NCBI GenBank assembly: GCA_038153405.1
Contig: JAYOYH010000013.1
Location: 14,162 to 78,161, forward strand
Length of the DNA stretch: 64,000 bases
DNA from: Gemmatimonadota bacterium
GTDB lineage: Bacteria > Latescibacterota > UBA2968 > UBA8231
Direction: 5' to 3'
The first letter of the stretch is position 1; each line of letters begins with the position of its first letter. Below are positions 1 to 64,000 of this stretch, in pieces. Below the pieces are notes generated by a model. That model worked only from the letters and a program-made list of their open reading frames with translations, did no database searches and was not told the origin of the DNA. The translations under genes were made by a program, and so were the position numbers.

Positions 1-151
1 GACTTTGCTTTGTTTGCGTTCGCCTTTTTTGGGTTCGAAGCCGGTTGTCTCTTCTTCTTCTTCCGTGAATAGTTCTTCGCCTTTTTGTTTCTTACCGACT
101 TTGCTTTGTTTGCGTTCGCCTTTTTTGGGTTCGAAGCCGGTTGTCTCTTCT
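1..151. repeat. Direct repeat, 55 bp identical at 1-55 and 97-151 (period 96 bp, in frame)
   Basis: gactttgctttgtttgcgttcgccttttttgggttcgaagccggttgtctcttct occurs twice and encodes EETTGFEPKKGERKQSKV on the minus strand. Confidence 0.95.
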
Positions 152-651
152 GCCGCCTGACCGGTGGCGACGACAGCGCCGGTGGTTGGAAGATCTGCTG
201 TGAGCGTGGACTGCAGCGATCCGCTCTGCGCCGGCAAATTTCCTTCCGGTACGTGGCCCTCGTCTACATCGCCCTCGTGCCCAAATAACGTGCTGTCCGG
301 AGCGGACGCGTCGTCAAATATCTCATCGTCCTCGTACTCCAGATCTTCGTCTTCGTCGCCAAAGAGATCGTCGTTGGGCAATAGGGCGGTGCGATCGCTG
401 GTGCTCTCTGTGCCGCGTGGCGCTTCTTCGCCGTCGGCGTCTTGCAGGAGCTGATCGATGCGCGTGCCGAGTGTGTCGTCGGCGTAGGACCGGGCTATGC
501 GCAGCGATTGGATAGAGCGCTCGTTGAGCAATTCGCCCTTTTCAATTAGCTCGACCAGTTGGCTAGCCCAAGTGCAGATGAGATAGCGCTTTTCTTCTCG
601 GTAGATGGTATTGGCCAGCGGGTGTTCAGCGGGAGTGTGGTCTGATGCCAT
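1..651 (-). CDS. Hypothetical acidic/low-complexity protein with 32-aa tandem repeat (3'-partial, runs off window)
   Basis: Not in ORF track. ATG at 651 overlaps the TGA of the upstream gene (TGATG). Frame is open to position 1: MASDHTPAEHPLANTIYREEKRYLICTW...DDLFGDEDEDLEYEDDEIFDD...EETTGFEPKKGERKQSKV. Confidence 0.75.
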   Translation of the reverse strand, partial: MASDHTPAEHPLANTIYREEKRYLICTWASQLVELIEKGELLNERSIQSLRIARSYADDTLGTRIDQLLQDADGEEAPRGTESTSDRTALLPNDDLFGDEDEDLEYEDDEIFDDASAPDSTLFGHEGDVDEGHVPEGNLPAQSGSLQSTLTADLPTTGAVVATGQAAEETTGFEPKKGERKQSKVGKKQKGEELFTEEEEETTGFEPKKGERKQSKV

Positions 652-1733
652 CAGAGCACAAGGGTGGGGTATAGGCCGGGCCACAGGCGCCGCGATCTGC
701 GCCAGTGGGGCAGGCCGACTTTGCCGTGAATGGCTATTTTCTGGTTTTTTTGCACGGTGTATACCTGGTGCACCATGCCCTGTCCCTTCCTGTAGCGCGT
801 CGACGTGCAGGAATTGCAGTTTTGCTCGAAGCGGTGTTCTTTAAGCGCCTCTCCGCAAAGAATGCGATCGTAAATGTCTTCTAAAACGGTTTTTTGCGCG
901 GCAGCCGAATCGTTGAGTGCCCAACTGTGTGCGTAGCTCAGCAGGCGCTTCTGCGGCTGACGCAGGGTGCAGTTGAGGTAGTCCAGTTCGCACAGTACCC
1001 AGCGCGATTGTGCCAGCGCGTCCGTGTAAAAAGGCTGCGCTTCGTACCAGTTGGGCACGGTGCGTCGCTTGTAAAAGTAGGAGCCAAAGCGCTCGCGCAG
1101 GTTCTCTAAATTACAGGGCAGTCTGCTATTCATGCCATCGCCGATCTGCGCGTGGCGAAAGAGCAGAATGGTCGATGCAAAGCGCTTCTGTAGTGCGGTT
1201 AGGTCGTGTTGTTCGAGAGCCTTGGCGACGTCTGCTATGAGGAAAAGTTTATCGATATAATGCCCGAGGGCGCTGAGGTAGGCAGCGTATTCTTCGCCGG
1301 TGAATGGGCAGCCGAGAATTTCTTCGTTCTGCTCCAGGGGAATGAAGCGTTCCATAAAGATCCACCGCGCCTTCTCCTGGGGTTCGAGCGAAGATAGTTC
1401 GGGGGCAGGACCGTCGAAACGGGGCGCTTTGCGGGTTGCTCGCCGAAGCCGTTCAGCCCTATCTTGGGTGGACCCTGCGTTGGCCGCGGCCGCGCTCAGT
1501 GCTGTTGCTGCGCCCTGTGCCTGCGTCAATTGGTCTACGACGGGTTTGACGTGGTAGCCCAGATCATAGGCCAATTGCTCGTCGCCAATGGGGTTTCCCC
1601 GATCGTTTTCGAGGTCTATGATGGCCTGGGCTAGGTCGTCTCGATTCACTATCCACTCGCGCGCGATGGGGTTGCATGCGCCTGCTGGATGCACGAATTG
1701 GTTGGCGGTGAGAAATGCGCGGCGAATCGGCAT
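651..1733 (-). CDS. Hypothetical protein (360 aa)
   Basis: Long ORF with normal composition, translationally coupled to the downstream ORF. No motif recognised. Confidence 0.75.
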   Translation of the reverse strand: MPIRRAFLTANQFVHPAGACNPIAREWIVNRDDLAQAIIDLENDRGNPIGDEQLAYDLGYHVKPVVDQLTQAQGAATALSAAAANAGSTQDRAERLRRATRKAPRFDGPAPELSSLEPQEKARWIFMERFIPLEQNEEILGCPFTGEEYAAYLSALGHYIDKLFLIADVAKALEQHDLTALQKRFASTILLFRHAQIGDGMNSRLPCNLENLRERFGSYFYKRRTVPNWYEAQPFYTDALAQSRWVLCELDYLNCTLRQPQKRLLSYAHSWALNDSAAAQKTVLEDIYDRILCGEALKEHRFEQNCNSCTSTRYRKGQGMVHQVYTVQKNQKIAIHGKVGLPHWRRSRRLWPGLYPTLVL

Positions 1734-1753
1734 CTCGTAGGCTCAGTAAACCT

Positions 1754-1762
1754 ATTATAACA
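1754..1762 (-). promoter_or_regulatory. Extended -10 sigma70 promoter (TGtTATAAT)
   Basis: Minus strand reads TGTTATAAT about 20 nt upstream of ATG 1733, inside an AT-rich divergent intergenic gap. Confidence 0.6.
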
Positions 1763-1797
1763 GCACAAAATAATAAAAAACCACGAAAAAAGTCAAC

Positions 1798-2682
1798 TTG
1801 CACCCGATAGCGCTTCACGTAGATAACACCCGCTTGAATCCGCGCAGCGCAGACGAATTGCTCGTCGAGTTTCTGCGCGTCATCCACGTTCACGCACCCG
1901 ATAGCCCGCTGGAAATCGACCTGAGTGCGCTGCGCTTTATCGACCCATACGGGCTGATCGTGCTCTGCCTAGTGGGGCGCTATGCGCGCACGGTGGTGCC
2001 GCACGTCAACTATCGGATGCCAAACGCCTATGCGCTGCGCCGCTATTTGGGACGGGTGCGCTTTGCACAGGCGCTGGATGGGATTGACATGCTAGGCCCA
2101 GAGTTGGTGTTGGATCCCGTTCGGGAGAAGGCCGATAGCGAGGCCCTCATGGAAATAACGCGGATACAGGCTCAAGCGGATGTTGAATCGCTGTTAGCCC
2201 AAATAGCCCAGCGAGTAGAAGCTATCTTGGCCGAGGAGTTGCTGTATACGGCGGTGGAGATCAACCAGTTCAAAAACGTGATTGCCGAACTGTGCCACAA
2301 CATATTGGATCACAGTATGAACTGGGGTTTTGCCACTGCTCAGCGCTATCTCGATCCGCGCAGCCGCAAGAAATACGTGGTGATTGGGGTGGGGGATCTG
2401 GGCATTGGCATTAAAAACAGCTTGGCCCAGCGCCACGACGTTGCCGAGTGGACGCATGCCGCGGCGATGCGCAACTCGCTTAAGCAGCACTTTTCGCGCG
2501 ATGAAAACCGCGGCTTGGGGCTGTATATCGTCAATCAGATCTGCAACCGCTACAGCGGCAGCCTGCACATGCGCACGGGGGATACGAGGCTCTACATTCG
2601 CGGGGGCAGCCAGTATGAACACGTTTCCATGCACTTCCCGGGAACGCAGATTGCCATTGCGCTCTATCAGCGCGACGCCTAG
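1798..2682 (+). CDS. STAS-like domain + HATPase_c (anti-sigma-factor-type kinase) protein
   Basis: N-terminal IDLSALRFIDPYG (STAS-like). C-terminal N-box AELCHNILDHS, G1 GDLGIGI, G2 NRGLGLYIV. No HisKA domain seen. Confidence 0.8.
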   Translation: MHPIALHVDNTRLNPRSADELLVEFLRVIHVHAPDSPLEIDLSALRFIDPYGLIVLCLVGRYARTVVPHVNYRMPNAYALRRYLGRVRFAQALDGIDMLGPELVLDPVREKADSEALMEITRIQAQADVESLLAQIAQRVEAILAEELLYTAVEINQFKNVIAELCHNILDHSMNWGFATAQRYLDPRSRKKYVVIGVGDLGIGIKNSLAQRHDVAEWTHAAAMRNSLKQHFSRDENRGLGLYIVNQICNRYSGSLHMRTGDTRLYIRGGSQYEHVSMHFPGTQIAIALYQRDA

Positions 2683-2691
2683 GAGGCCCCC

Positions 2692-2832
2692 GTGTTTGGA
2701 CAGGGACACAGGCCGCCCAAGCCTCCGCAGTACGAACCCATTCTCCTCATTCTGCTGGCCGTGCTCATCGCACTCGTGTTAACCGTGGGCTATGGCGCCC
2801 TGATGGTGCTGAGCGAGCGGGCTAGCCAATAA
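2692..2832 (+). CDS. Small single-pass membrane protein (46 aa)
   Basis: Not in ORF track. AGGAGG RBS at 2681-2686, GTG at 2692, MFGQGHRPPKPPQYEPILLILLAVLIALVLTVGYGALMVLSERASQ, TAA at 2830-2832. Confidence 0.65.
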   Translation: MFGQGHRPPKPPQYEPILLILLAVLIALVLTVGYGALMVLSERASQ

Positions 2833-2899
2833 CCCTACATATAGTTATAAGATGGCTGCCAATGCCCGCTATTTTGCGTTTGGCTGTGCGCAAAAGCGC

Positions 2900-2928
2900 T
2901 TGACAGAAGGCCGCGGCAACTCTACTCT
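2900..2928 (+). promoter_or_regulatory. sigma70 promoter TTGACA-N17-TACTCT
   Basis: Perfect -35, 17-bp spacer, TAnnnT -10, upstream of the STAS-wHTH gene. Confidence 0.6.
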
Positions 2929-3042
2929 TTACTTTAATTGAATTCATTTAAGCTGCTTTTAACTAGTCGGCTTAAACGAGATCTGGCGCCGGCTGCTGGC
3001 GCCGGGGCGAACGCGTTTACCACCATGGCGAGGACTAGGTTC

Positions 3043-3636
3043 ATGCAAGAAGCGGCTGTGCGCGCTGCGCAGAAGCGCGGTATTGATCGGGGCGCGCCCT
3101 TTGTCTTCGAGGCCGAACACGGCATTTTGAGTGGTCGCCCCAAGGGCGCGCTGCTGCTCGAGGCGCTGATGGCCCATCTACTCAACTGCGGTGACGAGTC
3201 GGCCGTAGCGCTCGATTTCTCGCGCGTGCAGTTCGTCGATGTCTCCTGTGCCGATGAGATGCTTAACAAGCTACTGCTGCGCCTGCGCAGCGGCGAGTTA
3301 AAAAGCCGTTTTGTCTTTGTCGTTGCGGCCAACGATTCGGTGTGCGAGACGCTCGAGGCCGTGCTGCAACTGCGCGACCTGGCGGTGCTCATGGAGGATA
3401 TCGAAGGGGGGATTCGCCTGCTCGGAGCGCTAAAACGCCCTATGCGGGAGGCACTCGACGTGCTGCTGGAGCGCAAGTGCGCCACGTCGGCAGAAGTGTC
3501 CGATCAGCTCGAAAAAAACGTCAATATCGTCTGCAATCGGCTGAATGCGCTGCAGCGGTTGGGGCTGGTTTGTCGCTTGCGCGATGGATCGGTCGCCGGT
3601 GGGGGCCGGCAATACTACTATGTTTCGATTCTCTAA
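3043..3636 (+). CDS. STAS-like (DUF4325-type) domain + winged helix-turn-helix protein
   Basis: VALDFSRVQFVDVSCADEML (STAS). C-terminal ATSAEVSDQLEKNVNIVCNRLNALQRLGLV..R..GGGRQYYY (wHTH). Start 3043 chosen from the upstream GAGGA; 3025 is an alternative. Confidence 0.75.
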   Translation: MQEAAVRAAQKRGIDRGAPFVFEAEHGILSGRPKGALLLEALMAHLLNCGDESAVALDFSRVQFVDVSCADEMLNKLLLRLRSGELKSRFVFVVAANDSVCETLEAVLQLRDLAVLMEDIEGGIRLLGALKRPMREALDVLLERKCATSAEVSDQLEKNVNIVCNRLNALQRLGLVCRLRDGSVAGGGRQYYYVSIL

Positions 3637-4306
3637 AATACACCTTACGTGGGCGGGCGCTCTGATCCTTTGCAGTGGGTTAGTGGTCTTTGCCCAACAA
3701 CTGCGCGCCGGTGTGCTGCGCGTGGGGGCTAGCGTCGAAAATTTCCGCGACGCGCCCAACGGACGCAAGCTGGGCACGCTGGACGAGGGCGTGGAAGTCG
3801 AAAAGATAGCGCAGGATGGCAAGTGGGTGCGCTTCCGCGTCGAGGGTTGGGTTTGGGGCCCATCTTTAGAGGGTTTTGAAGAAGAACAGCCGCGCCAAGA
3901 ACGGGCGTCAGAGCCGGCGCCGCGCCTGCCGCTGCAGGACGCCATGCCGCGCGTTAAGCGCCTGATCAACGAGGACTACGGCACCTTTTATGGACTGCAT
4001 ATCGACACCGACCTCGAGATTCTGCGCGTGCGGCTGCGCGTGAGCGACATTGGCCCAGAGCGCCTGCGCGTCCGCCAGCGCACCATTATGCAGCGGGTGT
4101 GGGCACTGGTCGGTGAAGAACTTGAAGTGCCGATCCGCTCCGTGCGGGTGGAGAGCAATCGCGCCGACGGCAGCGGGGCAGTGGGTGCAGTGTTGGCCGA
4201 ATGTGCGGTCGAAGTCCTCGAGGGCGAAGTGCTCGATGCTGCGGTTTGGGAAGGGGCCACGCGTTTTTCGAGCGACGCTGGACAGACGTGGGAAGGCGGA
4301 TCCTGA
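3620..4306 (+). CDS. Exported SH3b-like domain protein
   Basis: Signal-peptide-like MFRFSKIHLTWAGALILCSGLVVFAQ, then ENFRDAPNGRKLGTLDEG...DGKWVRFRVEGWVW (bacterial SH3-like). Overlaps the previous stop. Confidence 0.7.
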   Translation: MFRFSKIHLTWAGALILCSGLVVFAQQLRAGVLRVGASVENFRDAPNGRKLGTLDEGVEVEKIAQDGKWVRFRVEGWVWGPSLEGFEEEQPRQERASEPAPRLPLQDAMPRVKRLINEDYGTFYGLHIDTDLEILRVRLRVSDIGPERLRVRQRTIMQRVWALVGEELEVPIRSVRVESNRADGSGAVGAVLAECAVEVLEGEVLDAAVWEGATRFSSDAGQTWEGGS

Positions 4307-4399
4307 GGGGTGAGAGGGTCGCAAAAAAAGCGCCGGAGTATGGGGCGCGGTCGCTCGCGTGCCAAGCGCAGTGTACCTGGGGGAAAGAAGAAAAGCGCG

Positions 4400-5632
4400 A
4401 TGTTGGATTTATACGCCGTTAAAAACCAGATTGACCGGATGGTCGCCGACGAGCGCCGTGCCCAAGTCGACTATCGAGAAAAGCTGGAGATCGCTTTGCG
4501 CGAATATCGACACTGGCAGGCCGAATGGCCGGTGCTGGCCGAAAAAGTCGCGCGCTCGCGCACGTCTTGGCTGCTGCCCGGGCTGGTCGAGGGGCTCGGT
4601 GGCCTGCACGAGCGGCCTAGCCGTCCGCAACAAATCAGCATTGCCGCAACGGACGGTTCGCAAATCTTTCCCGACCGACACGAGATTTCTTCGTGTTTCC
4701 TCATCAACATAGGCTACATCCTGCTCCACTACGGCACGGGCGAAAAACCGTTGATGAGCAGCAAGCCGACGCTTTACTATCGCGAGGAGGAGATTTTCGA
4801 GGAGTGGGGTGGGCGCCGCATATTTGTCAATCGCGAGTTGGTCGGCACTAAGCGCAGCCTAATGGAATTCAGCGAATTAGCGGACTTAGCCATCGCCGCT
4901 CAGCAGGCTGGACACCGAGTGCTGGCCTGTTCCGACGGCACGCTGATCCAGTGGAGCCTAGAGGGCAAGCCGCAGGATTTCAAGGCACACGTTCTCAAGG
5001 AGACCCTGCGCGGATTTGATCAACTCGAAGAAGCCGGCATCCCCGTCGTCGGCTATATCAGCCAGCCGGGAAGTCAGGAATTGGTCAATGCGCTCAAACT
5101 GGGGCTGTGTCCCCTGCAGGTGGCCGACTGCGATCGCTGTCCCTGGCTGGGGGAAAACCAGCTTGGTTTGGACGGAGCCGAAAAGGCCGCGCTGCAAGAG
5201 CAGTTGTGTAACGGGCGCGTGCCCTGTAGCCCGATCGATGGCATAGGCGACGCGGTGTTGCTCAGTCGCGTTCTGCAGCCCGGCCAGCGCACGCCGGTCT
5301 TTCGCTCGTCTTCAAAGATTCTCGAGGAGTATGGTCGGCACTGGATTCACTTTTTCTACGTGCACGTGGGGCAGGAAATTGGCCGCGTAGAAGTGCCGCA
5401 GTGGGTGGCTGAGAACGAGGCGATGCTCGAGTTGGTGCACGCCTGCATCTGCGATCAGGCCGAAAAGGGCCAGGGATATCCGGTGGCCCTGTCCGAGGCG
5501 CACGAGCGCGCCGTCGTCCGCGGCGCCGATCGCGAGGCCTTCTATCGCTTTTTGCGCGACACGTTTGTAAAGAACGACATTCGCGCCAATATCTCGACGA
5601 AGAGCTTTAAAAAACGCCATGCGGGCATCTGA
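4400..5632 (+). CDS. nurA: DNA double-strand break repair nuclease NurA family
   Basis: AATDGSQ, CSDGTLI, GRVEVPQW and GQGYPVALSEAHERAVV motifs. Adjacent to HAS-barrel and HerA genes. Start at ATG 4400 preferred over GTG 4310. Confidence 0.9.
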   Translation: MLDLYAVKNQIDRMVADERRAQVDYREKLEIALREYRHWQAEWPVLAEKVARSRTSWLLPGLVEGLGGLHERPSRPQQISIAATDGSQIFPDRHEISSCFLINIGYILLHYGTGEKPLMSSKPTLYYREEEIFEEWGGRRIFVNRELVGTKRSLMEFSELADLAIAAQQAGHRVLACSDGTLIQWSLEGKPQDFKAHVLKETLRGFDQLEEAGIPVVGYISQPGSQELVNALKLGLCPLQVADCDRCPWLGENQLGLDGAEKAALQEQLCNGRVPCSPIDGIGDAVLLSRVLQPGQRTPVFRSSSKILEEYGRHWIHFFYVHVGQEIGRVEVPQWVAENEAMLELVHACICDQAEKGQGYPVALSEAHERAVVRGADREAFYRFLRDTFVKNDIRANISTKSFKKRHAGI

Positions 5633-5689
5633 GGTGATGGGTCGGTTGGGAACAACGCCGCGCCGCGTCTTTTTTACGGGAGGGCAGCA

Positions 5690-6343
5690 GTGAGCACGAT
5701 TGAAGAACCACAGAATCCACTGAGTCGTTTCCTAGGTGATGAAGCCGGTGCTATCGGCGCCTGGGATGCGCAAAAGACCCACGTGGGCGAAGTGGTCGAG
5801 AGCAGCACGACGGAGCTGGTTGCCGAGGCGCGCCAGCTGCACGGTGCCCCTTCGTTTGGCCAGTTTGTCCGCGTCGATTCCGAAGTGCCCATAATCGGCA
5901 TCGTGTTCAATGTTTTTACTCATTCGATCGAGCCCAATCGCCGTCCCACCGCCTACGGCAAGACGGAGGACGAGCTGCGCCTGGAACAGCCGCAAATCTT
6001 CGAGCTGCTGCGCACCGAATTTCAGGCGTTGGTCATTGGCTACGTCGATGAAACGGGTCCGGTGCAGGTGCTGCCGCCGCAGCCGGCGCGCATTCACAGC
6101 TTTGTCCACGTGTGCAGCGACGACGACGTGCGCGCCTTTACGCAGACCGACGATTACCTGCGCAGCATCCTCAATACGTCGAAGGTCCCCACCGATGAAC
6201 TGCTGATCGCCGCTCTGCGTCAGACGCTGCGCGCACATGGGGGCGATCGATCCTATTTAGTGCGCATGGGCAAGGAGCTTTCGCGCCTGTTGGGAGACGA
6301 CTACGATCGCCTGAGCTCCATTGTGCGCCGGGCGGCTTACTGA
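5690..6343 (+). CDS. HAS-barrel domain protein (HerA-associated)
   Basis: HVGEVVESSTTELVAE...APSFGQFVRV, LPPQPARIHSFV. Sits between nurA and herA. Confidence 0.8.
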   Translation: MSTIEEPQNPLSRFLGDEAGAIGAWDAQKTHVGEVVESSTTELVAEARQLHGAPSFGQFVRVDSEVPIIGIVFNVFTHSIEPNRRPTAYGKTEDELRLEQPQIFELLRTEFQALVIGYVDETGPVQVLPPQPARIHSFVHVCSDDDVRAFTQTDDYLRSILNTSKVPTDELLIAALRQTLRAHGGDRSYLVRMGKELSRLLGDDYDRLSSIVRRAAY

Positions 6344-6354
6344 GGGGGGCGGCT

Positions 6355-8043
6355 ATGGCCAAAAAGGGGAACAAGGGCGTGCAGCGCTCTGTGCGCGGTC
6401 AGGAGATCGGCGTTATTACGCGCGGTTCGCTGGTCGAAGGGTTGGAGATGAAGCTGGACGCCTCGCAGAATATAGAAGACATGAAGGCGGGCAAATTTGT
6501 CGTCATAGAAGGAGATAAGAACGATTTTTTCTCCATGGTGACCGATATGCGCCTTGACGCGAACAACCAGGACGTGCTGCTGCACCCGCCCCGCCAGGAA
6601 GACGAACTCCTGCGCCAGGTGCTCAGCGGTACTAGCACCTACAACATCGTCTCGCTGCGTCCGATGTTGATGATGCCCAAAAATGCCGACGGCGACGAAG
6701 GGCCACGTCCGGTAAAGGCGATCCCCAGCCATTTTTCGCAGGTGCAAGAGGCGATGGAAGACGATGTGGCAAAGATCTTCGGACGCGAGGGCGACGAGCA
6801 GGGGAAGTATTTCTCCATCGGTTCGCCGCTCGATATGGACACGCCCGTCTGCATCGATATGGTGCGCTTTGCCGAGCGCTCAAACGGTATATTTGGCAAA
6901 ACGGGCACGGGCAAGTCCTTTCTGACGCGCTTAGCGCTGTGCGGTCTCATTCACTTTGACAAAGCCGTCAATCTAATTTTCGATATGCATAACGAGTACG
7001 GCTTCAAGGCGATGAAGGAGACGGGCCAGAGCAATTCGACGTTTGTCAAAGGGCTCAAACAGCTCTTTGGCGAACGCGTGGCGATTTTTTCCCTCGATCC
7101 GCAGTCTACGCGCGCGCGCGGCGTGCAGCCCGATCACGAAGTCTATATATCCTATGATCAGGTCACCGTCGACGATGTGGCTACGCTGCAAGATGAGCTT
7201 AAGCTCAATCCAACAGCGGTCGAATCGGCCTACTTGGTCTATGCGCTTTACAAGGACCGCTGGCTGCGCACGCTGCTGGCGCAGGAGGGGCCCGACGTCG
7301 AGGAGTTTGCCAAGGAAATTGGCGCCCATCCCGGTTCGCTGGTCGCGCTGCACCGCAAGCTTAAGCGCCTGGAAAACTTTCCCTTTATGGTGCAAAAGGG
7401 ACACGCTGACGGCGACGTCGTCGATCGTATTATGGAGTACCTCGATCGCGGCATCAACGTCGTGCTCGAATTTGGCCAGCAGACCAGCATGCTATGCTAT
7501 TTGCTCGTCGCCAATATCATTTCGCGGCGCATTCACGAGATGTATGTCAAGAAGAGCGAGCGCTTTTACTCGACGCAGAAACCCGAGGACCAGCCGCGCC
7601 AGCTGATGATTACCATTGAAGAGGCGCATAAATTTCTCAACCCCTCAGCGGCCAAGCAGACGATCTTCGGCACGATTGCGCGTGAGATGCGCAAATACTA
7701 CGTATCGCTGCTGGTCGTCGACCAACGCCCCTCCGGGATCGACGATGAAGTGCTGTCGCAGATCGGCACGCGGATCACGGCGTTGCTCAACGACGAGAAG
7801 GATATCCAGGCCGTGCTGACGGGAGTCAGCGGCACCGACGGTTTGCGCAGCGTGTTGGCGAGTCTCGATTCTAAGCAGCAGGCTCTGGTCATCGGTCACG
7901 CCGTACCCATGCCAGTGGTGATCAAAACGCGCGAGTATGGCGCGCAGTTTTACCGCGATATGGGGTGCTTAGACGATATGCCTGCTGGAGAGCGGCGTGC
8001 CCAGGTGCAAAAAAAGACCAGTGCGCTGTATGGAGACAATTGA
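6355..8043 (+). CDS. herA: HerA/FtsK-family ATPase (DUF87)
   Basis: N-terminal HAS barrel, Walker A GKTGTGKS, IFDMHNEY, Walker B ITIEEAH, REMRKY, VDQRP. Confidence 0.9.
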   Translation: MAKKGNKGVQRSVRGQEIGVITRGSLVEGLEMKLDASQNIEDMKAGKFVVIEGDKNDFFSMVTDMRLDANNQDVLLHPPRQEDELLRQVLSGTSTYNIVSLRPMLMMPKNADGDEGPRPVKAIPSHFSQVQEAMEDDVAKIFGREGDEQGKYFSIGSPLDMDTPVCIDMVRFAERSNGIFGKTGTGKSFLTRLALCGLIHFDKAVNLIFDMHNEYGFKAMKETGQSNSTFVKGLKQLFGERVAIFSLDPQSTRARGVQPDHEVYISYDQVTVDDVATLQDELKLNPTAVESAYLVYALYKDRWLRTLLAQEGPDVEEFAKEIGAHPGSLVALHRKLKRLENFPFMVQKGHADGDVVDRIMEYLDRGINVVLEFGQQTSMLCYLLVANIISRRIHEMYVKKSERFYSTQKPEDQPRQLMITIEEAHKFLNPSAAKQTIFGTIAREMRKYYVSLLVVDQRPSGIDDEVLSQIGTRITALLNDEKDIQAVLTGVSGTDGLRSVLASLDSKQQALVIGHAVPMPVVIKTREYGAQFYRDMGCLDDMPAGERRAQVQKKTSALYGDN

Positions 8044-8180
8044 TCGTGCCCCTTGGGCAGGTCGTCGAAGCGCAGGCCTATTTTGTTCGCTTTCTCGAGC
8101 TGGCTCCCGACGACGGGCGCGGTGACGGCGTGCGCCACTATCTAGCGTCTCTGGACAAATGAGGCGGTAAATCCCTGCCC

Positions 8181-8957
8181 ATGTTTCCCCTTATTGCAAA
8201 GCTGCTAACGCCGCTGGTTTCTCCGATGGGACTAGCTGCGCTGCTGTGGTTAATGGCTGGCATTGCGCACTTTGTATATCCTCGCTGGAGTGCGCGTTTG
8301 CTCTGGACCGGCTTTTCCCTGCTGCTGTTTTTCAGCACATCGTGCACGGGCGCAGCGCTGCTCAGTCATTTGGAGGGGCGCTATCCGGCCATGCGCGCCG
8401 AAGATAGCCCTTCTGCCGATGTAATTATTGTGTTGGGCGGGGCGACGGTGCCTGCGCTGAAGCCGCGCGTGCACATAGAGGTGGCCGACAGCTACGATCG
8501 CCTGCTGCACGGCATGCGCCTTTTTCGGGCAGGTAAGGCGCCGCACCTATTGCTCAGCGGCGGCAATCTCATCGAGCTGACCGGCGTCGATCAGAGCGAG
8601 GCCCAGCAGTACCGTACACTCGCACTGGAATCGGGTATTCCCGATAGCGTGCTCGTCTTAGAAGAGCGCTCGCGCAACACGCGTGAAAATGCGCTGTATA
8701 CCGCTCAGACTATGCGCGAAAGGGGATGGAAGAATGCTCTGCTGGTTACCTCAGCATCGCATATGCCGCGGGCAGCCGCTGCCTTTTCCGCGCTGGATGT
8801 CTCGTTTGTCGCCGCTCCGACCGATGTAAACTGCGTCGATGGGGCCTTTAGCCTGTGGGGGCTGCTGCCGTCGGCGTACGGGCTCGAGCAGTCGAGCGTG
8901 GCGATAAAAGAGTACGTCGGCTGGTGCGTGTACGCGCTGCGCGGCTGGATTGACTGA
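8181..8957 (+). CDS. YdcF/DUF218 (ElyC/SanA-like) membrane protein
   Basis: N-terminal TM segments, IIVLGG, LLLSGG, EERSRNTRENA, LVTSASHMPRA, KEYVG. Confidence 0.85.
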   Translation: MFPLIAKLLTPLVSPMGLAALLWLMAGIAHFVYPRWSARLLWTGFSLLLFFSTSCTGAALLSHLEGRYPAMRAEDSPSADVIIVLGGATVPALKPRVHIEVADSYDRLLHGMRLFRAGKAPHLLLSGGNLIELTGVDQSEAQQYRTLALESGIPDSVLVLEERSRNTRENALYTAQTMRERGWKNALLVTSASHMPRAAAAFSALDVSFVAAPTDVNCVDGAFSLWGLLPSAYGLEQSSVAIKEYVGWCVYALRGWID

Positions 8958-8969
8958 GTGGATTGAGCT

Positions 8970-9425
8970 TCAGGCATCGACCCTGAGTGCTGGCTGCTCG
9001 CCGCGTGAAAAGGCCTGGGCTATTTCGTCGCAGCGTTCGTTGTCGGGGTCGCCGGCGTGCCCACGCGTGTATTTCCACCGCACAGAGGGGCTATTGAGCG
9101 CGTCCAGCTGCCGCCACAGATCCTGATTGAGAACGGGCTTTTTAGCTGCGGTGCGCCAGTCGCGGCGCTTCCAGCCGTGGATCCATTCGGTAATGCCCTT
9201 GAGAACGTATTCGCTGTCGGTCACCACGGTGATGCCGTGGCCGCTGTCAATTTTTTTCAACCCTTCGATAGCGGCTTGTAGTTCCATGCGGTTATTGGTC
9301 GTCTCGGCGGCAGAGCCACCCAACTCGCAGATGCAGCCGTCTGCGTAGCGTATGCGGGTGGCCCAGCCTCCAGGGCCCGGATTGCCCGAACAGGCTCCGT
9401 CCGTATAAATAGTCGTCTCCGTCAC
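8970..9425 (-). CDS. rnhA: Ribonuclease HI
   Basis: IYTDGACSGNPGPGGW, TTNNRMELQA, TDSEYV, GHAGDPDNERCD. Confidence 0.97.
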   Translation of the reverse strand: MTETTIYTDGACSGNPGPGGWATRIRYADGCICELGGSAAETTNNRMELQAAIEGLKKIDSGHGITVVTDSEYVLKGITEWIHGWKRRDWRTAAKKPVLNQDLWRQLDALNSPSVRWKYTRGHAGDPDNERCDEIAQAFSRGEQPALRVDA

Positions 9426-9521
9426 GCGCGTCCTCGGTGAGGTGTCTGGGCAAAATTGCCACGGCGGGTAATCTAGCTAAATTATCAGTTTTCTCACTAG
9501 TGTCAATCGAGTGAAAAGTCT

Positions 9522-10928
9522 ATGAACAACGCAGAAAAAAAGTACGATCTCGTCGTGATCGGCGGCGGGCCAGGAGGTTATACGGCGGCTATCCGCGCGC
9601 GTCAATTGGGCATGCAGGTGGCGCTGGTCGAACGAGAACAGCTGGGTGGTGTGTGCCTCAACTGGGGCTGTATCCCCACCAAGGCCCTGCTGCGCCAGGC
9701 CGAAATATGGCGGTTGATGGAGCGGGCCGACGAATTTGGCTTTGCGCTGGGCGAGGCGCGGTTCGATTGGTCAAAGATCGTTGCGCGCTCGCGCTCTGCC
9801 GCCGACGAACTGGCGCGCGGCGTACAGTATCTGATGAAAAAAAACGGGGTCGAAGTCGTCGCTGGACGGGGGCGCATTACGCCGCTGCGCCAAGTCGAAG
9901 TGCGCAGTGCAGAGGACGACGTCGTCGCCGTGCTCGAGGCGGAGCACATTCTCATCGCCAGCGGTAGTCAGCCCCGGTCGCTGCCGGGCGTCGACATCGA
10001 TGGGGAACGCATACTATCCAGCCGCCAGGCAATGGTGCTAAAGGCTATTCCGTCCGAAATCGCGATTGTCGGAGCGGGAGCCATTGGCGTAGAATTTGCC
10101 TACTTTTTCAACGCATTTGGCAGTCGCGTTACGCTACTGGAGTCCCTGCCCCAGATCCTTCCGCGCGAAGATGGGGAAGCGGCTGCGGCTCTACAAAGCA
10201 GCTTGGAAAAGCAGGGCATTTGCATCGCTACAGGCGCGCATATAGCCGATGTACAACGCAGTGCCAAGGGAGTGAAGGTGCGCTACCGCCTAGGTGAAAA
10301 AGAGGAAGTGCTTGCCGTTGAACGCGTGCTTATGGCCGTTGGCGTTAGCGCACAGAGCGCTGGGCTTGGGCTAGAGGCCCTCGGCGTGCGCACGCGGAAT
10401 AGCGCAATTGAGGTCGATGGATGTCAACGCACGTCTGTAGAGGGTATCTGGGCGATCGGCGACGTGGCTGGCCCGCCGCAGTTGGCGCACGTAGCGTCTG
10501 CAGAGGGCATTGCCGCCGTCGAGTTTATGGCCGGTCGTCAGCGGCCGGAGGTCGATCGCGAACAGGTGCCCAACTGCATCTACTGCCAGCCACAGGTAGC
10601 TAGTATTGGTCTGAGTGAAGCCGATGCGCGCGCGCGCGGCATCGAAGTCAAGGTTGGTCGCTTTCCATTTGCCGCCAGCGGAAAGGCGCGCGCTGCAGGC
10701 GAGACCGAGGGTTTTGTCAAACTGGTTTTTGGCAGCCGCTACGGTGAACTGTTGGGCGGGGTCATCGTCGGCGCCGAGGCTACAGAACTGGTAGGCGAAC
10801 TGTCTCTGGCGCTCAAACTTGAGGCTACGTACGAAGAACTCCTCTACTCTATGCACGCGCACCCGACCTTTTCTGAAGCGATAATGGAAGCGGCCGGCGA
10901 GGCCTTTGGCGAGGCCATCAGCATTTAG
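9522..10928 (+). CDS. lpdA: Dihydrolipoyl dehydrogenase
   Basis: GGGPGGY, GGVCLNWGCIPTK redox disulfide, GAGAIGVE, HAHPTFSE. Confidence 0.95.
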   Translation: MNNAEKKYDLVVIGGGPGGYTAAIRARQLGMQVALVEREQLGGVCLNWGCIPTKALLRQAEIWRLMERADEFGFALGEARFDWSKIVARSRSAADELARGVQYLMKKNGVEVVAGRGRITPLRQVEVRSAEDDVVAVLEAEHILIASGSQPRSLPGVDIDGERILSSRQAMVLKAIPSEIAIVGAGAIGVEFAYFFNAFGSRVTLLESLPQILPREDGEAAAALQSSLEKQGICIATGAHIADVQRSAKGVKVRYRLGEKEEVLAVERVLMAVGVSAQSAGLGLEALGVRTRNSAIEVDGCQRTSVEGIWAIGDVAGPPQLAHVASAEGIAAVEFMAGRQRPEVDREQVPNCIYCQPQVASIGLSEADARARGIEVKVGRFPFAASGKARAAGETEGFVKLVFGSRYGELLGGVIVGAEATELVGELSLALKLEATYEELLYSMHAHPTFSEAIMEAAGEAFGEAISI

Positions 10929-11032
10929 AGGTAGTGGGAAGCAGGTTTGTAGCAAGAGATGCGGCGGGCGATGGGGCGGTGGGCCGATATCGGGCCACTT
11001 GGTATAACGGGGCACTTACCTAGGAGACAGAT

Positions 11033-12133
11033 ATGAGCGAATTAAACGTTCCAACCTATGAGCGCATCGGCGTGCGTCCGCTGATAAACTGCAAGGGAAC
11101 CTACACGATCATCAGCGGCTCGGTGATGCTGCCAGAGGTGCGCCAGGCCATGTTCGAGGCCGCTCAGCGCTATGTCCACATGGAGGAGCTGATGGAGGCC
11201 GTTGGTGCGCGCATTGCCGAACGCATGCAGTGTGAATGGGGCTTGGTTACCAACGGCTGCGCGGCGGCCCTGTGCCAAATCACCGCGGCCTGCGTCGCCG
11301 GCAGTGACCCGGAGAAAATGGCGCGACTGCCGGATGCAACGGGGATGAAGAACGAGGTCATCGTCCAGTCGAGCCACCGCCACACCTACGACCACGCCGT
11401 GCGCATGGTGGGCGTCCGCCTGATTGAAGTCACGACGCGCGCCGATATGGAAGCGGCCCTGAGCGAACGGACGGCCATGCTATTGATGTTTGGTGACGCG
11501 GCCGAGCGCGGTCAGATTTCGGTGGGCGAAATGGCCGAGTTTGGCAGGGAGCACGGTGTGCCGACCTTTGTCGACGCGGCCGCCGAGCGCCCCGATGTGC
11601 CCAATTGGTATCTGCAGCAGGGAGTGGATGCGGTCGGCTACAGCGGCGGAAAATGCCTGCGTGGTCCCCAGGCGGCGGGATTGGTGCTCGGGCGCAAAGC
11701 GCTTCTGCAGGCCGCCTTTATCAATGGCGCTCCACACCACGCGCTGGGACGACCGATGAAGGTGGGCAAGGAGGAAATCATGGGGATGTTGGCCGCTGTT
11801 GAACGGTGGGTGGAGCGCGATCATGCGGCTGAGTGGAAGGCGTGGGAAGTGCGCCTCCAGCAGGTGGCCGACGCGGTGGGCAACTATCCCTCAGTGCAGA
11901 CAGCGCTGCGCCAGCCCGGCCGCTCAAACGTCGCGCCGGTGCTGGCCATCGAATGGGATCCACAGGTGCTGGGTATCACCGGAAACGAAGTCGCTGGGCT
12001 GCTGTCAAATGGAACGCCGCGCATTGAGGTATTCAGCAGCGAGCGAGGGTTTTCCGTTATGCCCTATATGATGCAGGACGGCGAAGCCGAGGTGGTGGCG
12101 AGCCGCCTCGACGAAATACTCTCAGCGCTATAG
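11033..12133 (+). CDS. SelA-like / DgaE-type PLP-dependent enzyme
   Basis: GVRPLINCKGTYT, VTNGCAAAL, FVDAAAE, YSGGKCLRGPQAAG (PLP lysine), RPMKVGKEEI. Confidence 0.8.
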   Translation: MSELNVPTYERIGVRPLINCKGTYTIISGSVMLPEVRQAMFEAAQRYVHMEELMEAVGARIAERMQCEWGLVTNGCAAALCQITAACVAGSDPEKMARLPDATGMKNEVIVQSSHRHTYDHAVRMVGVRLIEVTTRADMEAALSERTAMLLMFGDAAERGQISVGEMAEFGREHGVPTFVDAAAERPDVPNWYLQQGVDAVGYSGGKCLRGPQAAGLVLGRKALLQAAFINGAPHHALGRPMKVGKEEIMGMLAAVERWVERDHAAEWKAWEVRLQQVADAVGNYPSVQTALRQPGRSNVAPVLAIEWDPQVLGITGNEVAGLLSNGTPRIEVFSSERGFSVMPYMMQDGEAEVVASRLDEILSAL

Positions 12134-12143
12134 GAGGCAGGCG

Positions 12144-12446
12144 ATGGCCAGCGTAGACGGAACGTGGGTTGTGCATATCCGCTTTGTGCGCGGCGAAGCG
12201 ACCCACTCGATGCAGATAGAGCAGGAGGGCGATCAGGTACACGGGCGCTATCGCTCGCAGTATGGGGAGCGCGAAGTGCGCGGGCGCGTCGAGGGAAGCG
12301 AAGTTTTCCTGCGCGTGCCCATGCACTACCAGGCCGTGGGGACGACCTACGGTTTTCACGGCGTGATAGAGGGTGACGTGCTGCGCGGCGCGGTCGATCT
12401 CGGCGAGTACTGGCGCGGAGAATGGGAGGCCGTCCGGCCTACCTGA
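12144..12446 (+). CDS. Small beta-rich hypothetical protein (100 aa)
   Basis: AGGAGG RBS. VDGTWVVHI...LGEYWRGEWEAVR. Lies 10 bp after the PLP enzyme gene. Confidence 0.8.
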   Translation: MASVDGTWVVHIRFVRGEATHSMQIEQEGDQVHGRYRSQYGEREVRGRVEGSEVFLRVPMHYQAVGTTYGFHGVIEGDVLRGAVDLGEYWRGEWEAVRPT

Positions 12447-12566
12447 TCTTTGTCACAGCTATGGAGATCGAGCGGTGGGGCATTTCCCGTCGTTGGGCAT
12501 GGGCAAGCCGCTTGCCCAAAAAACCTCGACCGTGGTACCTTTGCTGACGAGGCAAAGGGGGCATAC

Positions 12567-13553
12567 ATGAATCTACTGCGTTGTATTGCGTGTGGGTTGC
12601 TGATCGCTGCGCTATCGAGCTGCAGCGGTGGCAACCAATCGGCTGCCGGTCCGGACCCGGTCGAGCAGCCAGAGGCGCCGGTCCTGCGCGTGACGCAGAT
12701 CGGCGACGGTGAAATTCAACTGAGCTGGGGTGCCATCGCCGATGAGGGCGATGTCATCTACGTGGTCTACCGCAGCGTGGTTGGTGAACCGGTAGCCGCC
12801 GTCGACTCGACCTTTCGCACGCAATTTGGCGATCGCGGACTCCAATACGAGGTCGAATACACCTACTACGTGACGGCGGTTGACAATTTTGGCCGCGAGG
12901 GTGCGCGCTCAAACACGGTCTCTGGGCAGCCGTTCAACAACCTGGCGCCGCTAGCACCCACTTCGCTGCGCGCCGTAGCTCACAATATATACCTATTCAA
13001 TCAATTGGAGATTGCCCTCGACTGGGAAGCAAACAGCGAGGCCGATTTGCTTGGCTACCGCGTGTATCGCTCCACCGAGGAAGATTTTGCGCCGACGGCC
13101 GAAGCGCTGCACGCCGAAGTCGAGGTCGCGCGCTACATCGACCAAACCGTCGACGTGGGGACGGTCTACTACTATCAGGTCACGGCTTACGATCGCGGCG
13201 GCAAGGAAAGCGCCGGTTCGGTGGGAGCCAGTGATGTGGCGCTGCCCATCGTCCAATTGGCTGCGCCGGTCGATGGCGAGTTGGCCTCTCCCCAGGCTAC
13301 CTTTGTCTGGCATCCCGTGCCCAATGCCCTCTCTTACCGCGTGATTGTTACCACTTCGCCCACGAGCGGCGAGATCTCAGAAATGGATCTGACGGCCGAT
13401 ACGACGGCCGTTTTCCGGGGGCGGTCCCTGTCCGGAAATCAGCCGGCTGCCCTAGAAACGGGTCGAATCTACTACTGGAAGGTGATTGCCAGCACGCGCG
13501 CAGAGGGCGTGGAAAACTCCGTTAGCGCGGTGGAAGACTTTAAGGTGCGCTGA
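12567..13553 (+). CDS. Fibronectin type III domain lipoprotein
   Basis: Lipobox ALSSC. Repeated FN3 signatures YVVYRS...YYVTAVD, APTSLRA...GYRVYRS...YYYQVTAYD. Confidence 0.85.
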   Translation: MNLLRCIACGLLIAALSSCSGGNQSAAGPDPVEQPEAPVLRVTQIGDGEIQLSWGAIADEGDVIYVVYRSVVGEPVAAVDSTFRTQFGDRGLQYEVEYTYYVTAVDNFGREGARSNTVSGQPFNNLAPLAPTSLRAVAHNIYLFNQLEIALDWEANSEADLLGYRVYRSTEEDFAPTAEALHAEVEVARYIDQTVDVGTVYYYQVTAYDRGGKESAGSVGASDVALPIVQLAAPVDGELASPQATFVWHPVPNALSYRVIVTTSPTSGEISEMDLTADTTAVFRGRSLSGNQPAALETGRIYYWKVIASTRAEGVENSVSAVEDFKVR

Positions 13554-14875
13554 TGGAGCTTGACGGCGGGGCCCTGCGCGTAGTGGAAACGCTGCGGAGA
13601 GCCGGGCACCGGGCGCTGCTGGCCGGCGGCTGCGTGCGCGACATGCTATTGGGGCAGACGCCCAAGGACTGGGACATCGCCACCGATGCTGCACCCGATC
13701 AGGTGGCGGCACTTTTTGCGCGCACGCTGCCGGTGGGGGCGCATTTTGGTATCTGCGTCGTCGTGCTCGAGGAGGGCCACTATGAAGTGGCGCGCTTTCG
13801 CCGCGATGGCCCCTATCGCGACGGGCGCCATCCCACCAGTGTCGAGATAGCCGATGCGCGCGCCGATGCCCTGCGCCGCGACTTCACGATCAACGGCCTC
13901 TTCTTTGATCCAGCTCATCGAGAAATAATCGATTACGTCGGGGGGCGCGCCGATATAGAGCGCGGTCTGCTGCGCGCCATTGGCGATCCTGCTGCGCGTT
14001 TTGCCGAGGATTATCTGCGCCTGCTGCGCTGCGTGCGCTTTGCCGCCCGCCTCGACTTTGCCATCGAAGAATCGACCTATGCTGCGCTGCGGGACCAGGC
14101 CCCACGGATCGATGCAATCAGCCCCGAGCGCATCGAAGACGAGCTGACGCGCCTGCTGACAGAAGGCGGCATTGTGCGTGGATTGGAGCTGCTTATGGAC
14201 AGCGGTCTGCTCGCAGTCGTGCTGCCGGAGGTCGCGGCGCTGCGCGGCGTTGAGCAGCCGCCAGAATTTCATCCGGAGGGAGACGTGTGGAACCACGTGC
14301 AGCTGGTCATGGCCCAGCTGTGCGATCCGCCGCCCGAGCTCGCTTGGGCAGCGCTGCTGCACGATATCGGCAAAGAACCGACGTTTGAAGTGCGCGATCG
14401 CATTCGCTTTAACCGCCACGACGTAGTAGGGGCGCAGATGGCCGAGGGCATCTGCCGGCGCTTTCGCATGTCAAACGCGCGCAGCGCGCGCATTTGCGAA
14501 CTGGTGGCTCAGCACATGCGGATCCGCAACGTGCCCGATATGCGCGAGAGCAAGCGTCGGCGCTTTCTGCGCCAGGAGGCGTTCGCGCAGCTGCTGGAAT
14601 TGCACCGCGCCGACTGCATGGGTTGCCATCGCAAAATGGACCTCTACGAGTATTGCTTGGCGCAGCTGGACGACTTGGGCGAGGAGAAGCTGCGTCCGCC
14701 GCCCTTGCTCAAGGGGGGCGATCTTCTGGCGTTGGGCATGGAATCCGGGCCGATGGTAGGTCGCGTGCTAGAGCGGTTGGAAGACGCCCAGTTAGAGGGG
14801 ACCCTGCACAGCCGGGAAGAGGCCGTCGCGTGGGTGCGACAGCGCTACCGCGCTTTGATTGCTCCGCCTCGATAA
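13553..14875 (+). CDS. cca: CCA tRNA nucleotidyltransferase with HD domain
   Basis: GGCVRDMLLG..PKDWDIAT, DALRRDFTINGL, EDYLRLLRCVRFAARL, ALLHDIGK. Confidence 0.88.
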   Translation: MELDGGALRVVETLRRAGHRALLAGGCVRDMLLGQTPKDWDIATDAAPDQVAALFARTLPVGAHFGICVVVLEEGHYEVARFRRDGPYRDGRHPTSVEIADARADALRRDFTINGLFFDPAHREIIDYVGGRADIERGLLRAIGDPAARFAEDYLRLLRCVRFAARLDFAIEESTYAALRDQAPRIDAISPERIEDELTRLLTEGGIVRGLELLMDSGLLAVVLPEVAALRGVEQPPEFHPEGDVWNHVQLVMAQLCDPPPELAWAALLHDIGKEPTFEVRDRIRFNRHDVVGAQMAEGICRRFRMSNARSARICELVAQHMRIRNVPDMRESKRRRFLRQEAFAQLLELHRADCMGCHRKMDLYEYCLAQLDDLGEEKLRPPPLLKGGDLLALGMESGPMVGRVLERLEDAQLEGTLHSREEAVAWVRQRYRALIAPPR

Positions 14876-14882
14876 GGCCCTT

Positions 14883-16781
14883 TTACACCAGACCGCTGCG
14901 CAGCACGTCGATAACGCGCCCGTGCGAAGCCGGCGACATCAAGTAGAGCCCGTCCCAACCTTCTTTTCGTATCCAGCGCACCTGCTCGGCGGCCAGTTCG
15001 GCTCCGGCCGCAGCCTGATCTTCTACCTGCCCATAGCGCTCTAAATGCGCAAAGACTTGGTTCGGCACTACTACGCCGGGTACGGCGGCCATGCGCCGGG
15101 CGTGGTCGAGGCCGTTGAGAACGAGCACGCCAATAAGCACGGCCGCTCGGTGGCGAAAAGGGGTTAGGGCGCCGAGGGCGGCGTGGTCGAAGACGGGTTG
15201 GGTCATAATGTAGTCGACTCCGGCATCCAGCTTGCGCTGCAATTTCTCGATCTCACTCTCCCTATCGAGTGCCTCGGGTTCAAATCCCGTGCCGACGGTA
15301 AAGCGGGTGCGCGGGTCCCTGTGCGTACCCAGCGGCTGGCCGCCAAAATCGATGCCGGCGTTGAGGTGGTGCTGCACATAGCGGATGAGGGCGGCTGAGT
15401 CCATGTCGAAGACGGCGCTGGAGCGCGGGTAGGTCGGCGACATTTTGGGCGGATCGCCGGTGATGAGCAGGACGTTGTGTATCTGATTGGCCCAGTAGCC
15501 AATCAGCCGGCTTTGCAGGCCCATCGTATTCAGGTCGCGCAGGGTGAAGTGCGGTATGAGCTCGAGCACATCACCTGAGCGCCAGTCGAGTCGACGGCGA
15601 ATCAGGTGAATGAAATCTCCGGGCGGCATGAGCGGAATACCGCGCGAACCGTCGGTCAAATCGAGTGCGTCGGCCAGGCCAGAGGCGGCCAGCTCCTCGA
15701 CAAAGGACAGGCGGGCCCCAAGGCCGCCGGTGCCGCGCGACGGCAGCATTTCGACGCTTATGGCGAATTCGCCGCTGAAAATCTTGCGCGAAAAGGGGCC
15801 GTTGTCCCGCTTGGTCTGGCGCGGTGTTGGTTCGAGCGCGCTGTCCAATGCTACCTGTGTTTGCACGCGTACCTTGCTGAGACTGCGCAGATAGTTGTGC
15901 ATTTCGTTGATATGGGGAGGGTGCACGTCGCAGCAGCCGCCGAGCAGCCGCACGCCGCGCTGGGCAGCCTCGCGCGCGAAGCGACCCATAAATTCGGGAT
16001 TGACACCGGTCAGATAGCGGTGGCCGATGCGCTGAAATTCGCCGCCGTTGGGCATGAGCGACAGCTGAATGCGCTGCGCTATAACGGGTTCGAGTGCAGC
16101 AACGGCATCTAAGAAGGCGCGCGCTTCCCAGGGTGCGCAGCAGTTGACGCCAATAACGTCAGCGCCGAGGTCGGCGGCAGTTTTGGCAAAGAGCTGCGGG
16201 TCCAGGTTCCACGTGCCGTCGGCGCGCTGGTGCAGCGCCATGTGCACGACGACCGGAATGGGCTCGGGCAACGCCCGGGCGATTTCCAATACAGCGCTGA
16301 CGTGCAGCAGCGAAGAGAAGGTCTCTAACAATAGGGCATCGACGCCGGCGGCGGTGAGTGCTTCGATTTGCGGTCGATAGATGCTGCGGGCTTCTTGCGG
16401 CGTTTCGCGCATATCGTGCGTAGGACCTATGGAACCGAGAACGAAAAACGGTTCGTCATCGCGTCCTTGGCTTGCGAAGAGATCGATGGCCTCGCGCGCC
16501 AATGCCACTCCTCGCCCGTTGAGTTCGCCCACGCGTTCTGCCTGGTCGTGGGCGGCCAATTGGGTTGGATTTGCGGCGAATGTATTGGTGGTGAGGATGC
16601 GTGCACCGGCCTGCAGATATTCCAAATGCACCTGGCGGACGATATCGGGATGGTCGCTGTTGAAGGTTTCGTAGAGGTGATTGCGTTCGGAAAGACGACC
16701 CGTGCGTTCAAACAGTAGCGAACCCATGGCCCCGTCGCAGAGCAGGGGCGTTCGTCGTAGGTATTCGAGAAAAGAGGACAT
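14883..16781 (-). CDS. Bifunctional homocysteine S-methyltransferase / methylenetetrahydrofolate reductase (YitJ-like)
   Basis: CDGAMGS, TTNTFAAN, GVNCC, LGGCC (Zn-binding Hcy domain), followed by an MTHFR domain (ITGDPPK, YIMTQPVFD). Start at ATG 16781. Confidence 0.9.
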   Translation of the reverse strand: MSSFLEYLRRTPLLCDGAMGSLLFERTGRLSERNHLYETFNSDHPDIVRQVHLEYLQAGARILTTNTFAANPTQLAAHDQAERVGELNGRGVALAREAIDLFASQGRDDEPFFVLGSIGPTHDMRETPQEARSIYRPQIEALTAAGVDALLLETFSSLLHVSAVLEIARALPEPIPVVVHMALHQRADGTWNLDPQLFAKTAADLGADVIGVNCCAPWEARAFLDAVAALEPVIAQRIQLSLMPNGGEFQRIGHRYLTGVNPEFMGRFAREAAQRGVRLLGGCCDVHPPHINEMHNYLRSLSKVRVQTQVALDSALEPTPRQTKRDNGPFSRKIFSGEFAISVEMLPSRGTGGLGARLSFVEELAASGLADALDLTDGSRGIPLMPPGDFIHLIRRRLDWRSGDVLELIPHFTLRDLNTMGLQSRLIGYWANQIHNVLLITGDPPKMSPTYPRSSAVFDMDSAALIRYVQHHLNAGIDFGGQPLGTHRDPRTRFTVGTGFEPEALDRESEIEKLQRKLDAGVDYIMTQPVFDHAALGALTPFRHRAAVLIGVLVLNGLDHARRMAAVPGVVVPNQVFAHLERYGQVEDQAAAGAELAAEQVRWIRKEGWDGLYLMSPASHGRVIDVLRSGLV

Positions 16782-16848
16782 AGCAAAGATCTCTCTGACT
16801 GCTGCGGTGAAAGCGGTGCAAGGTGCGCTTGGCCAAGGGGACCGTATA

Positions 16849-16877
16849 AGTATATCAAGATTTACTGATATATACAA
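16849..16877 (-). promoter_or_regulatory. sigma70 promoter TTGTAT-N17-TATACT overlapped by palindrome TATATCA-N8-TGATATA (16851-16872)
   Basis: Read directly on the minus strand upstream of the yitJ-like gene. Extended -10 TG is present. Confidence 0.65.
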
Positions 16878-16932
16878 ATGCGCACGCAGAGAAAAAATAC
16901 TAAGTAGTTGTTGGATAGGTGGTTATGGTAAT

Positions 16933-17787
16933 TCACCTGCGGGTGCCAAAAAAATCGGCAAAGACGAAGAAATCATCGAAATCGATATCAAAATCCCCGT
17001 CGAGGTCGTAGGTCGAATCCCAGTTGGCATCGTCCGTGTGGAGGCCAAAGTGGTCGGTAAAGGCGAAGAAATCCTCGAAGTCAACCGCCCCGTCGCCGTT
17101 GAAATCGCCGCGCGGGAAAGGGACTGCTGGCAGCGCGTAGTCAACGCGGAGAGTGGGGTGCCGCTGAGGGTCGGCCGCGTCGCGGCTGACAAAGCGCTTG
17201 GCCGTGGAGGTCTGCCCTTCTTCGCCGATTAGCATCCAGCCGAAATTATCTGCGGGGTGGTCGATCCAATGCTGCACGTCGTCCCGCAGTTGGTCGCCCG
17301 TCCAACTGTATGCGCCGATGCCATCGATTCTTTGGCCGGCGCTGGGCGAGTCGACGAAGTCCCCGCCGGGTTGCGACCAGGGTGCGTCGGGGAAGAATGC
17401 ATGCAGCCAAGTCGCATCGCCCCTGGCCGCGCTCGCGCCTAGCCCTTCGCCGCGCGTGCCAGCCGACGGGCCTTCGCCCCAGTCGGCAAGGAGCACATGC
17501 GCGCCAACGGTCACTTCGCCGGCGTTGCTCTTGTCCATATAAAGGGTCAATTCGGCGCTGCGCAGGACCGACCCGCGGGGAATGGACGATAGGTCAAAGC
17601 GCAGCAGCGTGCGCCGGGTGCCGTTGTCGGCCGTAGCACCGACAAATAGGTAGAAGCCAATACCGTTGCTCAGCGAGCCATCGCTGCTCTCATAGAGAGT
17701 GTTGTCCTTGCTCGGCGTCAAGTGCAGGATTTCGGCCTGGCAGAGGCTGCTGAGGGCCAGCGGGAGCAAGAGCAAGAGTGCGTGCAT
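16933..17787 (-). CDS. Secreted DNRLRE-like domain protein with C-terminal dockerin/EF-hand-like repeat
   Basis: Signal peptide. KDNTLYE, RRTLLRFDLSSIP, W..PGGDF. C-terminal GDFNGDGAVDFEDF...DLDGDFDIDFDDF. Confidence 0.8.
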   Translation of the reverse strand: MHALLLLLPLALSSLCQAEILHLTPSKDNTLYESSDGSLSNGIGFYLFVGATADNGTRRTLLRFDLSSIPRGSVLRSAELTLYMDKSNAGEVTVGAHVLLADWGEGPSAGTRGEGLGASAARGDATWLHAFFPDAPWSQPGGDFVDSPSAGQRIDGIGAYSWTGDQLRDDVQHWIDHPADNFGWMLIGEEGQTSTAKRFVSRDAADPQRHPTLRVDYALPAVPFPRGDFNGDGAVDFEDFFAFTDHFGLHTDDANWDSTYDLDGDFDIDFDDFFVFADFFGTRR

Positions 17788-17833
17788 GGATAATGGGTGT
17801 CTTTTTCGGCGCTGTGGAAGAGAAATCGGGTCT

Positions 17834-19078
17834 CTATAAAGATGCGCCCGCTCGCTGAGCGGGTAGTGCCGGGATGCGCTCCAAGCAGGCCAGCACGTCG
17901 CGCGGTTGAATGCGCTCTTTGAAGAAAAAAGCCTCCCCAGATAGGTCTTTTAGGTCGTCTTGGCTGACGTTGAGTCGGCTGGATATGGCGATAATCAGGT
18001 CGCTTCGCCCGGCGCGGCGCAGCTTTTCCAGCTTGCGGCGCAGGTATTCGGGGCGCCAATAGCCAACGATTTCGAGCAGGGCCGTGCGGCCGTCGGGATG
18101 GTGGAAGGTGAAGTCGGGTATCATCACCGTCTCTTTCAGATTGATAATTTCGCTCTCGCGCTCCATGTGCCATGCCGTATTCGATTGGGCAAAGCGCGCA
18201 GCAAAGGTCTCCTCGAGCAACGAATCGTAGAGCGTCTGGTCGCGATAGTGCGAGACGAGCGGGCTCTTGTCGTCGAGGATGAACTGTTGGCGCCGCCCAT
18301 CTTTGCGCAGGATATCGGCGCGCATCGACCAGCGCGTACACAGCAATAGAGCGGGCAGGAAAACCGCCATTTGTAGACCGTATTTCTGCGAGTGGCGAAA
18401 GAGGCTAACGGGGCCGTCGAGGGCAATTTCGTAGCCCGCATCGACATCGCCCTCAATCGCGTGAATAAGGCGGTAAAATTTGATGAACTTAAAGAGCTGC
18501 TTATAGCGGTGTGGCAGGTTTTTAAATACGCTCAGATACAGTATTTCGCAGCGATAGAGCATAGCCTGCGCTAAGGCGACGTTGTAGCGGTTGAGCAACC
18601 GATTGGCATCGGGGGCTGTAAAAGTAGAAAGCAGGTGATTTTCGGTCAGGTCCGCATAGAGCCCGCGCTCGATCTCCTCGCTTGAAACTTGGTATTTAAG
18701 GGCCATGTGCTCCAATACGTGCGCGGCCGTGGTCGGGTATAAGGGGCCCGGTTCGCGCACGATGGGATGGTTTTCACGCGCGAAGGAAAATACCTCGTCG
18801 CGCAGCTGGTCGGCGGGGATGGGGCCGTCGATATGAAACTCGCAGTGGTCGTCAAAAAGCAGCTTGTTGAGACCGCGCTGTATGCGATAGTCGGTGCGAT
18901 CGCCCTGATGTGCGTCGAGTGCGGCATTGAGTTGACCGCGCGTGCGGCCCTCGTGTGCTTGAAATAGGGCGATGAGCCCGTCGGCCAATTCAATGAACTT
19001 TTCGTCATCGACGTCGATATAGCGCGGTGCGATATAGGGGCCGCGCGATTGGGTGAGCAGTAGGTCGGATGTCAGCAT
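17834..19078 (-). CDS. DUF790 family (Bax1-like) endonuclease
   Basis: MLTSDLL start, LYADL, RYNVALAQAMLY, LDGPVSLF, IPDFTF...LEIVGYWRPEYLRRKL (PD-(D/E)xK-like). Follows the XPB helicase gene. Confidence 0.88.
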   Translation of the reverse strand: MLTSDLLLTQSRGPYIAPRYIDVDDEKFIELADGLIALFQAHEGRTRGQLNAALDAHQGDRTDYRIQRGLNKLLFDDHCEFHIDGPIPADQLRDEVFSFARENHPIVREPGPLYPTTAAHVLEHMALKYQVSSEEIERGLYADLTENHLLSTFTAPDANRLLNRYNVALAQAMLYRCEILYLSVFKNLPHRYKQLFKFIKFYRLIHAIEGDVDAGYEIALDGPVSLFRHSQKYGLQMAVFLPALLLCTRWSMRADILRKDGRRQQFILDDKSPLVSHYRDQTLYDSLLEETFAARFAQSNTAWHMERESEIINLKETVMIPDFTFHHPDGRTALLEIVGYWRPEYLRRKLEKLRRAGRSDLIIAISSRLNVSQDDLKDLSGEAFFFKERIQPRDVLACLERIPALPAQRAGASL

Positions 19079-19099
19079 GGAGCCATCAAAACGCACATT

Positions 19100-20482
19100 T
19101 TAGGCGGCCGGCTCGTCTTCATTGCGCGCACCGTAGGCTTCGTGACGGCTGCGCTGTTGGCTCATGCGCTCTTCAATCGTATTGGCCGATACGACTTCGT
19201 AGAGCACGGCGCGCTTGCCCTGGCGCCGGCGCAGGATGCGGCCGAGGCGCTGCACGTGTTCGCGGATGGTGGCCGAACCCGATAGCACGACGGCGACGTT
19301 GGCCTCGGGCATATTGACGCCCTCGTTGAGCACTTTGGACGTGACCAGTGCTAGGTAGTCGCCGCGATTGAATTTCTCCAGTATGTGCTTGCGCTCTTTG
19401 GTGCGCGTCTGATGGGTGATGGCCGGTACGAGAAACTGGCGCGCGATCTGGTAGACGGTCTGGTTGTCGTTGGCAAAGACTAGCACGCGGTCGCGCGGAT
19501 GGGCCTTAAATATGTCTTCCAGCACGCGGAGCTTGGCCGTTGTGCCTAAGGCCAGCTGGCGATGGGTGCGGTAGGCCAGCATGGCGCGGCGTCCAGCGCT
19601 GGAGTTCGAAGACAGCTGAACAAAGCGCCGCCAGCCGTTCTGCGTGCCCATGCGAATGTTTTTTTCTTCGAGAAAGTCGCGGTACGTTTGCCGCGCCGCT
19701 TCATAGGCGACGCGCTCTTCGGCTACCATATCCACTTGGCGCCGCTCGATGCGGTACTCGGATAGGTATTCGCCCGACAGCGGGCGGATGCCCTTTTCGT
19801 AGGCGATGGGGCCGACGAGGGCGTCGAGCAAAACGTGTCGCCCATCGGCCCGCTCTATGGTTGCCGTCAGCCCCAGGCGATAGGGCGCAATGCTCATTTC
19901 GGCGCTATGGCTATACATCTCGCCGGGTAGGTGGTGCACCTCGTCGTAGACGAGCAGGCCAAAGCGGTTTCCGTAGCGCTCCATGTGCATATAGGCGCTG
20001 TCGTAGGTGCTGACGGTAAGGGCGGCCAACTCGTGGTAGCCGCCGCCAAGTAAGCCAACGGGGCAGGAGAAGCTCTGCGTGAGCAGGTCATACCACTGAT
20101 TCATCAGGTCGATGGTCGGCACGACGATTAGCGCACTGCGCTGCACGGAGTGGATGGCGTGCAGCGCGACGAGCGATTTGCCTGCGCCGGTGGGCAAAAC
20201 GACAATTCCGCGGCGCCGATGCTGTTCCCAGGCGTCTATACTTTCCCGCTGGTGGGGATGGAGAGCAGGGGTTTGTCCGAGGGAAAGGTCAAGGGTGCGA
20301 TAGCGGGGGGCCGCGTTGTCTACGACAAGATTGCGCGCGCGAAAAAACGCCATGGACTCGCGGTAAAAATGAGCCTGGGCCCGGTAGAGGTCGACGCGCG
20401 CATCCCAGACAAAGGGGCTTGGAATTTCCTGGTCTGCATAGTCGCGTAGCACTAACGTGCCTTCTTCGAAGCAGAGTCGCAT
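19100..20482 (-). CDS. XPB/Rad25 (Ssl2)-like superfamily II helicase
   Basis: VLPTGAGKS, DEVHH, GLTAT, LNEGVNMP, QRLGRILR. Confidence 0.92.
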   Translation of the reverse strand: MRLCFEEGTLVLRDYADQEIPSPFVWDARVDLYRAQAHFYRESMAFFRARNLVVDNAAPRYRTLDLSLGQTPALHPHQRESIDAWEQHRRRGIVVLPTGAGKSLVALHAIHSVQRSALIVVPTIDLMNQWYDLLTQSFSCPVGLLGGGYHELAALTVSTYDSAYMHMERYGNRFGLLVYDEVHHLPGEMYSHSAEMSIAPYRLGLTATIERADGRHVLLDALVGPIAYEKGIRPLSGEYLSEYRIERRQVDMVAEERVAYEAARQTYRDFLEEKNIRMGTQNGWRRFVQLSSNSSAGRRAMLAYRTHRQLALGTTAKLRVLEDIFKAHPRDRVLVFANDNQTVYQIARQFLVPAITHQTRTKERKHILEKFNRGDYLALVTSKVLNEGVNMPEANVAVVLSGSATIREHVQRLGRILRRRQGKRAVLYEVVSANTIEERMSQQRSRHEAYGARNEDEPAA

Positions 20483-20512
20483 ACGTCGATAGCCGGAAGC
20501 GCGCTGGGCCGT

Positions 20513-22276
20513 TTACTCGCTTTGCTGGGCGATGGCCGCGTAGGTGCGCTGGAAGGCCAGACCGAGAACGAGGGCAATACCGCCGCCTGTCAGCGCCACT
20601 TCCCAGCGTCCCACGTACAGGCCCGATAAGCCGATAATGCCGCTACCGATGGCCACGGCGCCCAGCAGTGCCGTTCCCAGGCCGCGGGCGATGGGTGCAC
20701 CGCCGCCGGAAGGAGTTCCGGCCTTTTGGGCGATGGGGCCCCACCAGCCCATGGGGCGCGCCTCCTCGTAGAAGCTCAACAGCTTTTCTTCGGGCTCCGG
20801 TTGGGTTGACAGCGCCACGGCGATCCACAGCAGGCAGGTCATGGCAATCGAGCTGAGCACGATGACGTAGGGCGCATCCGGTCCGGCGTCGATCCAGTGG
20901 GCAAAAACCACAAATTTATTTAAAAGAAAAATTAGCGGTCCGCCGAAGGATGCGGTTAGTCGCGCCGGTCCGTTAAAGCGCCACCACCACCACTGGCCCC
21001 AGTTGGCCGTCAGCTCAGCAGAGGAAAGGCCCAACATAAATACGGCAATATCGATGACGTTGGTCGCTCTTAGTGCTACCGCCAACGATAGGCCCATGAT
21101 GACGACCATGACCGCGCGGCCCACGTTCATATAGTGTTCAGTTTCAGCACCGCGCCGGACAAAGCGCCGGTATATATCGTTGATAAAGACCTGCGCGCCA
21201 AAGTTCATATTGGAGTCGACCGTCGACATAATGGAGGCAAATAGGGCCACTAGCGATAGGCCGAGGAGGCCAGAGGGCAGGTAGTGGCCCAAGAGTAGGC
21301 CATAGGCCAGCTCCTTGTCCATGCTGCCGTCGTGCAGCCCCGGCCACTTTACCATGGCCCCCAGCGCGGGTAGCGTTAGCATCGCTAACATGAGAAAGAG
21401 GACTACTTCAGTCCAAACGTACATGCGGGTTGCCTCGCCGCTGTCGCGGCAGGAAAGCAGGCGCTGGCCCTCCATCGCGCCGGCCATCGGCGCTAGATCG
21501 CCCCCATAGCCTACGGCCGTACCCACCGTCCAGGCGATGATGCCGATCAGGCCCAACATCTCGTGGCTCATGGGCGGATGCCAGCTGACCACGCCCTCGC
21601 CGAACTGCGTCACCAGCGCCTGGTAGAGCCCGGTCGGTCCGCCAAAGTCCTGCCAGACGAGGATCATCAGCACCAGAGAAGATCCGATCATGATGGCCGT
21701 CTGCACGATATCGGACATGACGACGCCCATATAGCCGGATAGGACCACGTAGAGTAGGATAATGGGGATGGCGACCAGGAATGTCTCCGCGCGCGACCAG
21801 CCCAGCAGCACTTCCGATACCTTTGTCAGTCCGAGTAGGCCGGCGCCGGTCCAGGCAACCACGGCGATAAAGGCGCTGCGCAGCGATACCCAAGCGCGCA
21901 TGGTTGAGGCGGCATGGCCGCTGAAGCGCCGTTCGTAAAATTCGGGTGAGGTGAAAATCTTCAGGCGGCGCCAGCAGGCGGCAAATAGCAGCCCGCCGAT
22001 GAGCAGAGCCAGACCAAATCGACTCAAATACCACCAGCATATGAATGTGCCGGTAATTACCGTCATGCCGCAGTAGGCGGGGGCCACGTCGGCATTCATA
22101 CAGGTGACGGCGTAGCTGGTTCCGTTCATCCAGCCCTTCATTTTGCGGCCGCCGAGGAAGTAGTTATCCAAGCTTTCTTGTGCAAAGCGCCGATAATACA
22201 GACCCATGCCGATCAGGAATAGCATATAGATCCCCATCAGGGCGTAGTCCAAGGTGGATAAGCTAACGATATTCAT
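20513..22276 (-). CDS. Sodium:solute symporter family transporter
   Basis: Many TM helices. NYFLGGRKM, SDIVQ, ASIMSTVDS. Confidence 0.9.
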   Translation of the reverse strand: MNIVSLSTLDYALMGIYMLFLIGMGLYYRRFAQESLDNYFLGGRKMKGWMNGTSYAVTCMNADVAPAYCGMTVITGTFICWWYLSRFGLALLIGGLLFAACWRRLKIFTSPEFYERRFSGHAASTMRAWVSLRSAFIAVVAWTGAGLLGLTKVSEVLLGWSRAETFLVAIPIILLYVVLSGYMGVVMSDIVQTAIMIGSSLVLMILVWQDFGGPTGLYQALVTQFGEGVVSWHPPMSHEMLGLIGIIAWTVGTAVGYGGDLAPMAGAMEGQRLLSCRDSGEATRMYVWTEVVLFLMLAMLTLPALGAMVKWPGLHDGSMDKELAYGLLLGHYLPSGLLGLSLVALFASIMSTVDSNMNFGAQVFINDIYRRFVRRGAETEHYMNVGRAVMVVIMGLSLAVALRATNVIDIAVFMLGLSSAELTANWGQWWWWRFNGPARLTASFGGPLIFLLNKFVVFAHWIDAGPDAPYVIVLSSIAMTCLLWIAVALSTQPEPEEKLLSFYEEARPMGWWGPIAQKAGTPSGGGAPIARGLGTALLGAVAIGSGIIGLSGLYVGRWEVALTGGGIALVLGLAFQRTYAAIAQQSE

Positions 22277-22482
22277 AGAGTTCCTCTGCTAGCGGGAAAA
22301 GCGGCCAATCGCTCGTGCGCGCACCCCCTTTAATAGGGAACGGCGGCAAAACCGGCAAGCCCAGTAGGGACTAAACTCGGAGTGCAAAATGCATTGGGGA
22401 GTGAGGGTGGGCATAGGGCGGTGCGTTTGATCGCCCTCCGCCTAATGGCTACATTGGGTAATCTCATGGAAGGAGTGTGCAC

Positions 22483-23439
22483 ATGGCCCATACGAGGAGT
22501 CGCGTCGGTCTGGCGAAGGGCGCCGAGCGCCGCGCCAATGTCTATCGCGCAATGGATTTGGTGCGCGCCGATATCGAGGCAAAGGTGCGCGAGCAAGTGC
22601 TGCTAAAGCCCAATTTTCTCTCCAGCGAAAACCAGCTCGCTTCAACGCACGCCGATGCGATGCGCGGAGCTATCGACTTTTTGCTCTCCGCCCCGCGCCC
22701 GCCCGACGAGATCGTCATCGCCGAAGGGGGCAACGAAACCTATTCGGGCGAGGCGTTTAAAAACTTTGGCTACCATGCCCTGCAGGAGGAGTACGAGGTG
22801 CCGATTCGCTTGGTCGATCTCAATGGGGAGACCGAGTGGGAGGAAACCACCATCTATACTGCTACCCGTCAGGAGCGCACCGTGCGCATGCCCAAGACGG
22901 TGCTCGACTGCCCCTGCACCATTTCCGTTGCGGTGGCCAAGACGCACGACGTCTGCGTGGTGACGCTGGCGCAGAAAAACATGATCATGGGAACCTTGCA
23001 AAAGGAGGATCGCATCTGGATGCACGGCTTTCCATCGCACCCCGAGCGCATCCTGCCCGATGAAGCCCAGGTGCTCAACGTCAATTTGATTCGCCTATCG
23101 CAGTTTCTGAAGGCCGATATTGGCATCGTCGACGGAACCGTGGGGTTGCAGGGCAACGGTCCGGGCGGCACCGACGTGGTCGCGCTGGGTGCCGCCGCGG
23201 CATCGGCCGACGTCTTTGCCGTCGATGCCGTTATGAGCAAGGCCATGGGTTTTGAGCCGATGCAGTTGGGTCTGCTACACTACGCCGATATCCTGCAATG
23301 GGGCGTCGGTGATCTGGAGCGCATCGAGGTGTTGGGTGCGCGTATCGAGGAGGTCGCACAGACTTTTATTCCACATGAGACGACGGCCCAGCAGCTGGAA
23401 TGGCGGGCGCCCGAAGTGGAGCAATACCTGCCGCGATGA
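22483..23439 (+). CDS. DUF362 family protein
   Basis: VLLKPNF, IAEG, KTHDVCVVTLAQKNM, IVDG..GLQGNGP, DVFAVD. Confidence 0.85.
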   Translation: MAHTRSRVGLAKGAERRANVYRAMDLVRADIEAKVREQVLLKPNFLSSENQLASTHADAMRGAIDFLLSAPRPPDEIVIAEGGNETYSGEAFKNFGYHALQEEYEVPIRLVDLNGETEWEETTIYTATRQERTVRMPKTVLDCPCTISVAVAKTHDVCVVTLAQKNMIMGTLQKEDRIWMHGFPSHPERILPDEAQVLNVNLIRLSQFLKADIGIVDGTVGLQGNGPGGTDVVALGAAAASADVFAVDAVMSKAMGFEPMQLGLLHYADILQWGVGDLERIEVLGARIEEVAQTFIPHETTAQQLEWRAPEVEQYLPR

Positions 23440-24863
23440 ACGATCAACGACCGAATATTCTTTGGATTTGCACCGATCAGCAGCGCTACGATACGATCGG
23501 TGCGCTGGGCTACGCGCACGTAGATACGCCGCACGTCGACCAACTGGTAGCCGAGGGCGTTGCCTTTACCCACGCCTACTGCCAGTCGCCCATTTGCACG
23601 CCGAGCCGCGGGTCGTTTTTAACGGGCATGTATCCGAGCGCTATTCACGTGACGGGCAATGGCAACGACGCCTTTCCCGACCACCCGCCCTTGGTCAGCA
23701 AGCTGCTGGCCGATGCCGGCTACGACTGCGGGTTGATCGGCAAACTGCATTTGGCCAGTGCCTATCGACGCATTGAGCCGCGCGTCGATGACGGCTATCG
23801 CTACTGGGAGTACAGCCACGCCCCGCGCGACGACTGGCCCGTTGGACACGGCTACGCCGATTGGGTGCGCGAGCAGGGATCTGCGTTAGGGGAGTTGACC
23901 GACGACCCGCAGGGTGTGCCAGCCGAACTCCATCAGACGACGTGGTGTGCGGAAAAGACGATTGAATTTATGCGCCAGGAGCGGCAGGGGCCCTGGCTGG
24001 CCTGCGTCAACATCTACGATCCCCATCCGCCCTTTAATCCACCGCAGCGCTACCGCGACCTCTTTGATCCAGCGGCCATGCCCGGACCGCTGTTTCGCGA
24101 CAGCGACGTAGCCCAGCAGCAAGCGCTGGCTTCTGTAGACTTTCAATCGCAGGTGCGCCAACCGCACGCGTTGGACATCGGCGATCCGCTCAGTCCAGAA
24201 CGAGGCCGAGCGGCCGATGCCCGGGTGCTGCAGGCGGCTTACTGTGCGATGATAAAGCTGATTGACGACGCGGTCGGGCGCATGATGGCGGCGCTTGAAG
24301 AAACGGGCCAGCGCGACAATACGGTGGTTATTTTCACCTCCGACCACGGCGAAATGCTCGGCGATCACGGGCTGATTCAAAAGGGCTGCCGCTTTTACGA
24401 AGGCCTCGTGCGGGTGCCACTGGTCTTTTCGTGGCCGGAGCACTTTCAACAGGGCGTGCGCAGCCAGGCGCTGGTCGAACTGCTCGACAAAACGCCGACG
24501 CTGCTGGAACTTGCCGGCATACAGCCGCCGGAGCGGATGCAGGGACGCTCGCTGCTGCCGATGCTGGTGGGCGATGCCGGACCCCAGCACCACCGCGATT
24601 TCGTGCGCTGCGAGTACTACGATGCCCTCGACGAGCCCGACGGTTCGTTTGCGACGATGTATCGCGATGAGCGCTACAAGCTCGTGGTCTATCACGGCCA
24701 CGCCTTGGGCGAACTCTACGATCTGGAAGAAGATCCAGAGGAGTTCGAAAATATGTGGGATGAGCCCGAGGCGCAGCCGATCAAATTAGAGCTGATGCGG
24801 CGCAGTTTTGATGCATCGATGCTGGCGATGGATCGCGGTTCACCGCGCGTAGGACCCATGTAG
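23436..24863 (+). CDS. Formylglycine-dependent sulfatase
   Basis: RPNILWICTDQQR, CTPSRGSFLTG (CxPxR), GKLHL, FTSDHGEMLGDHG. ATGA overlap with DUF362. Confidence 0.93.
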   Translation: MNDQRPNILWICTDQQRYDTIGALGYAHVDTPHVDQLVAEGVAFTHAYCQSPICTPSRGSFLTGMYPSAIHVTGNGNDAFPDHPPLVSKLLADAGYDCGLIGKLHLASAYRRIEPRVDDGYRYWEYSHAPRDDWPVGHGYADWVREQGSALGELTDDPQGVPAELHQTTWCAEKTIEFMRQERQGPWLACVNIYDPHPPFNPPQRYRDLFDPAAMPGPLFRDSDVAQQQALASVDFQSQVRQPHALDIGDPLSPERGRAADARVLQAAYCAMIKLIDDAVGRMMAALEETGQRDNTVVIFTSDHGEMLGDHGLIQKGCRFYEGLVRVPLVFSWPEHFQQGVRSQALVELLDKTPTLLELAGIQPPERMQGRSLLPMLVGDAGPQHHRDFVRCEYYDALDEPDGSFATMYRDERYKLVVYHGHALGELYDLEEDPEEFENMWDEPEAQPIKLELMRRSFDASMLAMDRGSPRVGPM

Positions 24864-25714
24864 TGGACTTGTTCGGTCGAGTGCAAGATCGGCGGCAGGT
24901 CGAGCGCGATATCGCGCGCTGGCGCGATGGCCTAGTGGCCCAAGAGCGCGATGCGATCAGCGTGGAGGAACCGCTTGAGGTGCGTATTGGCACGGTGCCC
25001 ATCGCCGTGATTATGCGGACGCCGGGCGACGATTACGCGCTGGCCGCCGGTTTTCTGCTGACCGAGGGCATGCTCTCTGGGCCATCGGCCATCGGCGCCA
25101 TTTCCTACTGTCCAAGCGCTGATCCACCCAACGAGAAGAACGTCGTCGAAGTGAAGCTGGCGGCCGGTCACGCCTTTGACCAAGACCAGCTCAAGCGCAA
25201 TTTCTACGCTTCGTCGAGCTGTGGCGTGTGCGGCAAGGCCAGCATTGAGGCCGTTGCCGCGCGCGGGGGGGTCGTTGCCGGCCATTTTGTCGTCCCTGCA
25301 CAAACGCTGTGCGCATGGCCCGAGCAAATGCGCAGGGCGCAGGCCGTTTTCGCCCAGACGGGATCGCTGCACGCGGCCGCTCTCTTTACGCCCGATGGGG
25401 AGTTGCTGATGGTCTGTGAAGATGTGGGACGCCACAACGCCGTCGACAAAATTATTGGGGCCTATGCGCTGCGCGGCGAGCGCGTGCCGGCTGAAAGCGC
25501 GCTGCTGGTGAGCGGGCGGACGAGCTTTGAAATCGTGCAAAAAGCGCTCATTGCCGGCATTCCCTTTGTCGCCGCTGTATCGGCTCCATCGAGCTTGGCC
25601 GTCGATCTGGCGTCGGCCGGAGGAATGACGCTGGTGGGTTTTGTGCGCGGTGCGAGCTTTAATATCTATGCGGGGCACGAGCGCATTTGCGCTGATGTGC
25701 CTATAATAGAGTGA
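24863..25714 (+). CDS. fdhD: Formate dehydrogenase accessory sulfurtransferase FdhD
   Basis: VEEPLE, MRTPGDD, SSCGVCGK, TGSLHAAA, EDVGRHNAVDK, SAPSSLA. Confidence 0.95.
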   Translation: MDLFGRVQDRRQVERDIARWRDGLVAQERDAISVEEPLEVRIGTVPIAVIMRTPGDDYALAAGFLLTEGMLSGPSAIGAISYCPSADPPNEKNVVEVKLAAGHAFDQDQLKRNFYASSSCGVCGKASIEAVAARGGVVAGHFVVPAQTLCAWPEQMRRAQAVFAQTGSLHAAALFTPDGELLMVCEDVGRHNAVDKIIGAYALRGERVPAESALLVSGRTSFEIVQKALIAGIPFVAAVSAPSSLAVDLASAGGMTLVGFVRGASFNIYAGHERICADVPIIE

Positions 25715-25759
25715 GATACTGCTCAAACGCACAATCGCGCATATCAAGGGAGAGGAGAT

Positions 25760-26632
25760 ATGGCCAAAAACAAGGCTAGTAAAAAACCGCAGCTGCGCCT
25801 GTGTGCGGCGGCATGGACCCTGACAAACTATCCTTCGGCGGAGAAGCAGTGGTCGATGGATCGCAAGGTGAAGGCGGCTAAGGATGCCGGCTTTGAGGGC
25901 TTTAGCGCCGGTCCGCAGCCCGAAGTGGCCGAGGCCTGTGCCAAGCACGGTCTGCAACTGGTTGGCGGGGTCGACGTCGGCACCGTCCGAGAAGCCGACG
26001 AGAAGATGGGGCTATTTAGTGCGGCCGGCGCCGTGCACATCAATGTGCAGCTCTGCGACCACGATACGGAAATATCGAAGGCCGTTACCGTGGCGCGCGC
26101 GGTGGTCGAAGCGGGCGATAAGCACAAGGTGAAACCGGCGATTGAATGGCACCGCGATACGGTTACGGAAACGCCGGAGAAGGCCTTGGCGTTAGCCACC
26201 CAGTATGAGAAGCGCTACGGCGACAAACTCCGCATGAATTTTGACCACTCACACCCGGCCATTACAAAGCAGCTGCGCCCCAATACGTTCTGGCCGCGCA
26301 TTGCCGAATTCCGACCCGACCTGCTGGCCATGAGCGAGTTAATTCACTTTCGCACGTTTACGGGTAGCCACTGCCAGACGCCCATTACCAACGGGCGCGG
26401 CCAATTGGATCCCGACTTTATTACGTGGCGCGATCATTTTCTGCGCCACGTCTTGGAGGCATGGATCAAAGCACAGCGTGGCGCAAAGGAGCTGTGGACC
26501 GTCGTCGAACTGGGTCCCAAGGGCTCCGGCTATGCCCTCGATTGCTTTCCCGATGTGTGGAAAGATGCCATCGTCGCGCGCGGCGAGATCGAAAGCGAAT
26601 TTAAAAAGGCGTTGCGCAGGGCAAAAAAATAG
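25760..26632 (+). CDS. Sugar phosphate isomerase/epimerase (xylose isomerase-like TIM barrel)
   Basis: DAGFEG, EWHRDT, FDHSH, VELGP. RBS GAGGAG. Confidence 0.7.
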   Translation: MAKNKASKKPQLRLCAAAWTLTNYPSAEKQWSMDRKVKAAKDAGFEGFSAGPQPEVAEACAKHGLQLVGGVDVGTVREADEKMGLFSAAGAVHINVQLCDHDTEISKAVTVARAVVEAGDKHKVKPAIEWHRDTVTETPEKALALATQYEKRYGDKLRMNFDHSHPAITKQLRPNTFWPRIAEFRPDLLAMSELIHFRTFTGSHCQTPITNGRGQLDPDFITWRDHFLRHVLEAWIKAQRGAKELWTVVELGPKGSGYALDCFPDVWKDAIVARGEIESEFKKALRRAKK

Positions 26633-26652
26633 ACTGAGTGCAGCAAATGAAG

Positions 26653-26689
26653 AAATCGGGCGGGCCTGCGTGGCGCGCCCGATTTTTTT
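26653..26689 (+). terminator. Intrinsic terminator
   Basis: aaatcgggcg...cgcccgattttttt hairpin between convergent genes. Confidence 0.8.
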
Positions 26690-26708
26690 GTTGAGTGAGT
26701 TGGGACGG

Positions 26709-27494
26709 CTACCAGGCCATCCAGCCGCCGTCGACCGGGACAATCGCGCCCGTCACATAGGCGCTGGCCCGCGAGGCTAGAAAGAGCAGGGCCGGCGCCA
26801 GTTCGGCTGGATCGCCGAAGCGGTCGTTCGGTGTAAAACCGCGCAGGCGCGCACTCATTGCCTCGTCTTCAAGAGCGGTCTCCGTCAGTTCGGTGGGGAA
26901 GTAGCCGGGTGCAATGGCATTGGCCGTTATGCCGTAGCGCGCCCATTCGACGGCCTGCGATTTGGTCAGGCCGACGAGCGCGTGTTTGCTGGTGGTGTAG
27001 GCGCCGAGTCCATGTATCACCGAGGCGCCCACGCCGTAGACCGAGGCGATGTTGATAACGCGCCCGCTGCCTGAGGCTTTGAGTAGATCAAAGAGCCGTT
27101 TGGACAGCTGCCACTGGGCGGTCGTATTAAGGTGTAGGATGGCGTTAAACTCGGCCTCTTCCATGCGGTGTAACGGCACGCGGGTGCCGCTGCCGGCGTT
27201 GGCGACGAGGATGTCGCAGCCGCCTAGGGCGGTCTCGGTCTCGGCCCCCAATCGCTCAATGCCTTCGCTCGTGCTGAGGTCGGCCGCACAGATGCGCAGC
27301 GTTCCTTCGGCTTGGGTCATCTCAGCGGCGAGCGCCTGCAGCTTTTCGGTGCGCCGCGCCGTGGCCAGCACGTCGGCTCCGGCCCGTACAAGGGCGCGCG
27401 CCATTTCGGCCCCCAAACCGCTCGATGCGCCCGTTACAACGGCCTTGCGCCCGGCGCAGCCGAAGAGTTCGTATACGTAGTCCCTGCTATTCAT
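26709..27494 (-). CDS. SDR family oxidoreductase
   Basis: TGASSGLG, ANAG, YTTSK, NAIAPGYFPT, PVDGG. Confidence 0.93.
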   Translation of the reverse strand: MNSRDYVYELFGCAGRKAVVTGASSGLGAEMARALVRAGADVLATARRTEKLQALAAEMTQAEGTLRICAADLSTSEGIERLGAETETALGGCDILVANAGSGTRVPLHRMEEAEFNAILHLNTTAQWQLSKRLFDLLKASGSGRVINIASVYGVGASVIHGLGAYTTSKHALVGLTKSQAVEWARYGITANAIAPGYFPTELTETALEDEAMSARLRGFTPNDRFGDPAELAPALLFLASRASAYVTGAIVPVDGGWMAW

Positions 27495-27819
27495 GATGCC
27501 TGCTTTTTACGCGGGGTATGGAATCCCTAATTCGCCTGTTTCGACGAGTCCAAGTGCTGGGCCCACTCCGTATTGGACGACTGCTGGATTTTTACTTTGC
27601 TGGAGGTTTCGAGGTCGCGCACCGCAAGTCGTCGAGGGAATAGGGTTGTTGGTGAGCACGGGGCGCGTCGGAGGCGTATACGTGCGCCCGATAGATAGGC
27701 CGGAAGATCGTCTACCTATACCGTCGCCCAGCGGGTCAAAGGCCTCGTGGGTGAGGCCATACCCTTCCAATGCGGCATTCACCATAACATCCGTTTTCGT
27801 TGGGTTGGTAGGCGGGAGA

Positions 27820-30519
27820 CTAGAGCGCCTTTACGCGGACAGGGCAGACCTTTAGCTCGGCCGTTTCCGTAATCGGATCGTATCCCGAACCCGTCAGAAT
27901 ATTGATGGGCACGTCGTTAAAGCTGAAACTGGCAAAGACCGTGCCGCGGGGCGAACGGGACGACGAGCGCACGCGAATATCGACGCTGCCGCGCGCGCTG
28001 CTCATGCGGCACATCGAGCCGTCGCGAAGGCCCCAGGCCGTCACGTCGTCGGGGTGCACTTCTAGACTTTCTTCGGCCAGCAGATACTCGATGCCCTGAG
28101 CGCGTCCGGTTTGCGTGCGCGTGTGGTACGACTGCAGGCGGCGGCCCGTCGTCAGCCAAATGGGAAAGTCGTCGTTGATGGTCTCGGCTGGATCGCGGTA
28201 GTGAATGGTTTTAAATAGACCGCGGCCATTGGTGAATTCGCCTTCGTGCAGAATGGGCGTACCGGGGTGGTTCTCATGCGGCACGGGCCAGTGATATTGG
28301 CCCCCTTCAATGCGATCCCAATCTAGTCCAGCGTAAATGGGCGAGAGACTGCACAACTCATTGAAGACGTCCTCGGCAGAGGAAAAGTCAAAGCCGTCAA
28401 AGCCGAGGCGCTGGGCGATTTGCGATATAATCCACCAGTCGGGCTGGGCCTGTCCGACTGGGGGGACGGCCTGGCGCAGTCGCTGCACCCGGCGTTCGGT
28501 GTTGGTACAGACGCCATCGGTTTCGGCCCACGACGTGGCCGGTAGCACCACGTCGGCCAACTCGGCGGTCTCTGTGAGAAAGATATCGATAACGACCAGG
28601 TGTTCTAGGCTGCGCAGAGCGTGCTCGCAGTGGGTGCGATCGGGATCGGACACCAGCGTATTTTCGCCGTCGATGAGCATAGCAAAAATATCTTCGCCGG
28701 CCAGGTCTAGTGCGCGCACCTTGGTGATGCCCTTCTCCGCATCCATTTCGCGGCCGTACAGCCGTTCGAACTTGGCCTTGTTTTCTGGCCGGTCTACGGC
28801 TTGAAAGCCCGGGTAGTTAGAGGGAACGGCACCTGAATCGCCAGCGCCCTGAATGTTGTTCTGGCCGCGCATGGGGTTGATGCCGGTGCCTTCGCGGCCA
28901 ATGTGGCCGGTCATCAGCGCCAGGTTGCACAGGCTCTGCACGTTGTCGACACCGCAGATGTGCTCGGTGATGCCCAAGGTGTAATAAATAGCACCCCGCT
29001 CGGCCGCGCCGTACCAGCGCGCTGCCGTTTCGATATCGGCCGCCGGCACGCCGCTGATACGCTCGGCCCATTCGGGCGTAAACTGGCGCACGTGCGCGAG
29101 GAATTCTTCCGCGCCCGTCGTGCGCGCATCCGTGAAGTCGCGGTCGACCAGTCCTTCGCGTTCGATGACGTGGGCCATGCCCAGCAGCAGGGCGACATCC
29201 GACCCGACGCGCAGCGGCAGGTAGAGATCGGCCATGTCGGCCAGATCGATGCGCCGGGGATCGGCCACGATGAGCCGGGCGCCGCGCGCAATCGCTCGTT
29301 TTAACCGCGTGGCAGCGACCGGATGACACTCCGTCATATTAGTGCCAATGCAGAAGATCACATCGGGTTTTTCCATGTCGGCGAGAGGATTCGACATGGC
29401 ACCGCGTCCTATGGTAGCGGCCAGACCGGCCACCGTAGGCGCGTGTCAGGCACGGCTGCAATTGTCTATATAATGTGTGCCATAGCCGCGGCGAATGAAT
29501 TTTTGCATGCAGTAGTCGGCCTCCGACGGCGTGCGGCCAGAGGCCACGCCGTAGATGGCGTGGCGACCATGCTTTTCGAATACGTTGCGAAAACCGTCGG
29601 CGGCTCGGTCGAGGGCGGTGTCCCAATCGGTCTCGTGCAACTGGCCGTCGCTGCCGCGGACCAGCGGCATTTTCAAGCGATCGCGGTGTTGGACAAAGTC
29701 AAAGGCGAACTGCCCTTTTACGCAGAGCGCTCCTTCGTTGGCCGGGCCGTCCATCGCCGGTTGAATGCCCACGAGCTGGTCGCCCTTGGTCAGCAGGTCG
29801 ACCGCGCAGCCCACGCCACAGTACGGGCAAACCGAACGCGTCTTGGCTATCTCGCCCTCGGACTCTGCAGCGCGCAGGGCTTTTTTATCGGCTAGGGCAC
29901 CGGTGGGACAGGTCTGCACGCACTGGCCGCAGAACGTGCAGGACGACTCCTTGAGAATGGCGTCGAATTCGGTAGTGATCTGCTTATTGAAGCCGCGCCC
30001 GCTGGCCGCTATGGCGTAGTCGCCTTCGCGCTCGGCGCAGACGCGCACGCAGCGGTTGCACGAAATGCACAGATCGTAGTCGCGTAGAATAAAGGGATTG
30101 TCATCGGCTGCGTGCGAAGTGCCCGACTGCGCTCCGGCAAAGCGCCCCGTACGCGCTGCGTAGCGGTCGACCCAGTTGGTCAATTCCTGCGAGGCATAGC
30201 CGCGCAGGGGATCTACGTCGACCTGGCGGTTTTCCGACACGACGAGTTCCAAGAGCGTCTTGCGGTGTTTTTCTAATGCTGTGGTCGCCGTGCGGACGAC
30301 CATGCCAGCCGTCGCCTTGGTCGTGCAGGAAGCGACGGGATTGCGCACTCCTTCCACCTCAACCACGCACAGCCTGCACGAGCCAAAGGGTTCGAGGCGC
30401 GGATCGTAGCACAGCGTCGGGATAGTGCTGTGCGCGCGTTGTGCAATCTCGTAAAGGGTTTCGCCCGGGCTAAAGGCGACCTCTGCGCCGTCCAAGGTAA
30501 TGGTTGACGTATCGCTCAT
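27820..30519 (-). CDS. fdhF: Selenocysteine-containing formate dehydrogenase alpha subunit (899 aa; UGA=Sec at 29446-29448)
   Basis: The two track ORFs (29446..30519 and 27820..29433) are in the same frame, joined as IDNCSRA-UGA-HAPTVAGL, the Mo/W-ligand position of FdhF-type enzymes. N-terminal 2Fe-2S and 2x4Fe-4S motifs, CPYCGVGC, PMRGQNNIQG. Confidence 0.95.
29400..29445 (-). promoter_or_regulatory. Bacterial SECIS element
   Basis: After the UGA: 11-nt spacer CACGCGCCUAC, then stem GGUGGCC / loop GGUCU / GGCCGCU, with lower pairing GCG-CCUA / UAGG-CGC. Confidence 0.8.
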
Positions 30520-30527
30520 GACAAAGC

Positions 30528-32207
30528 CTATGGTTGCGCCAGATGGCGTTTGATCTGCTCGGGAAAGTGCGTTAGCAAGCTGCGGGTTATATGGGGGGCG
30601 GCCGCGCCGAGTCCGCAGGCGCTAGTGGCCATCATGGTTGCGCCTATGTCTTCGACCTCATCGCGCCAGGCGGCCAGATCGGTAAGTGGCGCAGTGGGAC
30701 TGAGGCGTTCGGCAAGGCGCTGCGTGCCAATGCGGCAGGGAAAGCACTTGCCGCACGATTCCTCGGCAAAAAAGTGCATGGCCTGGTGGGCGATCTCGAC
30801 CATATTGCGGCTGTCGTCAAAGACCATGATGCCGCCAGCACCCAGAAAGGATCCGTGCGCGCGAATGGAGGGATCGTCCAGCGTGGCGTTGAGGCCGTCG
30901 CCGGCTAGGAAACCGCCCGACAATCCGGCCATGGTCACGGCTTGGATGCGCCGTCCCTCGAGCGGACCGCCGGCCCAATCGCACAGCAGCGTTTGCAGCG
31001 GCAGGCCCAGCGGCACTTCGTAATTGCCTGGCTGCTGCACGTCGCCCGAGAGGCTGATGAGCTTGGTGCCGGCAAAGTCGCCCAGACCCAGTGACTGGTA
31101 CCAGGCGGCCCCGTGCACGACAATGGGCGCGACGGCGGCCAGCGTCTCGACGTTGTTTACGGCGGTGGGCTGGTCGTTAAAGCCGTGCGTGACCGGAAAA
31201 GGGGGGCGGTTGCGCGGGTAGGGATGTTTTCCCTCCAGGCTGTTGAGCAGGGAGCCTTCCTCGCCGCATATATAGGCGCCGGCGCCGCGGCGCAGGTGGA
31301 TATCGAAGGGTACGTCGGTTCCGCCGATATGGCGTCCGAGGAAGCCTTCGGCGCGCGCTTCATCCAGCGCCGTTGCCAATCGCCGTGCCGTTTCTGGATA
31401 CTCGTAGCGCAGGTAGATAAAGCCGAGTTCCGCGCCCGTGGCGTAGGCGGCCAAGATCATTCCTTCGATAACGGCATGGGGGTCGTAGTCGAGCAGCACG
31501 CGGTCTTTAAAACAGCCGGGCTCGCCCTCATCGGCATTGCACACGACGACCTTGGGGCCGCCGGGTGCCTCGGCTACGGCGCGCCACTTTTGCGCGGTGG
31601 GAAAGCCGGCTCCGCCGCGTCCGGCTAGTTGACTATCGCCGACGAGTTGGATGAGCGCCTGCGGACTATCTTGCAGGGCCTTGCCTAAGGCCAGGTAGCC
31701 GCCCGTGCGCCGGTAGCCTTCCATGGTATTGCGCTCTCCGTCGCGAATGTGGGCAAATAGACATTCTTCGCGGCCGCCGGGATTGGCCACGGGCAGGGCC
31801 GAGGGTTGGAGGGTGAGTGGGTCACCGGGTGCCGCTGTGTGTAGCCGATGGCCGATGAGCACGGGAATGGGCTGGTCGCAGCGGCCGGCACAGGGCATCT
31901 CGCTGGCCCCCTCCAATTGGGCTAGCAGTTGGTGCGCTCCGCGCTGACAGCAGATGGGGCCCGTGCAAACGCGCGGGGCCTGCTGGCCGGGGGGCTGTCG
32001 CGAGAAGTGATGGTAGAATGTGACCGTGGCATAGAGGTCGGCCAGGGGCGTGCGCAGCGCGCGCGCGATGGTGCGCAGCGCCTCATCGCTAAGGTAGCCA
32101 TCTCGGTCGTGGAAGGCGTGCAGGACGCCGAGCAGAGGAGCCGGCTGATCCTTCCATTGGGCGATGAGGGCGTCGTCGGATATTGCCGGGTTTTGTTCAT
32201 TGGACAT
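30528..32207 (-). CDS. NAD-linked FDH diaphorase subunit (NuoE-NuoF fusion)
   Basis: NuoE-like YATVTFYHHF, CTGPICC, CAGRC. NuoF-like GRGGAGFPT, CNADEGEPG, GAGAYICGEE, ESCGKCFPCRIG, SACGLG. Confidence 0.92.
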   Translation of the reverse strand: MSNEQNPAISDDALIAQWKDQPAPLLGVLHAFHDRDGYLSDEALRTIARALRTPLADLYATVTFYHHFSRQPPGQQAPRVCTGPICCQRGAHQLLAQLEGASEMPCAGRCDQPIPVLIGHRLHTAAPGDPLTLQPSALPVANPGGREECLFAHIRDGERNTMEGYRRTGGYLALGKALQDSPQALIQLVGDSQLAGRGGAGFPTAQKWRAVAEAPGGPKVVVCNADEGEPGCFKDRVLLDYDPHAVIEGMILAAYATGAELGFIYLRYEYPETARRLATALDEARAEGFLGRHIGGTDVPFDIHLRRGAGAYICGEEGSLLNSLEGKHPYPRNRPPFPVTHGFNDQPTAVNNVETLAAVAPIVVHGAAWYQSLGLGDFAGTKLISLSGDVQQPGNYEVPLGLPLQTLLCDWAGGPLEGRRIQAVTMAGLSGGFLAGDGLNATLDDPSIRAHGSFLGAGGIMVFDDSRNMVEIAHQAMHFFAEESCGKCFPCRIGTQRLAERLSPTAPLTDLAAWRDEVEDIGATMMATSACGLGAAAPHITRSLLTHFPEQIKRHLAQP

Positions 32208-32312
32208 AGTGTAATTAATATCAACGGGCCGCATCTGGTCAAGTCGTTTGATGGCGCGGCCGTATGATCGTAGATTGTGCAGTCACCACCGGTCAAATCG
32301 CGGAGAGCACGC

Positions 32313-33512
32313 ATGGGCGAGCGCAAAAAAATAGCGGCGATAATCACGACGTACTATCCCTTTTCACATGCAGATGTAATCGTATCCAAGTTCCTCAAGG
32401 GGTTTCCCACCGACGAAGGCCTCGAGGCGCCGCTGGTCGATATCGCATCCTTTTACATGGACCAAGTGCACGAGCGCGACGTGGGGCTAGCGCTGGCCGA
32501 AGAATACGGCATTCCGCGCTACGGCAGCATTGTGGCGGCGCTGTGTCTGGGGGGGAAGGAACTGGCCGTCGACGGTGTATTGGTCATCGGCGAGCACGGC
32601 GATTACGCTTGGAATGAAAAGGAGCAACACCTCTACCCGCGCCGCTACTTTTTCGAGCAGATTTGCGGCGTATTCGCCGCGTCGGGTCGTTCGGTGCCGG
32701 TTTTTTCTGACAAGCACCTGTCGTGGAACTGGGAGCATGCGCGTTGGATGTACGACCGCGCGCGCCATTTAGACGTGCCTTTTATGGCCGGATCCTCGCT
32801 GCCGCTGTGCTACCGCCGTCCCTGGCTCGAACACGCGCTCGAAACGCCAATGGAAGAGGCCCTCTCCATCGCCTATGGTGGACTCGACTCGTACGGCTTT
32901 CACGGGCTTGAAACGCTGCAGTGCATGGTCGAGCGCCGCGCTGGCGGCGAAACGGGAATCGCCGCCGTGCAGTGTCTGGAAGGGGATGCCGTGTGGCAGG
33001 CCTGTGACGATGGGCTGTGGTCGGGGGAACTGGCCGAGGCCGCCCTGGCCCACATCGAGCCAAAGGGAGAGGGCGGTCTGCGTGAGAACAGCGATCGCGC
33101 CGCCGTTTTCCTGCTCGAATACGCCGATGGGTTTAAGGCTGCAACGCTGATGGCCAATGGCTTTAGCGGTTGGCTCAGGGGATGGGGATACGCCGCTCGC
33201 GTGCAGGGACAGGTGCACTCGTGTGAGTTCTATCTGCACGGCGACCCGCATCCGCACTTTACCTTTTTGGGCTTGAACGCGCAGGACTTATTTATCACCG
33301 GCGAGCCGACCTATCCGGTTGAGCGCACGCTGTTGGTCAGCGGCGCGCTCGATGCGCTGCTCGACTCGCGCCACCGGGGACACGTGCGGGTCGAGACGCC
33401 TCATCTCGACGTGGCCTATCGCTCGTACGAGCGACTGCCGCGCCGGGCGATGATTGAGCGGCCAACCGGGCCTGCTACTGTGCCGTGGCGACCGGAATTG
33501 GCCAAGAAATAG
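32313..33512 (+). CDS. Conserved hypothetical protein, possibly Gfo/Idh/MocA-like fold
   Basis: Long ORF. VDGVLVIGEHGDY, PVFSDKHL, FMAGSSLP, YGFHGLE. Function not recognisable. Confidence 0.7.
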   Translation: MGERKKIAAIITTYYPFSHADVIVSKFLKGFPTDEGLEAPLVDIASFYMDQVHERDVGLALAEEYGIPRYGSIVAALCLGGKELAVDGVLVIGEHGDYAWNEKEQHLYPRRYFFEQICGVFAASGRSVPVFSDKHLSWNWEHARWMYDRARHLDVPFMAGSSLPLCYRRPWLEHALETPMEEALSIAYGGLDSYGFHGLETLQCMVERRAGGETGIAAVQCLEGDAVWQACDDGLWSGELAEAALAHIEPKGEGGLRENSDRAAVFLLEYADGFKAATLMANGFSGWLRGWGYAARVQGQVHSCEFYLHGDPHPHFTFLGLNAQDLFITGEPTYPVERTLLVSGALDALLDSRHRGHVRVETPHLDVAYRSYERLPRRAMIERPTGPATVPWRPELAKK

Positions 33513-33563
33513 AGGGATGTGAACCACGTCGTTTGGCAACGACACTAACTCGGGAGCAACGAT

Positions 33564-34109
33564 ATGGCAGACGTATTAATTGTGGGCGATGGCCCGGCCG
33601 GTTTAAGCGCGGCGCTCTTCTTGGCCAAGAACGAGATGAGCGTTAAAGTGTTTGGCCTAGACAAGACCTTGATGCACAAGGCGATGGTCTTCAACTATCT
33701 GGGCATCCCGGAGATCACCGGCAGCCAGTTCCAGAAGATTGGTCGGCAGCAGGTGCAGCACTTCGGTGGGGCGTTGCTCGATGTCGAAGTGGATAGCGTG
33801 GAAAAAGTCGATGGGGGCTTCACCCTGCGTGCGGCGGACGGAACGGAGCACGAGGGGGCTTATTTGATTCTGGCCACGGGTCCGAGCAATCCGCTGGCCG
33901 AAAGCCTCGGCATCGAAAAGGGCGCAGAGGGCATGGTATCGGATCGCAATGGCCGCACCGCCATTGATGGACTCTATGTAGTAGGGTGGAGCTCGCGCCT
34001 GAAGAAAATACAGGCCGTGATTTCGGCCGGCGATGGCGCCTGCGCCGCGCTAGATATTCTATCGGCCCGCGCTGGCGAAGATATGCATGATTTTGACGTG
34101 ATCGAATAA
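33564..34109 (+). CDS. Short FAD-dependent oxidoreductase (thioredoxin-reductase-like FAD domain only)
   Basis: VLIVGDGPAGLSAA, LILATG, TAIDGLYVVG, QAVISAGDG. 181 aa, no CxxC. Confidence 0.8.
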   Translation: MADVLIVGDGPAGLSAALFLAKNEMSVKVFGLDKTLMHKAMVFNYLGIPEITGSQFQKIGRQQVQHFGGALLDVEVDSVEKVDGGFTLRAADGTEHEGAYLILATGPSNPLAESLGIEKGAEGMVSDRNGRTAIDGLYVVGWSSRLKKIQAVISAGDGACAALDILSARAGEDMHDFDVIE

Positions 34110-34166
34110 AAAATGGCATTCCTCCACGGACTCGGCCTTTTGGGCTTTGGCCGCGAAGGAATGCCA
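34108..34166 (-). terminator. Intrinsic terminator oriented for a minus-strand transcript
   Basis: tggcattcct (34114-34123) / aggaatgcca (34157-34166). The A6 at 34108-34113 gives a U-tract only on the minus strand. Confidence 0.65.
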
Positions 34167-34187
34167 AGCGGGTAACACTCAGAGTTG
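34108..34187 (-). ncRNA. Putative ~80-nt sigma-54-dependent small RNA
   Basis: Lies between a consensus sigma-54 box and a hairpin (UGGCAUUCCU...AGGAAUGCCA) followed by U6 on the minus strand. No ORF within. Confidence 0.55.
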
Positions 34188-34197
34188 CCTGTGAATT

Positions 34198-34213
34198 AGC
34201 AAGGCTCGTGCCA
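34198..34213 (-). promoter_or_regulatory. sigma-54 (-24/-12) promoter TGGCACGAGCCTTGCT
   Basis: Exact match to the consensus TGGCACG-N4-TTGCW, in an intergenic region. Confidence 0.8.
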
Positions 34214-34241
34214 GCGCATAGAGCCGGCGTTGTGAATTTCC

Positions 34242-34254
34242 TAAATTCTTGATT
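34242..34254 (-). promoter_or_regulatory. IHF-binding consensus AATCAAGAATTTA
   Basis: Matches WATCAANNNNTTR, with an A-rich tract on its 5' side, about 30 bp upstream of the sigma-54 box. Confidence 0.6.
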
Positions 34255-34267
34255 TTATTTGTTTTAT

Positions 34268-34313
34268 AAAAATAGCGACGTTCTCTTTGCGCATGGAGAA
34301 CGTCGCTATTTTT
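34268..34313. repeat. Perfect 18-bp inverted repeat (enhancer site or bidirectional terminator)
   Basis: aaaaatagcgacgttctc-N10-gagaacgtcgctattttt. Confidence 0.9.
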
Positions 34314-34481
34314 TCTCTATGCGGTTGAATGTAGGGAGAATTTATCCCCATTGCCTGCGCTGCCGTAGAGGCAATGGGGCGGGGACGGACGATTGCCGAA
34401 TGCCTCGTAAGTTGTTGACTTTTTAGAGTCGTAAGCATTATATTGCGATCAGTTCCTGTTCTTTCAGATGGGTGTGCAGCT

Positions 34482-34799
34482 ATGATCTGGACGATGTTAG
34501 CCATGCTCTGCGTGGTGGCTACGAAATTCCTCACCTCCGTGCGTCTGCGCGGGCTGCGGGCTAAGTTCGAATCGATTCAACCTGAGATCGATGATCTGCG
34601 CCTTAAAGTGTCCCAGACCGAAGAGGAAATGGAAGCGCTGCGGTTGAAGGTTGAAGAACGAGAACAACTGCTCACCAACTTGGGCGATGTGGTGCGTGTT
34701 CTCGAAGATAGTTTGAAGCGGCCCATCACCGATGTCGACACGCAGGATCGCGTGCAACTTGTGGAGTCTACCGTCGTTGAAGAAGGGGCCGGTGTCTGA
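34482..34799 (+). CDS. Small N-terminally anchored coiled-coil protein
   Basis: Hydrophobic MIWTMLAMLCVVAT, then a heptad-rich E/K/L segment. Own putative promoter (TTGACT-N18-TATATT, 34415-34444) and terminator. Confidence 0.75.
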   Translation: MIWTMLAMLCVVATKFLTSVRLRGLRAKFESIQPEIDDLRLKVSQTEEEMEALRLKVEEREQLLTNLGDVVRVLEDSLKRPITDVDTQDRVQLVESTVVEEGAGV

Positions 34800-34825
34800 G
34801 CAGCCCGTTGTCGTCTCCATTAATC

Positions 34826-34859
34826 GCCTGTTCGCCGTGTAGCGAGCAGGTTTTTTTTT
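34826..34859 (+). terminator. Intrinsic terminator
   Basis: cctgttcgc-cgtgta-gcgagcagg followed by T9. Confidence 0.85.
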
Positions 34860-34878
34860 ACGCGTTTTCAAACGATAT

Positions 34879-35631
34879 ATGGCAGAACAGCATACCAGCG
34901 CCATGGGTAGACTGCGCGACTACAAATCGCATTATGCAGCGGATGCCGAAGCGATTGTCGATCCGCAGGCGCTCAATCCCCACTGGCACGCCTCCGAACG
35001 GCGGCGCTTACAGCTGCTGGTTCGCCTAGCGCGCCTAGAAGCAGGACAGCGCCTACTGGATATCGGTTGTGGTTCGGGTTGGCTGGCCGATCAATTTCGC
35101 TGCGCTGGGGCCGCCGTTACCGCCGTGGACATCGGCCTAAAAGGCGTGCGCGGTGCTAGGGCGCGCTTTCCGCAGAGCGCTGTCTATCACGTGGGCGATC
35201 TGTATCACCTGCCCTATGCCAACGGGCACTTTGACGCGCTCGTATTATCGGAGGTCGTCGAACACCTCGAGGACATACCGGCCGCCCTTGGCGAAGCGGC
35301 GCGCGTGCTCAGGCCAGGCGGTCGCATGCTCATCAGCGTGCCCTATCGCGAAAAGGTCGTCGAACATCTGTGTATACACTGCAATCAGCTGACGCCGGCC
35401 AATGCCCATCTGCATAGCTTTGATCGCGAGGTGCTGACTTCGCTGTGTCGCGGTGCGGGCTTCGACGTGGTCGAGACCCGCCTGTTGGCCAACAAGCTGT
35501 CGGAGTTGGCGGGATTTCCGCTCCTTAGCGCGCGCTGGCCCTATGCCGGCTGGCGCGCTGTCGACGCCCTGCTCAATCGCCTGTTACCCAAGCCCTCCTT
35601 TATGGCGATGCTGGCGCATAAGCAATCCTAG
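34879..35631 (+). CDS. Class I SAM-dependent methyltransferase
   Basis: LLDIGCGSG, GDLYHLPY, EVVEHL, RVLRPGG. Confidence 0.9.
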   Translation: MAEQHTSAMGRLRDYKSHYAADAEAIVDPQALNPHWHASERRRLQLLVRLARLEAGQRLLDIGCGSGWLADQFRCAGAAVTAVDIGLKGVRGARARFPQSAVYHVGDLYHLPYANGHFDALVLSEVVEHLEDIPAALGEAARVLRPGGRMLISVPYREKVVEHLCIHCNQLTPANAHLHSFDREVLTSLCRGAGFDVVETRLLANKLSELAGFPLLSARWPYAGWRAVDALLNRLLPKPSFMAMLAHKQS

Positions 35632-35632
35632 C

Positions 35633-37126
35633 ATGGGGCGGCTGACCCGCAAGGTGGGTATCGTCGCGCTGGGCAGGGCGGCCAATGCCTTGGCCATGTA
35701 TGCCATGTATGCGCTGGCGGCGCGCACGTGGGACAAGGCCCAGTGCGAGGTCTTCGCGGCTATGTGGGTGTTGAGCAACGCGCTCGTGCCCATTTTTTCG
35801 CTGGGTTTGCCCACTGCCGTTCTCTATTTCTTTCCCCGACGAGAGGATGTGCGCAGATTGGCGCTGCAGGGAGGGAGCATCGCCCTGCTGTCGGCGCTGG
35901 TTCTGGGAGGAGTCCTCTATGCGCTAGGCCTGTCGCTGCTGTCGGTTCTGCACGGCGAGGACGGCTTGCCAGCGGGCATGGAGGAGCCGCTGACGGTGTT
36001 TATTCCCTACGCGATGGCGCTGGTCGCTACAGGGGTGTGCGATGCGCTGTTGGTGGCCGCTGAGCGGGCCCAATGGCAAGCGCTGCTGAGCCTGGGCACG
36101 GCGCTGGGGTTGGTTGGCGCCGCGGGGTTGGGCTTGTTGGTGGGCCTGTCGCCCGAGCAGGTCTTGGCGCTGGTATCGCTGGTGGGCTTGCTGCGTCTGG
36201 CAATGGGGTACGTGCTGGTTTACCGGGCGCTGGGCGCTGGGCGCTGGAGCGCGGGCGAGGGGTGGTCCGCGCTGCTGGCCTACAGTCGTCCTATCGCCCT
36301 GAACGATGCGGTCGGCGCGCTATCGCGCTCTGTCGATCGCATGGTCATCCTCTATTTTTTTACCCACGAAACCTTTGCTGAATACCATTTTGGCGCCGTA
36401 GAAGTGCCGATTAGCCTCCTGCTGGCCGCCGTCGTTTCGGTGCTGGTGCCGGAGGTCAGCCAGCTCTATCAGCGCGGTCAGATGCAGGCCATCGCGCGGC
36501 TGTGGCGCCAGGCTGTTTCGCGCCTAGCGCTGGTGGCGTTGCCGCTGTTCTGCTTTCTCTTCGCCTTTGCCGACCTCTTTATCGGCTGGTATCTGCCGGC
36601 AGGATACGAAGCCTCGACGTGGGTTTTCCGCATCTTTCTCCTGTCGCTGCCCCTGCGCTGTGCCATCTATAATCCGCTGTTGGTGGGCATGGGCAAGGCT
36701 TCGTGGGCTCTGTGGGGAAGTTTAGGGGATTTAGTCCTCAACGGCGCGCTGAGCGTTGGGTTGGTCTTCTGGCTGCAGGGGCACTGGGCGCAGTGGGCGT
36801 TTTTAGGGCCGGCGCTGGCCACGGTTATGGCGACGTATCTCCAAGTCATCTTTTTGGTGGGGGCTATTGGAGTGCACCTGCGCTGGTCCTGGTCTGAACT
36901 GCTGCCGTGGTGGGAGCTGTTTCACCTCGCCTTGGCTGGTGCGTTGGCCGCCGCGCTGGCCCGCTGGGTCGTTCAGGGGAGCGATGTGGCGGCATGGGGC
37001 CAGCTGTTCTTGGGCGGTGTTTTGTTCGCGATCTCGCTGAGCGCCGTGCTCTGCTGCAGTCGCACACAGCGGCAAGCGCTACGCGCCCTATATGTGTCTA
37101 TTGCCGGTGTGCGAGGGGAGCGATGA
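35633..37126 (+). CDS. Oligosaccharide flippase (Wzx/MOP family)
   Basis: About 12-14 TM segments. SLGLPTAVLYF, VDRMVI, VLVPEVSQL. Start at ATG 35633. Confidence 0.8.
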   Translation: MGRLTRKVGIVALGRAANALAMYAMYALAARTWDKAQCEVFAAMWVLSNALVPIFSLGLPTAVLYFFPRREDVRRLALQGGSIALLSALVLGGVLYALGLSLLSVLHGEDGLPAGMEEPLTVFIPYAMALVATGVCDALLVAAERAQWQALLSLGTALGLVGAAGLGLLVGLSPEQVLALVSLVGLLRLAMGYVLVYRALGAGRWSAGEGWSALLAYSRPIALNDAVGALSRSVDRMVILYFFTHETFAEYHFGAVEVPISLLLAAVVSVLVPEVSQLYQRGQMQAIARLWRQAVSRLALVALPLFCFLFAFADLFIGWYLPAGYEASTWVFRIFLLSLPLRCAIYNPLLVGMGKASWALWGSLGDLVLNGALSVGLVFWLQGHWAQWAFLGPALATVMATYLQVIFLVGAIGVHLRWSWSELLPWWELFHLALAGALAAALARWVVQGSDVAAWGQLFLGGVLFAISLSAVLCCSRTQRQALRALYVSIAGVRGER

Positions 37127-39630
37127 GCGCTCGCTGGCCGGCGGCCCTACTGCTGGCGCTGGCCGTGCTGCTGGCCTATGGAAACGTGCCGGGCAACAGC
37201 TTTCACTACGACGACGAACACTCGATTTTAGAAAACCCCCACCTGCGTTCGCTGGCCAACGCGCCGCGCTTTTTTAGCGATTCTTCCACCTTTTCCGGGC
37301 TTGCCGAAGCGCGCATGTACCGGCCCCTTCTCGTGCTGAGCTATGCCCTCAACTACGCGCTTGGCGGCTACGCACCTTTGGGATACCATCTGGTAAATAT
37401 GGGGTTGCATCTGGTCAACGCACTGCTGGTATGGCGGGTGGCGCTGGCACTGGGCGTGCGTGCGGGACCGGCCCTGGCCGCCGCTTTGCTCTTTGCCGTT
37501 CATCCGGTGCTGAGCGAACCGGTCAACTACATCAGCAGCCGTTCCTCGCTGTTGGTCACCTGCTTTGTGGCGCTGGCGTTTTTGCTGTATGTGCAGGGGC
37601 GTGCGGCGGTGTTGGTCTGCGCGTCCTACGCTGCTGCTCTACTGGCCAAATCCAGTGCCATCACCTTTCCCTTTCTACTGCTCCTCGTACCCCAAAGGGT
37701 AGGCGATTCGCGTGGGCGTTCTACGCTCTATATATGCGCCGCACTGAGCGGGCTCTATCTGTGGGGCACGCAGGCCATCGTCGGCAAGGCCATGCTGGAG
37801 CCCGTGCGCACCCACTGGGTGCAATGGGCCACGCAGAGTAAAGCGCTGGTGTTCTACGTCTACAAGGCCTTCGCGCCGTTTGCGCTAAGCGTAGAGCCGC
37901 AGTTTCGCCTATCCCCCTCCTTTGGCGAGGGGGTGGTGCTGGTGGCTCTGGCTGCTGTGCTTTCGCTGGCGTTTATCGCCCTGCGCAGTGCGCGCGGAGT
38001 CCTCTTGCTGGGCACGGGGTGGTTTTTTATCGCTCTGCTGCCGCCGTCCATCGTTCCGCTCAACGTGTTGGTCAACGAACATCGCCTCTATTTGCCCATG
38101 GTCGGCGGGGCGCTGTTCTTAGCCGAACTGGCAGGGCGCACGCGGCGGAGCAAGGTCGTGGCGCTGTGCGCGCTCGTGGGCATGGCATCGCTCTGCCTGC
38201 AGCGCAACAGCGCGTGGCACAGCGCGGAAACCTTGTGGGCCGATGCGGTTGGGAAAGGTCCATATATGGCCAGGCCCTATGTCAATTGGGCACAGGCCCT
38301 GCTCGAAAAGGGGCGAGTAGAGGAATCCATTGAAGCCAGTCGGCGCGCGCTGGAGCTGCAGCCCGGCCTGGCGCGCGCCCACTACAATTTAGGCACGGCG
38401 TATATGTACCAAGAACGCTACGAACTTGCCGAAGCACACCTGCTGCGGGCAGCCGATTTAGACAGCGTTCTCTTTGCGGCACAAAACAATCTGGGCAACC
38501 TCTACCAGCAACTGGGGCGTGCAGACCAAGCCTTGATCCACTACCAAAAGGCCGCCTCGATTGGTGCGTATGCCTCGCTCCTATACAATATGGGTCAGGC
38601 CCATCTGCAGGCGGGTCGACCCGATTCGGCAGCCCGCTATTTTCGCGGCGCGCTCGAGCGCGAACCCAACCTGCGCGCAGGCTACCGTGGGCTGGCCGAG
38701 ACACTGCGCGCTCAGGAGCGCTTCAACGATGCCATCGCCGTGCTCGAAGAGGCGCTGTCGGCCTGGCCGCAGGACGGGGAATTGGCCCGCCTGCTCGCCG
38801 CTAGCTACGCCGGATTAGGGCGCGAAGAAGCGGCCCGTGCCGTCTATCGTCGGCTGGGTATGAGCGCTGCGCAGGGGTGGTCTTTGCTGGCCGGGGAGGC
38901 GCTGCGTCGCGGCCGCTGGCAGCGGGCATACGAGTGCGTGCAGGAAGCGCTCAAAACGGAGGAGAGTGCGGCGCTGTACAACGATCTCGGTGCGGCGCTG
39001 GTCGGCTTAGAACGCATAGAGGAGGGACTACAGGCCTTTCGCCAGTCTGCGCGCTTGGATCCGCAAGGTGCCCGTTCCTATGCCAATATTGGTCGGGTCT
39101 ACCTCCAGCACGGCCGCTTTGCCGAGGCCGTTGCCGCCCTCGAGCGGGCCGTGGAACTCGATGCAAACAACGGCGCGTTCTGCGCACTGCTCGGACGGGC
39201 TTATGAGGGATCTGGTAAAGAGGACAACGCGCTGCAGTGGTATCGCCGAGCCGTCGATAATGCGCCGGAAAACGCTGCTCATCGCACCCTGCTAGCCCGG
39301 CGCTATCGGGCCATGGGCCAACTCGGCCAGGCCGAGCGCCTCTACCGCCAAGCGCTGGAGCGCGACGCCGGCGACGTGGACGCGCTGTGCGATTTGGGCG
39401 CGCTCTATCTGCGGGACGGACGCGGCCAAGAGGCGGTAGCGCTGCTTGCCCGCGCCGTGCGTATGGCACCCAACCGCGTCGATGCGCACATCGATTTGGT
39501 GGATGCCTATTTGGGCGAGGGAAATCGCCAGCGCGCCCGGGCGGCGCTGGGCGCGGCGTTGGAACTCGACCTCGAAGATGCTCAGCGCGCACGGCTCGAA
39601 GCCCGGATGAGCGCGATGAGGCAAGACTAA
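37123..39630 (+). CDS. TMTC-like GT-C glycosyltransferase with C-terminal TPR array
   Basis: FHYDDEHSILEN, YRPL, HPVLSEPVNYISSRS, NEHRLYLP, W..AETLW, followed by many TPRs (AHYNLG, NNLG). ATGA overlap with the flippase. Confidence 0.82.
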   Translation: MSARWPAALLLALAVLLAYGNVPGNSFHYDDEHSILENPHLRSLANAPRFFSDSSTFSGLAEARMYRPLLVLSYALNYALGGYAPLGYHLVNMGLHLVNALLVWRVALALGVRAGPALAAALLFAVHPVLSEPVNYISSRSSLLVTCFVALAFLLYVQGRAAVLVCASYAAALLAKSSAITFPFLLLLVPQRVGDSRGRSTLYICAALSGLYLWGTQAIVGKAMLEPVRTHWVQWATQSKALVFYVYKAFAPFALSVEPQFRLSPSFGEGVVLVALAAVLSLAFIALRSARGVLLLGTGWFFIALLPPSIVPLNVLVNEHRLYLPMVGGALFLAELAGRTRRSKVVALCALVGMASLCLQRNSAWHSAETLWADAVGKGPYMARPYVNWAQALLEKGRVEESIEASRRALELQPGLARAHYNLGTAYMYQERYELAEAHLLRAADLDSVLFAAQNNLGNLYQQLGRADQALIHYQKAASIGAYASLLYNMGQAHLQAGRPDSAARYFRGALEREPNLRAGYRGLAETLRAQERFNDAIAVLEEALSAWPQDGELARLLAASYAGLGREEAARAVYRRLGMSAAQGWSLLAGEALRRGRWQRAYECVQEALKTEESAALYNDLGAALVGLERIEEGLQAFRQSARLDPQGARSYANIGRVYLQHGRFAEAVAALERAVELDANNGAFCALLGRAYEGSGKEDNALQWYRRAVDNAPENAAHRTLLARRYRAMGQLGQAERLYRQALERDAGDVDALCDLGALYLRDGRGQEAVALLARAVRMAPNRVDAHIDLVDAYLGEGNRQRARAALGAALELDLEDAQRARLEARMSAMRQD

Positions 39631-39634
39631 GCGA

Positions 39635-39925
39635 TTAGTTTTGCAATAGAGCCGAGGCTATTTCGTCCCACTCGTCTTGCCGTTGGGCGCGGCTGTGCGC
39701 TTTGCCGGCGCGCGCGTACCAGTAGCCGGCGTTGGACTCGTCTCCCTCCACCCGGTGCAGATAGGCATGGACCCAAGCTCCTTCGGGGTCGGGCGCGTCC
39801 TGCGCCAGCGCGTGTGCAGCATCCCAATTACCCTTGGCGTCTTGCCAGAGCGCCTGCAGTGCACTGCTGATATCGCTCGGTGGCGCATCGCCCTCAATCG
39901 ATGCTTTAAACATCTGTAAATCCAT
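39635..39925 (-). CDS. Conserved hypothetical protein
   Basis: LQALW..AKGNWDAAH..AQ, AWVHAYLHRVEGD..NAGYWY. Recognisable conserved small protein of unknown function. Confidence 0.8.
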   Translation of the reverse strand: MDLQMFKASIEGDAPPSDISSALQALWQDAKGNWDAAHALAQDAPDPEGAWVHAYLHRVEGDESNAGYWYARAGKAHSRAQRQDEWDEIASALLQN

Positions 39926-40091
39926 ATATAATTCTCCGTTCTGGGTTGGTCCATCCATACTAAGGAGCGGGTGTTTTTCCAGCAAGTAGGGCCGGGCATA
40001 TGCTTGCCGAAAAAGGGTTGGTCGCGTACCTTCAACGCCGATAAAAACAGCCTCTTACACGATAAATAGCAGCTCAAAGGAGCGTTGGCAC

Positions 40092-41393
40092 ATGGCGAGC
40101 AGCGCGATTGGCGTCGGCATCATTGGTTTGGGGACGGTGGGCAGTGGCGTGGTGCGTCTATTGGAAGACGCACCCACTTCCATGCGACGGCGCAAACACG
40201 TTTGCTTTTCTATAGAGCGCGTGGCCGTGCGCGACCTCGACAAGGCGCGCTCCGTGCAGATCGACGCTGCCAAGTTGACGGACAATGCGTTGGAAGTGCT
40301 CGACGATCCCAATGTGCAGCTCGTCGTTGAATTGACCGGCGCCGCTCCCGCCTATGAATGGGTGCGCGGCGCATTGGAGCGCGGTAAAGACGTGGTGACC
40401 GCCAACAAGGCGCTGCTGGCCGAGCGCGGCGAAGAGCTCTATGCGCTGGCCCTCGAGAAGGGAGCCGACTTGCTCTTTGAGGCCAGCGTGGCCGGCGGTA
40501 TACCCATCGTGCGCTCGCTGCGCAGCGGCTTGGTGGCCAACCGCGTCGAGTCCCTCTACGGCATCTTAAACGGCACGACGAATTACATACTCACGCGCAT
40601 GACGCGCGGCGAGGGCAGCTACGCCGAAATACTGGCCGATGCGCAACAAATAGGCTATGCCGAACCCGATCCGACGATGGATGTCAGCGGGCGCGATGCG
40701 GCGCAGAAGCTGGCCATACTGAGTCGCATTGCCTTTTGCTGCACGGCAACGGGTAGCGATGTATTTTGCGAAGGCATTGAGCGCATTGAAACAAGCGATA
40801 TTGAGTATGCGCGCGAACTCGGCTATGTAATCAAGCTGTTGGCCATTGCCAAGCGCAGCGGCGAAGGGGTGGAGATGCGCGTGCATCCGGCCATGGTGCC
40901 GGCCGATTCGCTGCTGGCCAATATCAACGACGAATTCAACGCGATCGAAGTGGTTGGTTCAGCCGTTGGCAACCAGGTCTTTTACGGCAAGGGGGCCGGT
41001 CAAATGCCGACGGCCAGCGCCGTGGTAGCGGATATGGTCGAATTGGTCGAGCGCAAAGCCGCCGGTGCTGCCCCGGCCATCGGCGATATGGTGCTGGGCG
41101 ACGAGGCCCTGCCTGTAGCCTCCGTCGAGAGCATACAGATGCGCTATTTCCTGCGTATGCAGGTCCGCGATCAACCCGGTGTGTTGGAGCACATCGCGCA
41201 CATTTTGGCCGGCGAAAATATTAGCATCGCCTCGGTCTTGCAAAAGGAGCGCGACTTTGAAGGGGGGTCGGTTCCGTTGATCATCGTTACCCACGAGGCG
41301 CGCGAAGAGGCTATGCAGCGGGCCATTGCGGCGATTGGCGCCGTCGAGGCGGTGGGGGGAGCCGTTCGCCTGATCCGCATGGAGGACCTCTAA
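40092..41393 (+). CDS. hom: Homoserine dehydrogenase (with ACT domain)
   Basis: GLGTVGSG, VVTANK, FEASVAGGIP, GILNGTTNYIL, GYAEPDP, C-terminal DQPGVL ACT domain. Confidence 0.96.
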   Translation: MASSAIGVGIIGLGTVGSGVVRLLEDAPTSMRRRKHVCFSIERVAVRDLDKARSVQIDAAKLTDNALEVLDDPNVQLVVELTGAAPAYEWVRGALERGKDVVTANKALLAERGEELYALALEKGADLLFEASVAGGIPIVRSLRSGLVANRVESLYGILNGTTNYILTRMTRGEGSYAEILADAQQIGYAEPDPTMDVSGRDAAQKLAILSRIAFCCTATGSDVFCEGIERIETSDIEYARELGYVIKLLAIAKRSGEGVEMRVHPAMVPADSLLANINDEFNAIEVVGSAVGNQVFYGKGAGQMPTASAVVADMVELVERKAAGAAPAIGDMVLGDEALPVASVESIQMRYFLRMQVRDQPGVLEHIAHILAGENISIASVLQKERDFEGGSVPLIIVTHEAREEAMQRAIAAIGAVEAVGGAVRLIRMEDL

Positions 41394-42587
41394 GTGAAGT
41401 ACCTGGTGTTGGTGCCCGATGGAGCAGCCGATTATCCCCTCGATGTATTGGGAGGTCGAACACCGTTGGAAGCGGCGCATACTCCGCATATGGATCGCCT
41501 GGCGCGCGAAGGGGTCGGTGGGTTAGTGCAGATGATTCCCGCCGAGCGCCATCCGGGCAGCGATATAGGGAACTTGGAGATTTTTGGCTACGACACCCGG
41601 GTGCACTACACCGGTCGCTCGCCGCTGGAAGCGGCGAGCATGGGCGTCGATTTGGGCGCCGATGGCATCGCTTTTCGCCTCAATACGATCCATCGCAGCG
41701 GCGATACCTTGGTCGACTACAGCGCTGGACATATTTCGACGGAAGAAGCGCGGGAATTGGTCGAGGCTATCGCTGGTGAGTTGGGGCGGCCCGATCTGCG
41801 CTTTTATCCCGGCGTGGGCTATCGCCATTTGCTGGTGTTTGACCACGGGCCAGAGGCGTTGGTTTCCTACCCACCGCACGACATCATGGGCCAGTCTATT
41901 GCCCAGCACCTGCCCAGCGGTCTGGGCGAGGATGCGATTCGACAGCTGATGGAAGCGGCCGAGCCGATACTGGCCGAGCATCCGGTAAATGTGGCCCGCG
42001 CTGAACGCGGTGAGACGACCGCCAATGCCATCTGGCTGTGGGGTTCGGGGCGGGCGCTGCGGCTCGACTCGCTCGAGTCCAAGTTTGGTTTTTGCGGCGG
42101 CGTTATTTCCGCCGTCGACCTCGTGCGCGGAATTGGTCGCAGTGCCGGGCTTGACGTGATTGAGGTGCCAGGTATCACGGGCTATCTCGATACCAATTAC
42201 GAGGGAAAAGCACAGCACGCACTGCAGGTCCTCGAACGAGATAACTTTGTCTACGTGCACGTGGAGGCGCCCGACGAGGCGGGTCACAACGGCGATCCGC
42301 AGGCTAAGGTGCAGGCCATTGAGGACTTTGATGCGCGCGTGGTAGGCCCTATACGGGCCGGTCTGGAGGGCTTGGGACCGTGCCGAATTCTGATGGCGCC
42401 AGACCACCGCACGCCGATCGCACTGCGCACGCACAGCCGCGAGTCGGTGCCCTTTGTACTATGGGGTGAAGGCGTTGTCGCCGATGCCCTGCAGACCTAC
42501 AGTGAGGGCGCGGCAGCAGGCGGCAGCTTACAGGTGCAACACGGACACTGGCTTATGGAATACCTGCGGGGCACGCGCCCGCTTTAG
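41394..42587 (+). CDS. apgM: ApgM family cofactor-independent phosphoglycerate mutase-like protein (proposed homoserine kinase subfamily)
   Basis: PDGAAD, TPLEAA.TP, PGSDIGNL, HVEAPDEAGH, PDHRTP. Confidence 0.85.
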   Translation: MKYLVLVPDGAADYPLDVLGGRTPLEAAHTPHMDRLAREGVGGLVQMIPAERHPGSDIGNLEIFGYDTRVHYTGRSPLEAASMGVDLGADGIAFRLNTIHRSGDTLVDYSAGHISTEEARELVEAIAGELGRPDLRFYPGVGYRHLLVFDHGPEALVSYPPHDIMGQSIAQHLPSGLGEDAIRQLMEAAEPILAEHPVNVARAERGETTANAIWLWGSGRALRLDSLESKFGFCGGVISAVDLVRGIGRSAGLDVIEVPGITGYLDTNYEGKAQHALQVLERDNFVYVHVEAPDEAGHNGDPQAKVQAIEDFDARVVGPIRAGLEGLGPCRILMAPDHRTPIALRTHSRESVPFVLWGEGVVADALQTYSEGAAAGGSLQVQHGHWLMEYLRGTRPL

Positions 42588-42604
42588 TCGAGAGAAAAGG
42601 AACC

Positions 42605-43639
42605 ATGGCAGATCAGTTTAACGTAGCAATTATGGGTGCCACAGGCGCCGTTGGGCAGGTCATGATGGAGATCTTGGCCGAGCGCAACTTTCCCATCGGG
42701 CAGCTGCGCCTGTTGGCCTCGGCGCGCTCGGCCGGGCGCGAATGCGAATTCGCCGGCCAGTCACTCGTCGTTCAGGAGCTGCGCGAAGATTCTTTTGAAG
42801 GGGTCGATATCGTGCTGGCTTCGGCCGGAGGATCGCTGAGCAAGCAGTTCAATCCGCACGCCGTGCAGGCGGGAGCCATCGTCGTCGACAATACCTCGGC
42901 CTATCGCATGGATCCAGAAGTGCCGCTGGTTGTGCCGGAGATTAACCCGGACGACCTCGAATGGCACAAGGGGATCATCGCCAACCCGAATTGTTCTACG
43001 ATCATAATGGACGTCGTCGTCTGGCCGCTCTATCAACATCGCAAGATCAAGCGAATTGTCGCATCAACCTATCAGGCTGTCAGCGGCGCCGGTGCGCGCG
43101 CGATGGAAGAGTTAGAACAGCAGACGCGACAACTGCTGGCCGGCGAAGCTATTGAGCCCAAGGAGCTGCCGCATCAGATCGCCTTTAATCTCTTTTCGCA
43201 CAACTCCGCCGTCGGGGCGGACGGCTATTGCGAAGAAGAGACCAAGATGATCCGCGAAACGAAGAAGATGTTCCACGACGATGCGATTGGGGTGACGGCG
43301 ACGACGATCCGCGTGCCGGTGATGCGCGCCCATTCCGAGGCGATCAACCTCGAGTTTTTCGAGCCCTTTGCCGCGGAGAAAGCGCGCGAGATTCTCGCCC
43401 AGGCTCCGGGTGTCTCCATCGTCGATGACCCCACCAACAGCCACTTTCCCATGCCCATTGAGGCATCGGGCAGAGACGATGTGCTGGTGGGGCGCATCCG
43501 CCAGGATATATCTCGCCCCGACCAAACCGGTCTCGATCTATGGGTCAGCGGCGACCAGTTGCGCAAGGGGGCCGCGCTGAATGCGGTGCAAATCGCCGAG
43601 GTGATGATCGAGCGTGGTCTGGTGCGCGGGGGTAACTAA
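42605..43639 (+). CDS. asd: Aspartate-semialdehyde dehydrogenase
   Basis: GATGAVG, IIANPNCST, STYQAVSGAG, RVPVMRAHSE, DQLRKGAALNAVQIAE. Confidence 0.97.
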   Translation: MADQFNVAIMGATGAVGQVMMEILAERNFPIGQLRLLASARSAGRECEFAGQSLVVQELREDSFEGVDIVLASAGGSLSKQFNPHAVQAGAIVVDNTSAYRMDPEVPLVVPEINPDDLEWHKGIIANPNCSTIIMDVVVWPLYQHRKIKRIVASTYQAVSGAGARAMEELEQQTRQLLAGEAIEPKELPHQIAFNLFSHNSAVGADGYCEEETKMIRETKKMFHDDAIGVTATTIRVPVMRAHSEAINLEFFEPFAAEKAREILAQAPGVSIVDDPTNSHFPMPIEASGRDDVLVGRIRQDISRPDQTGLDLWVSGDQLRKGAALNAVQIAEVMIERGLVRGGN

Positions 43640-43658
43640 CCCCTTACGCAGGCGCGAC

Positions 43659-43696
43659 AACGGGCGGCGGGAGGCTACTCGCGTCGCCCGTTTTTT
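43659..43696 (+). terminator. Intrinsic terminator after asd
   Basis: aacgggcggcg...cgtcgcccgtttttt. Confidence 0.8.
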
Positions 43697-43709
43697 GTAC
43701 TTTCGTTCT

Positions 43710-44867
43710 ATGGCAAAACGCATTCTCATCTTGGCCATGAGCTTTCCGCCGCAGGCGGTGGGTACGGGAGCCTATGCCTATGCCCTGGGGCGCGGCTTGA
43801 CGCAGCGCGGCTACGAAGTGCTCGTCTTGGCGCCCGCCGGCGACGGCGATGCGGCCTTTGATGCGCGTGCCGAGGTGGCTGTCGAGCGACTCAATGTATC
43901 GTCCTTTGTCCCCCTGCGCTATTTGCAGGCGCGCGCGCGTCTGCAGCAGCAGATAGATCGCTTTGCCCCCGACTGCGTTTGGGCGGCCAATGGCATGGCC
44001 ACGCGCGTGGCCGGTTTGCTTAACTGCTGGGAGCGCATCCCCCTCATCGCATCAATGCGCGGCTCGGACGTGACGGTGCGCCTGAGCGCTCGCGGAATTG
44101 GGGCGCAGATTGAGGGCATTCCACAGCGCCGCGCCTACCGCCGCGCTGCCGCCATTGCCGCCGTGAGTCGCTTTGTGCGCGCGCGCGCCGTTGCGCAGGG
44201 AGTGGACGAAGGAGTGATCTTCGTGCACCCACCGGCATTCGACGGGGCGCTTCTGCAGCGCTATCGCTTTGACGAGGGAGGTTTTTGGGAGCGCTATCCT
44301 GAGCTAAAAGAAAAGCGCATCGTGCTCAGCGTCGCACGCTTGGTAGCGCAAAAGCGCGTCGATCGCGCCCTGCGCGCCAGCGGACGTTTGCTGAAGGAGT
44401 TTCCCGATATGGTGCATGCCGTGGTGGGCGACGGTCCAGAGCGCGCCGCATTGGAGCGCATGGCCGGTGAATTAGGCTGGGGCGATCGCGTGGTTTTTGT
44501 CGGAAAGCTGGCGCCGCTGTCGAGCGACCTCTTCGATTTTTACAGCGCGGCCGCAGTCTTTTTATTGCCCAGCGTGCGCGAGGGCATGGGCAACGTATTT
44601 ATAGAAGCAGGGGCGTTTGCCCTGCCCTGTCTGGCGGCGGCCGACGGCGGCGTCCCCGAATGCATTGACGACGGTGCGAGCGGGCTGTTGGCCCGCCCAG
44701 ACGACGTGGAGGATTTGAGTGCCAAGCTGCGCTTCTTGCTAAAGGATCCGCAGCGCGCGCGGGAAATGGGTGCGGCGGCGCGCGAAAAGGTGGGACGGGA
44801 ATACGGCATTGAGGCACTGGTGCAGCGCGGGGCAGAAGCGCTCGAGCAGGTGATGCATCGTGGCTGA
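43710..44867 (+). CDS. Glycosyltransferase family 4
   Basis: FPPQAVG, VARLVAQKRVD, VGDGPER, EGMGNVFIEA, GGVPECI. Confidence 0.92.
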   Translation: MAKRILILAMSFPPQAVGTGAYAYALGRGLTQRGYEVLVLAPAGDGDAAFDARAEVAVERLNVSSFVPLRYLQARARLQQQIDRFAPDCVWAANGMATRVAGLLNCWERIPLIASMRGSDVTVRLSARGIGAQIEGIPQRRAYRRAAAIAAVSRFVRARAVAQGVDEGVIFVHPPAFDGALLQRYRFDEGGFWERYPELKEKRIVLSVARLVAQKRVDRALRASGRLLKEFPDMVHAVVGDGPERAALERMAGELGWGDRVVFVGKLAPLSSDLFDFYSAAAVFLLPSVREGMGNVFIEAGAFALPCLAAADGGVPECIDDGASGLLARPDDVEDLSAKLRFLLKDPQRAREMGAAAREKVGREYGIEALVQRGAEALEQVMHRG

Positions 44868-45720
44868 GCGCATTGGGTGGAAAAAACGCGTAAAGCAGCA
44901 GTGCATGCGCTCTCGCTTTGGTCAGGCCTATGGCGCTTTGCGGGGGCGCGACCTGCAGCCCGAGCGCTGGATCTTTATTATAGGGTGCTACAACTCGGGT
45001 ACGACGCTGCTTAAAGACTTGCTTGCAGAACATCCCGCCATCGGCGTGCTGGCCGGTGAAGGCGTTAAATTTAGCGATGCCCTACCGCGTCCCGAAGACG
45101 CGGGCTGGCAGCGCATGTGGTGCGAGTGTTTGAGCCAGGTGCGGCTCGATCCGAGCGATGCCAACCGCGCTCTGCGCATCAAACGCCAGTGGTCCATGCT
45201 CTACCCGCCGCGCCCTAACCTATTGGAAAAATCGATTGCCAACGCCGTGCAGTTGCCCTTTCTCGAAGCGCATTTCGCGCCGGCCTACTTCGTATACATC
45301 GTCCGCAACGGCTATGCGGTTGCCGAGGGCATACGCCGCAAAACGGAGCCGGGGAAGCGCGGCAACCCGCAGTACAAAGACAAATATCCGATTGGTCTGT
45401 GTGCGCGCCAGTGGGCTGAATCGGCTCGGATCGTCGATGGGGATCGCATCAACGTCGAGCGCTTTATGAGCCTGCGCTACGAGGAGTTTGTCGCCGATCC
45501 GAGCAGTCAGGTGCGCCGCATAACGGACTTTGTCGGCCTCGAACCGCTCGACGATGTGCTCATGGCGCAGCGCTGGACGGTGCATGGGGTTGAGTCGCCC
45601 ATTCGCAATATGAATGACCAGAGCCTTGCGCGGCTGTCGGCCGAGGATATTGAGGCGATCCATTCGGTAGCGGGCGAGTGGTTGGCTCGATGGGGCTATG
45701 AACGCCCGGTGCGGCCCTAG
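44860..45720 (+). CDS. Sulfotransferase
   Basis: FIIGCYNSGTTLL (5'-PSB loop), LLEKS, YIVRNG, LRYEEFVADP. Confidence 0.9.
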   Translation: MAERIGWKKRVKQQCMRSRFGQAYGALRGRDLQPERWIFIIGCYNSGTTLLKDLLAEHPAIGVLAGEGVKFSDALPRPEDAGWQRMWCECLSQVRLDPSDANRALRIKRQWSMLYPPRPNLLEKSIANAVQLPFLEAHFAPAYFVYIVRNGYAVAEGIRRKTEPGKRGNPQYKDKYPIGLCARQWAESARIVDGDRINVERFMSLRYEEFVADPSSQVRRITDFVGLEPLDDVLMAQRWTVHGVESPIRNMNDQSLARLSAEDIEAIHSVAGEWLARWGYERPVRP

Positions 45721-47240
45721 CCAGACCAGCGCCGCCCGCGCGATTTTATATCGACAAAGGTCCAGTCCAGATCCCGGTTAAACGTGTGCATACCCAGGCG
45801 GTTGCCCTGCGGCAAGTAGCGCCTGTACTCGCGCTCGGCGTAGCGCTGGGTATCCCATTCAACAATTTCCATCAGGCGCAGTCCGTAGCCGTATCGGTGC
45901 GAGCAATCTTGGGCGGGCCGCAGCAAACACCCTGCAAACTCGGCGATGCGCCCGGCTGGACGGGCGCAGCGCACATCGGATACAATCGGATTGAGCGGAT
46001 GAGGGGTCCAGTTATCCGCCAGCGGCGAGTCGGCATAGTAGAGGAAGAGTTCACTGCGCGCCGGTGATTGGGGATGGGGCGCCAAACAGGTGAAGAGCCA
46101 CCAAATGCCTTCGCGGTAGAAAAGCGTTGAGTCAACGGCATAGAGTCCCTCAAAGAGCGTGCAGGCGCGCGTCCACTGATCGGGGAAGCGAAGGCAGCGA
46201 TAGATGTCGATGGTGCCGCTGTCGCTGCTCTCCGGCATGAGATATACATTGCCCTCGTGCGCGAATACGAAAGGGTAGGAAAGGTGGTGATCGGTCTCCA
46301 GCACACGCACGGCCTCACCGGAGGGACCGCGCTGGTCAAAGGGCTGTGCGGCGATATGGCCCTTGCCACTTAGTTGGTCGTATTCCTCGACAAATACGTA
46401 GAGCATTCCCTCGTGGCGAAAGGGAAAGGGATCGGCCCAATAGGTATGTGGCGAAGGGGTGCAGGGCGCAAAGTCGTCAAAGGAAGCGGGAAGGTCGTCG
46501 CCCGTTGTCGGACCATAGTAGACGCGCCATTCGGTGCGCTGCAGCAGGTCGGCCAGGCCGCGGCGGGCCGTGCGCGCGGCGAAGTGGGCCAGTGGGAAGG
46601 CCGCTTGCCGGGGCCTGGGTGCGGGAGGTGCGGTTGAGGGCTTGCCATGGCGAGCGTAAAAGGCGTTTGCCCCCTCGGCGCTCAGCGCCTGCAAGCGACG
46701 AGCGACAAAGGTATGTGCCATCCAGTAGAGGCGCTGGTCGCTGCGTCGCGCGGAGAAGGCATGCGTGCCGATATTGGCATGGTAGATGCAATAATCGGTA
46801 CCCCGGTAGCGGGCAAAGAGCGCAGCGCTGGCCAGGGGGTGGCATTGGCCGACGGCGTTCAATCCGGTCGAACCGGCTATGAAAGCGGGGTGAAAGTGCC
46901 AGGTGCCGAGCGGTGCCTCGTCCGTGGGAATCGGCTGCGAACTCAGATGGAGGAGCACGTCGATGGGCCCTTCGGCGGGCAAGAACGTCAAGTGGGGCAG
47001 GGTTGAGGACAGTTCAACGCGCTGAAGGGCATCGTCTGCAACGGGGAAGAACATGCGGTCAACGCACTGGTAAAGCGCGGTGCTAAAGGGTGCGCTGGGC
47101 GCGGTCGGCGAGTGGAATGCCAAGCGTTCTATGCGCGCTACGCCGCTCGTTTCGACGCTGTGCAGAAGGGCGGCAATCCAGGCGGGCACGGCGGCCCCAT
47201 CGACGGCTACGCCAATGCGCAACGGATGGCTCGAGTCCAC
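45717..47240 (-). CDS. Glucosamine inositolphosphorylceramide transferase N-terminal-like (beta-propeller, GH43-like) protein
   Basis: YWADPFPF, HLSYPFVF, YLMPE, WTPHPLNPI, ARPAG, RPAQDC...YG, MHTFN. Confidence 0.7.
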   Translation of the reverse strand: MDSSHPLRIGVAVDGAAVPAWIAALLHSVETSGVARIERLAFHSPTAPSAPFSTALYQCVDRMFFPVADDALQRVELSSTLPHLTFLPAEGPIDVLLHLSSQPIPTDEAPLGTWHFHPAFIAGSTGLNAVGQCHPLASAALFARYRGTDYCIYHANIGTHAFSARRSDQRLYWMAHTFVARRLQALSAEGANAFYARHGKPSTAPPAPRPRQAAFPLAHFAARTARRGLADLLQRTEWRVYYGPTTGDDLPASFDDFAPCTPSPHTYWADPFPFRHEGMLYVFVEEYDQLSGKGHIAAQPFDQRGPSGEAVRVLETDHHLSYPFVFAHEGNVYLMPESSDSGTIDIYRCLRFPDQWTRACTLFEGLYAVDSTLFYREGIWWLFTCLAPHPQSPARSELFLYYADSPLADNWTPHPLNPIVSDVRCARPAGRIAEFAGCLLRPAQDCSHRYGYGLRLMEIVEWDTQRYAEREYRRYLPQGNRLGMHTFNRDLDWTFVDIKSRGRRWSG

Positions 47241-47246
47241 CCGAAA

Positions 47247-48371
47247 TCAGCTATTGCCCTGGACGCAGACGTGATCGATAAAGCGCTCGTAGAGGGCAAC
47301 GCCCTTTTTGAGTTGGTCTATTTCAACCCACTCGTCTACGGTGTGCGCCTGGGCGATGTCGCCGGGGCCGAGGACGACCATCTGCTTCATCTTCTTGCCA
47401 AAGGCCATGCCGTCAGTGCCGTAGGGTACGGTCATAGCGCGGCGCTTGCCCGCGATTTTGAGGGCGGTCTTGACGAGGGGTGAATTCGGATCGGTATACA
47501 CCGGTTCGCCTACGTGCCGGATGTCGCACTGTAGGCCGTGCTTGCGCGCACTGGCGCGCGTGCGGTTGATGAGCGACTTGACGTCCACGCCCGGCATGGG
47601 GCGATAGTTTATGGTGCAGACCGAGCTGACGGGGGAGATATTGGTGGCGATATTGTGGTCGTTGATGCCGATGCTCCACTCGGAGTGCGGCGGCTTAAAT
47701 TCCTCGTTGCGAAAGTGCTCATCGCTCAGGACCATGTCGTAGATTTCGCGCATTTCCTGCAGAAAGGGAATCATCTTTATGTTGGCATTGGTGCCCTTCA
47801 GCGTGCTGGTGTGGGCGGCGCGCCCCTTGGATGTGATGACGATAGACATCGAGCCCTTGTGCGCGTAGACGACGTTGAGTCGCGTCGGTTCGCAGATAAT
47901 GCCGTAGCCGCTGCTGGCCTGAGCGAAGAGCTTCGACTTCTTTGTCACCATATGCGCGCCGACGGCCTGCACTTCCTCGTCGGCCGTCACGACAATGAAG
48001 AGGGGTTTCTTTAGATCGGCTTCTCTAAAGCGGGCGGCCGCGCACAGCGTGGCGGCCAGCGGGCCCTTCATATCGCACGAGCCGCGGCCGTAGAGCTTGC
48101 CCCCGACCCGCTTGGGTTTGTACTGTTCTGGTAGGGCGGGCACCACGTCGTCGTGACTCATCAGCGCTAGGCCGCCGCTGCCCTTGCCCAGGCGGGCGAC
48201 AATGGAAACTTTGTCCACGCCGTTCTTATCGACGTAGGGCAAGCGCTCTATTTCGAAATTCAGTTGGGCGAGCACATCGGCGATGCATTCGGTTACTGCG
48301 ACGTTGCTGGTTTGGCTCTCCGATGGGAATGACACCAGCTGGCGGGTGAGCTGTACGACGTCTAATTTCAT
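47247..48371 (-). CDS. M20 family metallopeptidase (ArgE/DapE-like)
   Basis: SHDDVVP, YGRGSCDMKG, ADEE, CEPT, YGTDG, GPGDIAQAHTVDEW. Confidence 0.9.
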   Translation of the reverse strand: MKLDVVQLTRQLVSFPSESQTSNVAVTECIADVLAQLNFEIERLPYVDKNGVDKVSIVARLGKGSGGLALMSHDDVVPALPEQYKPKRVGGKLYGRGSCDMKGPLAATLCAAARFREADLKKPLFIVVTADEEVQAVGAHMVTKKSKLFAQASSGYGIICEPTRLNVVYAHKGSMSIVITSKGRAAHTSTLKGTNANIKMIPFLQEMREIYDMVLSDEHFRNEEFKPPHSEWSIGINDHNIATNISPVSSVCTINYRPMPGVDVKSLINRTRASARKHGLQCDIRHVGEPVYTDPNSPLVKTALKIAGKRRAMTVPYGTDGMAFGKKMKQMVVLGPGDIAQAHTVDEWVEIDQLKKGVALYERFIDHVCVQGNS

Positions 48372-48573
48372 GGCAATTCACTTTCTCTCGTCGGGCGATT
48401 CACTGCGGTGGTGCATGGACAACCCGCTTAACATATCGAGTTGTGACGGGGTCGGCAAGAGAGCGCAAATAGTTGCTGGGTAACAACTTATAAAAATTCA
48501 AAAAAAAGAATAAGTATGAGTTCGGCGCCGGGCCCTAGGTGCCGTCCATTCCCCGCGTGGGAGAGGAGATCGT

Positions 48574-49677
48574 ATGGATGCAATTCGCTTTGGCATTGTC
48601 GGTGCCGTGGGACGTGGAAACTCCTACGTGCGCGCCCTAACGGCGCATCCGGCCACGCAGCTTGTCGCCCTGTGCGATATTCGACTTGAAGAAGCCCGAA
48701 AGAGCGCTGCTGAGTTGGAGATCGAGGGCGTATTTGACAATATGGAAGCGATGCTGGACGCCGGCGGGGTGGACGCCGTGGTCATCGGCACGCCTATGCA
48801 ATTTCACGCCCCACAGGCCTTGGCCGCGTTAGAGCGCGACGTGCACGTGCTCTGCGAAGTGACGGCCGGCGTTTCCATCGAAGAATGTCGCGATTTGGTG
48901 CGGGCAGCGCGCCGCTCGCGCGCCCAGTATATGATGGCGGAAAACTACACCTATATGAAGGGCAATGTGCTGGTGCGCGCGCTGGTCGAGCGCGGCCTAT
49001 TTGGCGAGCTATACTACGGAGAGGGTGCCTATATTCACGAGCTAAAAGGGCTAAATGAGCAAACGCCGTGGCGCCGCCGCTGGCAGACGGGCGTCAACGG
49101 CTCGACCTATCCAACGCATAGCTTGGGCCCGGTCCTGCAGTGGTTTGCGGGCCAGCGGGTGACGGCGGTGTGCGCGGTGGGTACGGGGCACCACTATGTG
49201 GATCCGCGTGGCGAGCAGTATCAGATGGAGGATTCGGTGACGATGATGTGCCGCATGAGCGGCGGGGGTTTGGTAAATATTCGCGTAGATATGCTATCGG
49301 AGCGACCGCATCACATGACGCACTATGCCCTACAGGGCACCGAAGGTTGCTACGAGTCAGGCGATGGCTTTCGCGGGGAGCCGCGCATCTGGCTGCGCTC
49401 GCGTTCGCAAGAACACCGCTGGGAAGCGCTGAGCGAGCTCGAGGAATTTCTGCCCGAATACTGGAGAAACCCGCCGGAAGAAGCCACGCGCGCAGGGCAC
49501 GGCGGCGGCGATTGGTGGGAGGTGCAGGACTTCGTCGACGCCATTCGCCAGAACCGTCCGGCGCCCATCGGCATTGATCTGGCCATGGACATGACCTTGC
49601 CCGGTTTAGCGAGCCAGTCGTCGATTGCCCAAGGGGGGACCTGGGTGGCGGTGCCCGACCCGCGCAACTGGACGTGA
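48574..49677 (+). CDS. Gfo/Idh/MocA family oxidoreductase
   Basis: GIVGAVGRG, TPMQFH, HVLCEV, YPTHSLGP, GHGGGD. Confidence 0.9.
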   Translation: MDAIRFGIVGAVGRGNSYVRALTAHPATQLVALCDIRLEEARKSAAELEIEGVFDNMEAMLDAGGVDAVVIGTPMQFHAPQALAALERDVHVLCEVTAGVSIEECRDLVRAARRSRAQYMMAENYTYMKGNVLVRALVERGLFGELYYGEGAYIHELKGLNEQTPWRRRWQTGVNGSTYPTHSLGPVLQWFAGQRVTAVCAVGTGHHYVDPRGEQYQMEDSVTMMCRMSGGGLVNIRVDMLSERPHHMTHYALQGTEGCYESGDGFRGEPRIWLRSRSQEHRWEALSELEEFLPEYWRNPPEEATRAGHGGGDWWEVQDFVDAIRQNRPAPIGIDLAMDMTLPGLASQSSIAQGGTWVAVPDPRNWT

Positions 49678-50549
49678 ACAGGTACGGAGTGAGCGCGGTG
49701 CTGCACGCTCAGTGGCAAGAGCGGGGATACATCGTCGTGCGCGGTCTGTTGGGCGCCGAGCGCAGTGCGCGCCTGAGAGCCATTGCCGAATCGGTCCTCG
49801 ACCAGTGGCGCATCAACAATCCCGAGAACGGCAAGCCGGGAGGAGATGCCAACGCAACGGTTATGCGGCATCTCAACCACTCGGGCTATTTTTCTGCCCA
49901 ACAGGGCGAAGATCGGCGCGAAATACTGCGCGCCATTGCCGATCCGCAGGTGCTGTCGGTCGGTCGCGCCATTCTTGGTGAGGAAGTGCTGTTCCGCTGC
50001 ACCAGTCTCTTTATGAATCCGCTGGAACGCAGCCTAGACGGCAATTGGCATCGCGACTCGCAGTTTCACTGCCCGCTGGAAGAGGACGAGAAGCGCATGA
50101 TCGCCAACGCTGGTCAGGGCGGCACGAGCATTCAACTACAGGTTGCCCTCGTACCATCCGACGATGTCGAAGTGGTGCCCGGTTCCCACCGACGTTGGGA
50201 TACGCCGGCCGAATACGCCATTCGTCGCGCCGACGAGGGCAACAACAATCGCTCCAATGCCATGCCGGGCGCGCTGCGCGTGGCGCTGCAGGCCGGCGAT
50301 GCGGTCGCCTTTAATCCCTGCGGTTTGCACCGGGGGCGCTATCATACCGACAAACTGCGGCGCACGCTGATGTTGACCTATACGAAGGCGAGTGCGCCGT
50401 GCTCCGACTATTTTTCCGACCAGCCTTGGTTTCTCAGCGAGGGCTATTTGGACGGGTTGGACGGGGATACCCAGGCCTTTTTTGGGCGTTTTATAGAGCA
50501 GTATCGGGCGGACTGGCTGTGCCCTAAGCGCGATGCATCGCCCGCTTAA
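49674..50549 (+). CDS. Phytanoyl-CoA dioxygenase (PhyH) family protein
   Basis: WQERGYIVVRG, WHRDS (HxD), VVPGSH, LHRG. Confidence 0.85.
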   Translation: MNRYGVSAVLHAQWQERGYIVVRGLLGAERSARLRAIAESVLDQWRINNPENGKPGGDANATVMRHLNHSGYFSAQQGEDRREILRAIADPQVLSVGRAILGEEVLFRCTSLFMNPLERSLDGNWHRDSQFHCPLEEDEKRMIANAGQGGTSIQLQVALVPSDDVEVVPGSHRRWDTPAEYAIRRADEGNNNRSNAMPGALRVALQAGDAVAFNPCGLHRGRYHTDKLRRTLMLTYTKASAPCSDYFSDQPWFLSEGYLDGLDGDTQAFFGRFIEQYRADWLCPKRDASPA

Positions 50550-50591
50550 AACAGTATGCACAATCACTTTGGAAAGGGTTGATATCAAGCT

Positions 50592-53066
50592 ATGCTACGC
50601 CGAGTGCAAGCGCACGCTGCGTTCGCTCTTATCGGCCTAGTCGCCAGCACTGCCGGTGCCGGCTACGTCGAGGGCATGCCGTACTTTCACCAATTTAGCA
50701 ACCGCATTAATCCGTCGGGTTCCTGTCAAAATACCTGCGTTGCCATGGTGCTCAAATTCTACGGGGCCGAAGATATCACGCCCGATATGATTTCGGCCAA
50801 ATGGGGCACTTCGGTTGCGCAGTCGACGGGCGGTTTGCGCCAGATATTTGACGAGGAGGCCGCCCTGCGCGGGCTGCGCGTGCGCGATGGGGTTACAGAG
50901 CAGGGCACGCTCGCTGAACTGCACGCCGCACTCGATGCAGGCAAGCCGGTCATTGTGCACGGGGGGTTTTCCACCGTCGGCCATTTAATCGTTTTGGTGG
51001 GGTACGATGCGCGCTATTACTATGCGATGGACCCGGCCAGCAAGTGGAGCCAGATAGTCAATGGCGGATTTACCAATACCGACGACGCCGATATCGGCCG
51101 CTATACGCGCTACGGTCGTCAGGCCGTAGAGGCCGCCATCGTCTCCAGCGACCACCGCCGCTCTATCCGCATGCACGTGCCTTACGTTCAGCCAGGCCCT
51201 CTGCGCGGCCAATGGCAGGGGATATGGGCCGATACGCTAATCGCAGGCGAGCCGGTCCGCCTGCGCGCCCGTTTGGCCGTGGAGGCGGAAGAAATCGGTG
51301 CAATCGAGGCGTGGGCAGATCTGGGCGAGTTGGGAGGCAATGTCCGACAGCCCCTGCGCGCGCTGGACGATGGAGCATTTGAATTGGACGCGGACTTTCA
51401 GGCATCGGCACAGACTGGACGACGAACGCTGCGGGTCCTTCTGCGACAGGGCGATGTCGAGGAGGTTCTGAGCCGAAGGGTCGTGCTCGTGCCGCCGGTA
51501 AATGCATCCGTAGCTGGCGATGCGCTGAGCGCAGAGTGGGAGCAGCGCTTAGTGCTCAATGCAGAGGTTAACTGGCAAGAGAAAGTGGCATTCGAGGGGA
51601 TGCGAGCACTGGCGGTAGACGCGCGCTCGTTCACCCTTGAACTCGCCCCATTTGCCCCGCTTGACTTGGCTGGCTACCGCGCGTTGCGCTTTGCATTCCA
51701 CCCCGGCGAGGCGACGGCAGGGCTGCGGCCGGCCTTTGCCGTGCAGCTCAATCGCGACGCGCGGAAAATAGAGCCGCTGCTGGGGGCAGGGGGCATGCCC
51801 GGTGTCGCCATCGATCTCGAATCGCCGACTTGGCAGACGGTGGAAATACCGCTGTGGGCATTTTATCCACTGGAGGATCCGCTCGCGTCGATTACCTTCT
51901 TCGGGAATTTGCGCGGCCGTTTTTTCCTCGACGATATTCAACTCGTCAGCGCTCGTTTTCCGGCGCCGCACGTGCGCGGTGAGTGGGTGGGCGCTCTGCC
52001 CGATACGCTGTTGAATGGAACGATATGGGTGCTGGAGCAAGACCTGCGCGTCTACAGCACCGAGGCCGACGGGGCTGCTCCACAGGTTGTGGCCGATCTC
52101 AGCGGGTTGGGTGGAGATCGCGCTCATCCGCTGCAGCAAATGGGCAATGGCCTCTATCGCTTGCGTGCCGAACTGCCCGTAGAACTGGTAAATGGTCGAC
52201 GCGAAATAGCGGTGCACATACGCCAGCAGAGTAACGCCGGTCTGCTGCAGTCGCAGGTGCGCCATGGTTTAGTGGTGCTACCGCGCCAGGATCAGGTCGT
52301 CTTTGACGAAGGCTTTGGCGGCAATTGGGCCTCGGGTTTTGTGTCCAATGCAGAAGTGTATGACGCCAGCGAAAATGCCTTAGTAGGTGCGCTGTCGCGG
52401 GGCATACGCGCCAGCGCATTCACCGTTGAGTTCCTGCCGATCCAGCCCGTCGAAGCGGCCGGCTATCGCGCCCTGCACTTTGCCTTTCATCCGGGCAGTG
52501 CGACCGTCGGCCCGCGCCCCGCCTTTAACGTCATGCTCAACGGCGATGCGCCTTCGCAGGTAATGCTATTCGACGGCGAAGGGGCCGAAGTGGACATGGG
52601 GCGAGCCGAATGGCAGCGCGTCGAGATTCCACTCGAGCGCTTTTATCGCCTCGATGGACCGATTGCGTCGCTGCGGATATTGGGCAATTTGCGCGGAACG
52701 TTTTACATCGACGACGTGCGCTTGGTAGCCGGTCGACGGGCCGGTATCTACACCGCCGTAATCGAAGAGGAAGCGGATTGGCAGCCGAGAAACTCGGTCC
52801 TGATGCAAAATGCGCCCAATCCATTTAACGGCGAGACCGCTATTGGCTTCGCCCTGTCCGAGGCAGGAGACGTTCAGCTGAGTGTCTTTAATCTGGCCGG
52901 TCAGCGCGTGGCGACGCTGGCTTCGGAGTGGGCGGAAGCGGGCGAGCACCTGCTGCATTGGGACGGTCGCAGCGACCGCGGCACGGCACTGGCCACGGGA
53001 CTGTATATTTATCGCTTGCACACACCAACGGGCGCGACGAGCAGGAAAATGCTCATCGTGCGCTAA
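50592..53066 (+). CDS. Secreted C39-like cysteine peptidase with duplicated Ig/CBM-like module and FlgD-Ig-type C-terminal domain
   Basis: Signal peptide. PYFHQ...SCQNTCVAM, GHLIVLVGYD, MDPA. Two ~250-aa repeats. QNAPNPFN...GLYIYRL...RKMLIVR. Confidence 0.8.
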   Translation: MLRRVQAHAAFALIGLVASTAGAGYVEGMPYFHQFSNRINPSGSCQNTCVAMVLKFYGAEDITPDMISAKWGTSVAQSTGGLRQIFDEEAALRGLRVRDGVTEQGTLAELHAALDAGKPVIVHGGFSTVGHLIVLVGYDARYYYAMDPASKWSQIVNGGFTNTDDADIGRYTRYGRQAVEAAIVSSDHRRSIRMHVPYVQPGPLRGQWQGIWADTLIAGEPVRLRARLAVEAEEIGAIEAWADLGELGGNVRQPLRALDDGAFELDADFQASAQTGRRTLRVLLRQGDVEEVLSRRVVLVPPVNASVAGDALSAEWEQRLVLNAEVNWQEKVAFEGMRALAVDARSFTLELAPFAPLDLAGYRALRFAFHPGEATAGLRPAFAVQLNRDARKIEPLLGAGGMPGVAIDLESPTWQTVEIPLWAFYPLEDPLASITFFGNLRGRFFLDDIQLVSARFPAPHVRGEWVGALPDTLLNGTIWVLEQDLRVYSTEADGAAPQVVADLSGLGGDRAHPLQQMGNGLYRLRAELPVELVNGRREIAVHIRQQSNAGLLQSQVRHGLVVLPRQDQVVFDEGFGGNWASGFVSNAEVYDASENALVGALSRGIRASAFTVEFLPIQPVEAAGYRALHFAFHPGSATVGPRPAFNVMLNGDAPSQVMLFDGEGAEVDMGRAEWQRVEIPLERFYRLDGPIASLRILGNLRGTFYIDDVRLVAGRRAGIYTAVIEEEADWQPRNSVLMQNAPNPFNGETAIGFALSEAGDVQLSVFNLAGQRVATLASEWAEAGEHLLHWDGRSDRGTALATGLYIYRLHTPTGATSRKMLIVR

Positions 53067-53079
53067 GGGGGAATGACCT

Positions 53080-53796
53080 ATGAAACCACTTCGCATCGGG
53101 GCCCATCGCGGGGCCATGGGCCATGCGCCAGAAAATACCCTAGCCGCATTTACAACGGCCATTGAGCAAAATGCCTATCGAATCGAATTCGATATTCGCC
53201 GCACGCGCGATGGCGAATTGGTGGTCATTCACGACGCGACCGTAGACCGCACGACCGACGGCCGCGGCGCCGTGGCCGATTTGACGCTGGGCGAGTTGAA
53301 ACGGTTGCGCAGCGGCGATCAGGAAATTCCGACCTTTGCCGAAGCGATAGAGTGCATGCGCGATCGGGCGCGCCTGTTGGTAGAGTTTAAGGAAGGCGAT
53401 CTGGCCGAGCAGGCCGTGCGCCAGATCGAGGCGGCCGGCGTAGTCGAGCAGTGCACCCTATCGAGCTTTCACGAAGAGGCGCTGCTGGAGTCCCGAGCGC
53501 TCAATCCGCGCATAGAAATCGCCTACTTTCTCGTCGAACCCAAGCCTTTTGATGCCGCCGAAGTCGTCGAGCGTTTGGGCGCTGGTTTGCTCATCGTTTG
53601 GCCCGTGGCGGCCCGTCCGGAATTCATAGCCGACGCGCGGGCGCGCGGGCTGGACGTGCGCTGTGGATTTCGCGACGATCTGAGCTTTGAGGAGACGCGC
53701 GAGCGCTTTCGCGCATTGGCGGCCATGGGCGTCGGCGAATTTTCCTGCGGTCGCCCCGACTGGATTGGCGCGCTCATCGCCGAGTGGGAAGGATAG
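53080..53796 (+). CDS. Glycerophosphodiester phosphodiesterase
   Basis: AHRGA...PENTLAAF, IEFDIRRTRDG..VVIHD.TVDRTT, IPTF.E, VEFK. Confidence 0.92.
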   Translation: MKPLRIGAHRGAMGHAPENTLAAFTTAIEQNAYRIEFDIRRTRDGELVVIHDATVDRTTDGRGAVADLTLGELKRLRSGDQEIPTFAEAIECMRDRARLLVEFKEGDLAEQAVRQIEAAGVVEQCTLSSFHEEALLESRALNPRIEIAYFLVEPKPFDAAEVVERLGAGLLIVWPVAARPEFIADARARGLDVRCGFRDDLSFEETRERFRALAAMGVGEFSCGRPDWIGALIAEWEG

Positions 53797-53822
53797 CGCC
53801 AATGGTCGCATTGCCCTCGGGC

Positions 53823-54299
53823 TTATCGCCTTAAGAAATGGGGTACGCTGGCTAGAAAGGGCGCGGCAGCCTCGCAGATATGATCGACGACGCGTTCGAT
53901 GTGTTGGTTGCGTGCTGCGGTATTTTGCGCATGGTCCGGCACGGCTTCCCAGGTGTCGAGGACGGCTTCCCGTTGTCCGAAGGCCACTTCGTTAAACAGC
54001 GGGACCGATGTGCCATAGTGTTCTTCAATAAAGGCGGCGTGGTCCAGGCCCATGGCGACGACGAGGTCGGCGGTAGATAGGAGGTCGAGCGTCAGCTTGC
54101 GCTGAATATGGCCGCCGGGATCGATCCCGCGCGCGCTCAGACCCCGGCGCACTAAATCGACCATATCCTGCGGGGCGGCCTCGGTGCCGGCCGAACTAAA
54201 TGCGTAAGACGAGCCGGGTCCAGCCGCGTGGCGCAGCGCTTTTTCGGCCAGCGCACTGCGAAAAATGTTGCCGGTGCAGACGAAGAGCACGTGCGGCAT
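53823..54299 (-). CDS. Low-molecular-weight phosphatase / ArsC-like protein
   Basis: VLFVCTGNIFRSALAE, SAGT, ADLVVAM. Confidence 0.85.
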   Translation of the reverse strand: MPHVLFVCTGNIFRSALAEKALRHAAGPGSSYAFSSAGTEAAPQDMVDLVRRGLSARGIDPGGHIQRKLTLDLLSTADLVVAMGLDHAAFIEEHYGTSVPLFNEVAFGQREAVLDTWEAVPDHAQNTAARNQHIERVVDHICEAAAPFLASVPHFLRR

Positions 54300-55549
54300 T
54301 AGCGCACCCGAACGCCGGCTTGGAATACGGCGGTTACCGCACTGCAGGCGCGTATGTCGCGCGTTGGGTCGCCGGCCAGCGCCACGATATCGGCTATGTG
54401 CCCTTTTTCCAGCGTGCCCAATTCGTCCTGAAGACCAATGGCTTGCGCCGAAATGCGCGTGGCCGATCGCAGCGCTTCACCCGGGCTGAATCCCACCTCG
54501 ACAAGCAGGCGCAGATCGTAGTCTAAGTGGCCGAAGGCCAGCATGCCCACGCCCGAGTCGGTGCCGGGCACGATGCGCTCCAATCCGCAGATTTCAATCG
54601 TGCGCCGCATGATGTCCAGCCGCGTTGCGGCGCGCTTGCGCAGTGCGGCTAGTTGGCCTTCTTCCTCTGCTGTGGCCGCACCGGCATCGCGCTTTTCTTC
54701 TAGCGCAGCGATGCGCGGATACTGCGTCCATGCCTGCAGCGTTGGGCTGATCCACACCCCACACTCGGCCATTTTCTCGGCTAGATCGGGATCAAAGCGC
54801 ATCACGTCATCTGCATCGAGGAACTCGGCGTGTTCGATTAGGTCGATGCCGGCAGCCACTGCCCGCTGCATAGATTCTTTTGCGCGGCAGTGGGCCGCCG
54901 TCAGGCGATGCAGATGGTGGGCTTCGTGTACGGCGGCGTGCAGCTCTTCCTGCGAATAGGACGCGCGGCCTGGGATCGTTCCGGCGGTTCCCCCTCCGGA
55001 AGCCATGAGCTTTATGTAGTCCGCCCCTTCGTGGACCAGACGGCGGACCGATCGGCGCATCTCTTCGGGGCCATCGGCGACCTCGTTGCACATGTGAAAA
55101 TGGCCGCCGGTACAGGTGATGGGCCGGCCGCATACCTGCATGCGCGGGCCGGGGATATAGCCCTTGCCTAGCCCTTCTTTAAGGACAAACCCCACCTTGT
55201 TGCGTGCGCCGTGTTCGCGGATGGTGGTGATGCCAGCGTCTAAATGGCGGCGCAGGTTCATCGCGCCAGTGAGCACCATTAGCTCATCCGAATCGCTAAA
55301 CATCTCGGCGTAGGAGCGTCCATCGCCGCCCAGGCTCAGGTGGGTATGGCTGTCGATAAGACCCGGTATGAGCGTGGCGTCACCCAGGTCCACGCGCTCG
55401 GTTTCGGGTGGGGCCATGCGCTCAATGTCTACACTCGGGCCAACGGCGCCAATGCGCTCTCCGTCGACTAGGACGGCTCCCGATGGCATACAGGAGGTAG
55501 ATAGGCCGTCAAAGAGGCGATCGGCTGTGATAAGCATCGGCATGGGCAA
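54299..55549 (-). CDS. Amidohydrolase family protein
   Basis: PGLIDSHTHL, IKLMASGG, AAHC, IEHA, GTDSG, GHIADIV. Confidence 0.92.
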   Translation of the reverse strand: MPMPMLITADRLFDGLSTSCMPSGAVLVDGERIGAVGPSVDIERMAPPETERVDLGDATLIPGLIDSHTHLSLGGDGRSYAEMFSDSDELMVLTGAMNLRRHLDAGITTIREHGARNKVGFVLKEGLGKGYIPGPRMQVCGRPITCTGGHFHMCNEVADGPEEMRRSVRRLVHEGADYIKLMASGGGTAGTIPGRASYSQEELHAAVHEAHHLHRLTAAHCRAKESMQRAVAAGIDLIEHAEFLDADDVMRFDPDLAEKMAECGVWISPTLQAWTQYPRIAALEEKRDAGAATAEEEGQLAALRKRAATRLDIMRRTIEICGLERIVPGTDSGVGMLAFGHLDYDLRLLVEVGFSPGEALRSATRISAQAIGLQDELGTLEKGHIADIVALAGDPTRDIRACSAVTAVFQAGVRVR

Positions 55550-55555
55550 TACCTC

Positions 55556-56206
55556 TTACCAAGTGATGGGCGCTTGTTCGTGCGCCGCTAAGTAGGCGTT
55601 GGCTTGCGAAAAGTGGCGGCAGCCAAAAAAGCCGCGGTAGGCAGATAGGGGAGATGGATGCGCCGATTCGAGCACCCGGTGGCGGTCGGCATCGATCAGC
55701 GCGCGCTTGGATTGGGCGTGGGCGCCCCACAGTATGAAGACCAGATATCGGCGATGCTGGCTGAGCGTCTCGACGATTTGATCGGTTAATGCGTGCCAGC
55801 CCAGTTTCTGATGCGAGCCGGCTCGTCCCGCTTCGACGGTCAGAGATGAATTGAGCAGCAGCACCCCTTGGCGCGCCCATCGCTCGAGATCTGTCGAGAA
55901 GGCGGGGGGAGCGCCGCCGTATATGTCGTTGGCAACTTCCTTAAAGATGTTGCGCAGGGAGGGCGGCGCTTTAACGCCGTCGGGCACTGAAAAGGCCAAA
56001 CCGTGTGCCTGGCCTTCGCCGTGATAGGGATCTTGGCCGAGGATTACGGCGCGAACGTCGTTAAATGGGGTGAGCTCCAGCGCGCGAAAAACGCGATCGC
56101 CGGGCGGGTAGATGGCGCGTGTCTGCCGCAGCTTTTCGACTCGTTGTATGAGGGCTTCCGCGCGCCCATCGCGCAGCATGGGTATGGTGTGATTCCAACT
56201 GTGCAC
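55556..56206 (-). CDS. ung: Uracil-DNA glycosylase (family 1)
   Basis: VILGQDPYH, QAHGLAFSV, PPSLRNI, GVLLLN, HPSPLS. GTG 56206 chosen as start, which avoids overlap with the upstream gene. Confidence 0.95.
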   Translation of the reverse strand: MHSWNHTIPMLRDGRAEALIQRVEKLRQTRAIYPPGDRVFRALELTPFNDVRAVILGQDPYHGEGQAHGLAFSVPDGVKAPPSLRNIFKEVANDIYGGAPPAFSTDLERWARQGVLLLNSSLTVEAGRAGSHQKLGWHALTDQIVETLSQHRRYLVFILWGAHAQSKRALIDADRHRVLESAHPSPLSAYRGFFGCRHFSQANAYLAAHEQAPITW

Positions 56207-56225
56207 GAGATCTCTCAGAAAGCGG

Positions 56226-57185
56226 TCAAAGTTGCGCCCGCGGCGGCAAACCGTCCCAGACGCGCTGTAAGTTATCGAATACAAAGGCGCCGCGCCGCCC
56301 CCAGGTGTCGCGGGTGACGCCGGCCGCATGCGGCGTATACAGGGCATTGGGATGGGCTAAGAGGGGATCGCCGGCGACAATGGGTTCCGCTTCAAATACG
56401 TCGATACCGGCCCCGGCAATGCGCCCCTCGCGCAGGGCATTGGAGAGGGCTTGTTGGTCGACGACGGGGCCGCGGCAGGTGTTGATGAGCAGGGCATCTT
56501 TCTTCATATGTGCCAATTGCGCAGCGCCGATTAAATGGCGCGTATTGGGCAGCAGCGGCACGTGCAGAGAGACGATATCGGCGCAGGATAACAGGTGGTC
56601 GAGCGGCAGGCGGCCAATGCCTAATGCGCGCTCGGTTTCGGGATCAGCCGCAACTGGATCGCTGTATGCGAGGTGGGCTCCGAGCGCGGCAAAGAGCTGG
56701 GCCACCCGCCGGCCGATGTGGCCTAGACCGACAATGCCCAGCGTCTTGCCGTGTACCGTTCGCGTTTCCGACCCCAGCGAGACGGCGCTCCACTGCCCGG
56801 CGCGCACGGTGCGGTCGAGGTCGACTAAGCGGCGATAGAGACCTAGTGTTAGGGCCAGTGTGTGTTCGGCCACGTCGATGGCGTTGGTTCCTCCGTTATT
56901 GGCAACGGGAACACCAAGCTGTTTGCACAGCGATAGGTTCATCTGGTCAAAGCCGGCGCTGACCAATTGGATAAGGCGCAAATGAGGAGCCGATGCCAGC
57001 ACGTCGTCGGCAAGGCGACCGGGGAAGAGAATGAGAAAGTGGGCGTCGCGCAGTAACTCTACCTTGTCACTATCGGCTAGGCTGGTAGGATGCGTCTCGA
57101 TGCGGAAATGGGCGGGAGCGCAGGCGGTGATACACTGCGCTTGCTCTGCGGGTAGGTCGGTGAAGAAGATGGTTTTGATCATCAA
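56226..57185 (-). CDS. D-isomer-specific 2-hydroxyacid dehydrogenase
   Basis: VAEHT, GIVGLGHIG, SLHVP, LINTCRG, DVFEAEP, TPHAAG. Confidence 0.93.
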   Translation of the reverse strand: MMIKTIFFTDLPAEQAQCITACAPAHFRIETHPTSLADSDKVELLRDAHFLILFPGRLADDVLASAPHLRLIQLVSAGFDQMNLSLCKQLGVPVANNGGTNAIDVAEHTLALTLGLYRRLVDLDRTVRAGQWSAVSLGSETRTVHGKTLGIVGLGHIGRRVAQLFAALGAHLAYSDPVAADPETERALGIGRLPLDHLLSCADIVSLHVPLLPNTRHLIGAAQLAHMKKDALLINTCRGPVVDQQALSNALREGRIAGAGIDVFEAEPIVAGDPLLAHPNALYTPHAAGVTRDTWGRRGAFVFDNLQRVWDGLPPRAQL

Positions 57186-57198
57186 TAAGGCCAGCTGT

Positions 57199-57228
57199 TT
57201 GAATGGAGCGCTCCGTTTTTTTTATACT
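57199..57228 (+). promoter_or_regulatory. Putative sigma70 promoter TTGAAT-N18-TATACT containing palindrome AATGGAGCGCTCCGTT
   Basis: In the divergent intergenic gap. Near-perfect 16-bp palindrome at 57202-57217. Confidence 0.5.
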
Positions 57229-57272
57229 ATGAGGACAAGATCACGCTGCCGCAAGGGCAGGGGGAAAACAGC

Positions 57273-58070
57273 ATGCATACTACAGGGGACAAACTGACAG
57301 ACGAGGCGTGGCAGCAATTTCAACGCGATGGGTTCTTGTCGCTTGGCCAGGTGGCCGACCCAGAGGCGTTGTCTGCGCTGCAGACGCGAATGGACGATAT
57401 CATGATGGGTCGGGCCGACGTCGACTACGACCGCATGATGATGCAGTTGGACAGCGCAGATGGACCAGGATCGGGGCCGGGACCGCAGTCCAGGGGATTC
57501 AAGGGGCCGACCCTAGCCTATCGCAAGATACAGGATCTCGAATACGACGACGTCTTTCTGCGCTATATGCAGCATCCGCTCTTCCGCGATATCTGCATGC
57601 GCGCCTATGGAGAAGGGGCCGATATCGCCTGCTTTCGCGCCATGTTTATGAACAAACCCGCCGGCGAGGGCACCCATCTAGTGTGGCACCAAGACCGCTG
57701 GACGCACCTGGACCGCGATCCGCTCGTCACGGTGTGGACGGCTCTGGACGCGGCTACGGTGGCTAACGGCTGCGTCCACATCCTGCCCGGTTCGCATTCC
57801 GCGCTGGTCAACCCGGAGCATGGCTCGGGTTTCCTCACCGATGAGCAGACGCAAAAGCTGCTCGGCCAAAGCGATCCCGTACCGCTGGAACTGGAGGCTG
57901 GCGAGGTCGTTCTCCTGCACAACTGGCTGCTGCACAGCTCGGACGTAAATCGAACCGAAAGGGCCCGTCGCGCATTTAGCGTATGCTACATGGACGCGGC
58001 TACGGTGGCCAGCAACGGCCATAATTACCCCGTTGTTTTTGGCGAGAACGCGCTGGCGCTCAGGGCCTGA
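57273..58070 (+). CDS. Phytanoyl-CoA dioxygenase (PhyH) family protein
   Basis: FQRDGF, MNKPAG, WHQD, NGCVHILPGSH, LLHSS..N...RRA. Confidence 0.9.
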   Translation: MHTTGDKLTDEAWQQFQRDGFLSLGQVADPEALSALQTRMDDIMMGRADVDYDRMMMQLDSADGPGSGPGPQSRGFKGPTLAYRKIQDLEYDDVFLRYMQHPLFRDICMRAYGEGADIACFRAMFMNKPAGEGTHLVWHQDRWTHLDRDPLVTVWTALDAATVANGCVHILPGSHSALVNPEHGSGFLTDEQTQKLLGQSDPVPLELEAGEVVLLHNWLLHSSDVNRTERARRAFSVCYMDAATVASNGHNYPVVFGENALALRA

Positions 58071-58118
58071 TGGCACGTCCATTTTTCTCTGCGCAGGATG
58101 GGTAGCGACGGCAGAGCG

Positions 58119-60428
58119 ATGTCGATAAAAGGGGTATTGAGCATCCTCGCGGCGCTGTTGATCTGCTGCCGCGGGCTCGGGGCCGAGGGCGGGGGCGCTA
58201 CAATCAGCGGGTTTGTCTATAGCCGCGACGACGGCGAGGCGCTCATTCGGGCCAGCGTATCGATGCGCGGTTTTCCACTGGGGGCAATGAGCAACGATAG
58301 CGGGTATTTTGTCCTTGCCGACGTTCCGGCTGGTCGCTGGTCGCTGGTCGCCTCGTTCATTGGCTTTGAGGACGTCGAGCAAATCGTAGAAGTGGCAGCC
58401 GGTGGCCACGCTCGAGTCGATTTATTCCTCGCTACCAAAGCACTGCAGGGCGAGGAGATGCTGGTGCGCGAGGATTCGCTGCGCATGGCTGACAGGTTGT
58501 TTGCCCGAACCATTTCCACGGTCCATTTATCTCCGCGACACATCGAACAGGTACCGCCGTTTGCCGAGGCCGACCTACTGCGTTCGCTTGCGGCGCTGCC
58601 CGGCATCGTCCCGCTGTCCGATTTTTCTTCGGCGCTCTACGTGCGCGGGGGAACCCCCGACCAAAACCTCTACCTGATTGACGGGGCAGAGGTTTATAAC
58701 CCCGAGCACGCGTTTGGCCTTTTCTCCACGTTTAATACCGATGCCATAAAGCGGGTTGAGTTGTCAAAGGGAGGCTTCGGTGCGGAAATGGGCGGGCGCC
58801 TTTCCTCGGTGCTGGACGTAGTCAATGTCGACGGCAATCGCGAGCGCTTTCAGGGCGTTGCGGCGATTAGTTTACTGTCGGTAAAATCCACGCTGCAGGC
58901 CCCGCTAGGCACGCGCGGTTCGCTGTCGGGTTCGCTGCGTCGAACCTATTTCGATCAAACGATTGGCCGCCGCTCCGACGACATCCCCGATTATTACTTT
59001 TACGATGGGCACGTTAAGGCCTTTGTCGACCTGGGCGACGCCGACAAGCTGATGCTGGGCTTCTTCGGCGGGCGCGATGTCCTCGATGTCACCTTTGATG
59101 GAGGCGCTAGGGATGAGAGCGGTTTTGGCGTCGCCTGGCAAAACCAAACGGCTAGTGCGCGCTACGTGCGCGTATTCACCCCGCGCCTCTTTGGCACCTT
59201 TGCACTGACGGCATCGCGCTTTGCCTCGGACTTCGCCTTTTCCGAAGGCTCGTTAGAGGAGCGCAATGTCGTAACGGATGCCACGCTGAAGGCGCAGATC
59301 CAGTATGACCGGAGTCCGGCGCTGCGCGTTGAAGTGGGGTCCGAATTGAAGCGACTGCAGGCGCGCTTTAGTCAGGATTTTCTCTCGGGTGAGATCGATG
59401 TGCGCGACAATCCCACACAGGCGGGTCTCTACGGCTTGCTCAATTGGCGTCCACTTGGCGGAGTGTGGGATGCGCAGGGGGGGCTTCGCTACAGCCGCTA
59501 TAGGGGTGCTACATCGCTGCATCATATCGAGCCGCGCATGGCGCTCAAGTATCGCTTGACCGCGGCCTCGATGGTAAAAGTGGCCACCGGGCTCTATCAC
59601 CAGTATGTCCACCGAGTGCCACGCTTTGTCGCCGCTGACATATGGACCACAGCCAACGCCCATCAGGGGGCATCGCGCGCCGTGCACTATATCGTTGGCT
59701 ACCAGCGCGAGTGGCATCGCCTCGGGCAGATCGAGGTCGAGGCATTTCACAAGCGCTATTACGATATATACCAATTCAACCGCACCTTTCTAACCGATGT
59801 GCAGGCGGCCAAATTCGACCAGAGAGACCGGCCGATCATTGCCAGCACCCAGGGCTTATTTCATCCGGGTAGCGGTCATTCGAGCGGCTTTGAGGTCCTG
59901 CTGCGCAAAGAGGCTGGTGCACTCAGTGGATGGGTTGGCTATTCGCTGGCGCGCACGCGCTACGCGTTTGCCGGGATTAACGGCGGGCGCGCCTTTAGCC
60001 CGCGCCACGATCGCACCTCTACGCTCAATGCCGTGGCGCGCATCGATCTATCAAAGGCGCTGCGCGGCGGTAGTGGGGGCTGGTATTTTGGCGCCAATCT
60101 GGTCTATTCGACGGGACAGCCCATCACCGAACCCGGATCGGCCTACTTGGCCTCTATTGCGCCGAGCGACCCGCAGGTCAGCGTGTTTTACGCGCCGACG
60201 CGCATTAACGGGGTGCGCCTACCTGCCTATGTGCGACTTGATCTGAGTTTGGAATGGCGGCGCGATTTCGCTTCCTGGAGGATGATGCCCTATTTGCAGG
60301 TGTTCAATGCGGGCAACCGCCGCAACGCGTGGTTTGTCGAATACGATTTTGCCAACAGCCAGCCCGAGGTCGGCCAAGTAGGGATGTTTCCCCTCTTGCC
60401 TACCTGCGGACTGCGCGTCGAGTTCTGA
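58119..60428 (+). CDS. TonB-dependent receptor with N-terminal carboxypeptidase-regulatory-like domain
   Basis: Signal peptide. GEALIRASV, LPGI, YVRGGTPDQNLYLIDG, GGRLSSVL, C-terminal aromatic VEF. Confidence 0.92.
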   Translation: MSIKGVLSILAALLICCRGLGAEGGGATISGFVYSRDDGEALIRASVSMRGFPLGAMSNDSGYFVLADVPAGRWSLVASFIGFEDVEQIVEVAAGGHARVDLFLATKALQGEEMLVREDSLRMADRLFARTISTVHLSPRHIEQVPPFAEADLLRSLAALPGIVPLSDFSSALYVRGGTPDQNLYLIDGAEVYNPEHAFGLFSTFNTDAIKRVELSKGGFGAEMGGRLSSVLDVVNVDGNRERFQGVAAISLLSVKSTLQAPLGTRGSLSGSLRRTYFDQTIGRRSDDIPDYYFYDGHVKAFVDLGDADKLMLGFFGGRDVLDVTFDGGARDESGFGVAWQNQTASARYVRVFTPRLFGTFALTASRFASDFAFSEGSLEERNVVTDATLKAQIQYDRSPALRVEVGSELKRLQARFSQDFLSGEIDVRDNPTQAGLYGLLNWRPLGGVWDAQGGLRYSRYRGATSLHHIEPRMALKYRLTAASMVKVATGLYHQYVHRVPRFVAADIWTTANAHQGASRAVHYIVGYQREWHRLGQIEVEAFHKRYYDIYQFNRTFLTDVQAAKFDQRDRPIIASTQGLFHPGSGHSSGFEVLLRKEAGALSGWVGYSLARTRYAFAGINGGRAFSPRHDRTSTLNAVARIDLSKALRGGSGGWYFGANLVYSTGQPITEPGSAYLASIAPSDPQVSVFYAPTRINGVRLPAYVRLDLSLEWRRDFASWRMMPYLQVFNAGNRRNAWFVEYDFANSQPEVGQVGMFPLLPTCGLRVEF

Positions 60429-60431
60429 TCC

Positions 60432-61334
60432 ATGCGATATCGTGCAGTGGCGATGCTGCTTTGGGTCGGTCTAGCGGGCTGCGGCGAGGGACGTTTTTCG
60501 GTGTCGAATACCAGCTACGAGCCGCGCCTGGTCATCGAGGGCCTGCTGCGGCCAGGGATCGGAGTGGACGGCATCCGCATTACGCGCAACGTTCGCGTCG
60601 ACGAGCGCATACGCACCGACGACCTGATTCCCGCCGATGTGCAGGCTCATTTGACGGACAGATCAAACGGGCGCTCGTTTGCGCTGACCCTGCGCGATGC
60701 CGATCGAGTCGAGGATCGACTTTTTTACTACAGCGGCAGCGACTTGCGGATTGTGCCTGGGGCCTCCTATGCCCTCGATGTCAGCGCCAGCGTCGAAGGG
60801 GCTCTGCTGCGCGCGGGCGCCGTGACGACCGTGCCCGAGGATGGCTTCCGCATTGCCGGCGTCAATCGACAGGCCATGCCGTATCGGCCACTTGACGAGC
60901 GCGGCGATCCGTTAAACTTTGCCCTCTCCATTGAGCGTTCGCCAAGCAGTCGCTTCTATCTGCTCACGCTGCGTCCGCGCGTGGTTACGAGTGCTAACTT
61001 CATCTACGAAAATTCCTTTACCCAGCAAAGCCGTCAGGACGTTGAGGGCCGCCTTGACGACTTTGGCTTTCGCTGGGATTGGATACAGAATACGCCTCGC
61101 GGTGCGGGGGTTTCGACCATCGAAGTGATGTGGTTCGACCTGTGGTTTTACGGCGATTACGATGTATTGGTCTATGCGGCCGACGATAACTACGCGCGCT
61201 TTATACAGACTCACGACCAAGTGCGCGAAGCCGATGGCAATTTTCACGAAGCGGAATTTGCCATTGAAGGGGACGGCATTGGCTACTTCGGCTCGGCATT
61301 AGTCGATTCCGTGCGCTTGCAGGTGCAGCGCTGA
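60432..61334 (+). CDS. DUF4249-like lipoprotein
   Basis: Lipobox LAGC. YEPRLVIEGLL, C-terminal IEGDGIGYFGS. Follows the TonB receptor. Confidence 0.75.
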   Translation: MRYRAVAMLLWVGLAGCGEGRFSVSNTSYEPRLVIEGLLRPGIGVDGIRITRNVRVDERIRTDDLIPADVQAHLTDRSNGRSFALTLRDADRVEDRLFYYSGSDLRIVPGASYALDVSASVEGALLRAGAVTTVPEDGFRIAGVNRQAMPYRPLDERGDPLNFALSIERSPSSRFYLLTLRPRVVTSANFIYENSFTQQSRQDVEGRLDDFGFRWDWIQNTPRGAGVSTIEVMWFDLWFYGDYDVLVYAADDNYARFIQTHDQVREADGNFHEAEFAIEGDGIGYFGSALVDSVRLQVQR

Positions 61335-61336
61335 GA

Positions 61337-61365
61337 TTGCTCGGATGGTGTGCAATTGATATACT
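61337..61365 (+). promoter_or_regulatory. Putative sigma70 promoter TTGCTC-N17-TATACT with extended -10 TG
   Basis: Intergenic, upstream of the Gfo/Idh/MocA gene. Confidence 0.5.
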
Positions 61366-61428
61366 AGCGAACACCGCGCCGGAAAGTGTTGGGTGGCGGC
61401 GAAAAATAACACGTTAAACGAGGAAGCA

Positions 61429-62544
61429 ATGGCCAAGAAAAAAGGACCTGTACAAGTGGGAATCATTGGCTGCGGGGCGATTAGTGCAGCCTATATGCGC
61501 ATCGGCAAGACCTTTCGCGATATCGAGATTGCAGCCTGTGCCGATCTCGACCGCAAGCGGGCCAAGGAGCGGGCGGAGGAATTTGAAATACCGCGCGCAT
61601 GCACGGTAAAACAGCTCTTGGCCGACAAGTCGATCGAGATTGTTGTCAACTTGACGGTGCCCAAAGCACACGGCAGCGTCGCGCTGCAGGCACTACAGGC
61701 CGGCAAGAGCGTCTACAACGAGAAGCCGCTGGCCGTCGAGCGGGCCGATGCACAGGCCATGCTGGAGTTAGCCGAGAAAAAGGGCCTGCTGGTCGGTGGG
61801 GCGCCCGATACCTTTCTCGGCGGTGGACACCAGACCTGTCGCAAGCTCATCGACGACGGGTGGATTGGTCAGCCGATTGCCGCCAATGCCTTTATGATGA
61901 GCCATGGCCACGAGAGCTGGCACCCCGATCCGGAGTTTTACTACGAGCGCGGCGGCGGTCCGATGTTTGATATGGGCCCGTACTATCTGACGGCGCTGGT
62001 CCATATGATGGGGCCCGTTGCCAAGGTAAGCGGCTGCACGCGCATTACCTTTCCCGAGCGCACGATTACCAGCGAGAAGAAGTACGGCAAGGTCATACCC
62101 GTGGAAACGGCGACGCACATCGTCGGCATTATGGAATTTGCCAGCGGTGCCGTCGGCCAGATCACCACTAGCTTTGACGTGTGGGGCGCGGAATTGCCGC
62201 GCATCGAGGTCTACGGCACGGAAGGCTCGTTGAGCGTGCCCGACCCCAACGGTTTTGGCGGCACCGTTAAGTACAAGCGCGGGCGCGACGAGTGGAAAGA
62301 AGTCCCCCTGACGCACGGCTATAACGAAAATGCGCGCAGCTTGGGCGTGGCGGATATGGCCAACGCACTGCGCACGGGGCGTGTGCACCGGGCCAACGGC
62401 GCGTTGACCTATCACGTGCTCGATCTTATGCACGCCTTTCACGACGCGGCCGATGCCGGTAAGAGCTTGAAGATCAAGAGCACCTGCCAGCGGCCGGCAC
62501 CGCTGCCGTTGGGTTTGCGCGACGGCGAAGTGAGCCTCTCCTAG
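61429..62544 (+). CDS. Gfo/Idh/MocA family oxidoreductase
   Basis: [51 protein letters not shown]. Confidence 0.93.
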
Positions 62545-62571
62545 TACACACCCTACGCGAGCGAGCCCGCC

Positions 62572-63747
62572 ATGCGACGAAACCCGGCCGAAGCCGCGCT
62601 GGACCATATTGACGAGAAGCGCCTGTTGGCCACGGCCACTGCGCTGGTCGAAGTGCCCAGTCCCACCCTTGACGCGGGGGCGGCAGCCGATCGCCTGGCG
62701 GAGATCCTCGATGCCGACGGTTTTGCCGTAGAGCGGCCGGTGGCCAACTGGCCGGTAGCTCCGGCGGTGGCTGTGCGCCATCGCGTGGGGGAGGGGGGGC
62801 GCCTGCTGCAGTTCGACGGTCATCTCGATACGGTGCACCTGCCCTTTGTTGGACCGAGCGTCGTTGACGGCTTTCTCTGTGGTTCGGGCGCTTCCGACAT
62901 GAAGGGCGGCCTGGCCGCCGCTGTGGAGGCCCTGCGCGCCCTGCGCGACAGCGATGCGCTAGCGGGAGGAGGCGTGCTGCTGACGGCGCACGACCACCAC
63001 GAAGGGCCGTGGGGCGATCGGCGGCAGCTGTTGGCCATGATCGACGAGGGCTACGTCGGCGACGGCGTGCTGCTGCCCGAATATCTAGCCCACCTGCTTC
63101 CGCTGGGCGGACGCGGGCAGGCTATATTCGCCGTCGATATACAGCGCGATGGCGAACCCGTGCACGAAGTGCTGCGCCCGTCGGGCTTGCCCGACGTCAT
63201 CGGTGCAGGAGCTGAATTCGTGCTGCAGATGCGAGCGCTCGACGGCCGCCTAGCCGAGGAGCAGGTCGAATATGTGGGGCGCGAATCGGCTTTTGTCGGG
63301 CGGATTGATAGTGGCCAGATATACAACCAGGCGCCGGTCCGCTGTCGCATAGAAGGCACGCGCCGCTGGGTGCGTCCTGGGACCGGCGCAGCGGTGCGCG
63401 CCGAGTTTGACGCCCTGCTCGTCGCACTGGCTGAGCGCAGCGGAGCGCGCGTCACCGTGGCCGAGTGGGACGTGACGGGCGATGCCTTTCGCATTGGCGA
63501 AGACGACCCGCTGGTAGCGGCTCTCCAGGGTGCCCATCGCAGCGTGGTCGGACGGGAGTTGCCGCTCGGTGCCAAACCCTTTGTCGACGACGGCAACCAC
63601 TTTTTTGCGCGCGCGGGCATACCGGCGCTGACGCACGGCCCCGCTGGCTTGGGAGCACACACCACGGAGGAGCGCGTGCCGGTCGACGAGTTGGTGCGGG
63701 TGGCGCGGGTCTACGCGCTGACGGCGCTGCGTTTTTGCGCCGCTTGA
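62572..63747 (+). CDS. M20 family metallopeptidase (ArgE/DapE-like)
   Basis: DGHLDTV, GSGASDMKGG, GP..LGAHTTEE. Confidence 0.85.
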   Translation: MRRNPAEAALDHIDEKRLLATATALVEVPSPTLDAGAAADRLAEILDADGFAVERPVANWPVAPAVAVRHRVGEGGRLLQFDGHLDTVHLPFVGPSVVDGFLCGSGASDMKGGLAAAVEALRALRDSDALAGGGVLLTAHDHHEGPWGDRRQLLAMIDEGYVGDGVLLPEYLAHLLPLGGRGQAIFAVDIQRDGEPVHEVLRPSGLPDVIGAGAEFVLQMRALDGRLAEEQVEYVGRESAFVGRIDSGQIYNQAPVRCRIEGTRRWVRPGTGAAVRAEFDALLVALAERSGARVTVAEWDVTGDAFRIGEDDPLVAALQGAHRSVVGRELPLGAKPFVDDGNHFFARAGIPALTHGPAGLGAHTTEERVPVDELVRVARVYALTALRFCAA

Positions 63748-63999
63748 TTAGGGCGCAAAAGCCTGCGCTTCTCGTTGGCCTTGTTCAAGGTCGACCTTGG
63801 ACAGTAATAGAGCGCCGGCGATAAAGAGCACAAGGATGGAGAGGATCGAAGCGCGCGGCGAGCCGAGCAGTACGCTGGTCCAACCCATGAGAGCGGGGCC
63901 CAGGACGGCGGCCGATTTCCCCAGCATATTGTAGAAGCCAAAAAACTCCGCCGACTTGCCGGGGGGGATAAGGCGGTGGTAAAGCGAGCGGCTCAGCGC
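63748..63999 (-). CDS. MFS transporter (UMF1/Atg22-like), 5'-partial
   Basis: Not in ORF track. ALSRSLYHRLIPPGKSAEFFGFYNMLGKSAAVLGP...VDLEQGQREAQAFAP, TAA at 63748-63750. Confidence 0.85.
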   Translation of the reverse strand, partial: ALSRSLYHRLIPPGKSAEFFGFYNMLGKSAAVLGPALMGWTSVLLGSPRASILSILVLFIAGALLLSKVDLEQGQREAQAFAP

Positions 64000-64000
64000 C

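Follow-up and report, generated by a model that had tools for sequence, protein, structure and literature searches.

Among stand-alone small RNAs, GlmY and Qrr1-5 are transcribed from their own -24/-12 promoters under an enhancer-binding protein and end in intrinsic terminators; they rely on Hfq or RapZ, and their targets are non-flagellar. OmrA and OmrB of E. coli are Hfq-dependent. These two RNAs use a 5' seed to lower FlgM, so promoting class III genes (PMC7549644), and are driven by EnvZ/OmpR rather than by a flagellar sigma factor (PMC11187230). FlgM keeps sigma-28 inactive (PMC11187230), and FliO is a core component of the export system (PMC12403147). In C. jejuni, the RpoN-dependent FlmE (CJnc230; 88-98 nt) represses flgM at the ribosome-binding site, raises late flagellar genes, arises mostly by RNase III cleavage of the flgE mRNA and has Cj1387c as a second target (PMC11187230). 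CjNC1 and CjNC4 of Campylobacter (CJnc10/CJnc170, FlmR) are short and Hfq-independent, target leaders of sigma-54 flagellar genes, are conserved jointly with their targets, have paralogues and, being sigma-28-driven, provide feedback from late genes (PMC4626219; PMC11187230).

In the window, by which we mean the whole 64,000-nt stretch of DNA analyzed here, we found a minus-strand locus (Table 1) that, judged by its sequence and its relatives, is a real, unannotated, class-wide sigma-54 small RNA of Ca. Latescibacterota with two well-supported flagellar targets, flgM and fliO. Like FlmE, the RNA is predicted to depend on RpoN, to use a single-stranded stretch for pairing with the ribosome-binding region of flgM (a prediction that holds mainly in family f1) and to raise late flagellar genes. 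Unlike FlmE, it is stand-alone and has its own sigma-54 box away from flagellar clusters: rather than behind flgE, it lies between an oxidoreductase gene and a coiled-coil gene on another contig. The second target is fliO instead of Cj1387c and the phyla differ, the two RNAs being set apart by description and not by sequence comparison. It likely works as FlmE does while being unrelated to it, a stand-alone translational repressor. With CjNC1 and CjNC4 it has in common its short length, Hfq independence, targeting of sigma-54 flagellar leaders, conservation jointly with its targets and the existence of paralogues, whereas its promoter is a sigma-54 and not a sigma-28 promoter and it would hit a sigma-54 gene and flgM together. 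It shares the sigma-54 promoter and terminator layout with GlmY and Qrr1-5 but has flagellar targets and no Rfam match. The RNA stands apart from FlmE, OmrA/OmrB and CjNC1/CjNC4 in that its origin, promoter and second target differ. A literature search whose scope left aside subscription papers and the supplementary motif lists of comparative screens returned no small RNA aimed at fliO and none described in Latescibacterota, although the RNA could appear in those sources.

Table 1. Coordinates of the small RNA locus in the window and of related elements in other genomes (G numbers, genomes; g, genera; f1 to f4, families of the class; G000, the genome holding the window)
Feature	Position	Strand	Remarks
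Predicted 80-nt small RNA	34108..34187	-	+1 placed 12 nt past the -12 GC; family alignment
Conserved 5' core CUCUGAGUGUUACCCGCU, predicted seed	34167..34184	-	begins at about +4; near-invariant in 35 aligned members
Intrinsic terminator	34108..34166	-	stem 34114-34166 plus U6 34108-34113
Sigma-54 -24/-12 box TGGCACGAGCCTTGCT	34198..34213	-	
IHF consensus AATCAAGAATTTA in AT-rich stretch	34242..34254	-	possible site; exact match poorly conserved
18-bp inverted repeat with A/T tracts	34268..34313	+	likely plus-strand terminator, not enhancer (presumed role)
Candidate upstream activator site	34334..34349	.	similar to the GG(A/C)A-N4-(A/T)TTCC motif found at sigma-54 promoters of flagellar genes; a weak match in G000
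Convergent neighbor, thioredoxin-reductase-like FAD oxidoreductase, short	33564..34109	+	181 aa
Divergent neighbor, coiled-coil protein	34482..34799	+	105 aa; no known family
Sigma-70-like promoter of the 105-aa coiled-coil gene	34415-34444		
Paralogue (G040)	L222:2643-2917		
Paralogue (G038)	L223:2424-2698		
Paralogue (G083)	L224:2917-3026		
Paralogue (G055)	L225:1676-1788		
Paralogue (G042)	L226:2765-2881		
Paralogue (G063)	L230		
'MPIF...' ORF	L222:1582-2514		
'MPIF...' ORF	L223:2764-3849		
'MPIF...' ORF	L224:1854-2855		
'MPIF...' ORF	L225:1872-2867		

The initial annotation had read a palindrome, an IHF consensus, an exact sigma-54 box, an unpaired leader and a U6-tailed hairpin, all on the minus strand, as a stand-alone sigma-54-dependent small RNA of no assignable family, and every one of these motifs lies on that strand where it was placed, with the leader running from 34187. 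The gap to the next minus-strand gene (30528-32234), put at about 2 kb, measures 1.87 kb and contains two plus-strand genes, as described; positions 27820-32234 of the minus strand carry a formate-dehydrogenase-like cluster in which NuoE and NuoF are fused into one protein of 568 aa. The folding energy of the 86-nt stretch is -35.2 kcal/mol (z -4.05), a value reached by none of 200 shuffles, and the RNA's U-tract overlaps the stop codon of the convergent oxidoreductase gene. Both long hairpins escaped the terminator scanner owing to the loop size it allows. Small shares of matching RNA-seq were found in five runs, and assembled RNA-seq contigs from four runs cover parts of the flanking genes and not the RNA; short RNAs rarely form contigs, so that this gap carries no weight either way.

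BLAST of the region against 60 relatives gave matches that end exactly at the sigma-54 box: the core CUCUGAGUG(U/G)UACC, the box and the terminator are kept, while the spacer and the upstream DNA have diverged. The possibility that relatives keep only the hairpin is thereby refuted: conservation falls on the box and the leader, and the stem covaries (among eight aligned f1 members, 94% of cells are paired and 8 of 16 pairs have changed on both sides, figures that kinship inflates). Searching 132 genomes of the class with a core pattern, backed by inspection by eye of 30 returned and 20 fetched loci, gave 37 carriers, to which a covariance model including the promoter added four, so that the family is present in 41 of 132 genomes, in one copy each apart from a duplicate at a contig end in G004. 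In 40 of the 41 the box lies 27-31 nt upstream of the core, which places the core start at about +2 to +6; the remaining genome, G033, has lost the box and changed the core. Members form two subtypes, in which the core is followed by CGCY (f1) or by GAUUGGUC (f2-f4), and vary between 65 and 90 nt through loop indels. The RNA is a unit with its own promoter and intrinsic terminator, a conserved and weakly structured seed and no conserved ORF. Promoter, core, terminator, distribution, complementarity and covariation are in this sense established from sequence.

Beyond these genomes, a GTDB-wide scan with a looser pattern returned 57 loci, which comprise 35 family members (33 full length, all with a terminator) and 22 unrelated matches, 4 of which passed the terminator test. 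Most of the family loci bear the titles Ca. Latescibacterota, Gemmatimonadota or uncultured bacterium; one is titled Planctomycetota. All 38 metagenome matches to box plus core carry stem and U-tract, though many repeat the same species. The covariance model found nothing in 36 genomes from ten other families of the phylum, and the single match in viral contigs lacks promoter and terminator. RNAalifold yielded no consensus over all 35 members because MAFFT misaligns the subtypes, and the covariance model (R1) consequently has only 7 pairs and includes the promoter. The seven Rfam matches at E<=10 over the window stretch all fall far below gathering scores and none is on the RNA, and ten homologue loci gave none at E<=0.05. 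Three known kinds were considered and rejected. Hfq-dependent RNAs (OmrA/B, Qrr, GlmZ) fail on the absence of Hfq from all 132 genomes and of any Rfam match. A CsrB/RsmZ sponge would have repeated GGA motifs in loops, which are absent, GGA occurring only within the stem. Finally, GAGUGGUACC resembles a T-box leader, which is defined by an invariant UGGN bulge and an upstream stem I before an ORF, but the family reads UGU in g1 and g14 and UGA in G034, the core starts at +4, no ORF follows and Rfam gave no hit.

Taken with the presence of rpoN, the conserved box and leader and the covarying stem support the proposed stand-alone sigma-54-dependent small RNA, whose transcription is predicted from these features, and we consider it very probable that a functional RNA is encoded here. 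That the element is only the terminator of the oxidoreductase gene, or an antisense RNA to it, is largely refuted and very hard to sustain: the two are convergent and overlap at the stop codon in g1, g5 and g14, and a plus-strand transcript ending at 34268-34320 would overlap the entire RNA, yet many relatives have the oxidoreductase without the RNA element, G042 has the element beside a different neighbor, and the distribution of the element tracks flagella.

This last association is strong. Whereas rpoN occurs in 129 of the 132 genomes, fliP occurs in 42 and flgM-like matches in 50, a few of them weak; 40 of 41 RNA carriers have fliP or flgM, and the other one, G023, holds fliA, flhA and flagellins. 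Among genomes with neither fliP nor flgM the RNA is present in 1 and absent in 79 of 80, and 12 of 52 flagellated genomes lack it (Fisher p 7e-22, overstated by kinship); a laxer model search in 10 of these 12 gave nothing convincing. In genus g14 the RNA and flagella occur in the same 5 of 31 genomes, and g19 (21 genomes) and g22 (15 genomes) have neither. Four genomes (G015, G059, G033 and G126) have decaying flagellar sets without fliP and still retain the RNA and flgM; fliA is split in G059 and G033, and erosion in G033 extends to the promoter, the core and the 5' half-site of flgM.

Taken alone, a strict sigma-54 box is weak evidence, as the genome contains 8 of them and 5 copies of the reversed pattern; the narrow range of box-to-core distances among carriers and the terminators of the metagenome matches remove chance as an explanation. 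The expected rpoN gene is present, with 13 strong enhancer-binding proteins (17 sigma-54 activator domain matches), and for ihf there are four genes assignable to the HU/IHF family as a whole. The proposed IHF site is an exact consensus in a region that is AT-rich in most members, but the exact form recurs in only 2 of 40 promoters, and forms with at most one mismatch in 16 of 40 (a count for which no null was computed). The 18-bp palindrome, proposed as the enhancer, finds no support in that role: its sequence is not conserved, only 5 of 40 promoters have arms of at least 10 bp, and the plus strand of the palindrome reads as a hairpin of -28 kcal/mol followed by T6, so that in the simplest reading it is probably the terminator of the oxidoreductase mRNA. 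A second inverted repeat of 11 bp upstream of the promoter (34346-34379) was not seen in relatives.

A better enhancer candidate is the flagellar upstream motif GG(A/C)A-N4-(A/T)TTCC, learned from 30 fliO promoters, which beats shuffles (p<=0.05) in 19 of 39 RNA promoters and scores highly at the flgF, flagellin and flgB promoters of G000, as well as occurring at several non-flagellar promoters. The candidate site in the window scores 5.4 (p=0.07; rank 16 of 51 boxes in G000) at an offset of -136, identical to that at the flagellin and flgB promoters. High-scoring copies also precede uncharacterized genes with sigma-54 promoters in G000 (C9:82197/82341, C17:88583, C10:74296 and C61:15743), which are likely further regulon members.

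The complement of the core was first noticed behind a sigma-54 box in the flagellar contig of G000, where the gene is fliO, between fliN and fliP; the RNA locus and the flagellar genes sit on different contigs. When the core was scanned for duplexes with 4002 roughly predicted start regions of G000, flgM (identified by PF04316) came first and fliO fourth; a canonical sigma-28 promoter lies directly upstream of flgM. Since 25 shuffled cores do as well with their best hits (-24.8 to -30.5) as the real core does in G000 (-27.3 and -25.0), the case for these targets rests on the other genomes. There, 14 of 21 f1 carriers have an flgM window (-40 to +15) within the top 5% of background, versus 2 of 11 carriers in f2-f4, where flgM leaders are mostly about 15 nt long. 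Whole flgM leaders, with opening costs included, outperform dinucleotide shuffles (p<=0.05) in 17 of 21 carriers of f1 and in 4 of 9 non-carriers (the G012 leader was shortened by the search pattern); G013, G027 and G125 retain the flgM site. For fliO, with starts picked by eye, 15 of 24 carriers have a top-5% window, as do 5 of 10 non-carriers by best-of-six variants; the site is absent or fails in G026, G061 and G062. As a control, 24 other flagellar-cluster families with at least 8 carrier windows each placed 12 of 328 windows in the top 5%, compared with 10 of 17 for fliO in the same run. Left out were, for flgM, G029, G055, G064 and G080 (partial or doubtful match) and G018, G040 and G042 (no start found) and, for fliO, G010, G011, G012, G038, G042, G080, G083 and G127 (contig end or insertion).

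Two other candidate targets were rejected, namely fliF (scan rank 25), which is not conserved (2 of 15), and flagellin starts in G000, where a perfect 10-nt match at C1:205822 is not conserved across f1; a loose flagellin pattern in two genomes was uninformative. Pairing of the RNA with the flgM and fliO leaders appears highly probable. The main target in f2-f4, where the flgM leader is mostly too short, would be fliO, perhaps together with the major flagellin. G000 has eight flagellin-like genes, and its FlgM (L244:8385-8837, C1) has 151 aa with two FlgM stretches. In non-carriers of genus g13, flgM leaders (L258, L259, L266 and L272) keep GCGGGU paired in cis with ACCCGC, as if the trans partner had been replaced by a hairpin.

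RNA and targets have also changed together. In G034 the RNA core reads GAGUGAUUCCC and the fliO leader GGGAAUCACUC; in G021, GUGGUACCC of the RNA pairs with GGGUACCACU; in f2, GAUUGGUC faces GACCAA in the leader, opposite UUGGUC; CGCUC of the g14 RNA pairs with GAGCG; and in g25 the whole 22 nt are paired in four blocks. Own-genus pairs exceed permuted pairs, after centering, for fliO (p=0.0008, 13 genera; f1 alone, p=0.06) and for flgM in f1 (p=0.005, 9 genera), a signal that is driven in part by family-level ancestry, as kin are not independent. Two close relatives of the same genus, G003 and G007, lack the RNA and both sites. Against the trend, fliO of G028 pairs better with the RNA of G034 than with its own, and flgM of G002 and G005 with the G-type.

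Such covariation would arise as well if the core were a DNA site for a regulator acting just past flagellar promoters in either orientation, the RNA being a by-product or acting otherwise. All three sites do lie directly after a promoter, GGTACC is palindromic, a wobble-bias test was indecisive (12 vs 7, p=0.33), and a same-sense core look-alike precedes an unrelated ORF in f2-f3. We nevertheless regard a DNA site as improbable, because half-site spacing differs within one genome (a 1-nt bulge in fliO, a 3-nt loop in flgM), reaches 20-50 nt and is hairpin-filled in other genera, and because little else is conserved in the RNA that would need such control. In G026, G014, G126 and G128, and in the incomplete non-carrier G125, the flgM half-sites flank an inserted hairpin that only an RNA duplex could bridge, which points to RNA pairing.

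Our results lead us to propose, with a probability of roughly two in three, that the RNA represses translation of flgM and fliO and so acts as a middle-to-late flagellar switch. The sigma-54 promoter would express the 80-nt RNA along with the class II (middle) flagellar genes; the RNA would pair through its 5' end, free of Hfq, with the flgM and fliO leaders beside their ribosome-binding sites and lower translation. As FlgM holds sigma-28 and FliO belongs to the export system, less FlgM would free sigma-28 and bring late (filament) genes forward, and less FliO would damp further export-gate assembly. A sigma-54 promoter with the shared upstream motif also precedes fliO, so the action of the RNA on this gene would amount to an incoherent feed-forward loop; the RNA likely helps to time flagellum assembly. 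Transcription, pairing in the cell, a shared activator, repression over activation and the flagellar effect are what we infer from the sequences.

The direction of regulation depends on where the RNA pairs. Its CUCUG half pairs 12-16 nt upstream of the start in flgM and, in fliO, on or beside the Shine-Dalgarno sequence, which makes repression the most likely outcome. The flgM duplex of G000, however, stops 2 nt short of the likely Shine-Dalgarno sequence, computed accessibility shows a modest fall or none upon pairing in several genomes, and some 90-170 nt separate the fliO site from the start codon in G021 and G014. The same RNA could instead activate or stabilize the same targets by covering the first bases of the mRNA, thus protecting its 5' end or opening a leader hairpin. 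Both sites begin within about 6 nt of predicted mRNA 5' ends, the G000 flgM leader by itself forms a stem that includes the likely Shine-Dalgarno sequence, the long fliO leader of G021 carries its site at the 5' end, well away from the start codon, and fliA lies downstream in the fliO gene run, so that polar repression would oppose the effect on flgM. Activation is nonetheless rather unlikely in our estimate: the CUCUG half keeps its distance from the flgM start whatever the leader length, and in f2 it pairs with the GGAG Shine-Dalgarno sequence itself and in G034 reaches the start codon. If translational repression is correct, this would be the second, independent case in which a sigma-54 small RNA acts on FlgM at the middle-to-late checkpoint. 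The great distance between its phylum and Campylobacter would suggest convergence of the circuit. An uncultured phylum would gain a regulatory RNA with named targets, whose natural compensatory variants are testable culture-free, and the RNA may serve as a model for Hfq-free pairing.

Families f2-f4 also contain paralogues without a sigma-54 box (Table 1) that share AGUGGUACCGAUUGGUC and the terminator, lie in tandem in two genomes and have a sigma-70-like promoter ahead of the second tandem copy. Most have an upstream hairpin with (C/U)UCGGAGUGGC, complementary to the major flagellin start. The sequence ATGCCACTCCGAGT occurs in nine f2-f4 genomes (L351, L355, L356, L359-L362, L365 and L366) and is the major flagellin start in 5 of 5 genomes where the gene was checked; a neighboring flagellin encodes the same MPLRV with other codons, and RNA pairing possibly constrains the codon choice. 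In the f2-f4 members and paralogues (alignment A4), a GG-UAG-GA-stem-GA-CC motif with a covarying stem sits inside the terminator loop. It fits the kink-turn consensus and is absent from f1, including the RNA of the window.

A protein-binding decoy, be it a CsrA sponge or a GlmY-like RNA, with pairing secondary, could draw on this internal-loop motif, on the paralogues and on the csrA gene within the flagellar cluster; it seems quite improbable, slightly more so than a DNA site, as the motif is missing from f1, the only GGA of the G000 RNA lies inside the terminator stem, and the conserved part is the part that matches the mRNAs. Returning to translational repression, we tentatively entertain a joint reading, which we think doubtful as a whole, of an old Hfq-free switch in which one seed frees sigma-28 (flgM) and throttles the export-gate operon (fliO), some targets being bound across a three-way junction. 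The switch would have been rewired between families (flgM plus fliO in f1; fliO plus flagellin in f2-f4), with kink-turn paralogues under other sigma factors in f2-f4 carrying a second seed against the flagellin start, would have arisen independently of the RNA layer of Campylobacter, and would use a kink-turn-binding protein as chaperone.

Located 5' of the paralogues is a low-complexity ORF beginning 'MPIF...' (310-360 aa), which has no Pfam family and was not found in G000; its leader carries a same-sense look-alike of the core.
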